The translations under genes were made by a program, and so were the position numbers. The notes below the pieces were generated by a model, which saw only the letters and a program-made list of their open reading frames with translations, was not told the DNA's origin and did no database searches. From Flaccisagitta enflata (Eukaryota), in assembly GCA_965153355.1 (NCBI GenBank), contig OZ231126.1:16492001-16556000 (forward strand): 64,000 bases of DNA, in the 5' to 3' direction. Positions 1-64,000 of this stretch are shown here, piece after piece. The first letter of the stretch is position 1. Every line of letters starts with the position of its first letter.

Positions 1-1150
1 CTTCAAAATCTGTTTGTCTAATAAATATTTGTGGAGCTTATTGAACCGGTTTAATTGACAAATACAAAGGAGCGTCTTTTTTTTCCAATTCGCGTAGTAA
101 ATGAAAAACGCAGTTGTCTCTACTGTTAAGTTGGCTCTTACTTCTTTTTTCATTAATGAATGACTACAACGTGGATTACTTATCTTGTGATATTGAGTAG
201 CTTCTAAAACATGTTGCTGTGACTACAAATAATATCTTTACTTGGTAAAAGGGCTAACTGGCAAAACAATCGACCCAGGGTCGATTCTTGGTCGATTTTT
301 TGGGGGGGTTCGACCATGATTCGTTCGACCTGGTCAATTTTTAAAATCAATAGTTCGTGACAACTATGATGACAGGTATATTGATAAATGCACATTCCAA
401 AACAGATTCATCTCTGATTTCTCTGCATTTTCAAAAAAGACTAGTGATCTTCAAATTACTCTCATTTCTGCTTTGCTTTGAGCCATAAGAATGCGATTGG
501 TGCCAAATGGTAGAACTTTTGAAGCAGTTACTGAATCCCACCGATTTTCCCTACTTATCATTACTAGAAATGTATTTCTTTCTACCTATAGGTGAACAAA
601 GGCTTATTTCCTTGGTAGTATACACCCTGGCTCAAAGATTATGATGCATTATTCTTAAACCCAACAGATAAAAGGGGAAGCGAATCTACATCAGTCCATA
701 ATGATGGGTAGCCAAGGAGGATAATGGGCGCCATCTTTTGTTTCGGTACTTTATAGGCGGCGCGATTCCTGGAGAACCTTCAACAACCGAGAATAAAAGA
801 TTGGACTCAAAGTGCAACTGCCAATTGGGTTTACGAAAAAACAGCCCGAGGGTCTTTTTAAACCTTTACTTTAAACTTCCTATCATTTAGCAACTTATTG
901 AAGCATGAAGAGTTTGTTTTCAACATTAGTTTGTATTTTGTAGCTGCAATGATTTTCGATGAAGAGTCACTAGATCGACGCTTCCAATGGCAGATGAGGG
1001 AAACACGGAAATAATGAAAAATAGTCATAAAAAAAAAAATTGTTTATTGAAATTGCAAGGCATGCTAACATTTTTAACAAGTTGTGAAAAAATCACTTCA
1101 GATCATTCAGTCCAACGGTCATTCGGATTCTATGTCACAAGTTAACAGCA

Positions 1151-2454
1151 GAGTCGGATGTGTCAAAATGCATAAGGTTTTTTGACCAGAACATCATCAA
1201 GGAGTATAAAAACATTGATTTTAATTTATCATTTTATTTAAATTGCTTATTTATTCTAATAATAGCAAATATATTTAAAAATTTTTTTTTAATTTAGTTA
1301 AATGACGATCTCTTTGTTTTACTTCATAGAGGTGAAATTGAAATGCGTTTTGAAAAAAGCTTGCCCCCTAAAATGTCTACAGTGCTTGTGGGTTCAAATC
1401 GTAACTAATTTTGACGTTCTTGGTCTTGGTCAAAAGAGTTTTGTTTTCTGACGCCACTCTTGCTCATTAAAATTGTTGTTTGTTTGTTTATAATAGATAA
1501 GAATTATAAATAAAAAACAATTGATGACTGAAAAACACAACTTTATGTTCAGCTGATCAGAGTTAGAGTCCAGGGACTAAAAGGTCAACTTCAGAGCATT
1601 CAATCAAAATTGTTTTTAAGCATAAGCATTTCGTCCATGTTATGGTTAAAACAAGTTTTGTTCTCGACAACCTTAAGCTTTACAGGTTATTTCATTTTTT
1701 TACGCGATCTACTTCACAGCTAGTGTGAACACTCTTTGTAACGCATCTTTTAAAGAGGCTTTTTTTGTGTCACTCTGCGTGTCTCGCTCTGCTAAGGTAA
1801 GTTGCACAGGTGTATTATAAAAAACTGAGGACGTTTTTTTTTCATAACTAAATTGCATTTCCTCTGCGGGTACATGCAGTCAGACTTGAATTACAAAGCG
1901 CTCTACTGCTGGACTATCCCCAAAAATTGTTTTATCTGTGATTTTCTTCATTTTCTCAAAGAAAAATGATGCGAAATGATACATATCAAGTGGAACTTTG
2001 ACTTAGAGAAAAACGAGAGAGGGTGAGTTCTAGAAAATAAGCGTAGAATTCTCTGACCACTTTTTAAAAAAAATTTTAATGAAATTGAACATTATTCCTC
2101 AGCGATAAATGTCAATGAATTAAAGTTTTTTTCGCGACTTCCTCTTGCATAGGCGGGGAAAAAAATCAAGCATTATAGGCGACAGGAAGATACTCTCACC
2201 TTATTGCCTAATTTATTTCAAAATAACTGATTTTCCCATTTGCAAATAAAACAATCATCATAATGTTTAAGTATCTAAACTTAGTTTTTTTCAAAAAACA
2301 TCTTTTATGCAAATTGAATGGGGAAATAATGTTTGTCTTTGATAAAGGATAGTTGTGAGCAATCCGGAGTAAACACCATTGAAAGCTTGCAAGGCTTTCA
2401 TCCTTTGTAAATGCGAGAATTCTGGCCTCCTTTTGTAAGGCAATGTTGTTTCAA

Positions 2455-2534
<80 letters not shown>

Positions 2535-2630
2535 TGAAAGATTTATTTAGGATTTTAAAAAAATATATAAAATATCAACCAACTTGATTGTCTGGTCAAA
2601 AGACCTTTTGCAAATGGACACGCCCAAACA
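1151..2630. mobile_element. Degenerate non-autonomous TIR element (approximate bounds)
   Basis: Diverged inverted ends (ggatgtgtcaaaatgcataaggttttttgaccaga ... tctggtcaaaagaccttttgcaaatggacacgccc), related to the TIRs at 12400/13092. Confidence 0.45.
2458..2531. repeat. (TA)n microsatellite
   Basis: Direct observation. Confidence 0.95.
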
Positions 2631-2717
2631 ACATAGTAAAGTAATAACTGAATATGGGATGGCATGTTTTTTTTTCAATCGCGGACTTCTTTGGTTGAAG
2701 AGTCAGTAGTCGCCGCG

Positions 2718-2851
2718 TCAACTTTCAATCACGGGTTCGGGGTCGATGTTTTGATAAGGGCCTCTGCTTCTGCCTACGCCAGAAAGGCCTGAGGTGGCGT
2801 GAGCCAGACCTGCCGACATGCCCTCAGGAATAGGTAAGCCGTACTCTCCTC
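2718..2851 (-). CDS. AGTRAP: Type-1 angiotensin II receptor-associated protein, last coding exon
   Basis: Acceptor cttcag, reads GGEYGLPIPEGMSAGLAHATSGLSGVGRSRGPYQNIDPEPVIES* (TGA 2718-2720). In phase with the previous exon; the ERGG...YQxID pattern matches AGTRAP. Confidence 0.85.
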
Positions 2852-2961
2852 CTGAAGAGTTTAAGCCCATGAATTTCGATTGAGCAGTGACATAATCAAC
2901 AAGGGATATTTATCCATTACTACGCTGTCGTTGGGCACTTAATGCATGAACATATGTTTAC

Positions 2962-3063
2962 CTCTTTCTTGCAAGATTCGGTAAATAAGAAAGGCACTGA
3001 ATGGTTTGACGAGCAAGTTCAAAATACACATTCCACCGGCGAACTGATGAGTAGCACTCCCAT
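2962..3063 (-). CDS. AGTRAP: AGTRAP internal exon (third hydrophobic segment)
   Basis: ag/gt bounded; NGSATHQFAGGMCILNLLVKPFSAFLIYRILQER resembles the recalled AGTRAP segment RFGVGMAILSLLLKPLSCCFVYHMYRER. Confidence 0.9.
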
Positions 3064-3195
3064 CTTGATAAATATAATTGGAGAAAGAAAGAAAGATTAG
3101 AGTAATATCTAAAATTGATCGGTATCCTAGCCATACTTGGGAATAATGGATATCCCATTCGAGAAGCAAGAAATGTATGTGGGTTGATCACTTAC

Positions 3196-3328
3196 TTGTC
3201 GGGAATGACACGGAAAGGACAATGATGTCCAGGATGAGGCTTAATATATTGGTCGTCAACATCATTTCGATGGGAAGTGGATTTTCACTCTGGAGCAATC
3301 CCCAAAGGCCAAGCGCGAGATAGAAAAT
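3196..3328 (-). CDS. AGTRAP: AGTRAP internal exon; upstream exon(s) not located
   Basis: tttccag acceptor and gtaagt donor; IFYLALGLWGLLQSENPLPIEMMLTTNILSLILDIIVLSVSFPT resembles LALGVWAV...FLDIVHISIFYP. Confidence 0.9.
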
Positions 3329-3603
3329 CTGGAAACGAAATAAAAACACTCCTTGAAAGATAGCCATGTAAAAAATGCGGGCTTATGAGACAATGTTCAG
3401 GCAATTAAAACAAAACAGTAGATGGTTGATTACAAAGGCAGCTATTGCCGACTGGTCCACTGGAAAAAGCCGTAAACCTGGGATTTTGTTTATTTATTCA
3501 TTGTTAAGTTATTATTGTTTTAAACATGTTTGTCTATCCGTTGGTCCATCAGTTAATCACATGCAAATGTGCATTTTAGGCCCTGCAGCTTTATTTGTCT
3601 GTG

Positions 3604-3665
<62 letters not shown>

Positions 3666-3807
3666 CGCGCGCTTGGAGCCCAAGGCGCCATACACCCTCT
3701 CTTACCTATAAATAATAATAGTATAACCTCATATTAATTTATTCTTTTTTTTACTTCGGGCAATAAAACAAGCAAAAACCCTCTTAAATACAAGCTGCTT
3801 CACTGCA

Positions 3808-3966
3808 TTTTTAGTTGCAGACACTCAACTCTATAAGAGGCTTTGTCCGTCCGTCCCTCGATCCGTCCGTCGATCCGTCCGTCAGCATGAGTCGAAAAAT
3901 GGGAAAACGCGCATTTCCGCCCCTGCCCACCAGTCCGCAACTGGTGGCCGTGTATCCGGCCTTGTT
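3808..3966 (+). mobile_element. DINE-1/HINE-like (Helentron-associated) non-autonomous element; example of a family with roughly 20 copies in the window (e.g. 4894, 12010, 12520, 18885, 21052, 30133, 30635, 31047, 33955, 35798, 47871, 52078, 52316, 57438, 57813, 59556, 60700, 62274)
   Basis: T-run, subterminal IR agttgc(g/a)gac partly folded with caact, (GTCC)n microsatellite, 3' subTIR gtccgcaact, terminal hairpin ggccgtgtatccggcc, ends in TT. This is the canonical HINE layout. Confidence 0.8.
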
Positions 3967-5283
3967 AAATAGCAAACTCGATGATTAACATCTGGTTGGT
4001 GCCATTTGAAAAAAAAGTTAGCTCTTCCTTAGCTGTGAATATACTTACTAAAATTGCTCCAAATCAAAAAATTAAAAATTTTATTTTTCCCCGATATTCC
4101 AAAAAGTCGAATTACCACCCAGCCTTCTTATCGCTTGTCGACGCGATACTGTCGATAAATGCTGCAATCATCAAAGTACGAATAGGACGATACCTGGACA
4201 AAAACGAAACAGTTGGGCGCCCAAGTTCCAAGCGTGGCCAAAGCCGTCAAGGTAAAATGGACGAAGATGACGCATTTTAATGTTGTCAATGGCGCCTGCA
4301 TCTTGATTCTTGGGCTTTAATACACGAAAGGATTGCTTGTTGTTTGCCAATTGATGATTCTTAACTCCTAAGTTCAAACATGTGTTTGCTTTAGCCCGAA
4401 ATTGTTCGATTGAGGCCAACGGAACCAGCAGACTTCTTAGGAGCTGAGTCAAGTCATTTTCTCTCCCCAATCATGAAAGACAGCAAAAAGCTCGGTAAGA
4501 GTCGCTAAATAAGCTTTCTCGAGCAAGAGCAAGAGGAAAACGGTTACTCCAGTATCAGTATCGGAGTTGAGGGCTGCGATTTGCAGTATTTACAAGTGTT
4601 CTCTTTAAATGTCCTTGGAAGAGAGGAACAGTGGAGAATGGTTAAACAGAAAGCTGAATAAATGTAGATATCAACTTAGCTCCCTGTGAGGATGGACAGA
4701 TGAAAAAAAACTATGTTTCACCCTGGTTAATTCAGAAGGAAAATTTACAATCATTGCATCTGCGTGACACTGTTACTTCTGAAAATTCTGCACCATAGAA
4801 AAACATGTACGAAACTGTCTCTAACAACATGGACTGAAACATTTACCAAAATAAGTATCTACGTTTATGACTATCAATTAATAAATCAAAATATTTTTAG
4901 TTGCGGACACGCAACTCTATACGAGGCTTTGTCCGTCCGTCGGTCCGATGGTCCGTTGGTCCGTCCGTGAGCACAAGTTAAAAATTGGGAAAACGCGTTT
5001 TCGATGCTTCTTGTGTACGTGGGTGAGTTGAGGGCGTTGTAGGTATGGATTGGGGTTGGATGCCCCTGCCCACCCGTCCGCAACGATATTGTGGCCCCGC
5101 GTTACTTGTTTCTGTAAATACTAATCGTCCTCAACAACTGAACAAACTGAGGCAGTGTTTCATTATCTGAAGGAGTTTGTATGAAAGTCACTTGGCTCTC
5201 GACCAATTCTCAACTTAAGCATTACAAAGAGATGGACGGACAGTGTCCTTACAGAGATACGTGAGCGTATATGGAAATAGCTA

Positions 5284-7375
5284 CAGTACCGGAATCAAAG
5301 AACTGGTGATAAGGAGGGAAGCCATATCTCTCCAATTACCAGGATATGAGATCTGAAATTTTTCTGTGGTGTGCACCTATAGTACCCCCACCCCCCATAA
5401 GGGTTTGGAGCTGTTCCAGGCAATTTTTGTTTTTGGTTGTCAAAAAAAATTTTTTTCTAAAAATTGCTATTGTAGGCTAAAATTTTTTTTTTAAAAATTG
5501 TCTTTTATGTTAGATACAGGTAATGCCAAGAGCTACAAATTTCATTTTTTGAAAAATATTTTCTGCCAATTTTTAAGGGAACAACACTAAAAAACAAAAA
5601 TTTCAAAAAAATGAAAAATAGCTATAATTTCCTTAATAATTGGCTTAACATGATAATTTTTGGCATGAAAGTAGTCCTGAAAACCTTCAATGTGTATGCA
5701 AAATTTTAAGTCATAGTTGAATTTTAAAGGAGTTATAGCATTTTGAAATTTTAATGATTTTTTGTAAAAACCATATTTTCCTATAAATTTTTTTTTGTCA
5801 ACCATTTTTCTTAAAATTTCATATACAAACAAAGTAACTGATGAATTTTTGCTTCAAAAAAAAATTTGGCCACTGTGACCCCTTAAAAAAATTTTTTTTC
5901 TAAAAAATTGCAAAAATGACCCATTTTTCAAAGTTGAATAAAAACTGTTCCTGTCATCCGATCATCTTCATTTTTGGTGGAGTTGTTACCTATTATCTAC
6001 CCTAACTTCACCTAAAATTTGAGCTCACTGCGCCAAACGGTTGCGGAGATATTGACGTTCAAAGTTACTTTGTCAGAGCAAAATCAGCAAAATTGGCATT
6101 TTGGCCATTTTTGAGCTTGCATAAAATTTCATTTTTTCTTCTAGAGACCTCCATTTTAGCTGAAGTTACTAAGGTTTAAGCATATATTCATATTCCAAAA
6201 TTTCACACTTGTCAGCCAAGCCATTTTAGGGATATGATGGTCCAAAGTTTTAAAAAACACCAATTTTTCAACAAAAATTACAATGAAAATTTTTCAAAAA
6301 AATTTTTAAAAAAAGGTTGTCCTCCGGGTTTTGGATCTGGGTGAATTAGATAATTCCCAATTGTGTTGAACCCCCCTTTGAAAACCATTTTGAGAAAAAT
6401 TTTTGCTTATTTTTTTCCTGAAGATTTGGTTGAAAAATTGGCATTTTTAAAAACTTTGGACCATCATATCCCTAAAACGGCTTGGCTGACAAGTGTGAAA
6501 TTTTGGAATATGAATATATGCTTAAACCTGAGTAACTTCAGCTAAAATGGAGGTCTCTGGAAGAAAAAATGAAATTTTATGCAAGCTCAAAAATGGCCAA
6601 AATGCCATTTTGCTGATTTTGCTGACAAAACTTTGAAAGTCAATATCTCAAACCGTTTGCAGTGAGCTCAAATTTTAGGTGAAGTTAGGGTAGATAATAG
6701 GTAACAACTCCACCAAAAATGAAGATGATCGGATGACAGGAACAGTTTTTATTCAACTTTGAAAAATGGGTCATTTTGCAATTTTGAGAAAAAATTTTTT
6801 AAGGGGTCAAGTGGCCAAATTTTTTTGGCAAAAATTCATCAGTTACTTTTTGTATATGAAATTTTAAGAAAAATGGTTGACAAAAAATTTTATAGGAAAA
6901 AATGGTTTTTACAAAAATCATTAAAATTTCAAAATGCTATAACTCCTTTAAAATTCAACTATGACTGTTGAAATTTTGCATACACATTGAAGGTTTCAGG
7001 ACTACTTTCATGCCAAAAATTATCATGTTAAGCCAATTATTTTATTTTTTTTTTCATTTTTTGTTTTTTTAGTGTCGTTCCCTTAAAAATTGGCGGAAAA
7101 TATTTTTTAAAAAATGAAATTTGTAGCTCTTGGCATTACCTATATCTAACATAAAAGACAATTTTTGAAATAAATTTTTTAGCCTACAATAGCAATTTTT
7201 AGAAAAAAAAAATTTTTGACAACCAAAAACAAAAATTGCCCGGAACAGCTCCAAACCCTTATGGGGGGTCGGGGTACTATAGATGCACACCACAGAAAAA
7301 TTTCAGATCTCATATCCTTGTAATTGGAGAGATATGGCTTCCCTCCTTATCACCAGTTCTTTGATTCCGGTACTG
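5284..7375. mobile_element. Tc1/mariner-type non-autonomous foldback element with ~1 kb TIRs
   Basis: TA|cagtaccggaatcaaagaactggtgataagg ... ccttatcaccagttctttgattccggtactg|TA; the arms are inverted copies up to a ~130 bp spacer near 6290-6420; no transposase. Confidence 0.9.
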
Positions 7376-7635
7376 TATGCTTGGACTTTTGTTTTTCAAA
7401 AGTTTCCATTAAAAGATTGAAGCGAACTCTCAAGGGAAGCTGAGACATTTTGAACAGAAGAACATCGTTCGAAGATGGTTGCGCCCAAGGATTTTCAAGC
7501 CGGGACGCCGCTCTCAACTCAAGACCAAAAAAAAAACTGGTAATGTTGATTGGCTTTTGCAATTTCAACTGTTACTGATTTTGTTTGCCATGCTCTTCTC
7601 TCTTTTTACAGAAAAAAAAACTCAAGACCCAGCAT

Positions 7636-9653
7636 TAGGGCCAACGGTTTTTGCATCAAATCAATTGAACACCCCAGCCTGCATTTTTTTAAAACAGACT
7701 ATGTCTATACTGTTGAAAACTACTCGCTATATGACTTTTCTCCGTGATTTAGAGGTGCCAGATTTGAGATTTTGATCATATCTTGATGGTGGTTTTGGTA
7801 AAAATGTCAAATTTAGGTCATTTTGGCCGCCAAATTGGGCCACTTAGCCTTAGAAATCAAACCTAAAATCCATGAGATTATAAAACTAGAGCTCAAGATC
7901 TCACTAGTGGTGCAATTCGCATGTTTCTATCATTTTTCGTTTAGATTTGAGAGCATTTCAAAGACGAAAGGGTTTGAAGGGAAAATGGCAGCTTCAATTT
8001 CAGTGGCAATTTTGACATTTTTCACAAATTTCAATATTTTGCGGCTTTGGATGGACCAATCTGCATAAAATTGGTGATCAAATTGAAGAGTTTTTCCTGT
8101 TCTAGCTGATGGTAAAAAATTTTTTGATCGATATTCCCCCCAAAAAATTTTAGAGACTGTAGAAGCAGGTGCAAAAAAATCGATTTTTTTGCAAATTGGT
8201 CAATTTTGGATGAAAAATTAGGCCACTTCCAATTCATAAAAAGACTTAAAATCCATGAGCAAAATGAAGTACTGCTCAGGAGCTAACCAGTGGTGCAATC
8301 GGCGTGTCAGTATGTTTTTGCATTTATATTTTAAAGAACTACAAAGATAAAAAAATACCCAAAAATTGTTATTTTGACATACCCTTAGATCTTTGAAGTT
8401 CTATAAAACCTAAATGAAAAAACATACTGACACGTCGATTGTATAGAAACCTGACAAACAGACAAACAAACCCAAAACAGGGCAAGGCAACGGTGAAAAT
8501 GTCCAGGGCAGTAATGCTGTCTTCGTCTCTGAGGATACGGGTATCTCCAAGGTCTGCCAGTGGGCAGGGACGTCCTCTGCAACCCAAATGGCGAAGAGGT
8601 GGGAAGGTCACCCACAAACAACAACCTCCCAAGCAAAAGCTGTATAATATTTGTAGTCTGAATCTCTTGAGGCAGTTTTGTATCTTTCTCTTTGGGCCTC
8701 TTTTAGGCAAAATATCTCCACTGATCTGGGCAGGAAAAATGGCATAAAAATCATGATGAAAACTTGAGGTGTTTATTGTAGCAGGGCAGCAACAAGACTG
8801 AATAAGAATTGACAATGCTCAAAAGTAAGGGATTGTAGGGGGCAAATGTTGGGGAAGAGGAAGAGGATCAGTAGCGCCACCTGTCGGGATAAAAAGGTAA
8901 TCAAATAGAGGGCGCAATCGTAGGTTGGGTAAAAGAGCAAAAAAACAAGATGGAGGATACGGGCATTTAGTCTGTCGGGTTCAACAATTGCACCACTGGT
9001 TAGTTCCTGAGCAGTACTTTATTTTGCTCATGGATTTTAAGTCTTTTTATAAATTGGAAGTGGCCTAATTTTTCATCCAAAATTGACCAATTTGCAAAAA
9101 AAAAATCGACTTTTTTGCACCTGCTTCTACAGTCTCTAAACATTTTCGAGGGGAATATCGATCAAAATTTTTTTTACCATCAGCTAGATCAGGAAAAACT
9201 CTTCGATTTGATCACCAATTTTATGCAGATTGGTCCATCCAAAGCCGCGAAATATTGAAATTTGTTAAAAATGTCAAAATTGCCACTGAAATTGAAGCTG
9301 CAATTTTCCCTTCAAACCCTTTCATCTTTGAAATGCTCTCAAATCTAAACGAAAAATGATAGAAACATGCGGATTGCACCACTAGTGAGATCTTGAGCTC
9401 TAGTTTTATAATCTCATGGATTTTAGGTTTGATTTCTAAGGCTAAGTGGCCGAATTAGGCAGCCAAAATGACCTAAATTTGACATTTTTACCACAACCAC
9501 CATCAAGTTATTAGCAAAATATCAAATCTGGCACCTCTAAATCACGGAGAAAAGTCATATGGCAAGTAGTTTTCAACAGTATAGACATAGTCTGTTTAAA
9601 AAAGCTGCAGGCTGGGGTGTTCAATTGATTTGATGCAAAAAACGTTGGCCCTA
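7636..9653. mobile_element. hAT-type non-autonomous element with ~665 bp TIRs
   Basis: Termini tagggccaacg...cgttggcccta; perfect 8-bp TSD cccagcat (7628-7635, 9654-9661); unique centre about 8300-8985. Confidence 0.9.
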
Positions 9654-10815
9654 CCCAGCATGGATCTTGGCGTCTCTCCCTGTGTCTCTTGGGGGCCTTG
9701 GCCTGAGAAGTGCCGCCATTCAAAGTCCAGCTGCCTTCGTCGCATCCAACCTGCAAACGTCCCACCTGGTGGAGAAGATAATTGCACCACACAAAACCCT
9801 CCGTGACATCACTGCTGCAACTTCCTTGCTCACCAACAACTCAGCCAATGCCACAACTCCTTTGCCCGAGGAAGGTCTAACAGCAAAGACTCCACAAAAG
9901 CTTCTCTGGCGTCGCATTGACGAATCCCGCCTCCATCATCTCGAAAACATGGACACTGGGGATCGCTTTCCGATTGTCCTTCAATCAGTGCGTCAGCAGG
10001 GGACTGGGGCCTTTCTAAACGTCGTTCCATCACCAACTCTAGGCCTCTACATCCCTCCGCGCGAATTCACTCTGGCCACAAAATACCGTCTTGGACTCCC
10101 GGTCTACCCAAGTCCTGGGCCCTGCCCACTCTGCCAGAAGGACTCTGATATCTATGGAGATCACGCCATCTCAGCGTGCATTGTCAGTGGTGATCGAACT
10201 CGCCGCCATGACACCCTAGTCAATGTCATCTACGAACGTTCTCAATCAGCGCTCCTGCGCCCTACGAAGGAAGAGCGGAATCTTCTCGACGACCGTTCTA
10301 GGCCCGGCGACATCACGTTCGAGCAGTCATGGCCGCTCTGCCCGGGGAAGATGAAAATCGCTTTAGACGTCACGGTTGCGTCTCCATTTCGTCAAGACTC
10401 CCGCTCTCATTCCGCTGCAGATGCCACCTTTGTCTTGAAAAAGGCGCGCGAACACAAATTTTCAAAAGTACGAAAACAAACTTCCTCTCGGCGTCGGCTT
10501 AGTCCCCCTCCCGGTCACCACTTTCGGTCTATGGGAAGAAAACGCGGCGGCCAACCTCGTCGAAATCGTCAACGTTCAGTCCAACAACTTGCGTGGCAAC
10601 AAAAAGAATAACAAGAGACATTTCTTCGAGCGCCTGTCTGTAACACTACAACGTGAGAACGGCTCCATGTTACTTGAACGCAGTCCGCTCCCTGCAGCAA
10701 GCGTAGATGGTGAACTCTAAATCGTTACCTCGCCTTCCGTCCTTTGTGATTCGTCAAATGTGATTTCCATTTTTGCCTTCTATACATTCATATGTTATCT
10801 TCTGTTATAAAAAAA
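9654..10815 (+). mobile_element. 5'-truncated CRE-clade non-LTR retrotransposon (RLE endonuclease end), frameshifted
   Basis: AWILASLPVSLGGLGLRSA, CPLC...DHA..C zinc knuckle, RHD, RPGDI...ALDVTV. A single frameshift near 10466 restores KYENK...TTFGLW...RLSVTLQRENGSMLLER, stop at 10718-10720, then a short 3' UTR and A-tail. Confidence 0.85.
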
Positions 10816-11142
10816 TCTGTTAATTTTTCATGCCTTCGCAATCTCATTACTACTGATTTTGTTTGCCATGCTCTCCCATTTATTTTCGGAAAAAAATTCG
10901 TCGCCGTTGCCGGTCGCCGTTAAAAAGAAGTCGCCGTGGTCGATCGCCTTCATCTCTTCGTCGCGCCGCGCTGTTCTAAGGTATCTTACCCTTACGAGGA
11001 TGCATTGATTTGGAGAATAACGGCGAAAGCAGTTTTTTCTCATTAGAAGATATCTTTTAATAACGTTTTTGTCTGTGATATGCATTCATCTCTTTGTCGC
11101 TGAAGAAAAATATTGATATACTACCTAGGAACTAAGTATTGC

Positions 11143-11643
11143 GGTCTACGTGTAGGAGACGGCCGCACTTGTTTATACCATTCCAACCTTTGTTTTATCA
11201 CCAGATTCAACAGGGTTGAACATTTGGATAGGTTGGAATTTGGGTTATAGGGGTAGGGTTGGGTTTTGGGGTAAGGGAAGGGTTGGGTTTAGGGGTAGGG
11301 TTGGGTTTAGGGGTAGGGTTGGGTTTAGGGGTAGGGTTGGGTTTAGGGGTAGGGTTGGGTTTAGGGGTAGGGTTGGGTTTAGGGGTAGGGTTGGGTTTAG
11401 GGGTAGGGTTGGGTTTAGGGGTAGGGTTGGGTTTAGGGGTAGGGTTGGGTTTTAGGGTAGGGTTGGGTTTTAGGGTAGGGTGGGGTTCTAGGGTAGGGTT
11501 GGGTTTTGGGGTAGGGCTGGGTTTAGGGGTGGGGTTGAGTTAGAGGGTAGGGATGTCACCCAAAGTTCATTGTCCGTAGCATTGCATTAAAAAATGCCAA
11601 AACATACGTTTACATAAGTGCGGCCGTCTCCTACACCTTTGCC
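11143..11643. mobile_element. Merlin-like non-autonomous element carrying an 18-bp G-rich minisatellite
   Basis: GG...CC termini, TIR core gtgtaggagacggccgcactt, 8-bp TSD agtattgc (11135-11142, 11644-11651), internal (GGTTGGGTTTAGGGGTAG)n. Confidence 0.75.
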
Positions 11644-12399
11644 AGTATTGCAACAGCTTTAGACTAAGATAAGTTGGCTTTGAGACATAACTTTTAAGCT
11701 ACATCGAATTTTCTTCAAATCTAGCGCCATGCTAGAATTCTTGGTCAGTTTTTTTAGAAATGACACCAGAAAAAGTAAAAACGTCGTTTTTGAATATCAT
11801 GATAAAGTAACATTATCTTTGCTACCAATTTTTGATATCTTGTGGGTAGTAAAGACTACACAAAGATGGTATGTAGATCAGACGTCACAAGAGGTTGAGG
11901 GGTAGCCTTGCAACTTGCTTGATCTTAATCCAATTGAAAATTTTAGGAATCTGATGATGAACCTACAGAAAACAAGACGGCGCAACATCAATCGCAGAGT
12001 TGAAAAAAAAACAAGGTCAACACCTATAAGTCGCGTGCGAGACTTACAGATTGACTAAGAATGACTTAGAATGGCTTAAAATGACTTAGTATAATCTAAA
12101 ATGACTTAAAATGTCTTATAAAAATAAAATTGATAAAAAAAAGTAAAATGTGACCAACCGACCGACCAACCGACCGACCGACCGACCGACAAAGCGGGGT
12201 GTAGAGTCGCATGCACGCGACTAAAAAATTGCATGGGAGGTCTAGAGACAAGTCACACTAGATTACCTAATAAAGCTCTACAAATCAATGCCGAAAAGAA
12301 TGGAAGCTGTCATTCAAGCCCAGGGAGGACACACAAAATGAAAACTTACTTGAATTGACTATTTTTTATTGTATTGACAAATAAATGACTTATACCCTA

Positions 12400-13092
12400 G
12401 GTTCGGGTGTGTCAATATGCAAAAGTATGTTTGATTAGATCATAGACATCAGGGAGTTTAAACAAAACAATTCTAAGACTTTTAGCGTTTTTATTTTTTC
12501 AAATATTCTTCATCTTCCGTTTTTTAGTTGCGTGCTACGCGACTCTACACCCCGCTTTATCGGTCCATCCATCCGTCTGTCACACTTTACTTTTCTTGTT
12601 ATTTGCGGTCTTTGGTCTCACTGCTCTTGCTCAAATGATCAAGTGACCTCAAATATGGCCCCTGCCCACCCGCACACGACTGGGGTAGCCGTGTATCCAG
12701 CCGTATTTAGCACAAGAAAAGATTGTCAAAAATATATGTATTTCCAGCATCTGTTTTGGTGAAAAAAAGACTCATAACTTTTACAGAAAAGATTAGTTAT
12801 TGTCTTTATAGAACTTTGGTGATGAATAAACAACCATTACTTTATTGCAACCTGAATTGGCACCAAAATATTCCTGTGTTGAATCTGATTAAGTTCAGTA
12901 ACAATGATACTGATAGAAAATCATCAACACAGTAATATACAAATTAGCATGTAAAAAGGGGTTTTGAAAAAAAAAGAAGAGGAATGAAATTTGATAAAAT
13001 AAAAACGCTGAAGGTCTTAGAATTTAATACTTTATGCTGTCTGATGTTGAAGGTTTTATCAAAAAACCTTTTGCATATTGACACACCCGAAC
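12400..13092. mobile_element. MITE nested in the Tc1 remnant
   Basis: TIRs ggttcgggtgtgtcaatatgcaaaag / cttttgcatattgacacacccgaacc; flanking cta (or cctag) duplication. Confidence 0.7.
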
Positions 13093-13667
13093 CCTAGGTG
13101 TTGCAATACGTTTTTCCTAGGTAGTATCATTGTATATCATTTTAATTTGCAACGTCGTCTGCGATAAAATTTTGATTGCTTCTTTTCCCTTTCATTTCCA
13201 TTTTAATATCATTAGATTGAGCAACAATTCTTATGTTTAACGCCAAAAGAAAAAAAAGCCAAAAAACTCGGTTATGATTATTATTTTCTTTTGCAACATC
13301 GACTGTACAATCTTAATTGCATCTCTATTTTCTATGTCTAGTGTCTATTTTCAACGACGTTTTGAAGTAAAGTTTATTACTTTGTGTTTTGCCCACGAAT
13401 TCAAACATAAACGAACTTAAACATTAATGTAAGAATAAAAACGTAAAAAAGATTGTCTTGAATACTTTATCTTTAATGTGTGGAAGTATATTCACCAGTG
13501 TCTATTACAACCTAAATGATGCTTGTTGGGGGCATGTTAGTTTCTGGAAAAATTAGTTACTGGACTGGCTTTCTTAATTTTGTTAAAATCGTCGGGATTG
13601 TTAACTTCTTTTAGGTCTGTTCAATGTTCCAAAAGTAAAAATTCCAGCATCTTCCCCCTGAATTCTA

Positions 13668-14292
13668 CAGTGCGGCGCATAAATAAGTAGCCAGTACTTT
13701 CAAAAGCTAATTGTATCAGTTCTGGCACTTTAAAACACTTGAAATCTGTGAGATTTTTAAAGATCTTCAAAAGTTCTACTAATCTAGCCCAATCCCAGAC
13801 TTATATCTCAATTTGCCAGGAATTTATACATGTTCAAAGAGGAGAAGTAATTTAGAAAAATCTATCACTGAACAACTACAGGCAAAATACAAAATGGACT
13901 TAGTTTTTCTTTGATAGATCAAAAACAAATCATGATAAAGACTTCAAATCCATGAGCATTTTAAAGAGCTTCAAAAACTCTACAAATCTAGTCCAATCAG
14001 AGATTTGTAGCTTGATTCGTTTTCAAATGACATCAGTTTAACGAAAACAACGCAGTTTTCTGATTATCAAAAAGGAGCTGATTTTTTGTCCCTTTTTCCC
14101 GACATGGTTTTGATATGCTTCTATTCAAACTAACGTCACTTCTAAACAAAAAGAGCCACAAACTTGGGATTGGTCTCAAGTTAAAGAAAATCAAAAATCC
14201 TATAAAATTATCACCAATAAATTTATCCTATCATTTCTAGAATAAGTAAAATAGTCTTTACAAAAGTGGCTACTTATTTATGCGCCTCACTG
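13668..14292. mobile_element. Tc1/mariner-type MITE
   Basis: TA|cagtgcggcgcataaataagtagcca ... tggctacttatttatgcgcctcactg|TA. Confidence 0.85.
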
Positions 14293-14359
14293 TAGACAGC
14301 AAAGGCAATAAAGCCAAGCGAAATCGTAGTCGCTGAACAGTAGTTAATCATCCTAATCA

Positions 14360-14429
14360 GACCAATGGATTGGCGTACTGTAGCAATTCAAGCTTAGTTT
14401 AGGCACTAGAAACTTTGTTTTGAGCCTAG

Positions 14430-14503
<74 letters not shown>

Positions 14504-14766
14504 TCTTCGAGCTCTCCGACTGATCCGGGACGACACCTCTCTCGAAGGACTGAAAACATGGCGAAGACCGATGCCAAGCAGAAAAAGCAGACGGAGCAAC
14601 AATGACTGAGTCTAGCTATGGCAGGGGAGGAAGTGATCTAATGTCGTTTGGTTAAAGCTTCCGATTACACATGTATGTTAAACCCATAGCTGCATCGTCC
14701 ATTTGATGGATACGCTAACATCGGTTTTACCGGAAGTTGTTACTCCGATGTCTCCTCGACGATAAT
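14360..14766 (+). promoter_or_regulatory. Probable gcl promoter/5' leader
   Basis: Paired CCAAT/ATTGG, (CT)n tract, YY1-like aacatggcg (~14555) and ETS-like ccggaagt (14730) just upstream of the ATG in CpG-rich sequence. Motif-level evidence only. Confidence 0.4.
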
Positions 14767-15348
14767 ATGGGTAACTACCTCCGCGCCGCTCCCCCTCCGG
14801 AAGTTCCACGACCCGGCCACGTCATCGGTCCGGAAGCCGCCGGTGGATCTCGCCGTCCCTCGCTCAACTCGGCTCTAGACGAAATCGATCTTTCCACGTC
14901 TCATCGGACTCCTAGGAAGCGCAAGAAGGGCCATCACGCGTTTGACGTGTCCTTCGAGGATGGCGCCGATTCGAAAATGAACACGCCCACGCGGAAGAAA
15001 TTGAAAAATACATCTCGATACATTTACGAGACTTTATTTCAAAATGGACAAGACAGCGACGTCACCATCAAAGCTCTAGGAAACACTTGGCGGTTGCATA
15101 AAGTATATCTCTGCCAATCGCCGTATTTTAACTCGATGTTTAGCGGTAATTGGGCGGAAACGAATCGTAGAGAAATCGACATCAGCGTCCCGGACCCTAA
15201 CGTGACGCGTGAGGCTTTAGAAGTGGCTTTTGGGTCGTTATATCGCGATGAAGTTTCCATTCGGCCCATCGAAGCGGAGAGTCTTGTCGCCGCCGCGTCG
15301 TTGCTGCAGCTTGATACGCTCATACAACACTGCGAAGACGTTATGAAG
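14767..15348 (+). CDS. gcl: Germ cell-less (BTB/BACK Cullin-3 adaptor), exon 1
   Basis: MGNY start (myristoylation-type), basic NLS, TPTRKKLKNTSRYIYETLFQNGQDSDVTIKALGNTWRLHKVYLCQSPYFNSMFSGNW closely matches recalled GMCL1; gt donor at 15349. Confidence 0.93.
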
Positions 15349-15514
15349 GTGTGTTTGTGTGTGCAGCGTGACTGCTTTCTGGTGCATGGTGGAACAGTAG
15401 AAAACGATCGGAAAGGGAAGTAAGGAAAGCCGGAACTTTGTCACGTAGTTTTACAATCATTATCATTCATTCTTACATTCATTTATTCATTCTTTCATTT
15501 TCTCATCTTCTTAG

Positions 15515-15706
15515 GAGAATATCGGTCCTCAGACTGTGACTAGCTTCTTTGACGCGGCAGTGACTTACGGCATTCCTACGCTGCGCCGAGAATGCTTTTC
15601 TTGGCTCTTGAAGAATTTGATGACTTCCTCTCCCGAATTTTTGGCGGGAATCTCGTTGGAACTGATGACCGAGTTGGTGGATAATGCAGACCTTTTCGTA
15701 ATGCAA
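15515..15706 (+). CDS. gcl: Germ cell-less exon 2 (BACK domain)
   Basis: ttag acceptor, gtaagg donor; ENIGPQTVTSFFDAAVTYG...WLLKNLM...DLFVMQ. Confidence 0.92.
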
Positions 15707-16305
15707 GTAAGGCAGAATCGAAATAAGGATGGGGAGGAGGAAGAGGTAGAGGAGTGGGTAGTGAGGGCGGTACCAAGTAGATCGGTAACAAGTTTCTGGA
15801 TTTCAAAACAAAAACCGCCAGACAAACGATGTTGTATGATCGTTTGTGGGGTGAATGATCCATACAGATAGTGGTGATTAGTGAAATGGATTTAGGAGTT
15901 GATGAAGAGCTTATGAAAGTTGAAACAACATTGCCCTTATAAAAGGAGGCCAGAATTCTCCAATTAACAAAGGATGAAAGCCTTGCAAGCTTTCAATGGT
16001 GTTTACTCCGGATTGCTCACAACTATCCTTTACTACTGACAAACAAAAGCCCACCTGACAAAACACTCAGCTTGACTGCATACCTCATTAGTATAGGGTT
16101 GGACAGGCTTATACCATTTAGTATACACAAAATATCTTACAATCTTATGTAATTGGAGGCTTGGTACCCATGGTGATCTTTTTCTTGTTTCATTTTTTTG
16201 GACGACAATGATTGGAATTGCATTGCCTGTAGCTTAATTTTAGTTGGTGTTCTACTTCCTCGTAATTCCTGGTTCCATGTTTCAAGATTCCATCCATCCT
16301 TTAAG

Positions 16306-16626
16306 GTTGAAATGGACGTCTACACTCTCCTGAAGAAGTGGTTATTTCTCCGCCTTTGTTCGGATTGGCTCCGCGAAAATCGTCCGGCTTCTCCGGAAGT
16401 GACATCAACGGCTTCATCCGGCGCCGATCCTTCATCCACTTGGGCCAAGAGTCTGGCGTCGGCGGCGGAGCTTCATCTCGCCACACTCATCGCTTCTTCT
16501 TCCAACAAGGACGATGATAAGGCGCTGCTGGAACGAGACGTTGGCAGGCCGTTCGCGCGAGTGTTCCGGCGCTTGCGCATTCAGCATATTATTAATGATA
16601 ACAATTCGCTGAACATATTGGAAAAG
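16306..16626 (+). CDS. gcl: Germ cell-less exon 3; later exons not seen (assembly gap follows)
   Basis: VEMDVYTLLKKWLFL...GRPFARVFRRLRIQHIIND...LEK, gttagt donor, phase 0 throughout. Confidence 0.92.
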
Positions 16627-16995
16627 GTTAGTGACTTGTAGTTGTGGTTCATGTGAGCTTGATTTACTTTCTTTTTGCCACATTTTGCTTTTCTATATAT
16701 CTTTCCACCTTTCTAGTTATCTTCCCGCCCTTCTTTCTTTCCGCCTTTCTTCTTATCTTCTCACCTTTCTATCTTTCCGCCTATCTAACTTTCTGCCTTT
16801 CTATCTATCTGCCTTTGTCTTTCTACCTTAATATCTCTCTCTCTATCTAACTGCCTTACAATCAATCTGCCTTACCATCTTTCTGCCTTACCATCTTTCT
16901 GCCTTACCATCTTTCTGCCTTTCCATCTTTCTACCTTTCCATCTTTCTACCTTTCCATCTTTCTGCCTTTCCATTATAAGTGGCTATTCTGGGAG

Positions 16996-17028
16996 NNNNN
17001 NNNNNNNNNNNNNNNNNNNNNNNNNNNN
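16996..17028. other. Assembly gap (33 N)
   Basis: Run of N. Confidence 1.
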
Positions 17029-18133
17029 CAATAACATGTCAGAGAGACAAAGAGAAGAGACTGAATGAGATTTGAATCTACAAAGACTTTACAAAGAGAA
17101 TGATTCCAATAAATGAATCCGGACGTTGAGGGACGTGCTACAGTTGAGTGTACTGTCAAATCATGTGTGCGTGTTTTTGAACCATGTTGTTCACCATATG
17201 ATGAGTCACACGCATCGTCCTCGTCATATCTACGAAAGGATGGAATAGGAGGAGAATTCGCACGAGTCTACGGGTAAGTTAATCGGTCAGGTAAGAGAAC
17301 CTTCGTGAATCTTGTGGTACCTTATCTGAAGGTAATCCTCGTAATCCGGACGGTTATGAAGATGATCCGAAAGGCTCGTGACATGTTGAAGTTGTCTCGA
17401 TTATACCTGATTACGGATTAGTTCACCTTTTCTTTGCACAATGAAAAAAAAGCATAGAAAATGACACGTTAAATTTAGAATTCTCCGCGCTAGGTAGTCC
17501 TGTTAATGTGTCTCCATAATAGATTTGAAGAAAATTTAGTACATTGGAGGCTAATTATGGCGCTTTCAAGAACCGCTTTGAAAAGGAAATTACGAAACTC
17601 GAAACGTCAGAAACTTGAGAAAGAATGACAAGTTAGATGTCTTATACGGCGGTGGATTAACGAAAATGAAGACTCAGCACAAACTGAGAGGGACGCAGGA
17701 GTCTATAAAAACATAGAGGGCATATTCATCGTCCAATCACCGCCAAGCATCATCTCATTGCGCTTTCTTTATACAAATCGGATAGTGACATCTCATCATG
17801 CATTCAGAAAACGAAACGGATGTCGCCATGTAGAGGACAGTCCAAAACAAAACACGTCACATCTCATCAGGAATTCGTAAAACGAAAGAGACAGTGACAT
17901 TGCATGAAATTCGTCAAACGCATGACATTCTGGTCTCTTGAAACGCGGCACATGGCGACATCTCATTGGGCATTCTCCAAACGAAACAAAAGAGAAAGCT
18001 TTTAAGGATTTCGATTTTGACGGAAAATGCTTCGAGAGATTGAATATCAAGCGAGCAAACGCTAGAAAGGCCTTTTTGAAATCCACACCAGGCCAGGTTG
18101 CAGATAGACAAACCGCAGAATCAAATATGACGC

Positions 18134-18209
<76 letters not shown>

Positions 18210-19739
18210 GAAGAGAATCTTAAAAGAGACAAAGAAGGAATGGTTTGCGTATTAACTAGGATGGACAAAAAAGTACGAAGCTCTAGGGCGGCTTACCAGC
18301 TAGCACGAGAGTATCTTGACCTTTGAGAGAAGACCACCTAATGAATGAATCTGCCTGATGAACAATTTCGTCTGATGAACAATCCTGTCTGATGTACAAT
18401 GCCGTCTGTTATACGTTTCCGTGATGCATAGACATTTTTTTTATAAGAAACAAGTTAATAAGAACGTTCAAATCGTCAAAAATTTAAGAACATGCTAAAA
18501 CATTGGAAGGCTTTATTTTTTCAAGAATGAAAGAACAAGTTCAAAATCTGAAAAAATTTAGAACATTTTTTTCTGGGCGTTTTCTTAATCGATTATTGGT
18601 AAATAGACGCTGTATCTTTTCTGTTCAGCAAATCATGTCTCACTTTATATAGTGTTTATCTTTCTACTTTTATTGATTTTAACATTTTTTAAAACGCTTG
18701 AATCTGCTGCTTTTCTGTTTCATTGACATTTTCTTTTTTTCTTCTCCTGAATGACAAACTCAACTAATTTGTTGAAGTTTAAAAACTTTGTTTAAATTAA
18801 AAACAATTTAAAAACAGTTTAACCTTGAAACCGCTAGATATTTAGGAACATTGAAGGCTTGCCAAAAAATGATGTTCTTATGAAAACAAGGCCGGATACA
18901 CGGCAATCCAGTCGCGGACGGTTGGGCAGGAGCAGTAATGCGAAAACCGCTTGGAATTCAAAAATGTGACGGACCGACGGACCGACGTATCTACCGACGG
19001 ACACGGCAAGGTGTAGAGTCGCGTGTCCGCGACTAAAAAGTGTATGACGAGTGCTAAGGTGACGTAGGCGCGAATTGAAGAAATCGTGTGCTTGTATATA
19101 GTTACATATCCCCCCCCCTCACTTTGCAAGGGGGAATCAAATAGAATTAAAGGATCCGTAATTGGGAAGGCCATCAAAGGGCAGAAAATTCTAAAGAAGG
19201 TACATAAGATTCCACTTACCTAACCACTTTTTTGTAAAAGAACAACATTACAACACAAAGGTTTTATGGGGGAGTAAATTAAATGTACTAAGAACCCGCG
19301 CGGAAGAAAATCAAAGGACCGTGGGGGGGGGGGGGAATGAGACCAATAGACATGCAGCTTAATCCACTCCTGAGAAACCAACAACCGTAGATGAAAAAAC
19401 CAAGTTCTGTAAATGGAAAGGTAGAAGCAACAAGTAGTATAAATAGACAAATAATTCAATCCATTCGCAGTTGCCAAAAAAAACAAGTTCTAAATAGATA
19501 CAGAAGATATTGTCTAGAATTGAGATACCGCAATGGGGGCAAGCATTGGGGACAATCGTGCGAAGCGTAGGCTGCACTTGCTGACGCCAATAGTGAGAAT
19601 GATCTACACAGCCTCCAGAAGATTTTTAAGTTGCCCCCGAGGGTGAGGAATATCGGCTGCTTGGCGGCATTGACGGAGTGGTTGCAGAATGGGGATGTTG
19701 AGAGTTGATTGAGGTCGGTCTGACGATGCTGTGAGTTGG

Positions 19740-20540
19740 TTTTGGCGACGATTGGATGAACTCTGTTGTTGTTGTCGGCGTTTTTTCGGCGGCTCGAGGG
19801 CGTCGACAAAAGAGGCTGTTAAAGCTGTTGTAGTTAGCCCACGATAATAAAATTAATACAGCACAGAGTGTTAGCCGTACACTAGCTGGTATTAAAATTT
19901 GATGGAGCTGCTGCAAAGGGTTCGGCGGTAATCAATGTTCAAAGTTGGCGTCGTGGCGGCGGCTCGAGGACGTCGACGAAAACGGCTGCTAGCACGGCTG
20001 TGGTTGACCGACGATGTTAAATTTGATAAAGCACGTAGTGTTAGGTGTAGACTAGCTGCTGTTAGGATTTGACGGAGCTGCTGTAAGAGGTTTGGCGTCA
20101 GTTTGCCCGCAAAGTCGTAGGCGGCGGCGGCGGAGGTTCGAGGACGCCGAGAAAAACGTTCACTGCGGCCGTGGTTGTGACCCGATCACAATAAAATTTA
20201 GTATGCACGTAGTTCAGGTCATAGACTAGCTTGTCTAAAATTTTTACAAAGCTGATGTGAAGGGTTCGGCTTTAGCATGCTCGCGAAGTTGGCGGCACGA
20301 CGACGGTTTGACGACGTCGACGAAAACGGCTGTCCACGCGCATGAGAACGTCCGAGGAAGCTGAGATTTGAACTGCAGATGCTCCTTGATGTCGACTATC
20401 ACTGTACCAAGTTTTGTGACGATCCGAGTCACGGTTCGGTGTTGGCGCGTCATCAAAGTTGGCGTCTCGGCGTCCGGCGGCTGTGGATGCGAAGGACGAG
20501 TCGACAAGCTGCTGCAGGCTGCTGGGGATGACGTCGACGG
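19740..20540. repeat. Diverged GC-rich tandem repeat, ~172 bp period, 4-5 units
   Basis: Recurrent ggcggctcgagg..cgtcgac.aaa..ggctg anchors near 19801, 19971, 20143, 20315, 20499. Confidence 0.75.
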
Positions 20541-21819
20541 TCGTGATGGCGAGGGGAACGTTGGATGTAGTAACATGCTCGGATTGAAGTCTCTCGGATA
20601 TACATATACAATGATATACATATGTCATTGCGTGATTGTTTATCAAAGATGGCCTTGTGAACCCTATTTTAGTAGTTGATACGCGCACCATTCCTAGTTT
20701 TGTATTTAAATTAAAACAACCCCCTCTAACTCCCAAACACACGTATGGCATCTCAAATACACGTTTACTTCCTGACTTGATCATTGTAGAGCATTGGACA
20801 GACAACACCACTTCATAAGTCGCTAGTCCGCGATTGAAAATAGAGAAGCAAAAAACTGTTGCCCATGATGTTGAAATAAATCGATTCACCCGAGGGCAGC
20901 ATCTCTTTAGGAGTCTAACCCATAATAATTCCGTTGCATGCATGCTTATACGCGCACCGCTTATGTAGCTTTATACACGATATTGATAAGCAAAAAACTA
21001 GTGCTGTAAACATTTTTTACAGCAGCTAACCGACATGCATCATTTACATTTAAAACAAGGCTGAACACACGGCAATCCAGTCGCCAAAACCACTCTCAAT
21101 TCGAAAATATTGGACGGACCGATCGACGGACACGGTAAGGTGCAGAGTCGCTTGTCCGCGACTAAAAATATTCCAAACTTCGTTTTTCTGGAAAAAAAAA
21201 GATGAGGAACACGGTATGGCATACAGAATTGCATGAAAAAAGAGTATGGCAGGTATTGCAACTATAGGAGGTAAATGAGCGTGATTAAATCACAAAGACA
21301 TGGCATCATATACTTTTACATTAACCATGACTATTGGATAGTGACTGGCAGGCGGGTCCACGATGCAGCGTTGGAACTGTTCCTGCAAGCTCATGCCAAA
21401 AATAATTCAAAATTTAAAAATGGATATAATATTTTAAAGAGCCCAAACCTCGGGAAATAATTAGCAGGACAAATAAAGATGGGAAGAGCCAACAAAATGG
21501 AAGAGCACCGAGGAGGAAGAGAACTAACGAGGAAGAGAGCTGGCATTTAATATCAGCATCATTACGATCCATTAGTTGTCATTAAGGTTCTAGCCAACGA
21601 GATAGGGCTGAAATGAAATTTTGTCTTGAGTAATCAATGTACATAAGTTTCCCACAATCAAACTCAATAAACTTATGAATTGTAATAAATCATAATGGTT
21701 AATGATGCTGATTTTTCATTACAACTCATTTGGGCCCATTTTAACCCTGAACTGTAATGATTTAATGGGTTATAATAACTAGTGATGCTGACTTGTCATA
21801 ACAACCGATTATGTCGGAA

Positions 21820-24800
21820 ATTTTAATTGGATTGGAATGAGTTGGAACAAACTGGAATGAGTTAGAATAAATTGAAATGGTTTGCAATGACACAAACACT
21901 GATTTCAGTACAATTGGAATGGGTTGGAATGCATTGGAATGGGTTGCAATGAGATAAAGGTTGATTTTGATAGAAATTTCAGCAGGATTGGAATGGGTTT
22001 GGAATGAGTTGGAATGAAATAACCATTGAAAGCCATTACAACTCATTCCAACCCATTCCAGGTTGTTAAAACTGAGTCTAAATCCCCTGTTAAACCCCTA
22101 CCTCTTAGCCCCTCCCAATCAAGAAACTGAACCATAATTATAACTAAAGATAATTTTCATTCAGGCTCTACACCTTAGGGTGGGGCTCGAATGACAACCT
22201 GAATGGACTTGAATGAAATCTTCAAACTGAAGAATTATTATCCTTTGAGTTAGTTCCTTTAGAATGGGAGGGGCTAAAAGGTAGGGCTTTAGGGATTTGT
22301 GACTAATTGGAATGAATTGGAATGGATTGAAATGGGTTGGAATGGCTGAAATAATATAAAAAGATTAAGAAAGAAACATCAACAGGATTTTGAATGGCTG
22401 AATGAGTTGAATGAAAGTTGGAATGAATTGGAATGGGCTGGAATGAATTGGAATGGGTTGGGAATGGGTTGGAATGAATTGGAATAACATAAAGGTGATT
22501 TTGATAGAAACATCAATAGATTTGAGTGGCTGAATGGTTGGAATGAATATGGAGATATGGACTCAATTGGAATGAATTGGAATGAATTTGAATGAATTGG
22601 AATGGGTTGGAATGAATTGGAATGAGTTTCAATGACATAAGGGGTGATTTTGATGGAAATTTCAGCAGGATTGGAATGAGTTGGAATGAAATAACCGTTG
22701 AAAGCCATTACAACTCATTCCAACCCATTCCAATCCATTCAGGCAGTTTAAACTGAGTCTAAATCCCCCGTTAAACCCCTACCTCTTAGCCCCTCCCAAT
22801 CAAGAAACTGAACCATAATGATAACTAAAGAAAATTTTCATTCAGGCTCTACACCTTAGGGTAGAGCCCGAATGACAACCTGAATGGACTTGAATGAAAT
22901 CTTTAAATTGAAGAATTATTGGTCCTTTTTGAGTTGAGTTCTGGAATGGGGAGGGGCCAAAGGTAGGGTTTATAGATTAGGACCACTGGGAATGAATTGG
23001 AATGGATTGGAATGAATTGGAAGATTGGAATGAGTTGGAATGAGTTGGAATAACATAGGGTGATTTTGAAAGAAATATCAACAGGATTTGAATGGGTTGG
23101 AATGAGTTGGAATGAATTGGAATGGGTTGGAATGAATTGGAATGAGTTTCAATGACATAAGGGGTGATTTTGATGGAAATTTCAGCAGGATTGGAATGAG
23201 TTGGAATGAAAAACCGTTGAAAGCCATTACAACTCATTCCAACCCATTCCAATCCATTCAGGTTGTTAAAATTGAGTCTAAATCCCCCGTTAAACCCCTA
23301 CCTCTTAGCCCCTCCCAATCAAGAAACTGAACCGTAATGATAACTAAAGAAAATTTTCATTCAGGCTCTACACCTTAGGGTAGAGCCCGAATGACAACCT
23401 GAATGGACTTGAATGAAATCTTCAAATTGAAGAATTATTGGTCCTTTTGAGTTGAGTTCTTAGAATGGGAGGGGCTAAAAGGTAGGGGTTTATAGGGGGA
23501 TTTAGACTCAATTGGAATGAATTGGAATGAATTGGAATGGATTGGAATGGGTTGGAATGGGTTGGAATGAATTGGAATAACATAAAGGGTGATTTTGATA
23601 GAAACATCAACAGGATTTGAATGGGTTGGAATGAGTTGGAATGAATTGGAATGAATTGGAGTGGGTTGGAATGAATTGGAATGGGTTGGAATGAATTAAA
23701 TGGGCTATTGAATGAGTTTCAATGACATAAGTAAGGATTTTGATGGAAATTTCAGATTGATTAAGTTGGAATGAGTTGAAATGAATGAAATAACCGTTGA
23801 AAGCCATTACAGCTCATTCCAACCCATTCCAATCAATTCAGGTTATGAAAATTGAATCTAAATCCCCCGCTAAACCCCTACCTCTTAGCCCCTCCCAATC
23901 AAGAAACTGAACCATAATGGTAATGATCAAAGAAAATTCTCATTCAGGCTCTTACACCCAGGGTAGAGCCCAATGACAACCTGAATGGACTTGAATGGAA
24001 AAAATTCTTCACTGAAGAATTATTGGTCCTTGGAGTTGAGTTCCTATGAATGGAGGGGCTGTACAGTAGGGGTTTATAGGATTTAGACTCAATTGGAATG
24101 AATTGGAATTAATTGGAATGGATTGGAATGGATTGGAATGGGTTGGAATGGTTGTAGAAGGTTGAATGTGGGTTGGAAATGAATTGAATAATATAAAGGG
24201 TGATTTTGATAGAAACATCAAGGCAGATTTTGATGGAAACATCAATTGGGTTGGAATGAATTGGAATGGGTTGGAATGAATTGGAATGGGTTGGAATGAA
24301 TTGGAATGATTTCAATGACATAAGGGGTGATTTTGATGTCATTCCAATTCATTCCAACCCATTCCAACCCATTCCAATCCATTCCAATTCATTCCAATTG
24401 AGTCTAAATCCCCCTATAAACCCCTACCTTTTAGCCCCTCCCATTCTAGGAACTCAACTCAAAAGGACCAATAATTCTTCAATTTGAAGATTTCATTCAA
24501 GTCCATTCAGGTTGTCATTCGGGCTCTACCCTAAGGTGTAGAGCCTGAATGAAAATTTTCTTTAGTTATCATTATGGTTCAGTTTCTTGATTGGGAGGGG
24601 CTAAGAGGTAGGGGTTTAACGGGGGATTTAGACTCAATTTTACCAACCTGAATGGATTGGAATGGGTTGGAATGAGTTGTAATGGCTTTACCCATTATTT
24701 CATTCAACCTATTCAACCCATTTCTGTCTCGTTGAAATTTCATCAAAATCACCTTATGTCATTGAAACTCATTCCACCATTCCAACCCATTCCACCATTC

Positions 24801-27800
24801 CAGCTCATTCCACTCATTCCAACCCTATTCCAATTATTCTTATCCTATTCTAATTCATTCAACTCATTCCGAAATTCATTCAATCCTGTTATTGTTTCTA
24901 TAAAATCACTTTTATGTTATTCCCACTCATTCCAACCCATTCCAATCCATTCAAATTCATTCCACTTCATTCCAATTGAGTCCAAATCTCTCTATAAACT
25001 CTTACCTTTTAGCTCCTCCCATTCTAGGAACCCAACTCTGCAGGACCAATAATTCTTCAATTTGAAGATTTCATTCAAGTCCATTCAGAACATTCGGGCC
25101 TACCCTAAGGTGCAGCAGGAGCTCCTGAATGAAAATTTTCAAGCTAATGCACTTTCTGCGGAACTGTTTCTGATTGAGCAAGATAGGCTTTCAACGGGGA
25201 TTTAGACTACTTTCGCCAACCTGAATGGATTAATGTTAATGAGCAATGCTTTCAACGGTTATTTCATTCCAACTCATTTCAACTCCATTCCAACTTGTTG
25301 AAATTTCTTCAAAAAATCACCTCCTTATGTCATTGAAACTTCATTCCAATCTGGCTCCAACTCATTCCAACCCATTCCAATACATTCCAACCCATTTCCA
25401 TCAAAATCACCCATTCTATTATTGAAACTCATTCTAATGCATTCCAATTCATTCCAACCCATTCAGATTCATTCCAACTCATTCCGATAATTCATTCCAA
25501 CTCATTCAACCTGCTATCTAAATCCTGTTGGAAGTCTCTTTACTAAAATCACCTCTTATGTTATTCCACCTATTCCTTGTAACCCATTCCAACTCATTCT
25601 TAACCCATTCCACCATTTGTCTGAGTCTAAATCTCTATAAACCTCTCGCCTTTAGCCCCTCCCATTCTAGGAACTCAACTCAAAAGGACCAATAATTCTT
25701 CACTCTGAAGATTTCATTCTAGTCCATTCTGGTAGTCATTCGCGCTCTACCCTAAGGTGTAGAGCCTGAATGAAAATTTTCTTTTTAGTTGGACTAGGTG
25801 GTTCAGTTTTTTGATTGAGGCTAAGAGGTAGGGGTTTAACGGGGGATTTAGACTCAATTTTAACAACCTGAATGGATTGGAATGGGTTGGAATGAGCTTT
25901 CAGAATATTTTCAATTCCAGGTTATTTCATTCCAACTCGCCCAACCTATTTACCCTGCTGAAATTACCAAAAAATCACCTCTTAAAAGTCATTGAAAACT
26001 CATTCCAATTGGGTCTCCAACCCATTCCAGTCTTGCCCAGCTCATTCCAATTATTCCTGCCCATTCCAATTCATTCCAACCATTCACCTATTTCAAACTT
26101 TATTCCACCCATTCCAACTCATTCAAATCCTGTTGATGTTTCTTATAAAAATCACTCTTGTTATTCCAATTATTCTATGTTATTCCAATTCATTCCAACT
26201 CATTCCAATTCATTCCACCTGAGTCTAAATCCCCCTATAAACCCCTACCTTTTAGCCCCTCCCATTCTAGGAGCTCAACTCAAAAGGACCAATAATTCTT
26301 CAATTTGAAGATTTCATTCAAGTCCATTCAGGTTGTCATTCGGGCTCTACCCTCAGGTGTAGAGCCTGAATGGTTCTTTTTTTTAGTTATCACTATGGTT
26401 CAGTTTCTTGATTGAGAGAGGCTAAGAGGTAGGGGTTTAACGGGGGATTTAGACTCAATTTTATCAACCTGAATGGATTTGACTGAGTTGTAATGAACTG
26501 TATTGACTTTCAACGGCTATTCCATTCCAACAAATTCCAATCCTTTTGTTATTACTATCAAAATCACCCCTAATGTCATTCCAACCCATTCTAATTCATT
26601 CCAACCCATTCCTACTCATTCCAACCCATTTAAATCCTGCTGATGTTTCTATCAAAATCACCCTTTATGTTATTCCAATTCATTCCAACCCATTCCAATC
26701 CATTCCTATTCATTCCAACCCATTCTGATTCATTCCAAGCCATTCCAACTCATTCCAACCCATTCAAATCCTGTTGATGTTTCTATCAAAATCACCCTTT
26801 ATGTTATTCCAATTCATTCCAACCCATTCCAACCCATTCAGATTCATTCCAACCCATTCAGATTCATTCCAACCCATTCCAATTCATTCCAACTCATTCC
26901 AACCCATTCAAATCCTGTTGATGTTTCTATCAAAATCACCCTTTATGTTATTCCAACCCATTCCAGGAACTCCACTCAACAGAACCAATAATTCATCCAT
27001 TTGAAGATTCCATTCGAGTTCATTAAAGCTCTCATTAAAGCCCTACCCTTAGGTGCCGATTCTGAATCAAATCTAAAAATGATTACCAATATGTTTTCAA
27101 TTTGAAGATTTCATCAATATCCATTCAGGTTGTCATTCGGGCTCTACCCTAAGGTGTAGAGCCTGAATGAAAATTTTCTTTAGTTATCATTATGGTTCAG
27201 TTTCTTGATTGGGAGGGGCCGCCAAGAGGTAGGGCTTAACGGGATTCAACTCAATTTTACCCTGATGATGAACAAGGGGAAACTGAGTTATAATGGCTTT
27301 CAACGGTTATTTCATTCCAACTTGCCCAACTCATTTCAATCCTGTTTAAATTCTTTCAACGGTTATTTCATTCCAACTCATTTCAACCCATTCCAATCCT
27401 GCTGAAATTTCCTTCAAAATCACCCCTTATGTCATTCAAACTGATTCCAACTCATTCCAACTCATTCCTACCCAGTCCAATCCATTCCATCCCATTCCAA
27501 CCCATTCCAATTCATTCCAACTCATTCCAACCCATTCAAATCCTGTTGATGTTTTTATCAAAATCACCCTTTATGTTATTCCAACCCATTCCAACCCATT
27601 CTAATTCATTCCAATCTGTTAAAATTGAGTCTAAATCCTTATAAACCCCTACCTTTTAGCCCCTATCAATCTAGGAACCGAACCAAAATGACTCAAAAAT
27701 TTTCATTTGGCATTTCCTTCAGAGCCTCTAGGACAACTGCCTGAAATTTAATGTAAGCCTCAAAGAGCCTGAATGGTTCTTTCAAGTTGAGTCACTGGTT

Positions 27801-29305
27801 CAAGTTTGATTGAAAGAGGTAGGGGTTTAACGGGGATTTAGACCCACTTAAACAAGAATTCTAGCCTGGAATGAATACAAAGTTGGGGAATGGCTTTTCA
27901 GTTGTTATTTATTCAATTCATTCCAACCCATTCCAATCTTGCTGAAATTTCCATCAAATTTGCCCTTATGTCATTGGAAAACTCCTTCTCCTTAATTTCC
28001 AACCCATTCAATCTATTCCAACCCTTTTAACTATTCCAATTCATTCCAACCCATTCAAATCCTGTTGATGCAGCTATCAAAATCACCCCTTATGTTATTC
28101 CAAATATCTTTAAACCCATCAATCCATTCCTATTCATTCTAAACCATTCTTGATTCATTCCAAGCTATTCCAACTATTCATTTCAACCTATTCAAACTCC
28201 CCGTTGAAAGATAAGCTTTAACAAAAATTGACCAATGTTGCTCCAACCCATTCCAAACTCATTCCAATCATCAACATTCCAATTGAGGTTCTAAATTCCT
28301 TTTATAAACCTGACTTTTAGCCCCCTCAATTTAGGAACTTCAATCCAAAGGACTCAATACTCCTTCATTGAAAATTTCATTCAAGTCCATTCAGTACAGT
28401 CACTGGCTTCCACCCTAAGCAAAGAGCTCTGAATGCAATTTTCTTTATACATATGGTTCAGCTTCTGCATTTAGTGTAGGTTAAGTGAAAGTGGGATTTA
28501 GACTCACTTAACAATCTGGAATGGTTGAATGAGAAATGCTTTCACCCCTGATTTCATTCCAACTATTCCAACCCATTCCAATCCTGCTGAAATTTCCATC
28601 AAAATCACCCCTTATGTCATTGAAACTCATTCCAATTCATTCCAACCCATTCCAATTCATTCCAACTCATTCCAACCCATTCAAATCCTGTTGATGTTTC
28701 TATCTAAAATTACAAAGTATGCATAACATTATGCAACTGATTCAAATGGCAGTTTCCAAAATGTTGATTTGTGTAATCGAGTTATTAACATCATGGGCAA
28801 CATTAAAAGTATTCCTTTCAAAATCTTCCACCACCCTTTTACAGAGACCAACTAGAAACTCACAGGCACCAATAATTCTTCAATTTGAAGATTTCATTCA
28901 AGTCCATTCAGGTTGTCATTCAGGCTCTACCCTAAGGTGTAGAGCCTGAATGAGAATTTTCTTTAGTTATCATTATGGTTCAGTTTCTTGATTGGGAGGG
29001 GCTAAGAGGTAGGGGTTTAACGGGGGATTTAGACTCAATTTTAACAACCTGAATGGATTGGAATGGGTTGGAATGAGTAGTAATGGCTTTCAACGATTAT
29101 TTTATTCCAACTCATTCCAACCCATTCCAATCCTGCTGAAATTTCCATCAAAATCACCCCTTATGTCATTGAAACTCATTCCAATTCATTCCAATTCATT
29201 CCAACCCATTCTAATTCATTCCAACCCATTCCAATTCATTCCAACCCATTCCAATTCATTCCAACTCATTCCAACCCATTCAAATCCTGTTGATGTTTCT
29301 ATCTA
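21820..29305. repeat. Satellite of tandem ~520-690 bp MITE-like units with an internal (GGAAT/ATTCC) 10-mer repeat; strand switches at ~24340
   Basis: Junction ggctctacacc-TTA-gggtagagcc recurs (~22170, 22855, 23375, 23955; inverted ~24530, 25105, 25752, 26352, 27150, 28932). Confidence 0.85.
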
Positions 29306-30270
29306 TAAAGCTACAAAAGCGGTATGCGTATAAGCATGTATGCAACTGAATTATTATGGGTTAGATTCCTTAAGAGATGTTGATTTGGGTGAATCGATTT
29401 ATTTCAACATCATGGGCAACAGTTAAAAGTATTTCTTGTCAAAATCTTCCACCACCCTTTTGACAGAGCACACAACGAGGGCCACCCACCAGTGCATATG
29501 CTCTATTTGGCCTCGGTTTGTTGATATAATATGTTTTAGCTATCTTTGTCAAATTTAAGCATTCTCAATGCATTTTTACTCTCAATTTTGTTCATTTTTC
29601 CAGTTCGTTTAATTTTGAGAGGGGTGTTATCTCGTAGAGTAGAGCCTTAATGACAACTTATGGATTTGACAACTAATGACAACTAATGGATTTGACAACG
29701 CAAAAAAAATGTTTTATGCGATTATTGCTTGAATAATTACATAATCGCCGTACAACCCACCCAAGATTTGTCCAAGGGTTGGATGGTTGTTCATGCAAAA
29801 TTTCAGAAAATTTTGTGGAATATTTTCATAGCTACGCTTTTTTGAAATTTTTGGATAGGTAGGCTGGTTTGGGTGGTTGTACCTACTGAAATTGCTTGGA
29901 ACTTCACACATCAGTAGACAAGGTCATATGATGTTACCATACAAAAATTTAGTCAATCGGTCAATCCGTTCATGAGATATGAGCTTTCCAAGTTTGGGTA
30001 AAAAAAGTCATGACAGACTCCGCCACTTAAAAAAAATCACGAACACGTTTTATTCTTTGACTCGCTTGAGCGCTCATGAAATAATGAACTGTTTCTTCTT
30101 AATACTACGTCTAAAAACTATTATGAGTATTAAAACAATGCTGGATACATGGCTACCCAAGTCGCGTGCGGGCCGGCAGGGGCCGTCACTTGATCATTTG
30201 GGCAGGGGCAGTGAGGCCAAAGACTGCTAAAAAGCAAAAAAAGTAAAGTGTGACAGAGCGACAGAGACTA

Positions 30271-31529
30271 CAGTGCGCCGCATTAAAAAGAGAACGTTTT
30301 TTGTAAACTGTATTTCATTGCTCTAAAAACCAAATATGGATGAATATGTTGCTAATGCGTTAGTAGTTGATGGATCCGCCTTCAGCTTGGATGATGAGCT
30401 CCATACGACGTGCCATCAAGGCGTACAAGTTGGCAAGGTGTTCGGTGGTGAGGCGGCACCGAACTGTAAAAGCAACTAGGACAAAGGACACTTTGTATTG
30501 ATAGTTTCTGCTTAACTATTGGCCTGAGACACAAAAACTTCATGACCGTTTGAAAGCTCTGCAAAAAATCTTTCAAATGCGACGTTGGTGGTCGTTGTAG
30601 CTTCATTCATTTAGAAATGGCATAACTTTGAAGAAAACAAGGACAACCCTTTACAGTCGCGTGCAGCTGTTAAGACCATTAGACCAAAAGAATAAAAATC
30701 CAAAAGACTAAGAGACTAAATGTAAATTGACTTAAACTAACTTTGAATAACTTCAAATGACTTAAAACGGCATAAAACGTTGAAAAAAAGCTAAGCGTTA
30801 CGGACCGACGGACAGACCGACAGACTGGCAGAGTGGGTTGAAGAGTCGCGTGCACGCTACTAAAAATCACTGATTGAAAAAAGTGCTCAATTCAATTTTT
30901 TCCAACGAGCAATTTTGGTCTGACCCTTTTTGTTAATGATGCAGCTCAGGAGTGTCTTTGCTACTCAATATCCATGAGCAAATTAAAGAGCTTTGAATTT
31001 TCTTTAAAATGGCGCCAAGGACAAATATTTAACTCTGTGGGTTTAGTTTTTAGTCGCAGACTAGCGACTCTATAAGAGGCTTTGTCCGTCCGTCCGTTGG
31101 TTGGTTGGTCGGTTGGTTGGTTGGTTGGTCGGTCCGTCACGCTCGAGTCGAAAAGTGGGAAAACACGCATTTCTAAACGTATAGAGCTAGGGCATCCAGC
31201 AAGGTCTCATTTGAAAGATCTTTCACAGAGCTTCAAAATGATCATGGATTTTGTTATGTTATGTTTAGTGCTTGGATGTGAAACACTGACAAACAAGTAA
31301 TTCGCTTTTTTTATTTTCCCATGGGTAAGTTTTTCCCCACTCCATTTTTCATAGCTTCTCTTCAAAGCGTCACAGCGTCCAAATGAATTGACCAATTTAA
31401 ATGCGGTTTGCGGCAAACGCTCCATCTTTCCAAGAGCTTCAAAATGGTCACCGACAAAGTTACAATTTTTTTATTCTAAGCTGGAAAACAGTGGTAAACG
31501 TAGTGTTCTCTTTTTTATGCGCCGCACTG
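30271..31529. mobile_element. Tc1/mariner-type non-autonomous element inserted in a HINE and itself carrying HINEs
   Basis: TA|cagtgcgccgcattaaaaagagaac ... gttctcttttttatgcgccgcactg|TA. Confidence 0.8.
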
Positions 31530-34500
31530 TAAAGGACGGACCAACGGATGGACAGACGGACGGACCATCGGACAGACTGATGGATATACCATCGGAGGCA
31601 TTGACGGACGGACCATTAAAGCAGGATGCAGAGTCGCGTAGCACGCGACTAAAAATAAAAGGAACAGAGGAAAGCTTAAACGCTGGGCTTTAGTATAATG
31701 TAAAATTTGATAGTAATATTTTTTAAAAATGGCAACGCGGAAACTATCTTCGGACCGGCCACCCTAAAAAGTTGAATTGGAAAAATAGATTGGTGAAGAC
31801 GACGGAAAGTTTATATCGATAATTGAGTCTCCAATATTGTTTAAAGTAAAAATATCAAAGATGCATAATTGGATGTACACTAAAGAGTAAATTGTGCCAC
31901 GATACCACGGTGGTAAAATTATCATTTAGATCAAAGGAACCATGGTGAAAGATATCAACAATAAATACTCGGTGATGTTTCTAACAAAATAAATCAGATT
32001 GGAAATGTTCGCATCGCCGAAAAAAATTCAGCATCATCAAAGTTTTATATACAAAAACGTTTACTAAATATGTCATGAAGCCGGTGTATCATTGACACAT
32101 AATTAATGTTACTACCACACATAGTCAACGTCACTCCCACTAATTCTGGTTTTTTTTTCGCTGAATAAGGATTTCCCGCTAAAATAACTGAGGTAATGAG
32201 ACAGACGGATCGATCAAAAGACCAATAAAAAACATGTTCAACTTGTCTCTTGCTTTTTGTATTTTTCAAGACCGATAAAATTTCTCTCAAAATCACCTTG
32301 TATGTCATTGCAACCCATTCCAATTCATCCTAAGCCATTCCAATCCTGTTGAAATTTCTATCAAAATCACCCTATATCATTGTGTCAGTTCGGGGATACC
32401 CGTCAGTGACGTGCCTAAATAACAAAGTGTTGTTTGTCAGTTGGTTGGTTAGTCGATTGGGGTGTGGAGGGGGGTTGGACGCCCCTGCCCACCCATCCGC
32501 AACAATATTGTGACCCCGCGTCACTTGTTATCAACTTTGAAGTCGTGTCACAGCCAAACGGACCGAGAACAATATGTGTTGGTAAACACCAAGTCCTCTT
32601 CCCCATCTACAGGTGGCAATTTGAGGATTGTTAAAAAATACCTCTGTTCAAAAGTTTTAAGTTACCAATTGGTGCTGTAAGTTGGTGTTGGTGATGTCAA
32701 CTGCAGATGTTTTGTGTCGTGTCTGTTTAAAAGCTTAAATAACTTTTTGGGGACAGAAAGATGAACTAACCGACAAAGCCTCTTACAGCCACCGGACCGC
32801 GACTAAAAAAAGTTGATTTGTGGCCGGGTCAACATTTAGAAAGCAGAAAAAATAAAGCCAAATACACGACTACCTCAGTTACGTGCACGAGGGGCCGTAC
32901 TTGGTCACTTTAGGCCGGAGCAGTGTGTTTTAAGAACAAAGCCGGATACACGGGTACCTCAGTCGCGTGAGGTTGGGCAGGGGCTTATTTGAGGTCACTT
33001 CATCATTTGAGCAGTAGCAATGAGGCAACAGACCGCAAAAACCCGAAAAAAGTAAAGTGGGACGGACGGACGGACGGACGGACCGACAAAGCAGATCTAC
33101 AAAATTACAACTGCGGTATCTCAAAAGCGCGTCCTCTTACTTACCAACTCAAGTATTACAGACCAACGGACAGACGGGCAGAGCCTCTTATAGTCACAAT
33201 GCTCAGATATTTCGTTAAGACGTGGTACGTCGACGAAGTTGCTAGAGGTTTGACGATAGTTATGCAGGTTGAACTTGGTACAAGCTGTATTTTGTCTAAG
33301 AACACTGTTTATAAGAACATCGGCCTCAGATTTGGCAAAAAAATAAGAACATCCTAAGAACATATTAAGGCTCAGACTTTGGCATGAATATATTCTTAAG
33401 TACGTTTTGATATGATTTTTTATGGAGACTTTGAAAAAAAGTTGTACAGATTCTAATTTCATGATTTACAAAGACAAAATTTTGTACGGACTGAGAATGA
33501 AACATATCTATTTTTCTGAGTATGAATAGTTGGTAACTACATTAACAAATCTTCTATGCTACATGAATAAGAACAGGTTAAGAACGTTTGAGCCTGAAAA
33601 TTGGCTAAAAAAATAAGAACGCTGAGCCTCACTTAAAAAAACTGTTCTTATAAAAAATACGGCGTAATATTGTTCTACATCAGTTCAAGTCATTTTGAGT
33701 TATTTAATTATTCAATTTAAGTCAGATTACATTTTATCTTTTTGTCTTTTGGTCTGTCTTTTCGTCCTATGGTCTTAACAACCGCACGCGACTGAGGTGT
33801 TGGCCTTGTTTTATGTTCAAGTCAGCCACAACCCACAACAAAGTTGTCTCAGTGAAGACAGATCTTCTTTAGTCGTATGTCTGTGATCATCTCGATCCGT
33901 CCGTCGGACATTTTTTTGGTTTTGGTTTCTAAAGCCCTTGGGTGAATCGCTTCATTTTTAGTTGCGGACACGCAACTCTATCAGGGACTTTGTCCATCGG
34001 TCCGTCTGTCAGTCCGTCCGTCGGTCCGTCAGCACAAGTCGAAAAGTGGGAAAACGCGCATTTCTGCCCCTGCTCACACGTCCGCAACTGGTGGCCGTGT
34101 ATCCGGCCTTGTTTAGTCGCACACTAGCGACATAAAGAGGCTCACTCTGTCACTCCATCGGTTCATCCATTGGTGTGCAATGATTTACAAGCCTCTTGAT
34201 ATTAAATATAGGTCTTTCAAGTGGAGGCACTCTTTATATTATAAAATATGTTAGTAACAGCCGAGACGCTCTAAAACGGCAATAACCAGTAATCACTAAT
34301 CAGGGTTGAACATTCCGACGGACGGCGAGGACGTCACGGTAATTTCTAGTCGCTGGTTAGCAACCAAGAAACGTATTAAGATCTTAGACAGACAATTTTG
34401 TGACCCCACGTCACTTGTTATTAAGGGTCTCAGCCTCTTCTGCTCATAGCGAACGAGAGAAAGATACCATACTCTAGACCTTGATGACGACACTGTTGCT

Positions 34501-37500
34501 GTTAGGTGGTAGCTTCTAGTTTAGTTATAATAAATAGTAATAAAAAAACACAAAACACGGATCGTGAACTCGGAAATTTAACAGCAAGATCTAAGGGGAA
34601 ACAACGGATTAAGAATGGATCACAGCACTCAGTCAAATCAAAACGCGACTTAAAATTGAAGTGCGCAGGGTTACACAATGGGCATCTAACTGATACAAAG
34701 ATTCATCTAAGACGTGAAAAAAAGAATGAGCAGATACTCCTACAATGTTTATCATTTACTCAAGGACGATTTTTAAAACATGGAACAAACTTACGAAGGA
34801 CTTAGGGGTAAACTACGAGAATCTGGTTACTGAATTAATCGTAAGAACGTGATGAATTACTTCTGAATTGAATGGGAAAACAGTTATTCATTTTATGAAT
34901 TCTATGAATCTAATGAATCTTTACCTTGGGACAGACATGTTGGAGTCTAAAATGAGCCTTCATTATTCACCTAAGTCAATAAATCAAAGATGTACGATTA
35001 GATGAATAACAAAAGTTAAATTCCAACATTGTAACACAGCCAAACCCATCATTCATGACGGACATTTAGATTAAACGACTAAACAAATCACGGGGAAAAA
35101 AATCATGAATGATTAAACAGCAACATTGTTTTTTTTAGTCCCACAAAATTAACCTGATTGACCCTAAGTAGAAGGTTCTCGATTGGTTCTGGTAATATCA
35201 GCATCACCTAAATCAAGCCAGCATCAGCCCATAAATGTTTACTATATATAACATCTTTTATTCGTCATGAATGACAGACCACACGACATCATGCCTATAA
35301 ACTACGTAAAGAAAATAAAGAGGGGGAAAAAACCGAATTAGCATTTCAAAGTAGGATTGCCTAATGTTGGAAGTTGTCTTGTGTCAATGTTTCACCCACT
35401 TATTCAGCACAGGCCTGTATAAAGTTAAGTATTTCCCCCCCCCCCGGGGGGGAAATAAAATCAAAAGGTTTGGAGGCTAGAAAAGAAGAAAAAAGAAATT
35501 TTTTTGAAGATTCAACATTTTTGATAGTTCCAAACAGTAGTATCTGATTACTACAACACATTTAACACTATCTAGACCTATAATATATTGTTTTATCGCT
35601 TTGTGGGGAAGAAAATCATTGATTTTGTTAGGCGACGCGAGATGTCGCAGGGAAGAAAATCAAAGGCCCCCCCCCCAAATAAAATCAAGAGCCGCTCAAC
35701 TTTATACGCCCCTGATTCAGCATCATTTTTTTTCGCAATAGTGTATTTCCCGCTAAAAGAACTGAAGTAACGACAGACCAATGGACCGACAGCCTAAATT
35801 TTTAGTTGTATGCTGCATGACTCTACACCCCACTTTGTCGGTATGTTGATCCATCCGTCTGTCCGTCTCACTTAAGTAACTTTTTTTGTGTTTTCGCGAT
35901 CTTGGGCTTTATGCTCCTGCCCAAATGATGAAGTCACCTTAAATATGCCCCCTGCCCACCCGCACGCGACTGGGGTAGCTGTGTATCCGACCTTGTTTGG
36001 CTCAGAGCCAAAAATTTTTGTAACAATGGACAGACGACCAATAGACGTGGCCGCATGGACTAAACAAAAAAAAATCAAATGGTCATTACGTGCAAATGAA
36101 TCACAGGAAAAGGTTGAAATTTGGGACAGAGACCATTGATGTTATGTTCTATCACTGTACCATGTTTCATTCCAGTCCAACTTCAGGAACCCCTTAGTAT
36201 CGATGGACTAACAGATGGACTGTCGCGAGCATGCAATTGAACAAGATCAGATGGTCATTACGCGCAAACGAATGAGAGGAAAATGGTAAGATTTTGTACA
36301 CAAACCCTTCCTGTCATGTTATATCACTGAACTAAGTTTCATTCCAATCCGATTTGATGAACCCCTTCAATCAACGGATGTACCAATGGACAGACACAGC
36401 CGCATGCGCGCGACTGAAAATGACCAAATGGTCACTACGTGCAAATACACGATTTTAGCTTTCTCACGCGGACATATGATTGAACAGTGCACAATAACAT
36501 AAACATCTTACGTGTGTGAGAGGAAAGAAGCATCACATAACAATGTTTACCGCCGTGCTTCACCCCTTATTTGCATTGAAATGTATAGGGAGGAGGGAGG
36601 GCAAGATAAGACTTCTTTCCTGATTGAGTCTTAGTATGCCAACAGAAACACATTGAACATATGTCCAAGTGGTAAAGGCGAAATCATGGTATAACACGGC
36701 TCCCAATACCCAGTCAGCGTCACTTATTTATTGTTGGTTAAAAAAGGGTAATAAAAAGTACCACTCGCTAAAACTGACCTACCGATAGACCAACGAACAA
36801 ATCATTCACGATCAACGTTCGGACAGTCATGGTCGTGTGTAAATGACTGAAACATAAGGATGAAATGATCATTTAGTAAATGGCAATGGGATACCCAAAA
36901 ATTCTACATCACTTTTACGGAAAATATTGCTGAAATAAGACTAATGATATATTTTTAAAAATGTTTATTGAATAAAATATTGACCGGGAACAATATTCAT
37001 ACAAACCAGACAATAATAACTAAACAGAAATTGGGTTGAAATCTTCGTTCATTTCTGCTTTCCTCCTTCAACCAAACTTGTCTTGCTCAGTAGTTTTCAT
37101 TTAAAAGTGCCATAGAAAGATGCGATGCGAACATAGGGTGCGCATCGGAGAAAATATTTTTGAAAAACAGTACTCGACAGAATTAAGTGTGCTCTTTCAC
37201 ATACGTGTGAATCGCGCGTATGGAAGAATTTTGAGACTCCTTTCCACTTGTTCAAAGTTGAAAGTTTTTTAAGCATTTTCTCGGGATTGCGTTTCGTTTT
37301 TTTCGATGTTGCTTGATCGCCTCAGGCGTGTTTTGACATTCATTGGCCAGTGTAAACATATATAAAGCTTTTGAAGGGGTTTTCACCATTTATCTTATGT
37401 CTATCAAACTCATTTCTTCACGCAAATTCGACATTTTTCATACGATGGATCTCAGCGATTTGAACATTAACGTGTCCGGTCTCTACATTTAGATCAAACG

Positions 37501-38692
37501 AACAATATTACCAATGAATACACGGTGAGGTCTCTTTCAAAATAAATCAGATTGGAAATGTGCGCATCGCCGAAAACAATTCAGCATCATCAAAAACGTT
37601 TACTTAGTGTGTCATGACCCTTATGAAGGCGGACCGTCAACGTTACTCCCACACATAGCCAACATCACTGCCACTTATTTGACATATTTCGTGTCTTCAA
37701 ATGATCTGTGATATTGTCCGTTTTCATTAAAATATGCATCAATCAATACCATCGTCTAAAAAGTTGAAAGATTAAGGCTAAGGATCTAAGAAACTGATGC
37801 TGAGTGCCAGAAGTACATTTAAACGCTTTTATAAAATTCAAAAAGGGGCAAAAAGTTTAAAAGCGCTAAAAGAACCCTGGTAAAGTTTGACCGACGGAAT
37901 GACCAAAAGACCAATTTAAAGGATGATCAACTAGTCTTATGCCTTATGTCTCTCATGAATGTCTGACAAAATTTTTCGTCTGGCAGTCAGCATCAGTTTC
38001 TTAGTTTTGTGAAAAAAGGGCTTAAAAGTCCCTAGCGCCCAAAGGAAAGACAGAAACTTGGACCGACGGACCGAGCAAAGACCGCAAAAGACAGTTGGCG
38101 AACTCGTTCCTCATTGTTTCTAGCTTTTCCCCCCTCAAAAACCCCAGACGAAATTTTTCGTCTGGCATTCAGCATCAGCTTCTTAATTGTGTTTAAATAA
38201 GATGGAAAATTGGACCGACAGATAGACCAAAGGACGTATAAGACATAGGCGAAGTCGTTCCTCATTGTTTCTAGGTTATTGTCCTTCAAAAACCCTAGAC
38301 AAAATTTTTCGTCTGAGGAGACTCTCAGACGAAATTTCGTCCGAAATTTCGTCTGAAATTTCGTCTGAGGAGACTCTCAGACGAAATTTCGTCCGAAATT
38401 TCGTCTGAAATTTCGTCCGGTTTTTTCAAAAGGCCCTCAAATGAAGCCGATTGGCCAGAGAGAGTGGGCCTGAGCTGTGATAGGGTGCTGGTTACATCCC
38501 GGATGTAGCCAGGTTTCATTGCTGCCGCTGCTGGCAAGGGTTCTGAAAAGTTAAAAAATTTTCAGCCTTCGTACCCCTGATTACAAAAGGCTAGAAAAAT
38601 TTGGGACCACGACTTGTTGTCCACTAAAGGCGGGTAACCGTTAACGGCGTTGTCAAGGAAGTGGGGTTCCACTGTACCTTGAAATCCGTTAT

Positions 38693-38725
38693 NNNNNNNN
38701 NNNNNNNNNNNNNNNNNNNNNNNNN
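38693..38725. other. Assembly gap (33 N)
   Basis: Run of N. Confidence 1.
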
Positions 38726-39552
38726 CGCTGTTCGACGTGCTAACAACTGGAGAGGAGGAAAAATGAAAGGAAAAGTGGGCGTTAATTGTGATCAACGAAC
38801 GCAAAAGCTAACATCAAGTCGAGAGAGGACGCAATAAAGGACAGAAACAGCACATGACAACATGTTCATCTTCTTCAGAGCCCATGCCACCCCTGATAAT
38901 ACCTGCCCCTGCCCCGGCCCATCCCGATGGGGTCATCATATCATCCTATAGTAAGCTGACCGGGCAAGCGATAAACCATACTAAAATCCGGCGATAAAAA
39001 TGCAAAAAACGCAAAAAACAAAAATAACAGACCGGAAAACAAGATAAAACAACGTTAACAACAAAAACGCGTCTGTCGGAAAGACTTACTTTGGAAGGCC
39101 CCGCTGATTGGTTTCAACCTAGATCTGTGATCATGGAATTAACGTTAATTGTCCGTTCATTGGTTTATCTGCAATAAAGATGAGATTATTAAGAGTGAAG
39201 TGAATTCAAGGGGCGCATTCAAACGATCATAAAAATCAATCAATCACTTTAAGAAGCGATGCCATAATTAAATAAAATCAATCAATCCAAAAAATTGGAT
39301 GATACGAAAGACGAGTTACGTATATTTGCCTACGTAGTAAAAACAAATGGCACAAAATCAAGGCGCAACCATATGGTTACCCATCTAGCGTTCAATATAA
39401 AAAATGGCAAGAAACAAAAGACACGGGCATCGAATAGTAGAGAAAGAGAAAAAAGCCAAAAGCACGCAAAAGAGACAGAAGGCACACACACCTAAGCGAC
39501 GGACAGACATACATTTCTAACACTTTCTATTAATCTATCTATCTATCTATTC

Positions 39553-39618
<66 letters not shown>

Positions 39619-39682
39619 TTATCTGTTTATCTATCTATCTATCTATATATCTATCTATCTACTTATCTATTAATCTATCTAT

Positions 39683-40293
39683 GTCAGGGTGCAATCGAAG
39701 ACAAAATTTGATTGGTCAACACATATTTTTAGCAATATTATAGATATTGTTAATTTAAATATTTTTATAATGAAATATAATCATTAGTTTGTGTTTAGAC
39801 TATTTTTGCATTTAAAAATTTTTTTGTGTCTAAAGTAAATGTGAAATGCAGGGATAAACGTCTGAAAAAAGAAAGTTTTTAAGGAAAATCTTATTTTACT
39901 ATCTGACATGTCATGGGTAAAATTATAACTTTGCATAGAGATTCAAAAATTGAGATTTTCAAAAATATGGCGTCGTTCTAAAGACTCCTAAGACGAGGGA
40001 CATGTGTTTAGAAATGCAAAATTTTGCATTCAGAAGCAGAATAAAAATTTTACCCAACAACTGTCTGAACTTTTCTTCTAATTTTTTGGGAGAATTTTTC
40101 TTGTTTTGTTGAATAACTTTTGTCTTTATGAACATACAATAGAAACTTTTTATATTGTAATCATTTTTTGATATTCTTAAAGAAATTAGGAATAAAAAAT
40201 TTTTTATTTTAAAACTTATTACCTACTAGGATAACTATATATAACAATTTATTGTGACTGAAAATCAATTTTTGTCTTCGTTTGCACCCTGAC
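39683..40293. mobile_element. MITE inserted in a (TCTA)n microsatellite
   Basis: TIRs gtcagggtgcaatcgaagacaaaa / ttttgtcttcgtttgcaccctgac, with TCTA repeats on both flanks. Confidence 0.75.
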
Positions 40294-40558
40294 CTATCTA
40301 TCTATCTAATAATCTATCTATTGATCTATCTTTCAATCTATCTATCTTTCTATCTTTCAATGCATGAACTGATCATTGCTGATGATTTTATCTCTGTGAC
40401 CTTCCTTTTTTAAGTTCTGAAGTTTCCTTTGTATCCATAGTCATGTATATTCATACAGTTCTACATAAGGAATAAAAAGTGAATGTGCTTCTAGGGTGGA
40501 TCAGTCATGCGGGGTACCCCTTGACTTATACGTAAACATGTTTGTTCATTCTTCACAG

Positions 40559-40736
40559 GCATCATCATCGCGACGATCCCGATCTGCTTGGGATGGATTT
40601 CCTTCGATCGGACGGAAGCCGTTTGCGCCATTGATTGGTCCATCCCGGACGCATTTTATTACGTCGTCGCCGCCAACATCACTTGCTTCATGATTCCAGG
40701 ATTCATCATCCTTGTTGTCTACGTCGTCATCAAGCG
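40559..40736 (+). CDS. Class A (rhodopsin-like) GPCR exon, TM4-ECL2-TM5
   Basis: cacag acceptor, gtaatc donor; IIIATIPICLGWISFDRTEAVCAIDWSIPDAFYYVVAANITCFMIPGFIILVVYVVIKR has the TM4 Pro-xxx-GW, the ECL2 Cys and the TM5 FxxP...Y motif. Confidence 0.88.
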
Positions 40737-40954
40737 GTAATCATGAAGTGGGATTTACTTGGCCATTGTCATTTCTATATAACTTATAAGGAGTGTCCAC
40801 CGTTAAATGTACCACATTGTAACGTAATTGCTCTCCAGTCTCTCTCTTTTTGTGTTATCTTTATCTGATTGTGTAATTACCTAAAAACTAAATCAGTAAA
40901 AGCATTTCTTTTATACGTGTTGTGAATGCGTTTTAAAATAACATGATATGACAG

Positions 40955-41062
40955 GACCCTGAAGCGCCAAGACGCGGAATTGAAAGAAATGTTTCGAGGC
41001 TCCTCGATTTCCGCCGAAACTCTCAAAGAACATCGCAAAAGTTCCACCCGAAAAGCCGTCAG
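40955..41062 (+). CDS. GPCR exon, intracellular loop 3
   Basis: ag/gt bounded, phase 2 on both sides; TLKRQDAELKEMFRGSSISAETLKEHRKSSTRKAVR. Confidence 0.85.
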
Positions 41063-41173
41063 GTGCGTCTCGTGTGATCGAGCCTTCAGTCTGGCTTCAA
41101 ATATATATACACAATTGGCCACAATATTTCGATTTTTCTGTCCATCTGAAAAGTCTTTTTCAATCTCAATGTC

Positions 41174-41771
41174 TTTAAAGTTTAGGCGTCTTAGGGTAAT
41201 GGTTGGTCTGTTAGTCGGCTGTTAGAACTAAGAATAGGCTAGAGCTAATTCTGAATAAGTAGAGACAACTGTAACACGTAATAGCTGCTGATAAAGGATG
41301 AACTAAGTATCTCAAGTTTTGAGTATCAAGAGGCTAAATATACAAAGCCCAGTTTCTTACGAATATATAGAATTTATTAAAGGATAAGAAGGAAGGTTGT
41401 GCGCAGAGAAAGGTTTGAATCAAGACTGAATAAGTGGAAAAGTTACTTTCTTACGATGCAGTTTTCACACACAAAGAGAATAACAGTATTCAGCTAAGAA
41501 CGTAATAGAATTACAGTATCCAATCAGAAAACAGAATGCAATAATATTGACCAATAGGCTTTCATGCCATTTCACTTTTTACCGGAACTAAATTGTAAAT
41601 TATAAGTTACAAAGTTCTCTTTCTCAAGAAATCATTGTTTTAGTTACAACGGAAAAGCTGGCGCCTTCTCTGTCTGGAAATTTATAGGATATTTGAGAGG
41701 ATAGAAAGAGATAGACAGAGACAGAAAGATAGAACAGAAAAATGGTCAAATTCATAATTCCATTTTTAATA
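41174..41771 (-). repeat. 3' LTR (minus orientation)
   Basis: Direct repeat of 45195-45792; preceded on the minus strand by the G-rich tract ggggttttggcgggcag; minus-strand TATAAA (~41680) and AATAAA (~41375). Confidence 0.9.
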
Positions 41772-42344
41772 CTGCCCGCCAAAACCCCACTTTGGGGTTT
41801 TCTCCATTTTGAAAGTTGTGAATTGTCCAAACTCTACAAGAAAGGATCTTGCTAGAAATTTTAGTTGGTTGTAGGGGGAAGGGGTCTCCTGTCTAGGATG
41901 CAGGACCTCCGCCCTGATCCCAGAGCCTGGGAGAATGAGTTTGGGAATTTTGTTGAAGGCAGAAATCATTTCTCATGGTTTGGATCACAATAGGTTTTGA
42001 AATTGTACATTTTTTGAAAAGAATTGGCTATGGCTGCTTCAAATTCAATATCAACACAATAGTTGGGAAAGGGATCTCCTGTCTAGGATGCAAGACCTCC
42101 GCCCTGATCCCAGAACCTGGGAGATAATGGGACAACAACATAGGGATCTCGCAAATGGCAGAACCCACAAAGTTCGCGAAATGGAAATCCATCAAAAAGA
42201 CCCTACCAAGGTCAAAAGGTAGAAGGTCAAAAGGGCAACCCCGCCCAAGCTGCAAATGGCGGCCAAAGGGAGGACACAAATGCCGGTGGGTCGGCTCAAG
42301 GCACTGTTGTTAACTCACTACATAGCACCACAAACCATGAAAAA

Positions 42345-45206
42345 ATGGCTGTGCTAAAAAATTTCAAGGCGGTTCCAAAAGAGAAACCGAATTCTACAGT
42401 GCGTTCTCTCATTGATGATGGATCTCAGCGAACGTGGATAAAAATGCATACAGCCAAATCTTTGAAACTTCCTGTCGTGCGTCGTGAATTGCTTGCCGTA
42501 GCAACTGCTTTTTCGAGCCAACCTAACACACCTAGACTTTATGACATTGTCAAAGTCAGCCTGAGAACCAAAGATAGTAGGTTCATGGAAATGGAGGCAG
42601 TGGTATCTCCTGATGACAAACTTGTATCTGACATGCCTGCGATACGTTTTGATCCAACAAAAGAGTACCCCCACTTGAAAGGAATCAAATTTGCCGATGA
42701 TTACCCTCGTGACACTACCGAGGTTGAACTTCTGATTGGTAATGACTACGCCAATCACATCCAAACAGGAAGAAGAATCATTGGGGGTATTGATGAGCCC
42801 TGCGCGCTGGAGACCCTGTTTGGTTGGATTTTATCAGGGAATATTTGCCATGAATCAGCAAATGTTATCTCCACAAATAATGTGCAGGTTACTCGGTTGG
42901 AAAATGTGCTCGAAAAATTCTGGGAGATCGAAGACATACCGAATCCTAATTCACGGATGAAAAATATCTTGGACGAAGAAGTCCATGAAAAATTCAAAAA
43001 GACCATCACCTATGATGAGTCAAAGCAGCAATACATGGTTGAGATACCATACAAAAGTGACGTGGAAGACTTGTCGGACAATTTGGCACCAACCAAAGCT
43101 CTTTACCAAAAGCAAATGAACATGCTGGAAAAAGATCCAGAGAAGATGAAAACGGTCCAGGATATATTTGATGGACAACTGGATCTAGGCGTTTTAGAAC
43201 TTGTTCCGGAGGAAGAAACACCAACTGAAAAGGTCCATTATCTTCCATGGCATCTTGTTCTTCGCCCCGGACATCCAACCACTCCTACCCGAATCGTTAA
43301 AAACGCCTCATACAAAGGTCGGAATGGGATTTCACTCAATAGTGCCCAACATGTGGGCCCCAATCTGTTACCAGACATTGTTGGTTCTATCTGTAGGTTT
43401 AGAACAGGCAGTGTAGCCTTTACCACAGATATTACAAAAATGTTTTGGCAAATCAAAATTCCATTGAAGCAACAAAATCTCCATCGCATCATCACACCTC
43501 GAGGAACTGCCAAACAGACGACTGTTATGTTCGGTGAAAGTTCATCACCATTTCTCTCAATGGCCACTTGCCAGCATCATGCAGAACGCGAGGACAGCAA
43601 GCAAAAATTTCCAAAAGCTTGTCAGCATGTGATGGATGACCTTTACATGGATGATATCCCTTCAACTGCAGATTCGGTGGGAGAAGCCGTGGATGCTTTA
43701 ACACAAATAAAGGGATTCTTCACCAGCATGCATATGAAAGTGCACAAGATCAACAGTAACAGGAAAGATCTTTTGGCACAAATTGATGGCACTGACGACA
43801 GAGAGGATGCAAATGTGCTTGGACTGAATTGGAACACAATCACTGATTCCCTCAATGTTCCCTCTAAGGAATGGGATTCTGTCCCATTAACAAAACGGGA
43901 ATTTCTTCAGGGGATCTCTGCATTTTGGGACCCCCTGGGCCAACGTGCCCCCCTGATTTGTTGGGGCAAAATGATCATGCAAAAGATTTGGCAGCATGGA
44001 TCAAACTGGGATGACCCACTCCCGGAAATTCTATGGCAGGAGATAGAATGTTTCAAAAAAGCGTGTCTGTTTGTTTTTGAAATCCCACGCTATTTCGGTG
44101 TGCCCATAGTCTTGCACATTTTTGTGGATGCCTCAGAAGGGGCGTACGCGGCTGTAGCCTATGTCATAACTGGAAAGGGCTCCTTCTTCCTCCTCTCAAA
44201 AACTAGGGTTAAACCCCTCAAAGTCGTTAGCCTTCCTTGTATGGAATTGTTGGGTGCCGTTCTTGGTACAAAACTTCTCAATTTCCTCAAAGCAGAGGTT
44301 TTCAAATCTCAAATTGAAACCTTCATGTGGTCTGACTCAACCATCACATTGGGATGGATTGAATCCTCATCTTCACGTTACAAACCCTTTGTCGGAAATC
44401 GCATTGCGGACATTCAACGCACTTCCGCCACCCACTCCGCTAAATGGATGTGGGTTCCTGGAGATCAAAACCCCGCAGATATCCCTTCGAGAGGGACTTG
44501 GCCACTTCATGAAAAACAGGCCAAACTCTGGGCACATGGGCCAGAGTTTTTACAGACGGGTGAATGGCCAACTCAACCGGAGGTGGAAAAACCAGATCTT
44601 GAAAAGCGTAAAATTGCGATAAACGTTGCTCAAGTCACGCCTCCCGTCATTCAACTAGAACGTTACAGCTCGTTTGAAAAAATGCTTCGCATCGTCACTA
44701 TGGTGTGGCGTTTTGGGTGCCCTTTGGCGGGGAGGGATGAGCCCCTTGCAAATCAGCGGAAAAGGGCACTCCAAAAAATCATCTCCATGGAACAAAAAAT
44801 TTTCTTTGCGGAAGAATATTCATGCCTTCAGAAAAATCAACCTATACCGCGAAATTCTCGGCTCATTCATTTCAATCCAGTTCTGGAGAATGGCATCATG
44901 AAGATGCAAGGGAGAGTAAGCAAAAATCTCATAATCCTCCCGGATAAATCTCATCTTACTCGACTGATAATCAGAGATGCACACATTTCTAACCTCCACG
45001 CAGGGCCAAACCAAACCCTAGCACACCTGCGTCAAAAATACTGGATTATAAAAGGCATGACTGCTGTAAAAGCGGAAACCAAATCCTGCATGAAGTGCAA
45101 GCGGATTAACAAACCTCTGTGCCAGCAGAAAATGGCAGATCTACCGGATTTTCGAAAAAATGCTTTGCCGCCCTTTGCCCACCCAGGGACGCCATTTAAA
45201 GTTTAG
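42345..45206 (+). CDS. Bel/Pao pol fragment: aspartic protease, RT, RNase H, integrase zinc finger; lacks gag and the integrase core (frame open from 42144)
   Basis: LIDDGSQRTWI, LLIGND, ETLFGWILSG, YLPWH, DITKMFWQI, FGESSSPF, YMDD, WDPLG, HIFVDAS, WSDS, NPADIPSRG, H-H-C-C; ends at MADLP...PPFAH. Confidence 0.92.
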   Translation: MAVLKNFKAVPKEKPNSTVRSLIDDGSQRTWIKMHTAKSLKLPVVRRELLAVATAFSSQPNTPRLYDIVKVSLRTKDSRFMEMEAVVSPDDKLVSDMPAIRFDPTKEYPHLKGIKFADDYPRDTTEVELLIGNDYANHIQTGRRIIGGIDEPCALETLFGWILSGNICHESANVISTNNVQVTRLENVLEKFWEIEDIPNPNSRMKNILDEEVHEKFKKTITYDESKQQYMVEIPYKSDVEDLSDNLAPTKALYQKQMNMLEKDPEKMKTVQDIFDGQLDLGVLELVPEEETPTEKVHYLPWHLVLRPGHPTTPTRIVKNASYKGRNGISLNSAQHVGPNLLPDIVGSICRFRTGSVAFTTDITKMFWQIKIPLKQQNLHRIITPRGTAKQTTVMFGESSSPFLSMATCQHHAEREDSKQKFPKACQHVMDDLYMDDIPSTADSVGEAVDALTQIKGFFTSMHMKVHKINSNRKDLLAQIDGTDDREDANVLGLNWNTITDSLNVPSKEWDSVPLTKREFLQGISAFWDPLGQRAPLICWGKMIMQKIWQHGSNWDDPLPEILWQEIECFKKACLFVFEIPRYFGVPIVLHIFVDASEGAYAAVAYVITGKGSFFLLSKTRVKPLKVVSLPCMELLGAVLGTKLLNFLKAEVFKSQIETFMWSDSTITLGWIESSSSRYKPFVGNRIADIQRTSATHSAKWMWVPGDQNPADIPSRGTWPLHEKQAKLWAHGPEFLQTGEWPTQPEVEKPDLEKRKIAINVAQVTPPVIQLERYSSFEKMLRIVTMVWRFGCPLAGRDEPLANQRKRALQKIISMEQKIFFAEEYSCLQKNQPIPRNSRLIHFNPVLENGIMKMQGRVSKNLIILPDKSHLTRLIIRDAHISNLHAGPNQTLAHLRQKYWIIKGMTAVKAETKSCMKCKRINKPLCQQKMADLPDFRKNALPPFAHPGTPFKV
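45177..45194 (-). promoter_or_regulatory. Primer-binding site complementary to the tRNA-Asn 3' end
   Basis: Minus strand TGGCGTCCCTGGGTGGGC; plus strand GCCCACCCAGGGACGCCA equals the recalled last 18 nt, including CCA, of metazoan tRNA-Asn(GTT). Confidence 0.85.
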
Positions 45207-45792
45207 GCGTCTTAGGGTAATGGTTGGTCTGTTAGTCGGCTGTTAGAACTAAGAATAGGCTAGAGCTAATTCTGAATAAGTAGAGACAACTGTAACACGT
45301 AATAGCTGCTGATAAAGGATGAACTAAGTATCTCAAGTTTTGAGTATCAAGAGGCTAAATATACAAAGCCCAGTTTCTTACGAATATATAGAATTTATTA
45401 AAGGATGAGAAGGAAGGTTGTGCGCAGAGAAAGGTTTGAATCAAGACTGAATAAGTGGAAAAGTTACTTTCTTACGATGCAGTTTTCACACACAAAGAGA
45501 ATAACAGTATTCAGCTAAGAACGTAATAGAATTACAGTATCCAATCAGAAAACAGAATGCAATAATATTGACCAATAGGCTTTCATGCCATTTCACTTTT
45601 TACCGGAACTAAATTGTAAATTATAAGTTACAAAGTTCTCTTTCTCAAGAAATCATTGTTTTAGTTACAACGGAAAAGCTGGCGCCTTCTCTGTCTGGAA
45701 ATTTATAGGATATTTGAGAGGATAGAAAGAGATAGACAGAGACAGAAAGATAGAACAGAAAAATGGTCAAATTCATAATTCCATTTTTAATA
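45195..45792 (-). repeat. 5' LTR (minus orientation)
   Basis: Direct repeat of 41174-41771 (one substitution noticed by eye); directly followed on the minus strand by the PBS. Confidence 0.9.
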
Positions 45793-45943
45793 ATGTCAGA
45801 TCATAAACTTCCATTTTTGTAATACTTGAAAATTATGAATAGAAAAACATCAAACGCTGAATTCATGTAAATTGAATATCAATTGTTTATAAAGATTTCT
45901 GTCGCCACTTTTATGACCCAATTTGGGTGTCTATTTTGCACAG

Positions 45944-46013
45944 GTCCCTGGCGGTCGTCGTGATCATGTTTTTTCTGTGCATGACGCCTTTCTGCATCAC
46001 AAAACTAGTCAAG
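45944..46013 (+). CDS. GPCR exon, TM6; TM1-3 and TM7 exons not located
   Basis: ttttgcacag acceptor, gtaata donor; SLAVVVIMFFLCMTPFCITKLVK (FxxCxxP motif), in phase with the previous exon. Confidence 0.85.
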
Positions 46014-48242
46014 GTAATAAGAATTTGATACTTAATTTCAACGACATTTTTATTGGATTCAGTTTTATCAACAACATTGACACTCAATGAAACGCAACAA
46101 AGCCATAGGGCATGGGGCCATTTTAGGTGCAGTTACACTTCGCTGTAACAAACCCCAGGCGTGATTTTTCTTCTTTCTTTTCGGGTAACAGATATTTTTC
46201 CTTTGAATATTCTGACTTGTCTATCATATTCTTGTCAAAAAGGTTAGTTACCCTGAGGGGTAAAATATGAATTTTCATTTATTTCAATCATTTTTGCTGC
46301 AGGATATTCAACGTGGAAAGACACCAAGCTGAGGTCATTATTTGGGAAAGAAAATGAGGCGAAAAAAAATTGGTCCACGTATAATGGACAGTATATAACG
46401 GTTCTTAAAACATGCTAGTCGCGCACAGACAAAATCAGCCCAATCAAATATTCATTTGCCCTCCCTTTTGTGACAAAATGACCATGGTCCCTCCATATGT
46501 CGAAAGCGAAATGAGGAGCTAATTTGCATGTTGCCGTGGCAAAACTGATTTCAGTATTTATAACAATGTAACGTCGTCCCAGATTCATCAACACTCAACT
46601 CTGATGTGTGTTGCATTTCTAAATTACCGAATAAAAATCCTTAATTTCTAGGATCGTTTTGATTGCATCACAATAAAGAATTATGATAAAGGTTGTTATG
46701 AGTCTCAATTCTATTCAAATTTACAAAATCATAAATTACCAAAAATTGGTGTTTTCTAGACGCGTGGAAGCTGTTCACACACCTTCCGGACTACCTTCTG
46801 AGGGCATTTTTAGATGGCGGTGGATCTATCCCGCCCAGAAACTACTGGCGCTGGGTAATGATTTTGGGGGAGCTACAATAGTCCAAGAAGCAGAAGGCTG
46901 AAGGCAATCAAGCCTTGGAGTGATTAGCTGCAGAAGTTGAGTGAGAGCAGGACAGCGGCCCCAAAGGGCCGATGTCCTGTTGGACACCGGGGTGAATTTC
47001 CAGACGTCCTGAAAAGGCACATTTGAGGCTTTTGGGGCTACTTTCCTTGTTATTCATTGAGAACATTGAATTTTTTTTCCATTCCATTGTAAATTTTCCA
47101 TATTATTCAATCTGAATTAGTATGGCCCGTAAAGCTATGTTATGACCCATCTCGATATGTTTACAGCACTAGAGGGTGTTTAGAAGATATTTGTAAAGTT
47201 TCAACTCATTTAGATGAATTTTAGCAAATTTACTTTTGATTTTAAAAATACTACTTTTTTGTCTTTTCGACGTCATTTCGAGCCTCCGATGACACAGATT
47301 TCCCGCTAGATCGAACCTTAACGAGAGCATGCACATGCAAATTTGGTAATTTTTTTGGTTATTGAATAGTACTTTGTGTGGCATTAGTAAGCTAGTCACT
47401 ATGTATTGCACGCTCCTTTTTTACAGTCGCAGACTTGACTCTATGATAGGCATTGTCCATCTGCCCATTTGGTCCATCAGTCTGTCTGTGATACTCAAGT
47501 GATAGTATCAAAATACGCAATTTCCCTGCCTGCCCCCTGTCTGCGACGCTATTGAGACCCAACGCTAATTATCTTTTCCTTCTTCTCCATCTTCTTGTTC
47601 TCCATCTTTTTCTTCTCCATCCTCTTCTTCTTCTTCACCTTCTTCTCCTTTCTTCTTCTTCTTCTTCTTCTTCTTCTTCTTCTTCTTCTTCTTCTTCTTC
47701 TTCTTCTTCTTCTTCTCCTTCTTCTTATTCTTCTTCTTCTTCAACATCTTCAATATGACGCGCAGCAATGACAATGATACATGGTACATGCTCTTTCGTA
47801 CATTGGAATCATGGCCCTTTCATCGACCTTCTTCTTCTTCCTCTTCTTCCTCTTCTTCTACTTCTTCTTCTTTTTAGTCGCGTGCTACGCGACTCTACAC
47901 CCCGCTTTGTCGGTCCGTCCGTCCGTCCTTCCGTCCGTCGGTCCTTCCGTCACACTTTACTTTTCGGCCTTTATGGGCTTTTTGGCTATACCGCTCCTGC
48001 TCAAATGCTCCACTGACCTTGAATATGACCCCTGCCCACCCGCACGTGACTGGGGTAGCCGTGTATCCGGCCTTGTTTCTTCTCCAGTGTGTTGGTTGGG
48101 CGGTCTCGGCCGCGGAAGGTGTGGCGACAGGTCATGGTAGAATACCATGAGATGTCTCCCCAATCATGCCGTGTATGGGGAGGTCATGTTAAGAATTGCT
48201 TTGATAAAGTTGTCGATATTCTCTGAATGAATCCTTTTTTTA

Positions 48243-48770
48243 GCAGCGGCCCCAAAGGGCCGATGCCCTGTAGGCCACAGGGGTGAATTTCCTTACATCC
48301 ATCCATCCTTACGTTTGTCCGTCTGTCCATTTGTACATCCCCCAAAGCTTCTCAATTCTCAAGTTCCCATTGAATAACATGGAAAAATGACTAAATGCTA
48401 ACTTCCCATTGAATAACATCGAAATTATTCCAAAAAATAGAAAAATGCTCATTTCTTAATGAGTAACTTGGAAAATTGACAAAAAAATGAAAAAAATTTG
48501 AAAATCCAATTGGATGATATGGAAAATTGATAAAAAAAAGAAAAAAAAATTCCCATTGAATAACAGAAAACTGATAAGAAATTTTTGAAAAATGTAAAAC
48601 TCCCTTTGAAAATCATAAATTGCCCCTTAGGATGTATGGAAATTTACCCGTGTCCTACAAGACATCGGTCCTTTGGGGCCATTGCTCTGCTCTCACCCCA
48701 CTTCTTTTGCTGATCATTCCAAGCAAGGCATCGGGTACCGTTGACCATGTGCGATTCTTGGATGACTTTT
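48243..48770 (+). mobile_element. Second HINE-like family (other copies ~46950, 50400-50705, 51410-52005, 63480 onward), often carrying 21-bp minisatellites
   Basis: Subterminal IR gcggccccaaagggccgatg...catcggtcctttggggcc, GTCC repeats and a shared 3' tail (catcgggtaccg.tgacca). Confidence 0.6.
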
Positions 48771-49503
48771 TTATGTGAACAAAAAGTTCTTGCTCTGGAT
48801 GATGTCCAGTAAGCACTAATTGGACAAATCATCGATTTATATCTATTTCTACGTCAATAATTGAACTTATTTTCATCGAGTAAAGATTTTTTTTTGAGAT
48901 AGTATATACGCATATGGCTCTTGTTTCATATGCGGGCAGTTTTTAAAACTCTCCGTAAATCATTGTATTTGCTGCCCTTCACATCACTGCCTTAATATCG
49001 CTTTTTCAGGCATTTACACTATTCTAATTCCTTTTCACCTGTTTAGATTTTGTCTTATAAAATCGTCACATATATTCAATCTAATGATGCCTTTATATGC
49101 AATCTTTGCCTGTCAGTCCGTCCCAAATTTTGAACTTTTTTGGATAAACATTGGGTATAGAGGTTGTTTCAAAAGCTAAACAATGAAAGGAGGGAAGGAC
49201 GGAAGGAATGGAAGCAAGGTCGGAATAGAAAGGAGTAATGGAAGGTAAGAATGAATGAAGGAATTGAAGATAGGAATAGAAGGAAGGGAGGAGGGTAGTA
49301 ATGGAAGGAAGGCAGGGAGGAAAAATAAAAGAGAATAATTCTAATTTAAGGAAGTTTGGATCAAAAGGGAGGAAGGAAAGAAATGAAGGGAGAAAATAAA
49401 GGAGGAAGGAGGGAAGGGAGGAATGGAAGGAACAAGGCCGAAATTCAACCTATAGATGCGTCCTTTGCGCTCTCGTCCTGTGACTGGGCTTGTCATCGCG
49501 CAC

Positions 49504-49560
<57 letters not shown>

Positions 49561-52479
49561 CTCTTGCGCGATTTTGCCCGATTTGCTCGATTTAACACAA
49601 GACAAATGCGACGGACGGACGAACGAACGGATAGACGGACGGACGGACGGACGGACGGACGGACAGACAGACGGACGGACAAAGCTTCTTACCGAGATTC
49701 GAGAACGCATTTGAAAATGTTATAACTTAATGTTACAAGAGAAGAATGATTTGAATTACTGACTTGTGGCGGTTTACTTTCCCCACTTGATTGACGACTG
49801 TCTATGTATTGTATACATACATATCATATGCTGTAATTATGAAATCTGTTATAAGATCATATTCAAAACTATCATCATGTAATTTTTCAGTCGTGTGTGT
49901 CATTGTAAAACAAACATGCGACTGTTGCCCTCTTGGGAATAATGAAATTAGACTAGTTACGAGTCGCTCTCAGGTTCGCTTGATAAGCTCATTTGCATAT
50001 TGCGGTTTTCGATAATTTTGACATTGTGGCGTGTGAAAAATGTATTTTATAATCTTGTTTGCCATTTTATCACATAATCGAATTCTCTCTTTCCCTGATT
50101 GTAACAATTTATGTCATTATTGCCCTTAAGATGAAAGAATGACTTAATAGGTCTTCTCATGAATCTGAGGGTCGAGCAAAAATGGGGTAAAAATTCGAGC
50201 GAAAATTAGCCTTTGACATGTCATCTTTAAATGAAAAGTAAATTTGCTATTCGATAGAAATATTACTTTTTCTTTTTTCAAACACCATCACAAAGGTCCA
50301 AAGGCTTCATAACATATCGAGATAGCATGGTAACTTTCACATTATTGCTACAACGGTGCATACTATCTGAATATTGCATTTATTATTTCAAAATTTTGTC
50401 AATTTTCCATGTTATTCAATAGGGATTTACCATATTTTAAAACTTTTAGTAAATTTTTCATGTTATTCAATGGGAATTTCATATTTTTTTCATTTCTTTA
50501 TCAATTTTCCATGTTTTTCAATGGAAAATTTTGCATTTCTTCAATTTTCCATGTTATTCAATGGGAACATGAGGTTTAGAAGCTTTGGTGGGGGGGGGGC
50601 GGACGGACGGACAGACATACGGATGTACGGACGGTCGTACGGACGGACATCTGGAAATTCACCCCTGTGTCCTACAGGATATTGGCCCTTTGGGGCCGCT
50701 GCCCAAAAAAGGCTGATTTTAGTAATTTTTGTATGTCTCACTGACTTTCATAGGGGTAAAAAATACCAAAATCACAAAATAAGTCAAGGTGATCACAATT
50801 TCAAACTGTATTTCAATTTCACCAACGGCATTGACATTCGATGAATTGACCAGTATTTGATTTTCAACTTCAGTTTCACCAACGACATTGACACAAGATG
50901 TAAGGAAATTTATTCAAAAGCCCATTTGAAGGCCTCCATCCAATAGAAACAAGCACCAAAAGCGTGACACGAAAGGCAACACAAACTATCAACGATTGGG
51001 CCGAAGTACTGTCCACAGGCTTCAAGTGCCTATTTTGACAAAAAAGAGTTGGAGACAAAAAAAGAAAAAAAAAAAGAGAAAAAAGTATTTATGATATTTT
51101 AACCATTTTTAGACAAGTTTTTTTTCAGCAATCGGTAATGTGGGCAAGCCTGCGACTTTTATAAACCCACTGGTCAACTCAATTTGTTGCCACCTGGGAC
51201 ATTTCAAAGCTCAAATAGACATCAACCTCATATTGAGAAAGGAAAAAATAATCATAACTCAAAAAATATTGATTGAACGGAATTCTGCTTGGCGCCATCT
51301 GAAAGTGAAAAATCAGTTCTTTCTTAGCCAGCCATGAATTTCATGCATAGTCCAATTTGCCCCTCCAAATAAGCTTTCTCAAACGCTTCATGAGAAATAG
51401 TCGCAAAAGCGTTAGATGGTCAGCGGTACCCGATGTTCCCAAGATATTGTGTATGAGGATGAGGTGGTTAGAGGAGTAGCGGCCCTGAAGGAGCAGATGA
51501 CCTATGCTTTCACATTTTGGAAATTCTCTCCTCCTTGGAAATTTGGAATTTGAACCTGGAGGATGGGATTTGGGCTTTGGGGCTGGGATTTGAGCTTCGA
51601 GGCTGGGATTTGAGCGTCCAGGCTAGGATTTGGGCCTCGAAGCAGGAAACAATATTTTTGCTTGTTACATCATGAATTTCAGCTGGGCCGGTTTATTGTG
51701 GAAATGACCTACACAATAACTTGATTGGGTATACAATGATAATGCAGGGATTTGCGCCTCGAGGCTGGTATTTGAGCCAAAAGGCTGGGATTTGCGCCTT
51801 GAGGCTGGTATTTGAGCCTCAAGGCTGGGATTTAAACCTCGCGGCTGGGATTTGAGTCTTGAGGCTGAGATTTGAGTCTTCAAAGCTGGGGGGGGGGGTA
51901 GGGATGGAAGGAAGTAGAAGGAGGTGTAGGAGGAAAAAATTCCCCGTACGTGAGAGCATGAAAGGATAGGTCATTGTCATTGACCCCTTCAGGGCCGCTG
52001 CCCTCCAAAAACCATAACCATAAAACCTCTGCAGGTCTCAAAAAGTCGAAAATACTTTGTTTCTTTGACTTTTTTCCAAACAAGGCGGGATACACGGCAG
52101 TCCAGTCTTGGACGGTTTGGCTGGAGCTGTAATGCAAAAACTACTCACAATTCAAAAATGTTACCAACGGACAGGCGGACTGACAGACCAACCGACACGG
52201 CAAGTTGTAGAGTCGCGTGTCCGCGGTTTTAGATATCATTAACAAGTGGCGTTCGCCATTATGTGTTTCTAAAGAGGAAACATATAGAGCTTAGAGATAA
52301 AAATAACTATATCCATTTTTAGTTGCGGACACGCAACTCTATAAGAGGCTTTGTCCGTCCATCCGTCCGTCCGTTGGTTGGTCCGTTGGTCCGTCACGCT
52401 CGAGTTGAAAAGTGAAAAAACGCGCATTTCCGCCCCTGCCCACCCTTCCGCAACTGGTGGCCGTGTATCCGGCCTTGTT

Positions 52480-54215
52480 TCAAAACATTTTTGTATGGTC
52501 TACCAAGGAATCAGTTGCAATCCTTACAGACCAATGCAAAACAGGACAAAATGTTAGACGATAGACTAAGAGATTTGATAAATATGATATCTTACCAGAG
52601 ATTATTCAAACCAGTCCAAATTAGCACTAAGAAAGATAGAGATTTTTATCATATTCAATTCAGAGATCAAGGACTGGATCATATTAATATAGGCCAAATA
52701 CTTAGGAATAAAAGTGTCACAGATAAAATTCCAATTTATTTTATTGATAAAGAGCCTCCTATAGTTGGATACAGATTTAATGAAAGTATTGCAGGAAAGA
52801 TATTCAATTATGATTATAATCAATTATAAGGAGGCCTTGTCGGAAGAATCGATTGGAAGTTTTGAAAGTGGTGACATTTAATGTAATTGCCAAAATTCCA
52901 TTTAAAAGGATGACCACTATGGTCATGTTATTACTGGAAATTTGGGAATTATAAAAGATGCATTATTGTTTTTATATAAAGACTTAAAAGGAAGAGTTGA
53001 TGAGACCAGGGCAAGTAACGTATCAATTAACGGATAAAAGACAGGATACTATCAATAGAGATATAGTTAATTTTTCAAAAAAAAAAATTGAAGTTCCAGA
53101 GTGTATGGGAGACCTACCTCTGATTTATTGGATACCTAAGATGCATAAAAATCCTATAGGCAATAGATTTATTGCAGGATCCAAATTTTGTTTAATCAAA
53201 ATGCTTTCAAAACACTTTTCTAAAGCTTTAAAATTACTTTTGCATCATATGAAAAATTATAATAAAACAGTTTTTGAAAGGACAGGGTTGAATCATTTTT
53301 GGATTTTGGATAGAATTTTTAGAAAAAATGAAATCTGAGAGGATCAATCATATGGAAACATATGATTTTTCCATTCTGTACACAGCCTTGCCTCATAGAG
53401 AAAAAAAACATAGATTTTCCGCTTTTTTTCAAAAAATTTTTTACAGGGAGGCAAGGCCATACATAAGTGTCAATATGCAGGGGGCTTATTTTAGTCCTTT
53501 AAAAGTCAGTGGTAGATTTTCTTTCAGATCTGAAGATATACAGGAGATTTTGGAATTTATTTTAGATAATATATATGTAAAATATGGAAAGGATGTGTAT
53601 AAGCAAATGATAGGAATACCTATTGGTCTTGATTCTGGACAGGATATAGCTAATCTGCTTTTATAATTATAGTTATAAAACAGACTATGTGGGGGAAATT
53701 TCTAAGGTAGATCTTCCTTTAGCAAGAAAATTTAAGCTTAATGAAAGATATATAGATGATCTTTTTGTAGCTAATTTTCCGACCTTCAGGGATCATATCT
53801 ATAGAATATACCCTCGAGACCCAGAAATTAAATTAGAATCTAACAATACTCTTGAGGTAACATACTTAGATTTAAAAATCAAATCAGAAAATTCTATACT
53901 TAATTTTTCTGTCTATGATAAACGTGATGATTTTTCTTTTGATATTGTTAATTTTCCATTCATAGACAGCTGTATACCAAAAAATCGGCCTTGGGAGTTT
54001 TTTATAGCCAATTGATAAGATTTGCTAGATTATCATCAAGATATGCGGATTTTTTAATCCGAAGCAAAACTTTGGTGGACAAACTTATGACCCAAGGCTA
54101 CAAAATTATTGATTTAGGAAGACTAACATCTAGATTTTTTAAAGAAAAACATGATGTACTAATAAATTATAATATTCCTAGTACAGATGACTTTATCAAA
54201 AATATTTTTGATTAA
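52480..54215 (+). mobile_element. Decayed, 5'-truncated Penelope-like element, Naiad type (RT at the C-terminus)
   Basis: CNC...HYGHVITGNLGII linker (~52882-52955), YWIPKMHKNP..RFIAGS, YDFSILYTALPH, GIPIG...ANL, RYIDDL, YDKRDDF.F.IVNFPF, SQLIRFAR; several frameshifts and stops; no C-terminal GIY-YIG. Confidence 0.85.
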
Positions 54216-55463
54216 AAAATTCTTGGGTGGGAGGCTATGAGAATCTTTTTGACCCACTTGTCGCAGACCATAGCCAAACACCTTCTTTAAATATCAGGGG
54301 AGGAAGGCGTTGTGTATAATGCCCCTCAAAAAATTCTTTTATTATTTTCCAACATTTCTCTAATATTTTTTAATATTTTTCAGAGGACAGTATTGGTGGG
54401 AGGCTATGAGAATCTTTTGACCTACTTGTTGCAGACCATGGCCAAACACCTTCTAGGTTTTTTATAGTTTTAATTGTAATTCCTAATATATTAAAAAAAT
54501 TTTTTCCTGTAATAAAGAATTTTGTAAATGATTGGGAAAACACATGATATTATTTTTTATGTCATGGCGTGTTCCTGATGATTTCTATATTCTACAAACC
54601 ATGCAGTGGAGGAAACCTTCAAGGTGTGCCCTACCTGTACTTGGGTCTTGGTGAGTATATACATGTGTATTTTTATATACAGGGCGAAACCCTTTTTTTG
54701 GGTACAGGACACCAACTGATGACCAGAAGCTGAATGGTTTGTTGTTATATTTTTATTAATTTTTATGGACATGTACAAAACCTTTTACCCCTCATGGTGA
54801 CCTATCATCCCATGATATATCTTCTCTGAAGATGAAGGCTCTTTTCCCTTTAATCACTAAGAATTAGTTATAACCTTAACCAATTTTAGTACAAATTCAC
54901 CTTTCTCCCACCCCCCTAATTAGGATTAAGGGGCTCAGCTGGGGATATGGACACCTTGGTTCCTTTTTTTCAATTAGGTAATTTTAACCAAAATTGGGTC
55001 GAGTTGATGGTCCCGATCAATGCCAGAGGACAGCTCTAACAATACCCTTGTTTTATATATACCCTATATACCCTATATACAATACCCTTGTTATATATAT
55101 TTTTCTAAAATACACATTAAATTTGGTTTTAAATAGAAGAAATATGACACATTTAGTAAAAAGTATATACCTGAGAAATTTTTATAGCGTTTCAAAAAAA
55201 CATATTCTAGGTATGTATGTGTATGTAATGGAAGCTTAAACTATATAAATGTCCATATTTCTTTCAGATTTTCTTTAAAGTTTAATGTTTCTTATTTGGA
55301 TAATTGTATGAGTTTTATATAGGATGAATTGTCGCACACATCACAATAACTTGATTGGGTATACAATGATAATGCACTAATTCAATAAGAATATCCACTA
55401 CAAATGACCCTAAAATTGTTGTGTTGTGAATAATGGCCGCCTGCAGGCGACCTTAAAGCCTAT

Positions 55464-55790
55464 CCTCATAACCACGGGGCTCATAACCGCGGGGCTCATA
55501 ACCATGGGGTACATAATCGCAGGGCATATAACTGCGGGGCTCATAACCAGGGGCTTATAATCAAGGGGCTCATAACTGCAGGGCTCATAATCATGGGGCT
55601 CATAACCATGGGGCTCATAACCACGGGGCTCATAACCAAGGGGCTCATAACCACGGGGCCCTCATCACCACAGGCCCTCATAACTACGGGACCCTCACAA
55701 CCGCGGCCCTCATAACTATGACAATCAACACCGTGACCCTTATGACCACAGTCTCATAACCGTGGCCCTCATAATCCCAGCCCTCATTAC
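55464..55790. repeat. 16-bp minisatellite (ctcataaccacgggg-like)
   Basis: Direct observation. Confidence 0.9.
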
Positions 55791-55792
55791 CT

Positions 55793-56940
55793 TGTGACAG
55801 ACTTATGGAAAGAACTGGGTGGCGTGATGGACATTTGGAGAAAACTGGGTAGTGTGACAGACATTCGGAAAAAGCTGGGTAGTTTGACGGACATTTGGAA
55901 AAAGCTGAGTGGTGTGACTGACATTCAAAGAAAACTGGGTGGTGTGACGGACATTCAGAGAAAACTGGGTGGTGTGATGGACATTTGGAAAAAGCTGAGT
56001 GGTGTGACGGACATTTGGAGAAAACTGGGTGGTGTGATGGACATTCGGAGAAAACTGGGTGGTGTGACAGACATTCGGAGAAAACTATGTAGTGTGACGG
56101 ACATTTGAAAAAAGCTGGGCAGTGACGGACATTCAGAGAAAACTGGGTGGTGTAATGGACATTTGGAGAAAACTTGGTGGTGTGACAGACATTCAGAGAA
56201 AAGTGGGTGGTGTGACGGACATTTGGTAAAAGCTGAGTGGTGTGACAGACATTCAGAGAAAACTGAGTGGTGTGACAGACATTCCCAGCAAACTGAGTGG
56301 TGTGACGGACAATTGGAAAAAGCTGAGTGGTGTGATAGACAATCACAGAAAACTGGGTGGTGTGAAGGACATTTAAAGAAAACTGGGTGGTGTGACAGAC
56401 ATTTGGAGAAAACTGGGTAGTGTTATGGACATTCGGAAAAAGCTGGGTAGTGTGACAGACATTTGGAGAAAACTGGGTAGTGTGACGGAAATTCGGAAAA
56501 AGCTGGGTAGGATGACAGACATTTGGAGAACACTGGATGTTGTGACGGACATTTGGAGAAAACTGGGTGGTGTGACGGACATTTGGAGTAACCTGGGTGG
56601 TGTGACGAACATTTAGAAAAAGCTGGGTGGTGTGACGGACATTTAGAAAAAGCTGGGTGGTGTGACGGACAATCGGAGAAAACTGGGTGGTGTGACGGAC
56701 ATTCGGAAAAAACTGGATAGTGTGACGGACATTTGGAGAAAACTGAGTGGTGTGACAGACATACGCAGAAAACTGGATAGTGTAACGGACATTCGGAGAA
56801 AACTGGATATTTGACAGACGTTCGGAAAAAGCTGGATAGTGTGACGGTCATTCAAAGAAAACTAGATAGTGTGACGGACATTGGGAGAAAACTGGATAGT
56901 GTGACGGACATTCGGAAAAAGCTGGGTAGTGTGATCGACA
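55793..56940. repeat. 30-bp minisatellite (gacatttggagaaaactgggtggtgtgacg)
   Basis: About 38 tandem units; accounts for the repetitive ORFs here. Confidence 0.92.
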
Positions 56941-57357
56941 TACACATGCAAGCACGCATGCACGCACGCATGCACGCACGCATGCACGCACCGACGAACG
57001 GACAAACGGACGGAGAAAATCCAATGATATAGTGATACACTATTGTGTTACACAATAACGCTTGGCTTGACATGGCTTTAAACCAAGAGACAGATAAAGG
57101 AGATCAAGAAAGAAAAAACAAAGAAAGCAACAAACAAACAAACAAACAAACAAACAAAGATATGAAACAAAGAGGAGGAATAAATCCATGTAGAAAAAAA
57201 AAAAGAAAAACAGAAAAAAAGAACAAAAATTGAAAGAATAAAAGAATGAAATAAAAAAAAGGGAAGATTGAGTGACAGAAAAATGTTGGAAAGGATGAAA
57301 ATCTTGTAGGGATGATATTTGCTTCTTTTGTTCTTTTACATAAAGTCCAGGATTTAA

Positions 57358-59398
57358 AGAAAAGGACTCGGCGACATTGGAAGAAAGCCTGAAAATTTGC
57401 ATACGGGGTCAGTTTTTTGTGCTGAAGAAAAAACGCGTTTTTAGTCGCGTGCACGCGACTCTAAAACCCGCTTTGTCGGTCCGTCCGTCCGTCCGTTGGT
57501 CCGTCTGTCCGTCCGTCCGTCCGTCACACTTTACTTTATTGTACTATATCGTCAACTCTTAGGTCATTTTAAGTCATTTTAAGTCATTTATTGTTATTCT
57601 AAGTCATTTTGAGTCAGTCTAAGTCATTTTAAGTCATTTTAAGTCATTTTAAGTTATTTTAAGTTATTTTTGGTTTTTTGGTTTTTTAGTCATTTTAAGT
57701 CAATTTTGGTCATTTTAGGTCATTCTAAGTCATTGAAAGTCATTCTAAGTCATTCTAAGTCATTCTTTGTCTGTAAGTCTCGCACGCGACTTATAGGTGT
57801 TGGCCTTGTTCAAAACAAGGCCGGATGCACGGCTACCCCAGTCGCGTGCGGGTGGGCAGGGGCCATAATTGAGGTCACTCCATCATTTGGGCAGGAGCAG
57901 TGAGGCCAAAAACCGCAAAAACCCAAAAAAAGTAAAGTGTGATGGACGGACGGATGGACAGACGGACGGACGGACGGACGGACGGATGGACCGACAGACA
58001 GACCGACAGAGTGGGGCGTAGAGTCGCGTAGCACGCGACTAAAAATAACTTTGGAGTTGCACTGACGCCAAACGAATCGACCGATCGCCATAAAATCTTG
58101 GGTGAAGAAAAATATGCCTTTTTTCTACTTGCATGCAAAATTTCAGCCAAATCGGTTCAGTAGAAGCGTAGATATTGTTGTTTAAAGTCTAGACCTATTT
58201 TCAATAAAAGGGCTATGTTTCAATTTTGGGGGAAAATTTGGGTTTTTTGAACTAAAAGTCTGATATTGCTTTTAATTATCTATTTTACCCCAATTTACTC
58301 TAAAAACAAAACAAAAATTGAAGAAATTCCATGTTTTTTTATATTTTTGGCAAAAAAAAAAAACCAAAAAATTGAGTTTCAGAATTAAGGCCTGATTTTT
58401 GAAAAAGGCTAGTTCTCGGAAATATGGAAATTATTGGCGCCCACTTTGGGAATCATTAGTCATCAAGTGTACCAACTTATTCCCAAACTTTCAGAAGGGT
58501 ACGTCAACTCGAAAAAACAAAAAATCGTTTTAAAATTTGAAAAAAAAAGATCCAAAAATCTTGCATTTGTGGACTTCCTGGGACATTTGGTTATGCTTCG
58601 GCCAAACACTTCAAGCGATTTGCCTAAAATTTTGTATGCAAGTCGCTATATGTAAGGGGCATATCTGAGCCAAATTTCAGCTTATTATTCAAACCTTGAA
58701 TTTTTTCATACATCAAAGAGGGTAAAAAAATGCTAAATTTTGTTATTTTTGCTTTAGACTTTGATATGTTTTTTTGTCTTTTTGGGTTAGTGAACCCCTC
58801 TGAAATTTTGGAAATAAGTTGGTACACTTGATGGCAACAGATTCACAAAGTGGGCACCATTAATTTCAATATTTTCCTTGAACTAGCCCCATTTGAAGAC
58901 CCGGCCTAAATTTTGAAACTCAATTTTTTGTTTTTATGGCCAAGAAATGAAAAAAAACACCATATTTTTTAAATTCTTTTTTTTTTTGGCTTTTTAGGTC
59001 AATTAGGATAAAATCAATGTCTGAAAATAATTTCAGACTTTTAGCTCAAAAAACCAAAATTTTACCCAACAATTGAAACAAAGCCCTTTTTTTTTTGAAA
59101 ATAGGCCTAGACTTTAAACAGCAATATCTCCGCTCCTACTGAATCGATTTTGCTGAAATTTTGCATGCAAGAAGAAAAAAGGCATATTCTTCTTCACCTC
59201 AAATTTTAAAGCGATTGGTCAATTTGTTTGGCGTCAGTGCAAGTTCAAAGTTATTTTTTTGAAAAAAAAGTGTTTTTTTTTTGTAGGGTATATCAAAAAA
59301 TCAAACGTGTACCCTGTCTAGTCTAGTCTAGTCAGCATGAAAAACTGACTCGTATGCAAATTTTCAGGCTTTCTTCCAAAGTCGCCAAGATCTATTCT
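57358..59398. mobile_element. Long foldback non-autonomous DNA element (possibly Kolobok-like) with two nested HINEs
   Basis: Inverted ends ggcgac.ttggaagaaagcctgaaaatttgcatac; long inverted arms 58040-58530 versus 58770-59255; TTAA at the left end. Confidence 0.7.
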
Positions 59399-59716
59399 TT
59401 TATTCCTTTTAGAGACTGGACTAATACTAAGACTTTTCAGGTCAAGGATAAGGTTTATGTACAGTAGATGTCGTCTAGACTTGGAAATACAAGAGAATTC
59501 ACATTGAGACAACAAATGAATACAGAGGAATAATTGTTATTTAGAATATAAACTAATAACAAGGCCGGATACACGGCCATCAGTTGCGGACGGGTGGGCA
59601 GGGGCAGAAATGCGCATTTTCACATTTTTCGACTCGTGCTCACCAACGGACCGACCGACGGACCAACCGACGGACGGACGGACAAAGGCTCTTATAGAGT
59701 TGCGTGTCCGCAACTA

Positions 59717-60107
59717 AAAAGATGCTTTATTGACAATGGGTGTTGGTTGCCATGGAAACACATTTCCATGTATTCCTGCTAGAATATCAATACTTTGGAA
59801 AATTTTTTTGAAGGAACATTATTTAAAATCAAATTTGCTACAACTTTCCCACAGTATGTTCTGTAAGAATGTTGCTCGTTAAGCTGTTGCTAGGGAGCGT
59901 AACTATGTATGACAGCCCTGTGATGCTCCCTAGCAACCGCTAAACCAGCAATATTCTTACAGAACATATTGTGGGAAAGTTGTAGCAAATTTGATTTTAA
60001 ACAATGTCGCCTAAACAAAATTTCTCAACGTATTGATATTTCAGCAGGGAAACATTGAAATGTGTTTCCAAAGCAACCAACACCCATCGTCAATAAAGCA
60101 TCCTTTT
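59717..60107. mobile_element. Palindromic MITE
   Basis: ~190-bp inverted arms (gatgctttattgac.atgggtgttggttgc ... gcaaccaacacccatcgtcaataaagcatc). Confidence 0.85.
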
Positions 60108-60262
60108 ATAAGTTTATATTCCAAATATCAGTCTTTTATGTTTATTTGTTTTCTCAATATGAATTCCCCCATATTTCCAAGTCTAGGCGACATCTACTGT
60201 AAACGAGCATGAACACGAATGTTTCAGGGAACACGCGCATTCGAATCCACTCATGAATTTTA

Positions 60263-60677
60263 TCAGATGCAGCAACATTTCGTGCGTCCTGTACGTGTCC
60301 CTGTTCGTACGTATCCCTCATCGTATTCTTGTTCTTGCGCCGAACGGTCAATATATATAATTTTTCGTTTTGGTTTTTTCTTATGGCAGCAGACACGGTG
60401 CAGAAATAACAGGCCGAGGCACACCAGAAAGATGAAAATGAAGAGATGTGCGGGGCCGGCCAGAACTAAAGCGGCCACGGCCAAATGTCGAGCTCGCGTT
60501 TTCGTTGAGATATCGTTAGGACCTCGATAGTAAAGAGCGTCAGCGAGAGATGCTCCTGCCCTTGCACCAAAAGTGACGTCATATCCGTCTTCTGTGAGTG
60601 CTCCGTGTATTGTGAACACTGTCACCAAACTACCGATCATGACGATGATGGCCAAAACAAACGATATTTTTCCTAGT
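60263..60677 (-). CDS. CD225/dispanin (IFITM/PRRT-like) membrane protein, last exon
   Basis: ggcag acceptor; RLGKISFVLAIIVMIGSLVTVF ... RTKCCCI* (TGA 60263-60265); AATAAA about 120 nt downstream. Confidence 0.82.
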
Positions 60678-60796
60678 CTGCCATAGTAAAAAAAAAAAAA
60701 ACAAGTGACGCGGGGTCACAATATTGTTACCGATAGGTTGGTCGGGGCATCCAACCCGCAGCCTCACCACCCCCCCCCCACCCCCAAGCCCCATCC

Positions 60797-60915
<119 letters not shown>

Positions 60916-61285
60916 GACCAACTGCAATCATTAATGCACGTTATTTTGCGTTTTCAACTCGAGTGTGACGGACCAACGGACCGATGGACCAACGGACCAA
61001 CGGACCAACAGACCAACGGACCAACGGACCAACGGACCGACGCAATGGATGGATAAAGCCTCATATAGAGTTGCGTGCCAGCAACTGAAAAACAAGGTGA
61101 AAAAAAAACAACAAAAAACAAAAAAAAAACAAGAGGTCATTAGCACTAGCGGTGCCAAGCTTAATGCCTGGTTTCATGCTTTTTAGTGCGGACATGACTA
61201 CTTTGAACTTGAATATATACCAGCGACAGGAACTTCAGAGTTATACGTTTAGTCGCGTACACACGAATTTAACAATTTCACGCAC

Positions 61286-61451
61286 CTTTTTGCCTTTGAG
61301 TAGGAAGAGGTGTTGAGAGAAACAACACTAAGAATCAAACCAGGCAATGAATATATGGGACTGCAGCATAGACACGTGAAAATTGACAAGCCAAGGTTGT
61401 CGTCGGCTCGGCGCACTTCAGGCACTTTCGGTGCTGTGGGCGGTGTGGGCA
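61286..61451 (-). CDS. CD225/dispanin exon
   Basis: ccacag acceptor, gtgcgt donor; DDNLGLSIFTCLCCSPIYSLPGLILSVVS...YSKAK matches the CD225 D.LGL.IF.CLCC signature; phase fits the next exon. Confidence 0.85.
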
Positions 61452-61686
61452 CTGTGGAGTAAAGTCAAAGTTGTAGTGTAGCTGTAGCTGTAGCTATAGC
61501 TGTAGCTGTAGCTGTAGTGTAGATGTAGTGCATTCAGCTATAGATGCTACCAGTAAATGAGATCATTAATCATCGACCCCCAGTTAAAATCTCATATCAA
61601 TCACCGTTAACCGTTAGTTTTTAGTTGCGGACACGCAACTCTATAAGAGGCTTTGTCCGTCCGTTGGTCCGTTGGTCCGTTGGTCC

Positions 61687-61737
<51 letters not shown>

Positions 61738-61781
61738 GTTTTCGCTAGTTAAACGTAGAACTTGCAAAAAATTTCAACTAC

Positions 61782-61841
61782 CTCTGGTTGGCTGATTGAT
61801 GTTGACTTGGAGTTCTTCAGGCACTGTGGGCGCTTCGGGCT
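61782..61841 (-). CDS. Probable Pro/Glu-rich upstream exon of the dispanin gene; start codon not located
   Basis: ccacag acceptor, gtagtt donor, 60 nt, phase 1-1, PEAPTVPEELQVNINQPTR. Confidence 0.65.
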
Positions 61842-64000
61842 CTGTGGAGTAAATTCAAAGCTGTAGTTAAAGTGCGTTTGCGATTAGCTTCTTATGCGGA
61901 TTTTTCATCTGGATATCTATATAAGACGGCAAACTTATGATGGAAAATTGAGCGTTTCACCATACTTTTTGCATCATTATCAGAACAATAATGAAACTGG
62001 ATTGCTTTCATTGGATAAATTTCTAAAAAGATACTTGGTGAGTATGATTTTATGATATTCTCACCTAAAAAGTAATTTGAACTATGCAATTCTTATGAAA
62101 ATTGAAAAAAAAGATGAAAATGATGATTTTTAGCAAATTTCTGCTTACACTTTTATCTATTTTCTGAGGTCGAAATTCTAAGAAAGCCAGGCACAGGGAA
62201 ATTTTGCATTTTGAAAAACTTAGTTCTCTCCGCAATTGATTTGGGAAGAGAACTATGTTCTTGCTTTTTGTATTTTTAGTTGAGGACACGCAACTCTATA
62301 AGAGGCTTTGTCTGTCCGTTGGTCGGTTGGTCGGTTGGTCGGTCCGTAGTGGTGATTGAGTCGAAAAGTGGGAAAACGCGCATATCTGCCCCCGCCAACC
62401 CGTCCGCAACTGGTGGCCGTGTATCCGGCCTTGTTTCATCTTCTATGCAAATTTAGAATTTCGACCAGCCTCCTGTGAGTGACCAAAAATAAAAAAAAAA
62501 GGAATTTTCAGAAATTTCTTTTTAGTATCATTGGCTTAACTTGGTCCTCTTGCTAAGTAAATGCAATTTTTTCTTTTTAACACTATATCTGACCCATCTC
62601 AATCACTTTTATTCACTTGTTTTTGCATTTTTATTCATTCATTTTTTCCATTTTGACTTTCTTTAAAACACAAATGTTGCCCTTGGGGGGATTCCGTCAT
62701 AAGGACATATTAAAAGGGAATGGTCGTTGCAACATTGCCTTAGCTCTAGTAATTACAGGGACTTTAAATCAGACTGACTTATTATAAACCTTTATAGCTG
62801 GAAAAATACTTGGAAAAAAGTTTTCAAATTTATAGTGTTTGTTGGTAATATGCTACCATTTTGTTATGCAAAATCTAAATATCAAGCAATCGATGATTGA
62901 AAGTCAGCATTACTTTGAATAAAGCTACCATTTTTGTGGCCAAGTCACTTTTCAGTAGTATTTCTTCAGAGTTAGTGTTTTGTCAGCCAGCTATTTTCAA
63001 GGTAATTGACTTAGAATGCATTGGTTGGTCAAATCAAAGATCATTGTTTAAACACCCGATAATCTACAAATGGTCTTTCAATTAAGACCAGTCTCAAGGT
63101 TCTAGGTTTATATGTATGTTTATATGTGTTGTTTGATAGTTTCTCTGTTTATATGTATTGTCAGGTAAGCTTTTTGTTTGTCAGTAGTAAAGGATAGTTG
63201 TGAGCAATCCGGAGTGGGCACCATTGAAGGCTTGCAAGGCTTTCATCCTTTGTATGTTGGAGAATTCTGGCCTCCTTTTATAAGAGCAATGTTGTTTGAA
63301 CTTTCATATGTATGGAAATCATGTGCTGATAAAGAAACAATAAGGACTCAAATGATTTGACTTTGCCTTTTATTCAACCTTTTGCTGATTTCCAACAATA
63401 AAGCACCCAATACTGAAATTTGGCATAACAAAATGGTAGCATATTACAAATATACACCAAAAATTTCAAGAGTTTTTGGGCAGCGGCCCCGAAGGGGACG
63501 AAGTCCTGTAGAACACAGGGGGACTTTCGTTCGTCCATCCGTCCGTTCGTTCGTCCGTCTCTCCGTCCGTGTGTCCCCCCCAGGCCCTCTAAGGCCTGAA
63601 ATCTGCCCTCTTAGCCCTCTCATGCCTGAAATCTGCCCTCTCAGGCCTAAAATCTGCCCTCCCAGGCCTGAAATCTGCCCTCTCAGATTCAAGGCCTGAG
63701 AGCGCAGATTTCAGGCCTGAGAGGGCAGGTAACAGGTCTGAAAGGGCAAATTTCAGGTCTGAGAGGGCAGATTCAAGGCCTGAGAGGGCAGATTTCAGCA
63801 AGCCTGTATATTCTTGAGTTTCCCCCCCCCCCCCGGTGGGGGGGGGGAAAAAAATCAAAGGGTCTGGAGATGGGGAAGAAAATCTAAGGGGGAAAAAAGA
63901 GAAAAAAAGGAAATTTGGGGAAAATATAACTTTTTACAGTACCAAATCATAAAACTCAATTAGTAGAACACAATTTAACACTATTCAAACCTTAACTACA

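Follow-up and report, generated by a model that had tools for sequence, protein, structure and literature searches.

An LTR retrotransposon with an inverted interior was identified in the window, by which we mean the whole 64-kb stretch of DNA analysed. We regard it, with a probability of roughly 55%, as a single, very recent and defective Bel/Pao copy whose interior was rearranged during reverse transcription, the assignment of LTRs and cargo to one family being putative. It is most likely a one-off copying accident rather than a new kind of mobile element. A new result of the present analysis is that near-identical public proteins (P numbers below) fix, by sequence comparison, both breakpoints of the inverted cargo. 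The features of the element are listed in Table 1.

Table 1. Positions of the features of the element within the window (strand left empty where none applies).
Feature	Position	Strand	Remark
Left TSD copy, ATGTC	41169..41173		5-bp target-site duplication
Left LTR, 598 bp	41174..41771	-	3' LTR in the PBS-defined sense; 597/598 identical to right LTR
G-rich PPT-like tract, GGGGTTTTGGCGGGCAG	41772..41788	-	adjoins the 3' LTR
360-bp segment	41772..42131		from left LTR to pol cargo; without gag homology
60-nt direct repeat, copy 1	41875..41934		56/60 identical to copy 2
60-nt direct repeat, copy 2	42065..42124		
Left breakpoint zone	42132..42143		parental gag-pol homology begins; relatives run on upstream into gag
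Open Bel/Pao pol cargo	42144..45206	+	1020 codons without stop; antisense to LTR and PBS
Protease (approx.)	42396-42617		cargo domain
RT (approx.)	43401-43748		cargo domain
Peptidase_A17, RT-RNase H region (approx.)	43890-44339		cargo domain
Integrase zinc finger (approx.)	44949-45113		cargo domain
Right junction overlap, GCCCAC	45177..45182		last two shared pol codons (Ala-His) and first 6 nt of the PBS complement
PBS, 18 nt	45177..45194	-	complementary to the 3' end of tRNA-Asn(GTT)-CCA; no spacer to LTR
Right LTR, 598 bp	45195..45792	-	5' LTR in the PBS-defined sense
AATAAA of right LTR	45399..45394	-	
TATAAA of right LTR	45707..45702	-	
Right TSD copy, ATGTC	45793..45797		5-bp target-site duplication

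The near-identical LTRs and intact TSD proposed in a preceding sequence-only reading of this DNA were confirmed; the sole mismatch between the LTRs is at 41386 (A in the left copy, G in the right). TATAAA and AATAAA, at LTR positions 86 and 394, respectively, occur in the PBS-defined sense only and were absent from the plus strand of the LTR, in agreement with the minus-strand orientation assigned earlier. The LTR termini in the element sense are TATTAAA...CTTTAAA, that is, TA...AA and not TG...CA. The PBS, TGGCGTCCCTGGGTGGGC (minus strand, 45194..45177), directly adjoins the right LTR and was the exact 18-nt tRNA-Asn match that had been claimed for this site. It was unique in the 64-kb window even when up to three mismatches were allowed, and none of 100 shuffled sequences matched it. 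An identical 18-mer (18/18) is printed as the asparagine-tRNA PBS of a foamy virus in PMC4261875, and the PBS complement matches human AsnGTT 3' tRNA fragments given in PMC11476591. No tRNA gene was found within the 64-kb window, and no Rfam family was detected across the whole of it. Both N runs in the window (16996-17028 and 38693-38725; 33 N each) lie outside the element.

The tract beside the left LTR is G-rich on the minus strand, as the earlier reading had stated, with purines at 11 of 17 positions broken by TTTT; it contains no clean polypurine run, which also holds for some of the control elements described below. It belongs to a small hairpin (41781-41801) whose fold was not significant (z -1.84; 11 of 200 shuffles equal), and z values for the folds of the 60-nt repeats together with this hairpin ranged from -1.84 to +0.26, none being significant. 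The 360-bp segment that contains the tract and both repeats may be the normal 3' untranslated end of the family. A tblastn match to gag on its minus strand (E 0.002, with composition correction off) and similar weak matches were considered as a gag remnant; this candidate was rejected because a profile HMM built from 12 gag sequences and searched in six frames gave a best E value of 0.96. Nucleotide similarity between the segment and the start of the cargo was not significant in either the inverted or the direct orientation (score reached by 28 and 133 of 500 shuffles, respectively).

The open plus-strand frame of 1020 codons (42144-45206), which had been recognised as Bel/Pao from the letters, contained in order the Pfam families Asp_protease_2, RVT_1, Peptidase_A17 (E 1.4e-32) and Integrase_H2C2. 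Peptidase_A17 (Pao) combined with the order protease, RT, RNase H, integrase identifies the cargo as Bel/Pao, and PF05380 was present in all those listed among its 204 homologues at E ≤0.001. The final eight codons and the stop codon of the frame consist of PBS and LTR sequence. The coding set is incomplete, as Pfam revealed neither rve (PF00665) nor DUF1759 (PF03564). When four relatives were compared with the window by tblastn, each gave a single plus-strand match, corresponding to residues 408-1429 of P0002 (1,708 residues); its gag residues 1-407 and its integrase core and C-terminus (1430-1708) had no counterpart anywhere in the window. That gag and the integrase core are absent, as already noted in the sequence-only reading, was thereby substantiated, and the parts missing from the element are gag (~400 residues), the integrase core, the integrase C-terminus and the whole leader between PBS and gag. 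Within the cargo, the two minus-strand ORFs of greatest length contained no Pfam family. Near-identical public proteins, of which P0126, P0143 and P0145 are intact, were P0126 (100%, 95/95 residues), P0145 (99%), P0143 (95%) and P0008 (89%); P0126 has a full integrase core and belongs to a cluster of 34 member sequences. The 1020 open codons and the near-identical proteins indicate that the cargo was very recently copied from a working element.

Metagenome contigs were searched with the family alignment, which yielded at least 565 pattern matches; 80 loci, 26-31% identical, were kept, and 17 Bel/Pao elements from these loci served as controls, though not as candidate parents. A TGG-initiated PBS was located at the edge of the 5' LTR on the pol strand in 15 of the 17 (13 by script; L007 and L059 by eye). 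This accords with the earlier statement that PBS and gag-pol normally share a strand, and indicates that the arrangement seen here (pol on the plus strand, PBS on the minus strand) is abnormal for Bel/Pao. The TSD was readable in seven controls and measured 5 bp in all seven, the same length as in the present element. Verified TG...CA termini with a 5-bp TSD were likewise found in 7/17, and most of the others begin with TGT. None of the 80 loci carried the Asn PBS of the element, and a tRNA scan of 30 of them gave one tRNA-like call, which was not Asn. With TA...AA termini in place of the TG...CA of the controls, the element is no textbook integrase substrate, and this difference counts against an origin by aberrant reverse transcription.

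At the left end of the cargo, P0143 and P0142 read ...NSQ[TS]H-GSRKWQ, and the window has a stop codon immediately before GSRKWQ; the position of this junction is resolved to about 12 nt. At the right end, P0126 follows the cargo through ...PPFAH and then enters an intact integrase core, where the window enters the PBS complement. All six relatives that read across the site (P0002, P0003, P0004, P0008, P0125 and P0126) go on ...H-T-G-L-D-Y into the integrase core, and the window leaves them immediately past His, at a point 6 nt into the PBS complement. The identity with P0126 up to this point, followed by the PBS complement, places the right junction inside the 18-nt PBS, a landmark of strand transfer, with a donor-acceptor overlap with pol of up to 6 nt. 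Since the parental comparison is at the protein level, this overlap is certain for only four of the six bases (positions one and two of the Ala and His codons), and a possible extension to 11 of 12 depends on Thr-Gly codons deduced from protein sequence. All 18 nt of the PBS are retained, and no leader sequence follows it.

Second-strand transfer is directed to the PBS, and aberrant strand transfers yield defective proviruses (PMC12657518, in its account of HIV-1). Among defective HIV-1 proviruses, those with sequence inversions are an established class (PMC9238239), and complex LTR retrotransposons that retain TSDs are attributed to abnormal template switching (PMC1950507). Because the PBS is the site of plus-strand transfer, we interpret the element as a single product of aberrant reverse transcription that then integrated normally. 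Such a product would combine an inverting template switch with two deletions. The first step would be pairing between a complementary stretch in the sense strand of the integrase-coding region and the terminal 6 nt (possibly 11 of 12) of a DNA strand whose end is the 18-nt PBS. Plus-strand strong-stop DNA, whose 3' terminus coincides exactly with the PBS, is the obvious choice. Extended on this template of the wrong polarity, the strand would acquire reversed copies of the integrase zinc finger, RNase H, RT and protease regions; near the gag/protease linker, synthesis would then switch a second time and resume on the normal template, some 360 nt upstream of the 3' LTR. The predicted product has two complete LTRs, the PBS and the PPT-like tract, and lacks the leader, gag and the integrase core; integrase supplied in trans would then insert it and produce the 5-bp duplication. 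The model requires two template switches and has a recognisable signature at one junction only. A one-off inversion had been offered in the sequence-only reading as the alternative to a mobilisable element. That part stands, as it is favoured by a right junction inside the PBS at a short pol overlap, and it is now specified as an event of reverse transcription.

A rearrangement of the chromosome after insertion, in which the interior of a normal minus-oriented element was later inverted by break repair or replication-based template switching, is unlikely but has points in its favour. An internal inversion spares the LTRs and TSD, so their integrity is no argument against it, and the short overlap at the junction fits, such overlaps being typical of replication- or end-joining-based rearrangements. 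However, this origin also entails two losses, one of gag with the leader and one of the integrase core with the C-terminus; an inversion and two deletions would have to fall within the short time allowed by one LTR mismatch and a stop-free cargo, and, out of some 5 kb of possible positions, one breakpoint would by chance have to hit the exact inner boundary of the PBS. Moreover, inverted repeats able to drive the inversion were not found between 39000 and 48000 (0 pairs of ≥40 nt). A misjoined or chimeric contig is the least probable explanation: repeats are the usual sites of misjoins and two N runs occur elsewhere in the window, yet there is no N inside the element, and a misjoin is not expected to give a matching TSD, a complete LTR-adjoining PBS and a junction at a sequence overlap together.

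We consider it quite unlikely that the element belongs to a propagating non-autonomous lineage, transcribed from its LTR and packaged and reverse-transcribed in trans in its present form, with the antisense-pol cassette dampening the autonomous partner. This mobilisable defective-interfering or silencer role, put forward in the sequence-only reading, gained no support from the present analysis. The cis elements known to be required for reverse transcription and integration are present and mutually well oriented (LTR with TATAAA followed by AATAAA, PBS, G-rich tract and TSD), and intact, near-identical partners such as P0126 appear to exist. Against this, the leader and the 5' region of gag, where retroviral packaging signals usually lie, are wholly missing, and an unselected antisense cargo that is still free of stops would imply a very young lineage at most. 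A second copy, whether of the LTR or of either junction, was seen neither in the window nor in viral contigs (no matches by protein, LTR-PBS string or family alignment) nor in prokaryote genome contigs (no matches by protein), and these are weak negatives, confined to such collections; the chimeric tail of the window occurs in 0 of the 6 close relatives spanning the right junction, likewise a weak negative. A heterologous chimera, with LTR, PBS and 360-bp segment from one family and pol cargo from another, brought together either through nested insertion and deletion or through a template switch between RNAs packaged together, is also quite unlikely. It would account for termini unlike those of the control Bel/Pao elements and for a 360-bp segment with no detectable relation to the gag-pol family; the 5-bp TSD, however, fits Bel/Pao, the overlap between PBS and integrase-coding sequence is required equally, and the window shows no other sign of a second family.

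As a single locus, the element would provide a clean natural record of an inverting reverse-transcription error in a little-studied retrotransposon family. With both breakpoints mapped and one of them within the PBS, the reading leads to a testable prediction, namely complementarity between the PBS and the integrase-coding region of the parental element. An active right LTR would give an RNA of about 4.3 kb, 3 kb of which would be antisense to pol in a family that seems to be active still; the antisense pol content (about 3 kb) of any LTR-driven RNA, as previously proposed, follows from the anatomy of the element. This RNA could feed siRNA or piRNA production. In an improbable extension of this idea, the locus would be a member or founder of a lineage mobilised in trans, a promoter-matched antisense suppressor seeding siRNA or piRNA against its own family, which arose when strand transfer went wrong once, at a site of the integrase gene complementary to the PBS. 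Sharing its LTR promoter with the autonomous partner, it would make the 3-kb antisense RNA exactly when the family is active. Should the junctions recur elsewhere in the genome, or the locus give antisense or small RNAs, the case would illustrate how a transposon family generates its own promoter-matched antisense suppressor, which would bear on how genomes first gain silencing triggers against active elements.

Literature searches brought up no paper that describes an LTR retrotransposon whose interior is inverted or whose pol runs antisense. Non-autonomous LTR elements of the LARD/TRIM type form multi-copy families with non-coding interiors and depend on partners in trans. The present element resembles them in its LTRs, PBS, PPT-like tract, incomplete coding set and predicted dependence on a partner in trans, whereas it is known from one copy and encloses an antisense pol that is fresh and still open. 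In maize, MuDR has an inverted partial duplicate, Mu killer, which silences the family via a hairpin RNA. Mu killer is likewise a rearranged derivative of an active transposon, and it makes RNA complementary to its partner, as the present element would; in contrast, Mu killer derives from a DNA transposon and its silencing is demonstrated, and the element described here is known from sequence alone, its predicted antisense RNA being LTR-driven and not a hairpin.

Coding sequence antisense to the LTR-driven transcript is also present in the plant LTR retrotransposons with extra antisense ORFs described in PMC7264820. Those ORFs lie beside a normal sense gag-pol, whereas here pol itself is antisense and no sense genes are left. 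Complex LTR retrotransposons (Sabot and Schulman, 2007, PMC1950507; rice, 10.1101/452573) are likewise abnormal products of reverse transcription that integrated with a TSD. They are presented as three-LTR fusions of two co-oriented elements, the relevant parts of these accounts mentioning neither inversion nor antisense sequence, whereas the present element has two LTRs and an inverted interior. The defective proviruses of HIV-1 (PMC9238239; PMC12657518) belong to an exogenous retrovirus and not to a germline Bel/Pao retrotransposon of an animal genome, and a breakpoint within the PBS that leads into antisense pol, as found here, is not among the structures that the pertinent parts of these two papers describe. 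In common with the present element, these proviruses are LTR-flanked and integrated, with interiors deleted or inverted through an error ascribed to reverse transcription, and the PBS is likewise the landmark of their second-strand transfer.

The element was bounded by near-identical 598-bp long terminal repeats (LTRs) and an intact target-site duplication (TSD), as the sequence-only reading had claimed, and its structural observation was confirmed in every particular; the breakpoints of the inverted pol cargo were newly mapped (see the table below). The 18-nt minus-strand primer-binding site (PBS) described beside the right LTR was the single match to this 18-mer in the window with up to three mismatches allowed, and 0 of 100 shuffles contained a match. 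Identical 18 nucleotides are given as an asparagine-tRNA PBS of a prosimian foamy virus in PMC4261875, and human AsnGTT 3' tRNA fragments containing their complement are included in a table of PMC11476591. No tRNA gene was found in the 64-kb window. The PBS is therefore assigned to tRNA-Asn on the assumption that animals share a conserved form of this tRNA.

Coordinates of the LTRs, PBS and breakpoint features of the element
Feature	Position	Strand	Remarks
LTR pair, direct repeats of 598 bp each	41174-41771 and 45195-45792		single difference, at 41386
TSD, ATGTC	41169-41173 and 45793-45797		just before the left LTR and just after the right LTR
Segment of 360 bp	41772-42131		between left LTR and cargo
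Start of PBS complement	45177		
Last shared His codon	45180-45182		
PBS, 18 nt, TGGCGTCCCTGGGTGGGC	45194..45177	minus	adjoins right LTR

In the PBS-defined sense (hereinafter referred to as element sense), the LTR contained TATAAA at position 86 and AATAAA at position 394, and neither motif was present on the opposite LTR strand, in agreement with their earlier placement on the minus strand. The LTR termini in element sense were TATTAAA...CTTTAAA (41174-41180 and 41765-41771, with the same termini in the right LTR), that is, TA...AA. The tract reported at the left LTR was present as GGGGTTTTGGCGGGCAG, which is rich in G but does not form a clean polypurine run. Outside the right LTR, 31 nt (45794-45824) resembled the last 28 nt of the LTR (45765-45792) with 25 identical columns out of 31; the local score of 28 lay above the shuffle mean (20.1) and was attained in 3 of 300 shuffles. 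The right TSD copy falls inside this similarity, which may reflect insertion next to an old, related LTR fragment or a chance likeness of the target to the LTR end.

The plus-strand Bel/Pao frame of about 1,020 codons was recovered as a stretch of 1,020 codons without a stop (42144-45206), in which Pfam identified, in order, an aspartic protease, RVT_1, Peptidase_A17 (E 1.4e-32), and the integrase zinc-binding domain. Neither DUF1759 (gag) nor the rve core was found by Pfam in the cargo, which bore out the reported absence of gag and the integrase core. A large protein collection yielded 204 homologues out of 6,370 candidates, including two best full-length homologues of 1,708 and 1,707 residues (approximately 64% identity) and a partial homologue of 864 residues (89% identity). 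When four homologues were compared with the whole window by tblastn, each gave one plus-strand match, which spanned residues 408-1429 of the 1,708-residue relative. The N-terminal gag part (about 400 residues) and the C-terminal part of the integrase (about 280 residues) are therefore absent from the window rather than displaced within it.

Closer public proteins were retrieved by searching with each end of the open frame. At the right end, P0126, one of these proteins, was identical to the cargo at 95 of 95 residues through ...ALPPFAH, beyond which it continued as TGLDYAGP... into a complete integrase core, whereas the window read PGTPFKV followed by a stop. The H-T-G-L-D-Y continuation was present in all six relatives read there (P0002, P0003, P0004, P0008, P0125, P0126). 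From the positions of the last shared His codon and the PBS complement, the last two codons in common, GCC CAC, coincide with bases one to six of the PBS complement. Since the next Thr-Gly of the relatives is encoded by ACN GGN and the PBS complement continues as CCA GGG, the overlap possibly extends to 11 of 12 bases; as judged from the protein comparison, certainty is limited to four bases among the first six. By our own arithmetic, an overlap of at least 4 bases is expected at about 1 in 200 blunt random joints. The right junction retained the complete 18-nt PBS, followed by no leader sequence, with a cargo overlap of up to six bases.

At the left end, P0143 (95% identical) and P0142, two further public relatives, read ...NSQ[TS]H-GSRKWQ... 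with gag upstream. The window had a stop codon immediately before GSRKWQ and no gag similarity farther left, so that the left breakpoint falls at about 42132-42143. The adjoining 360-bp segment contained two 60-nt repeats (56 of 60 positions identical) and a small hairpin adjoining the LTR, and it may be the normal 3' untranslated end of the family. The repeats (41875-41934 and 42065-42124) differ at four positions, each with a plus-strand G in the former copy and A in the latter; these are too few to interpret. A gag remnant in this segment, suggested by a weak uncorrected tblastn match, was rejected, as a profile HMM built from 12 gag sequences detected no gag homology there (best E 0.96). 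Predicted folds of the segment were no better than those of shuffles, and nothing was found in Rfam.

Elsewhere in the window, an open frame with a BTB/POZ domain (14719-15423, plus strand; Pfam E 1.4e-16) was the only clear host-gene signal among the nine ORFs tested outside the element, out of 13 window ORFs of at least 150 aa. A 34-nt inverted repeat (39680-39713 and 40263-40296; 91% complementary, arms 549 nt apart), each arm of which adjoins a CTAT microsatellite, may represent a small foldback or MITE-like element. Further, a dispersed repeat of about 100 nt (about 35960-36080 and 47980-48100), with a core of approximately 90% identity, appeared as similar ORF fragments, and its latter copy adjoins CGTC/GGAC-type microsatellites. 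A long TCT/TTC microsatellite array (GAA on the minus strand; repeat family D2) occupied 47557-47890.

We class the element as a defective LTR element that has been rearranged. Its very recent descent from a working element is shown by the single difference between the 598-bp LTRs, the unbroken antisense frame of 1,020 codons, and the close identity of the cargo to public fragments (95-100% for three and 89% for the fourth, P0008). With neither gag nor the integrase core, and with the remaining pol antisense to the element's own promoter, the copy cannot be autonomous. As regards possible copying in trans, it retains the sequences needed in cis for reverse transcription and integration, and has lost the entire leader and the 5' region of gag, where packaging signals usually lie.

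In our assessment, the most likely reading, with a probability of roughly 0.55, is that the element arose once, through a strand-transfer error that inverted its interior, and that this product was integrated in trans. Only the anatomy was observed, and from it we infer the steps as follows. In element sense, the complement of ...NALPPFAH comes after LTR-PBS. This order would arise if a PBS-ending 3' end paired with the integrase-coding sense strand and was extended; in an equally possible mirror version, the nascent pol-sense strand would jump onto the PBS. To regain the normal template upstream of the 3' LTR, synthesis would have had to switch again close to the gag/protease linker; completion and integration would then have been ordinary. 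Inversions are treated as a recognised class among defective proviruses in PMC9238239, and complex LTR retrotransposons with TSDs are attributed to abnormal template switching in PMC1950507 and in a preprint (10.1101/452573).

Among the other explanations, a rearrangement after insertion is unlikely, and a lineage that propagates with antisense cargo appears somewhat less likely again. A chimera of two families is doubtful, ranking just below such a lineage, and we regard misassembly as very improbable. No relatives were found in viral contigs or prokaryote genome contigs, and none of the papers listed by our literature searches described an LTR element whose pol lies antisense within a set of LTR, PBS, and polypurine tract in correct orientation.

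For comparison, at least 80 distant Bel/Pao loci on metagenome contigs (26-31% identity) were used as controls. Among the matches listed (80 loci), a direct repeat pair was found in 34 and lay inside the contig in 19, of which L030 and L047 were excluded because their repeats did not enclose the pol match, leaving 17. In L047, a second LTR pair (1505-8397) was located upstream of the matched pol, and the complement of a TGGTCCTTCGAACC-type PBS before its right LTR points to a neighbouring element in the opposite orientation. A TGG-initiated PBS at the 5' LTR edge on the pol strand was present in 15 of the 17 controls among the matches listed (13 identified by script, L007 and L059 by eye), and none was found at this edge in L041 and L072. 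A verifiable 5-bp TSD with TG...CA termini was present in 7 of the 17 among the matches listed. The window element resembles the Bel/Pao controls in its 5-bp TSD, but differs from them in having its PBS on the strand opposite pol and LTR termini of TA...AA instead of TG...CA.
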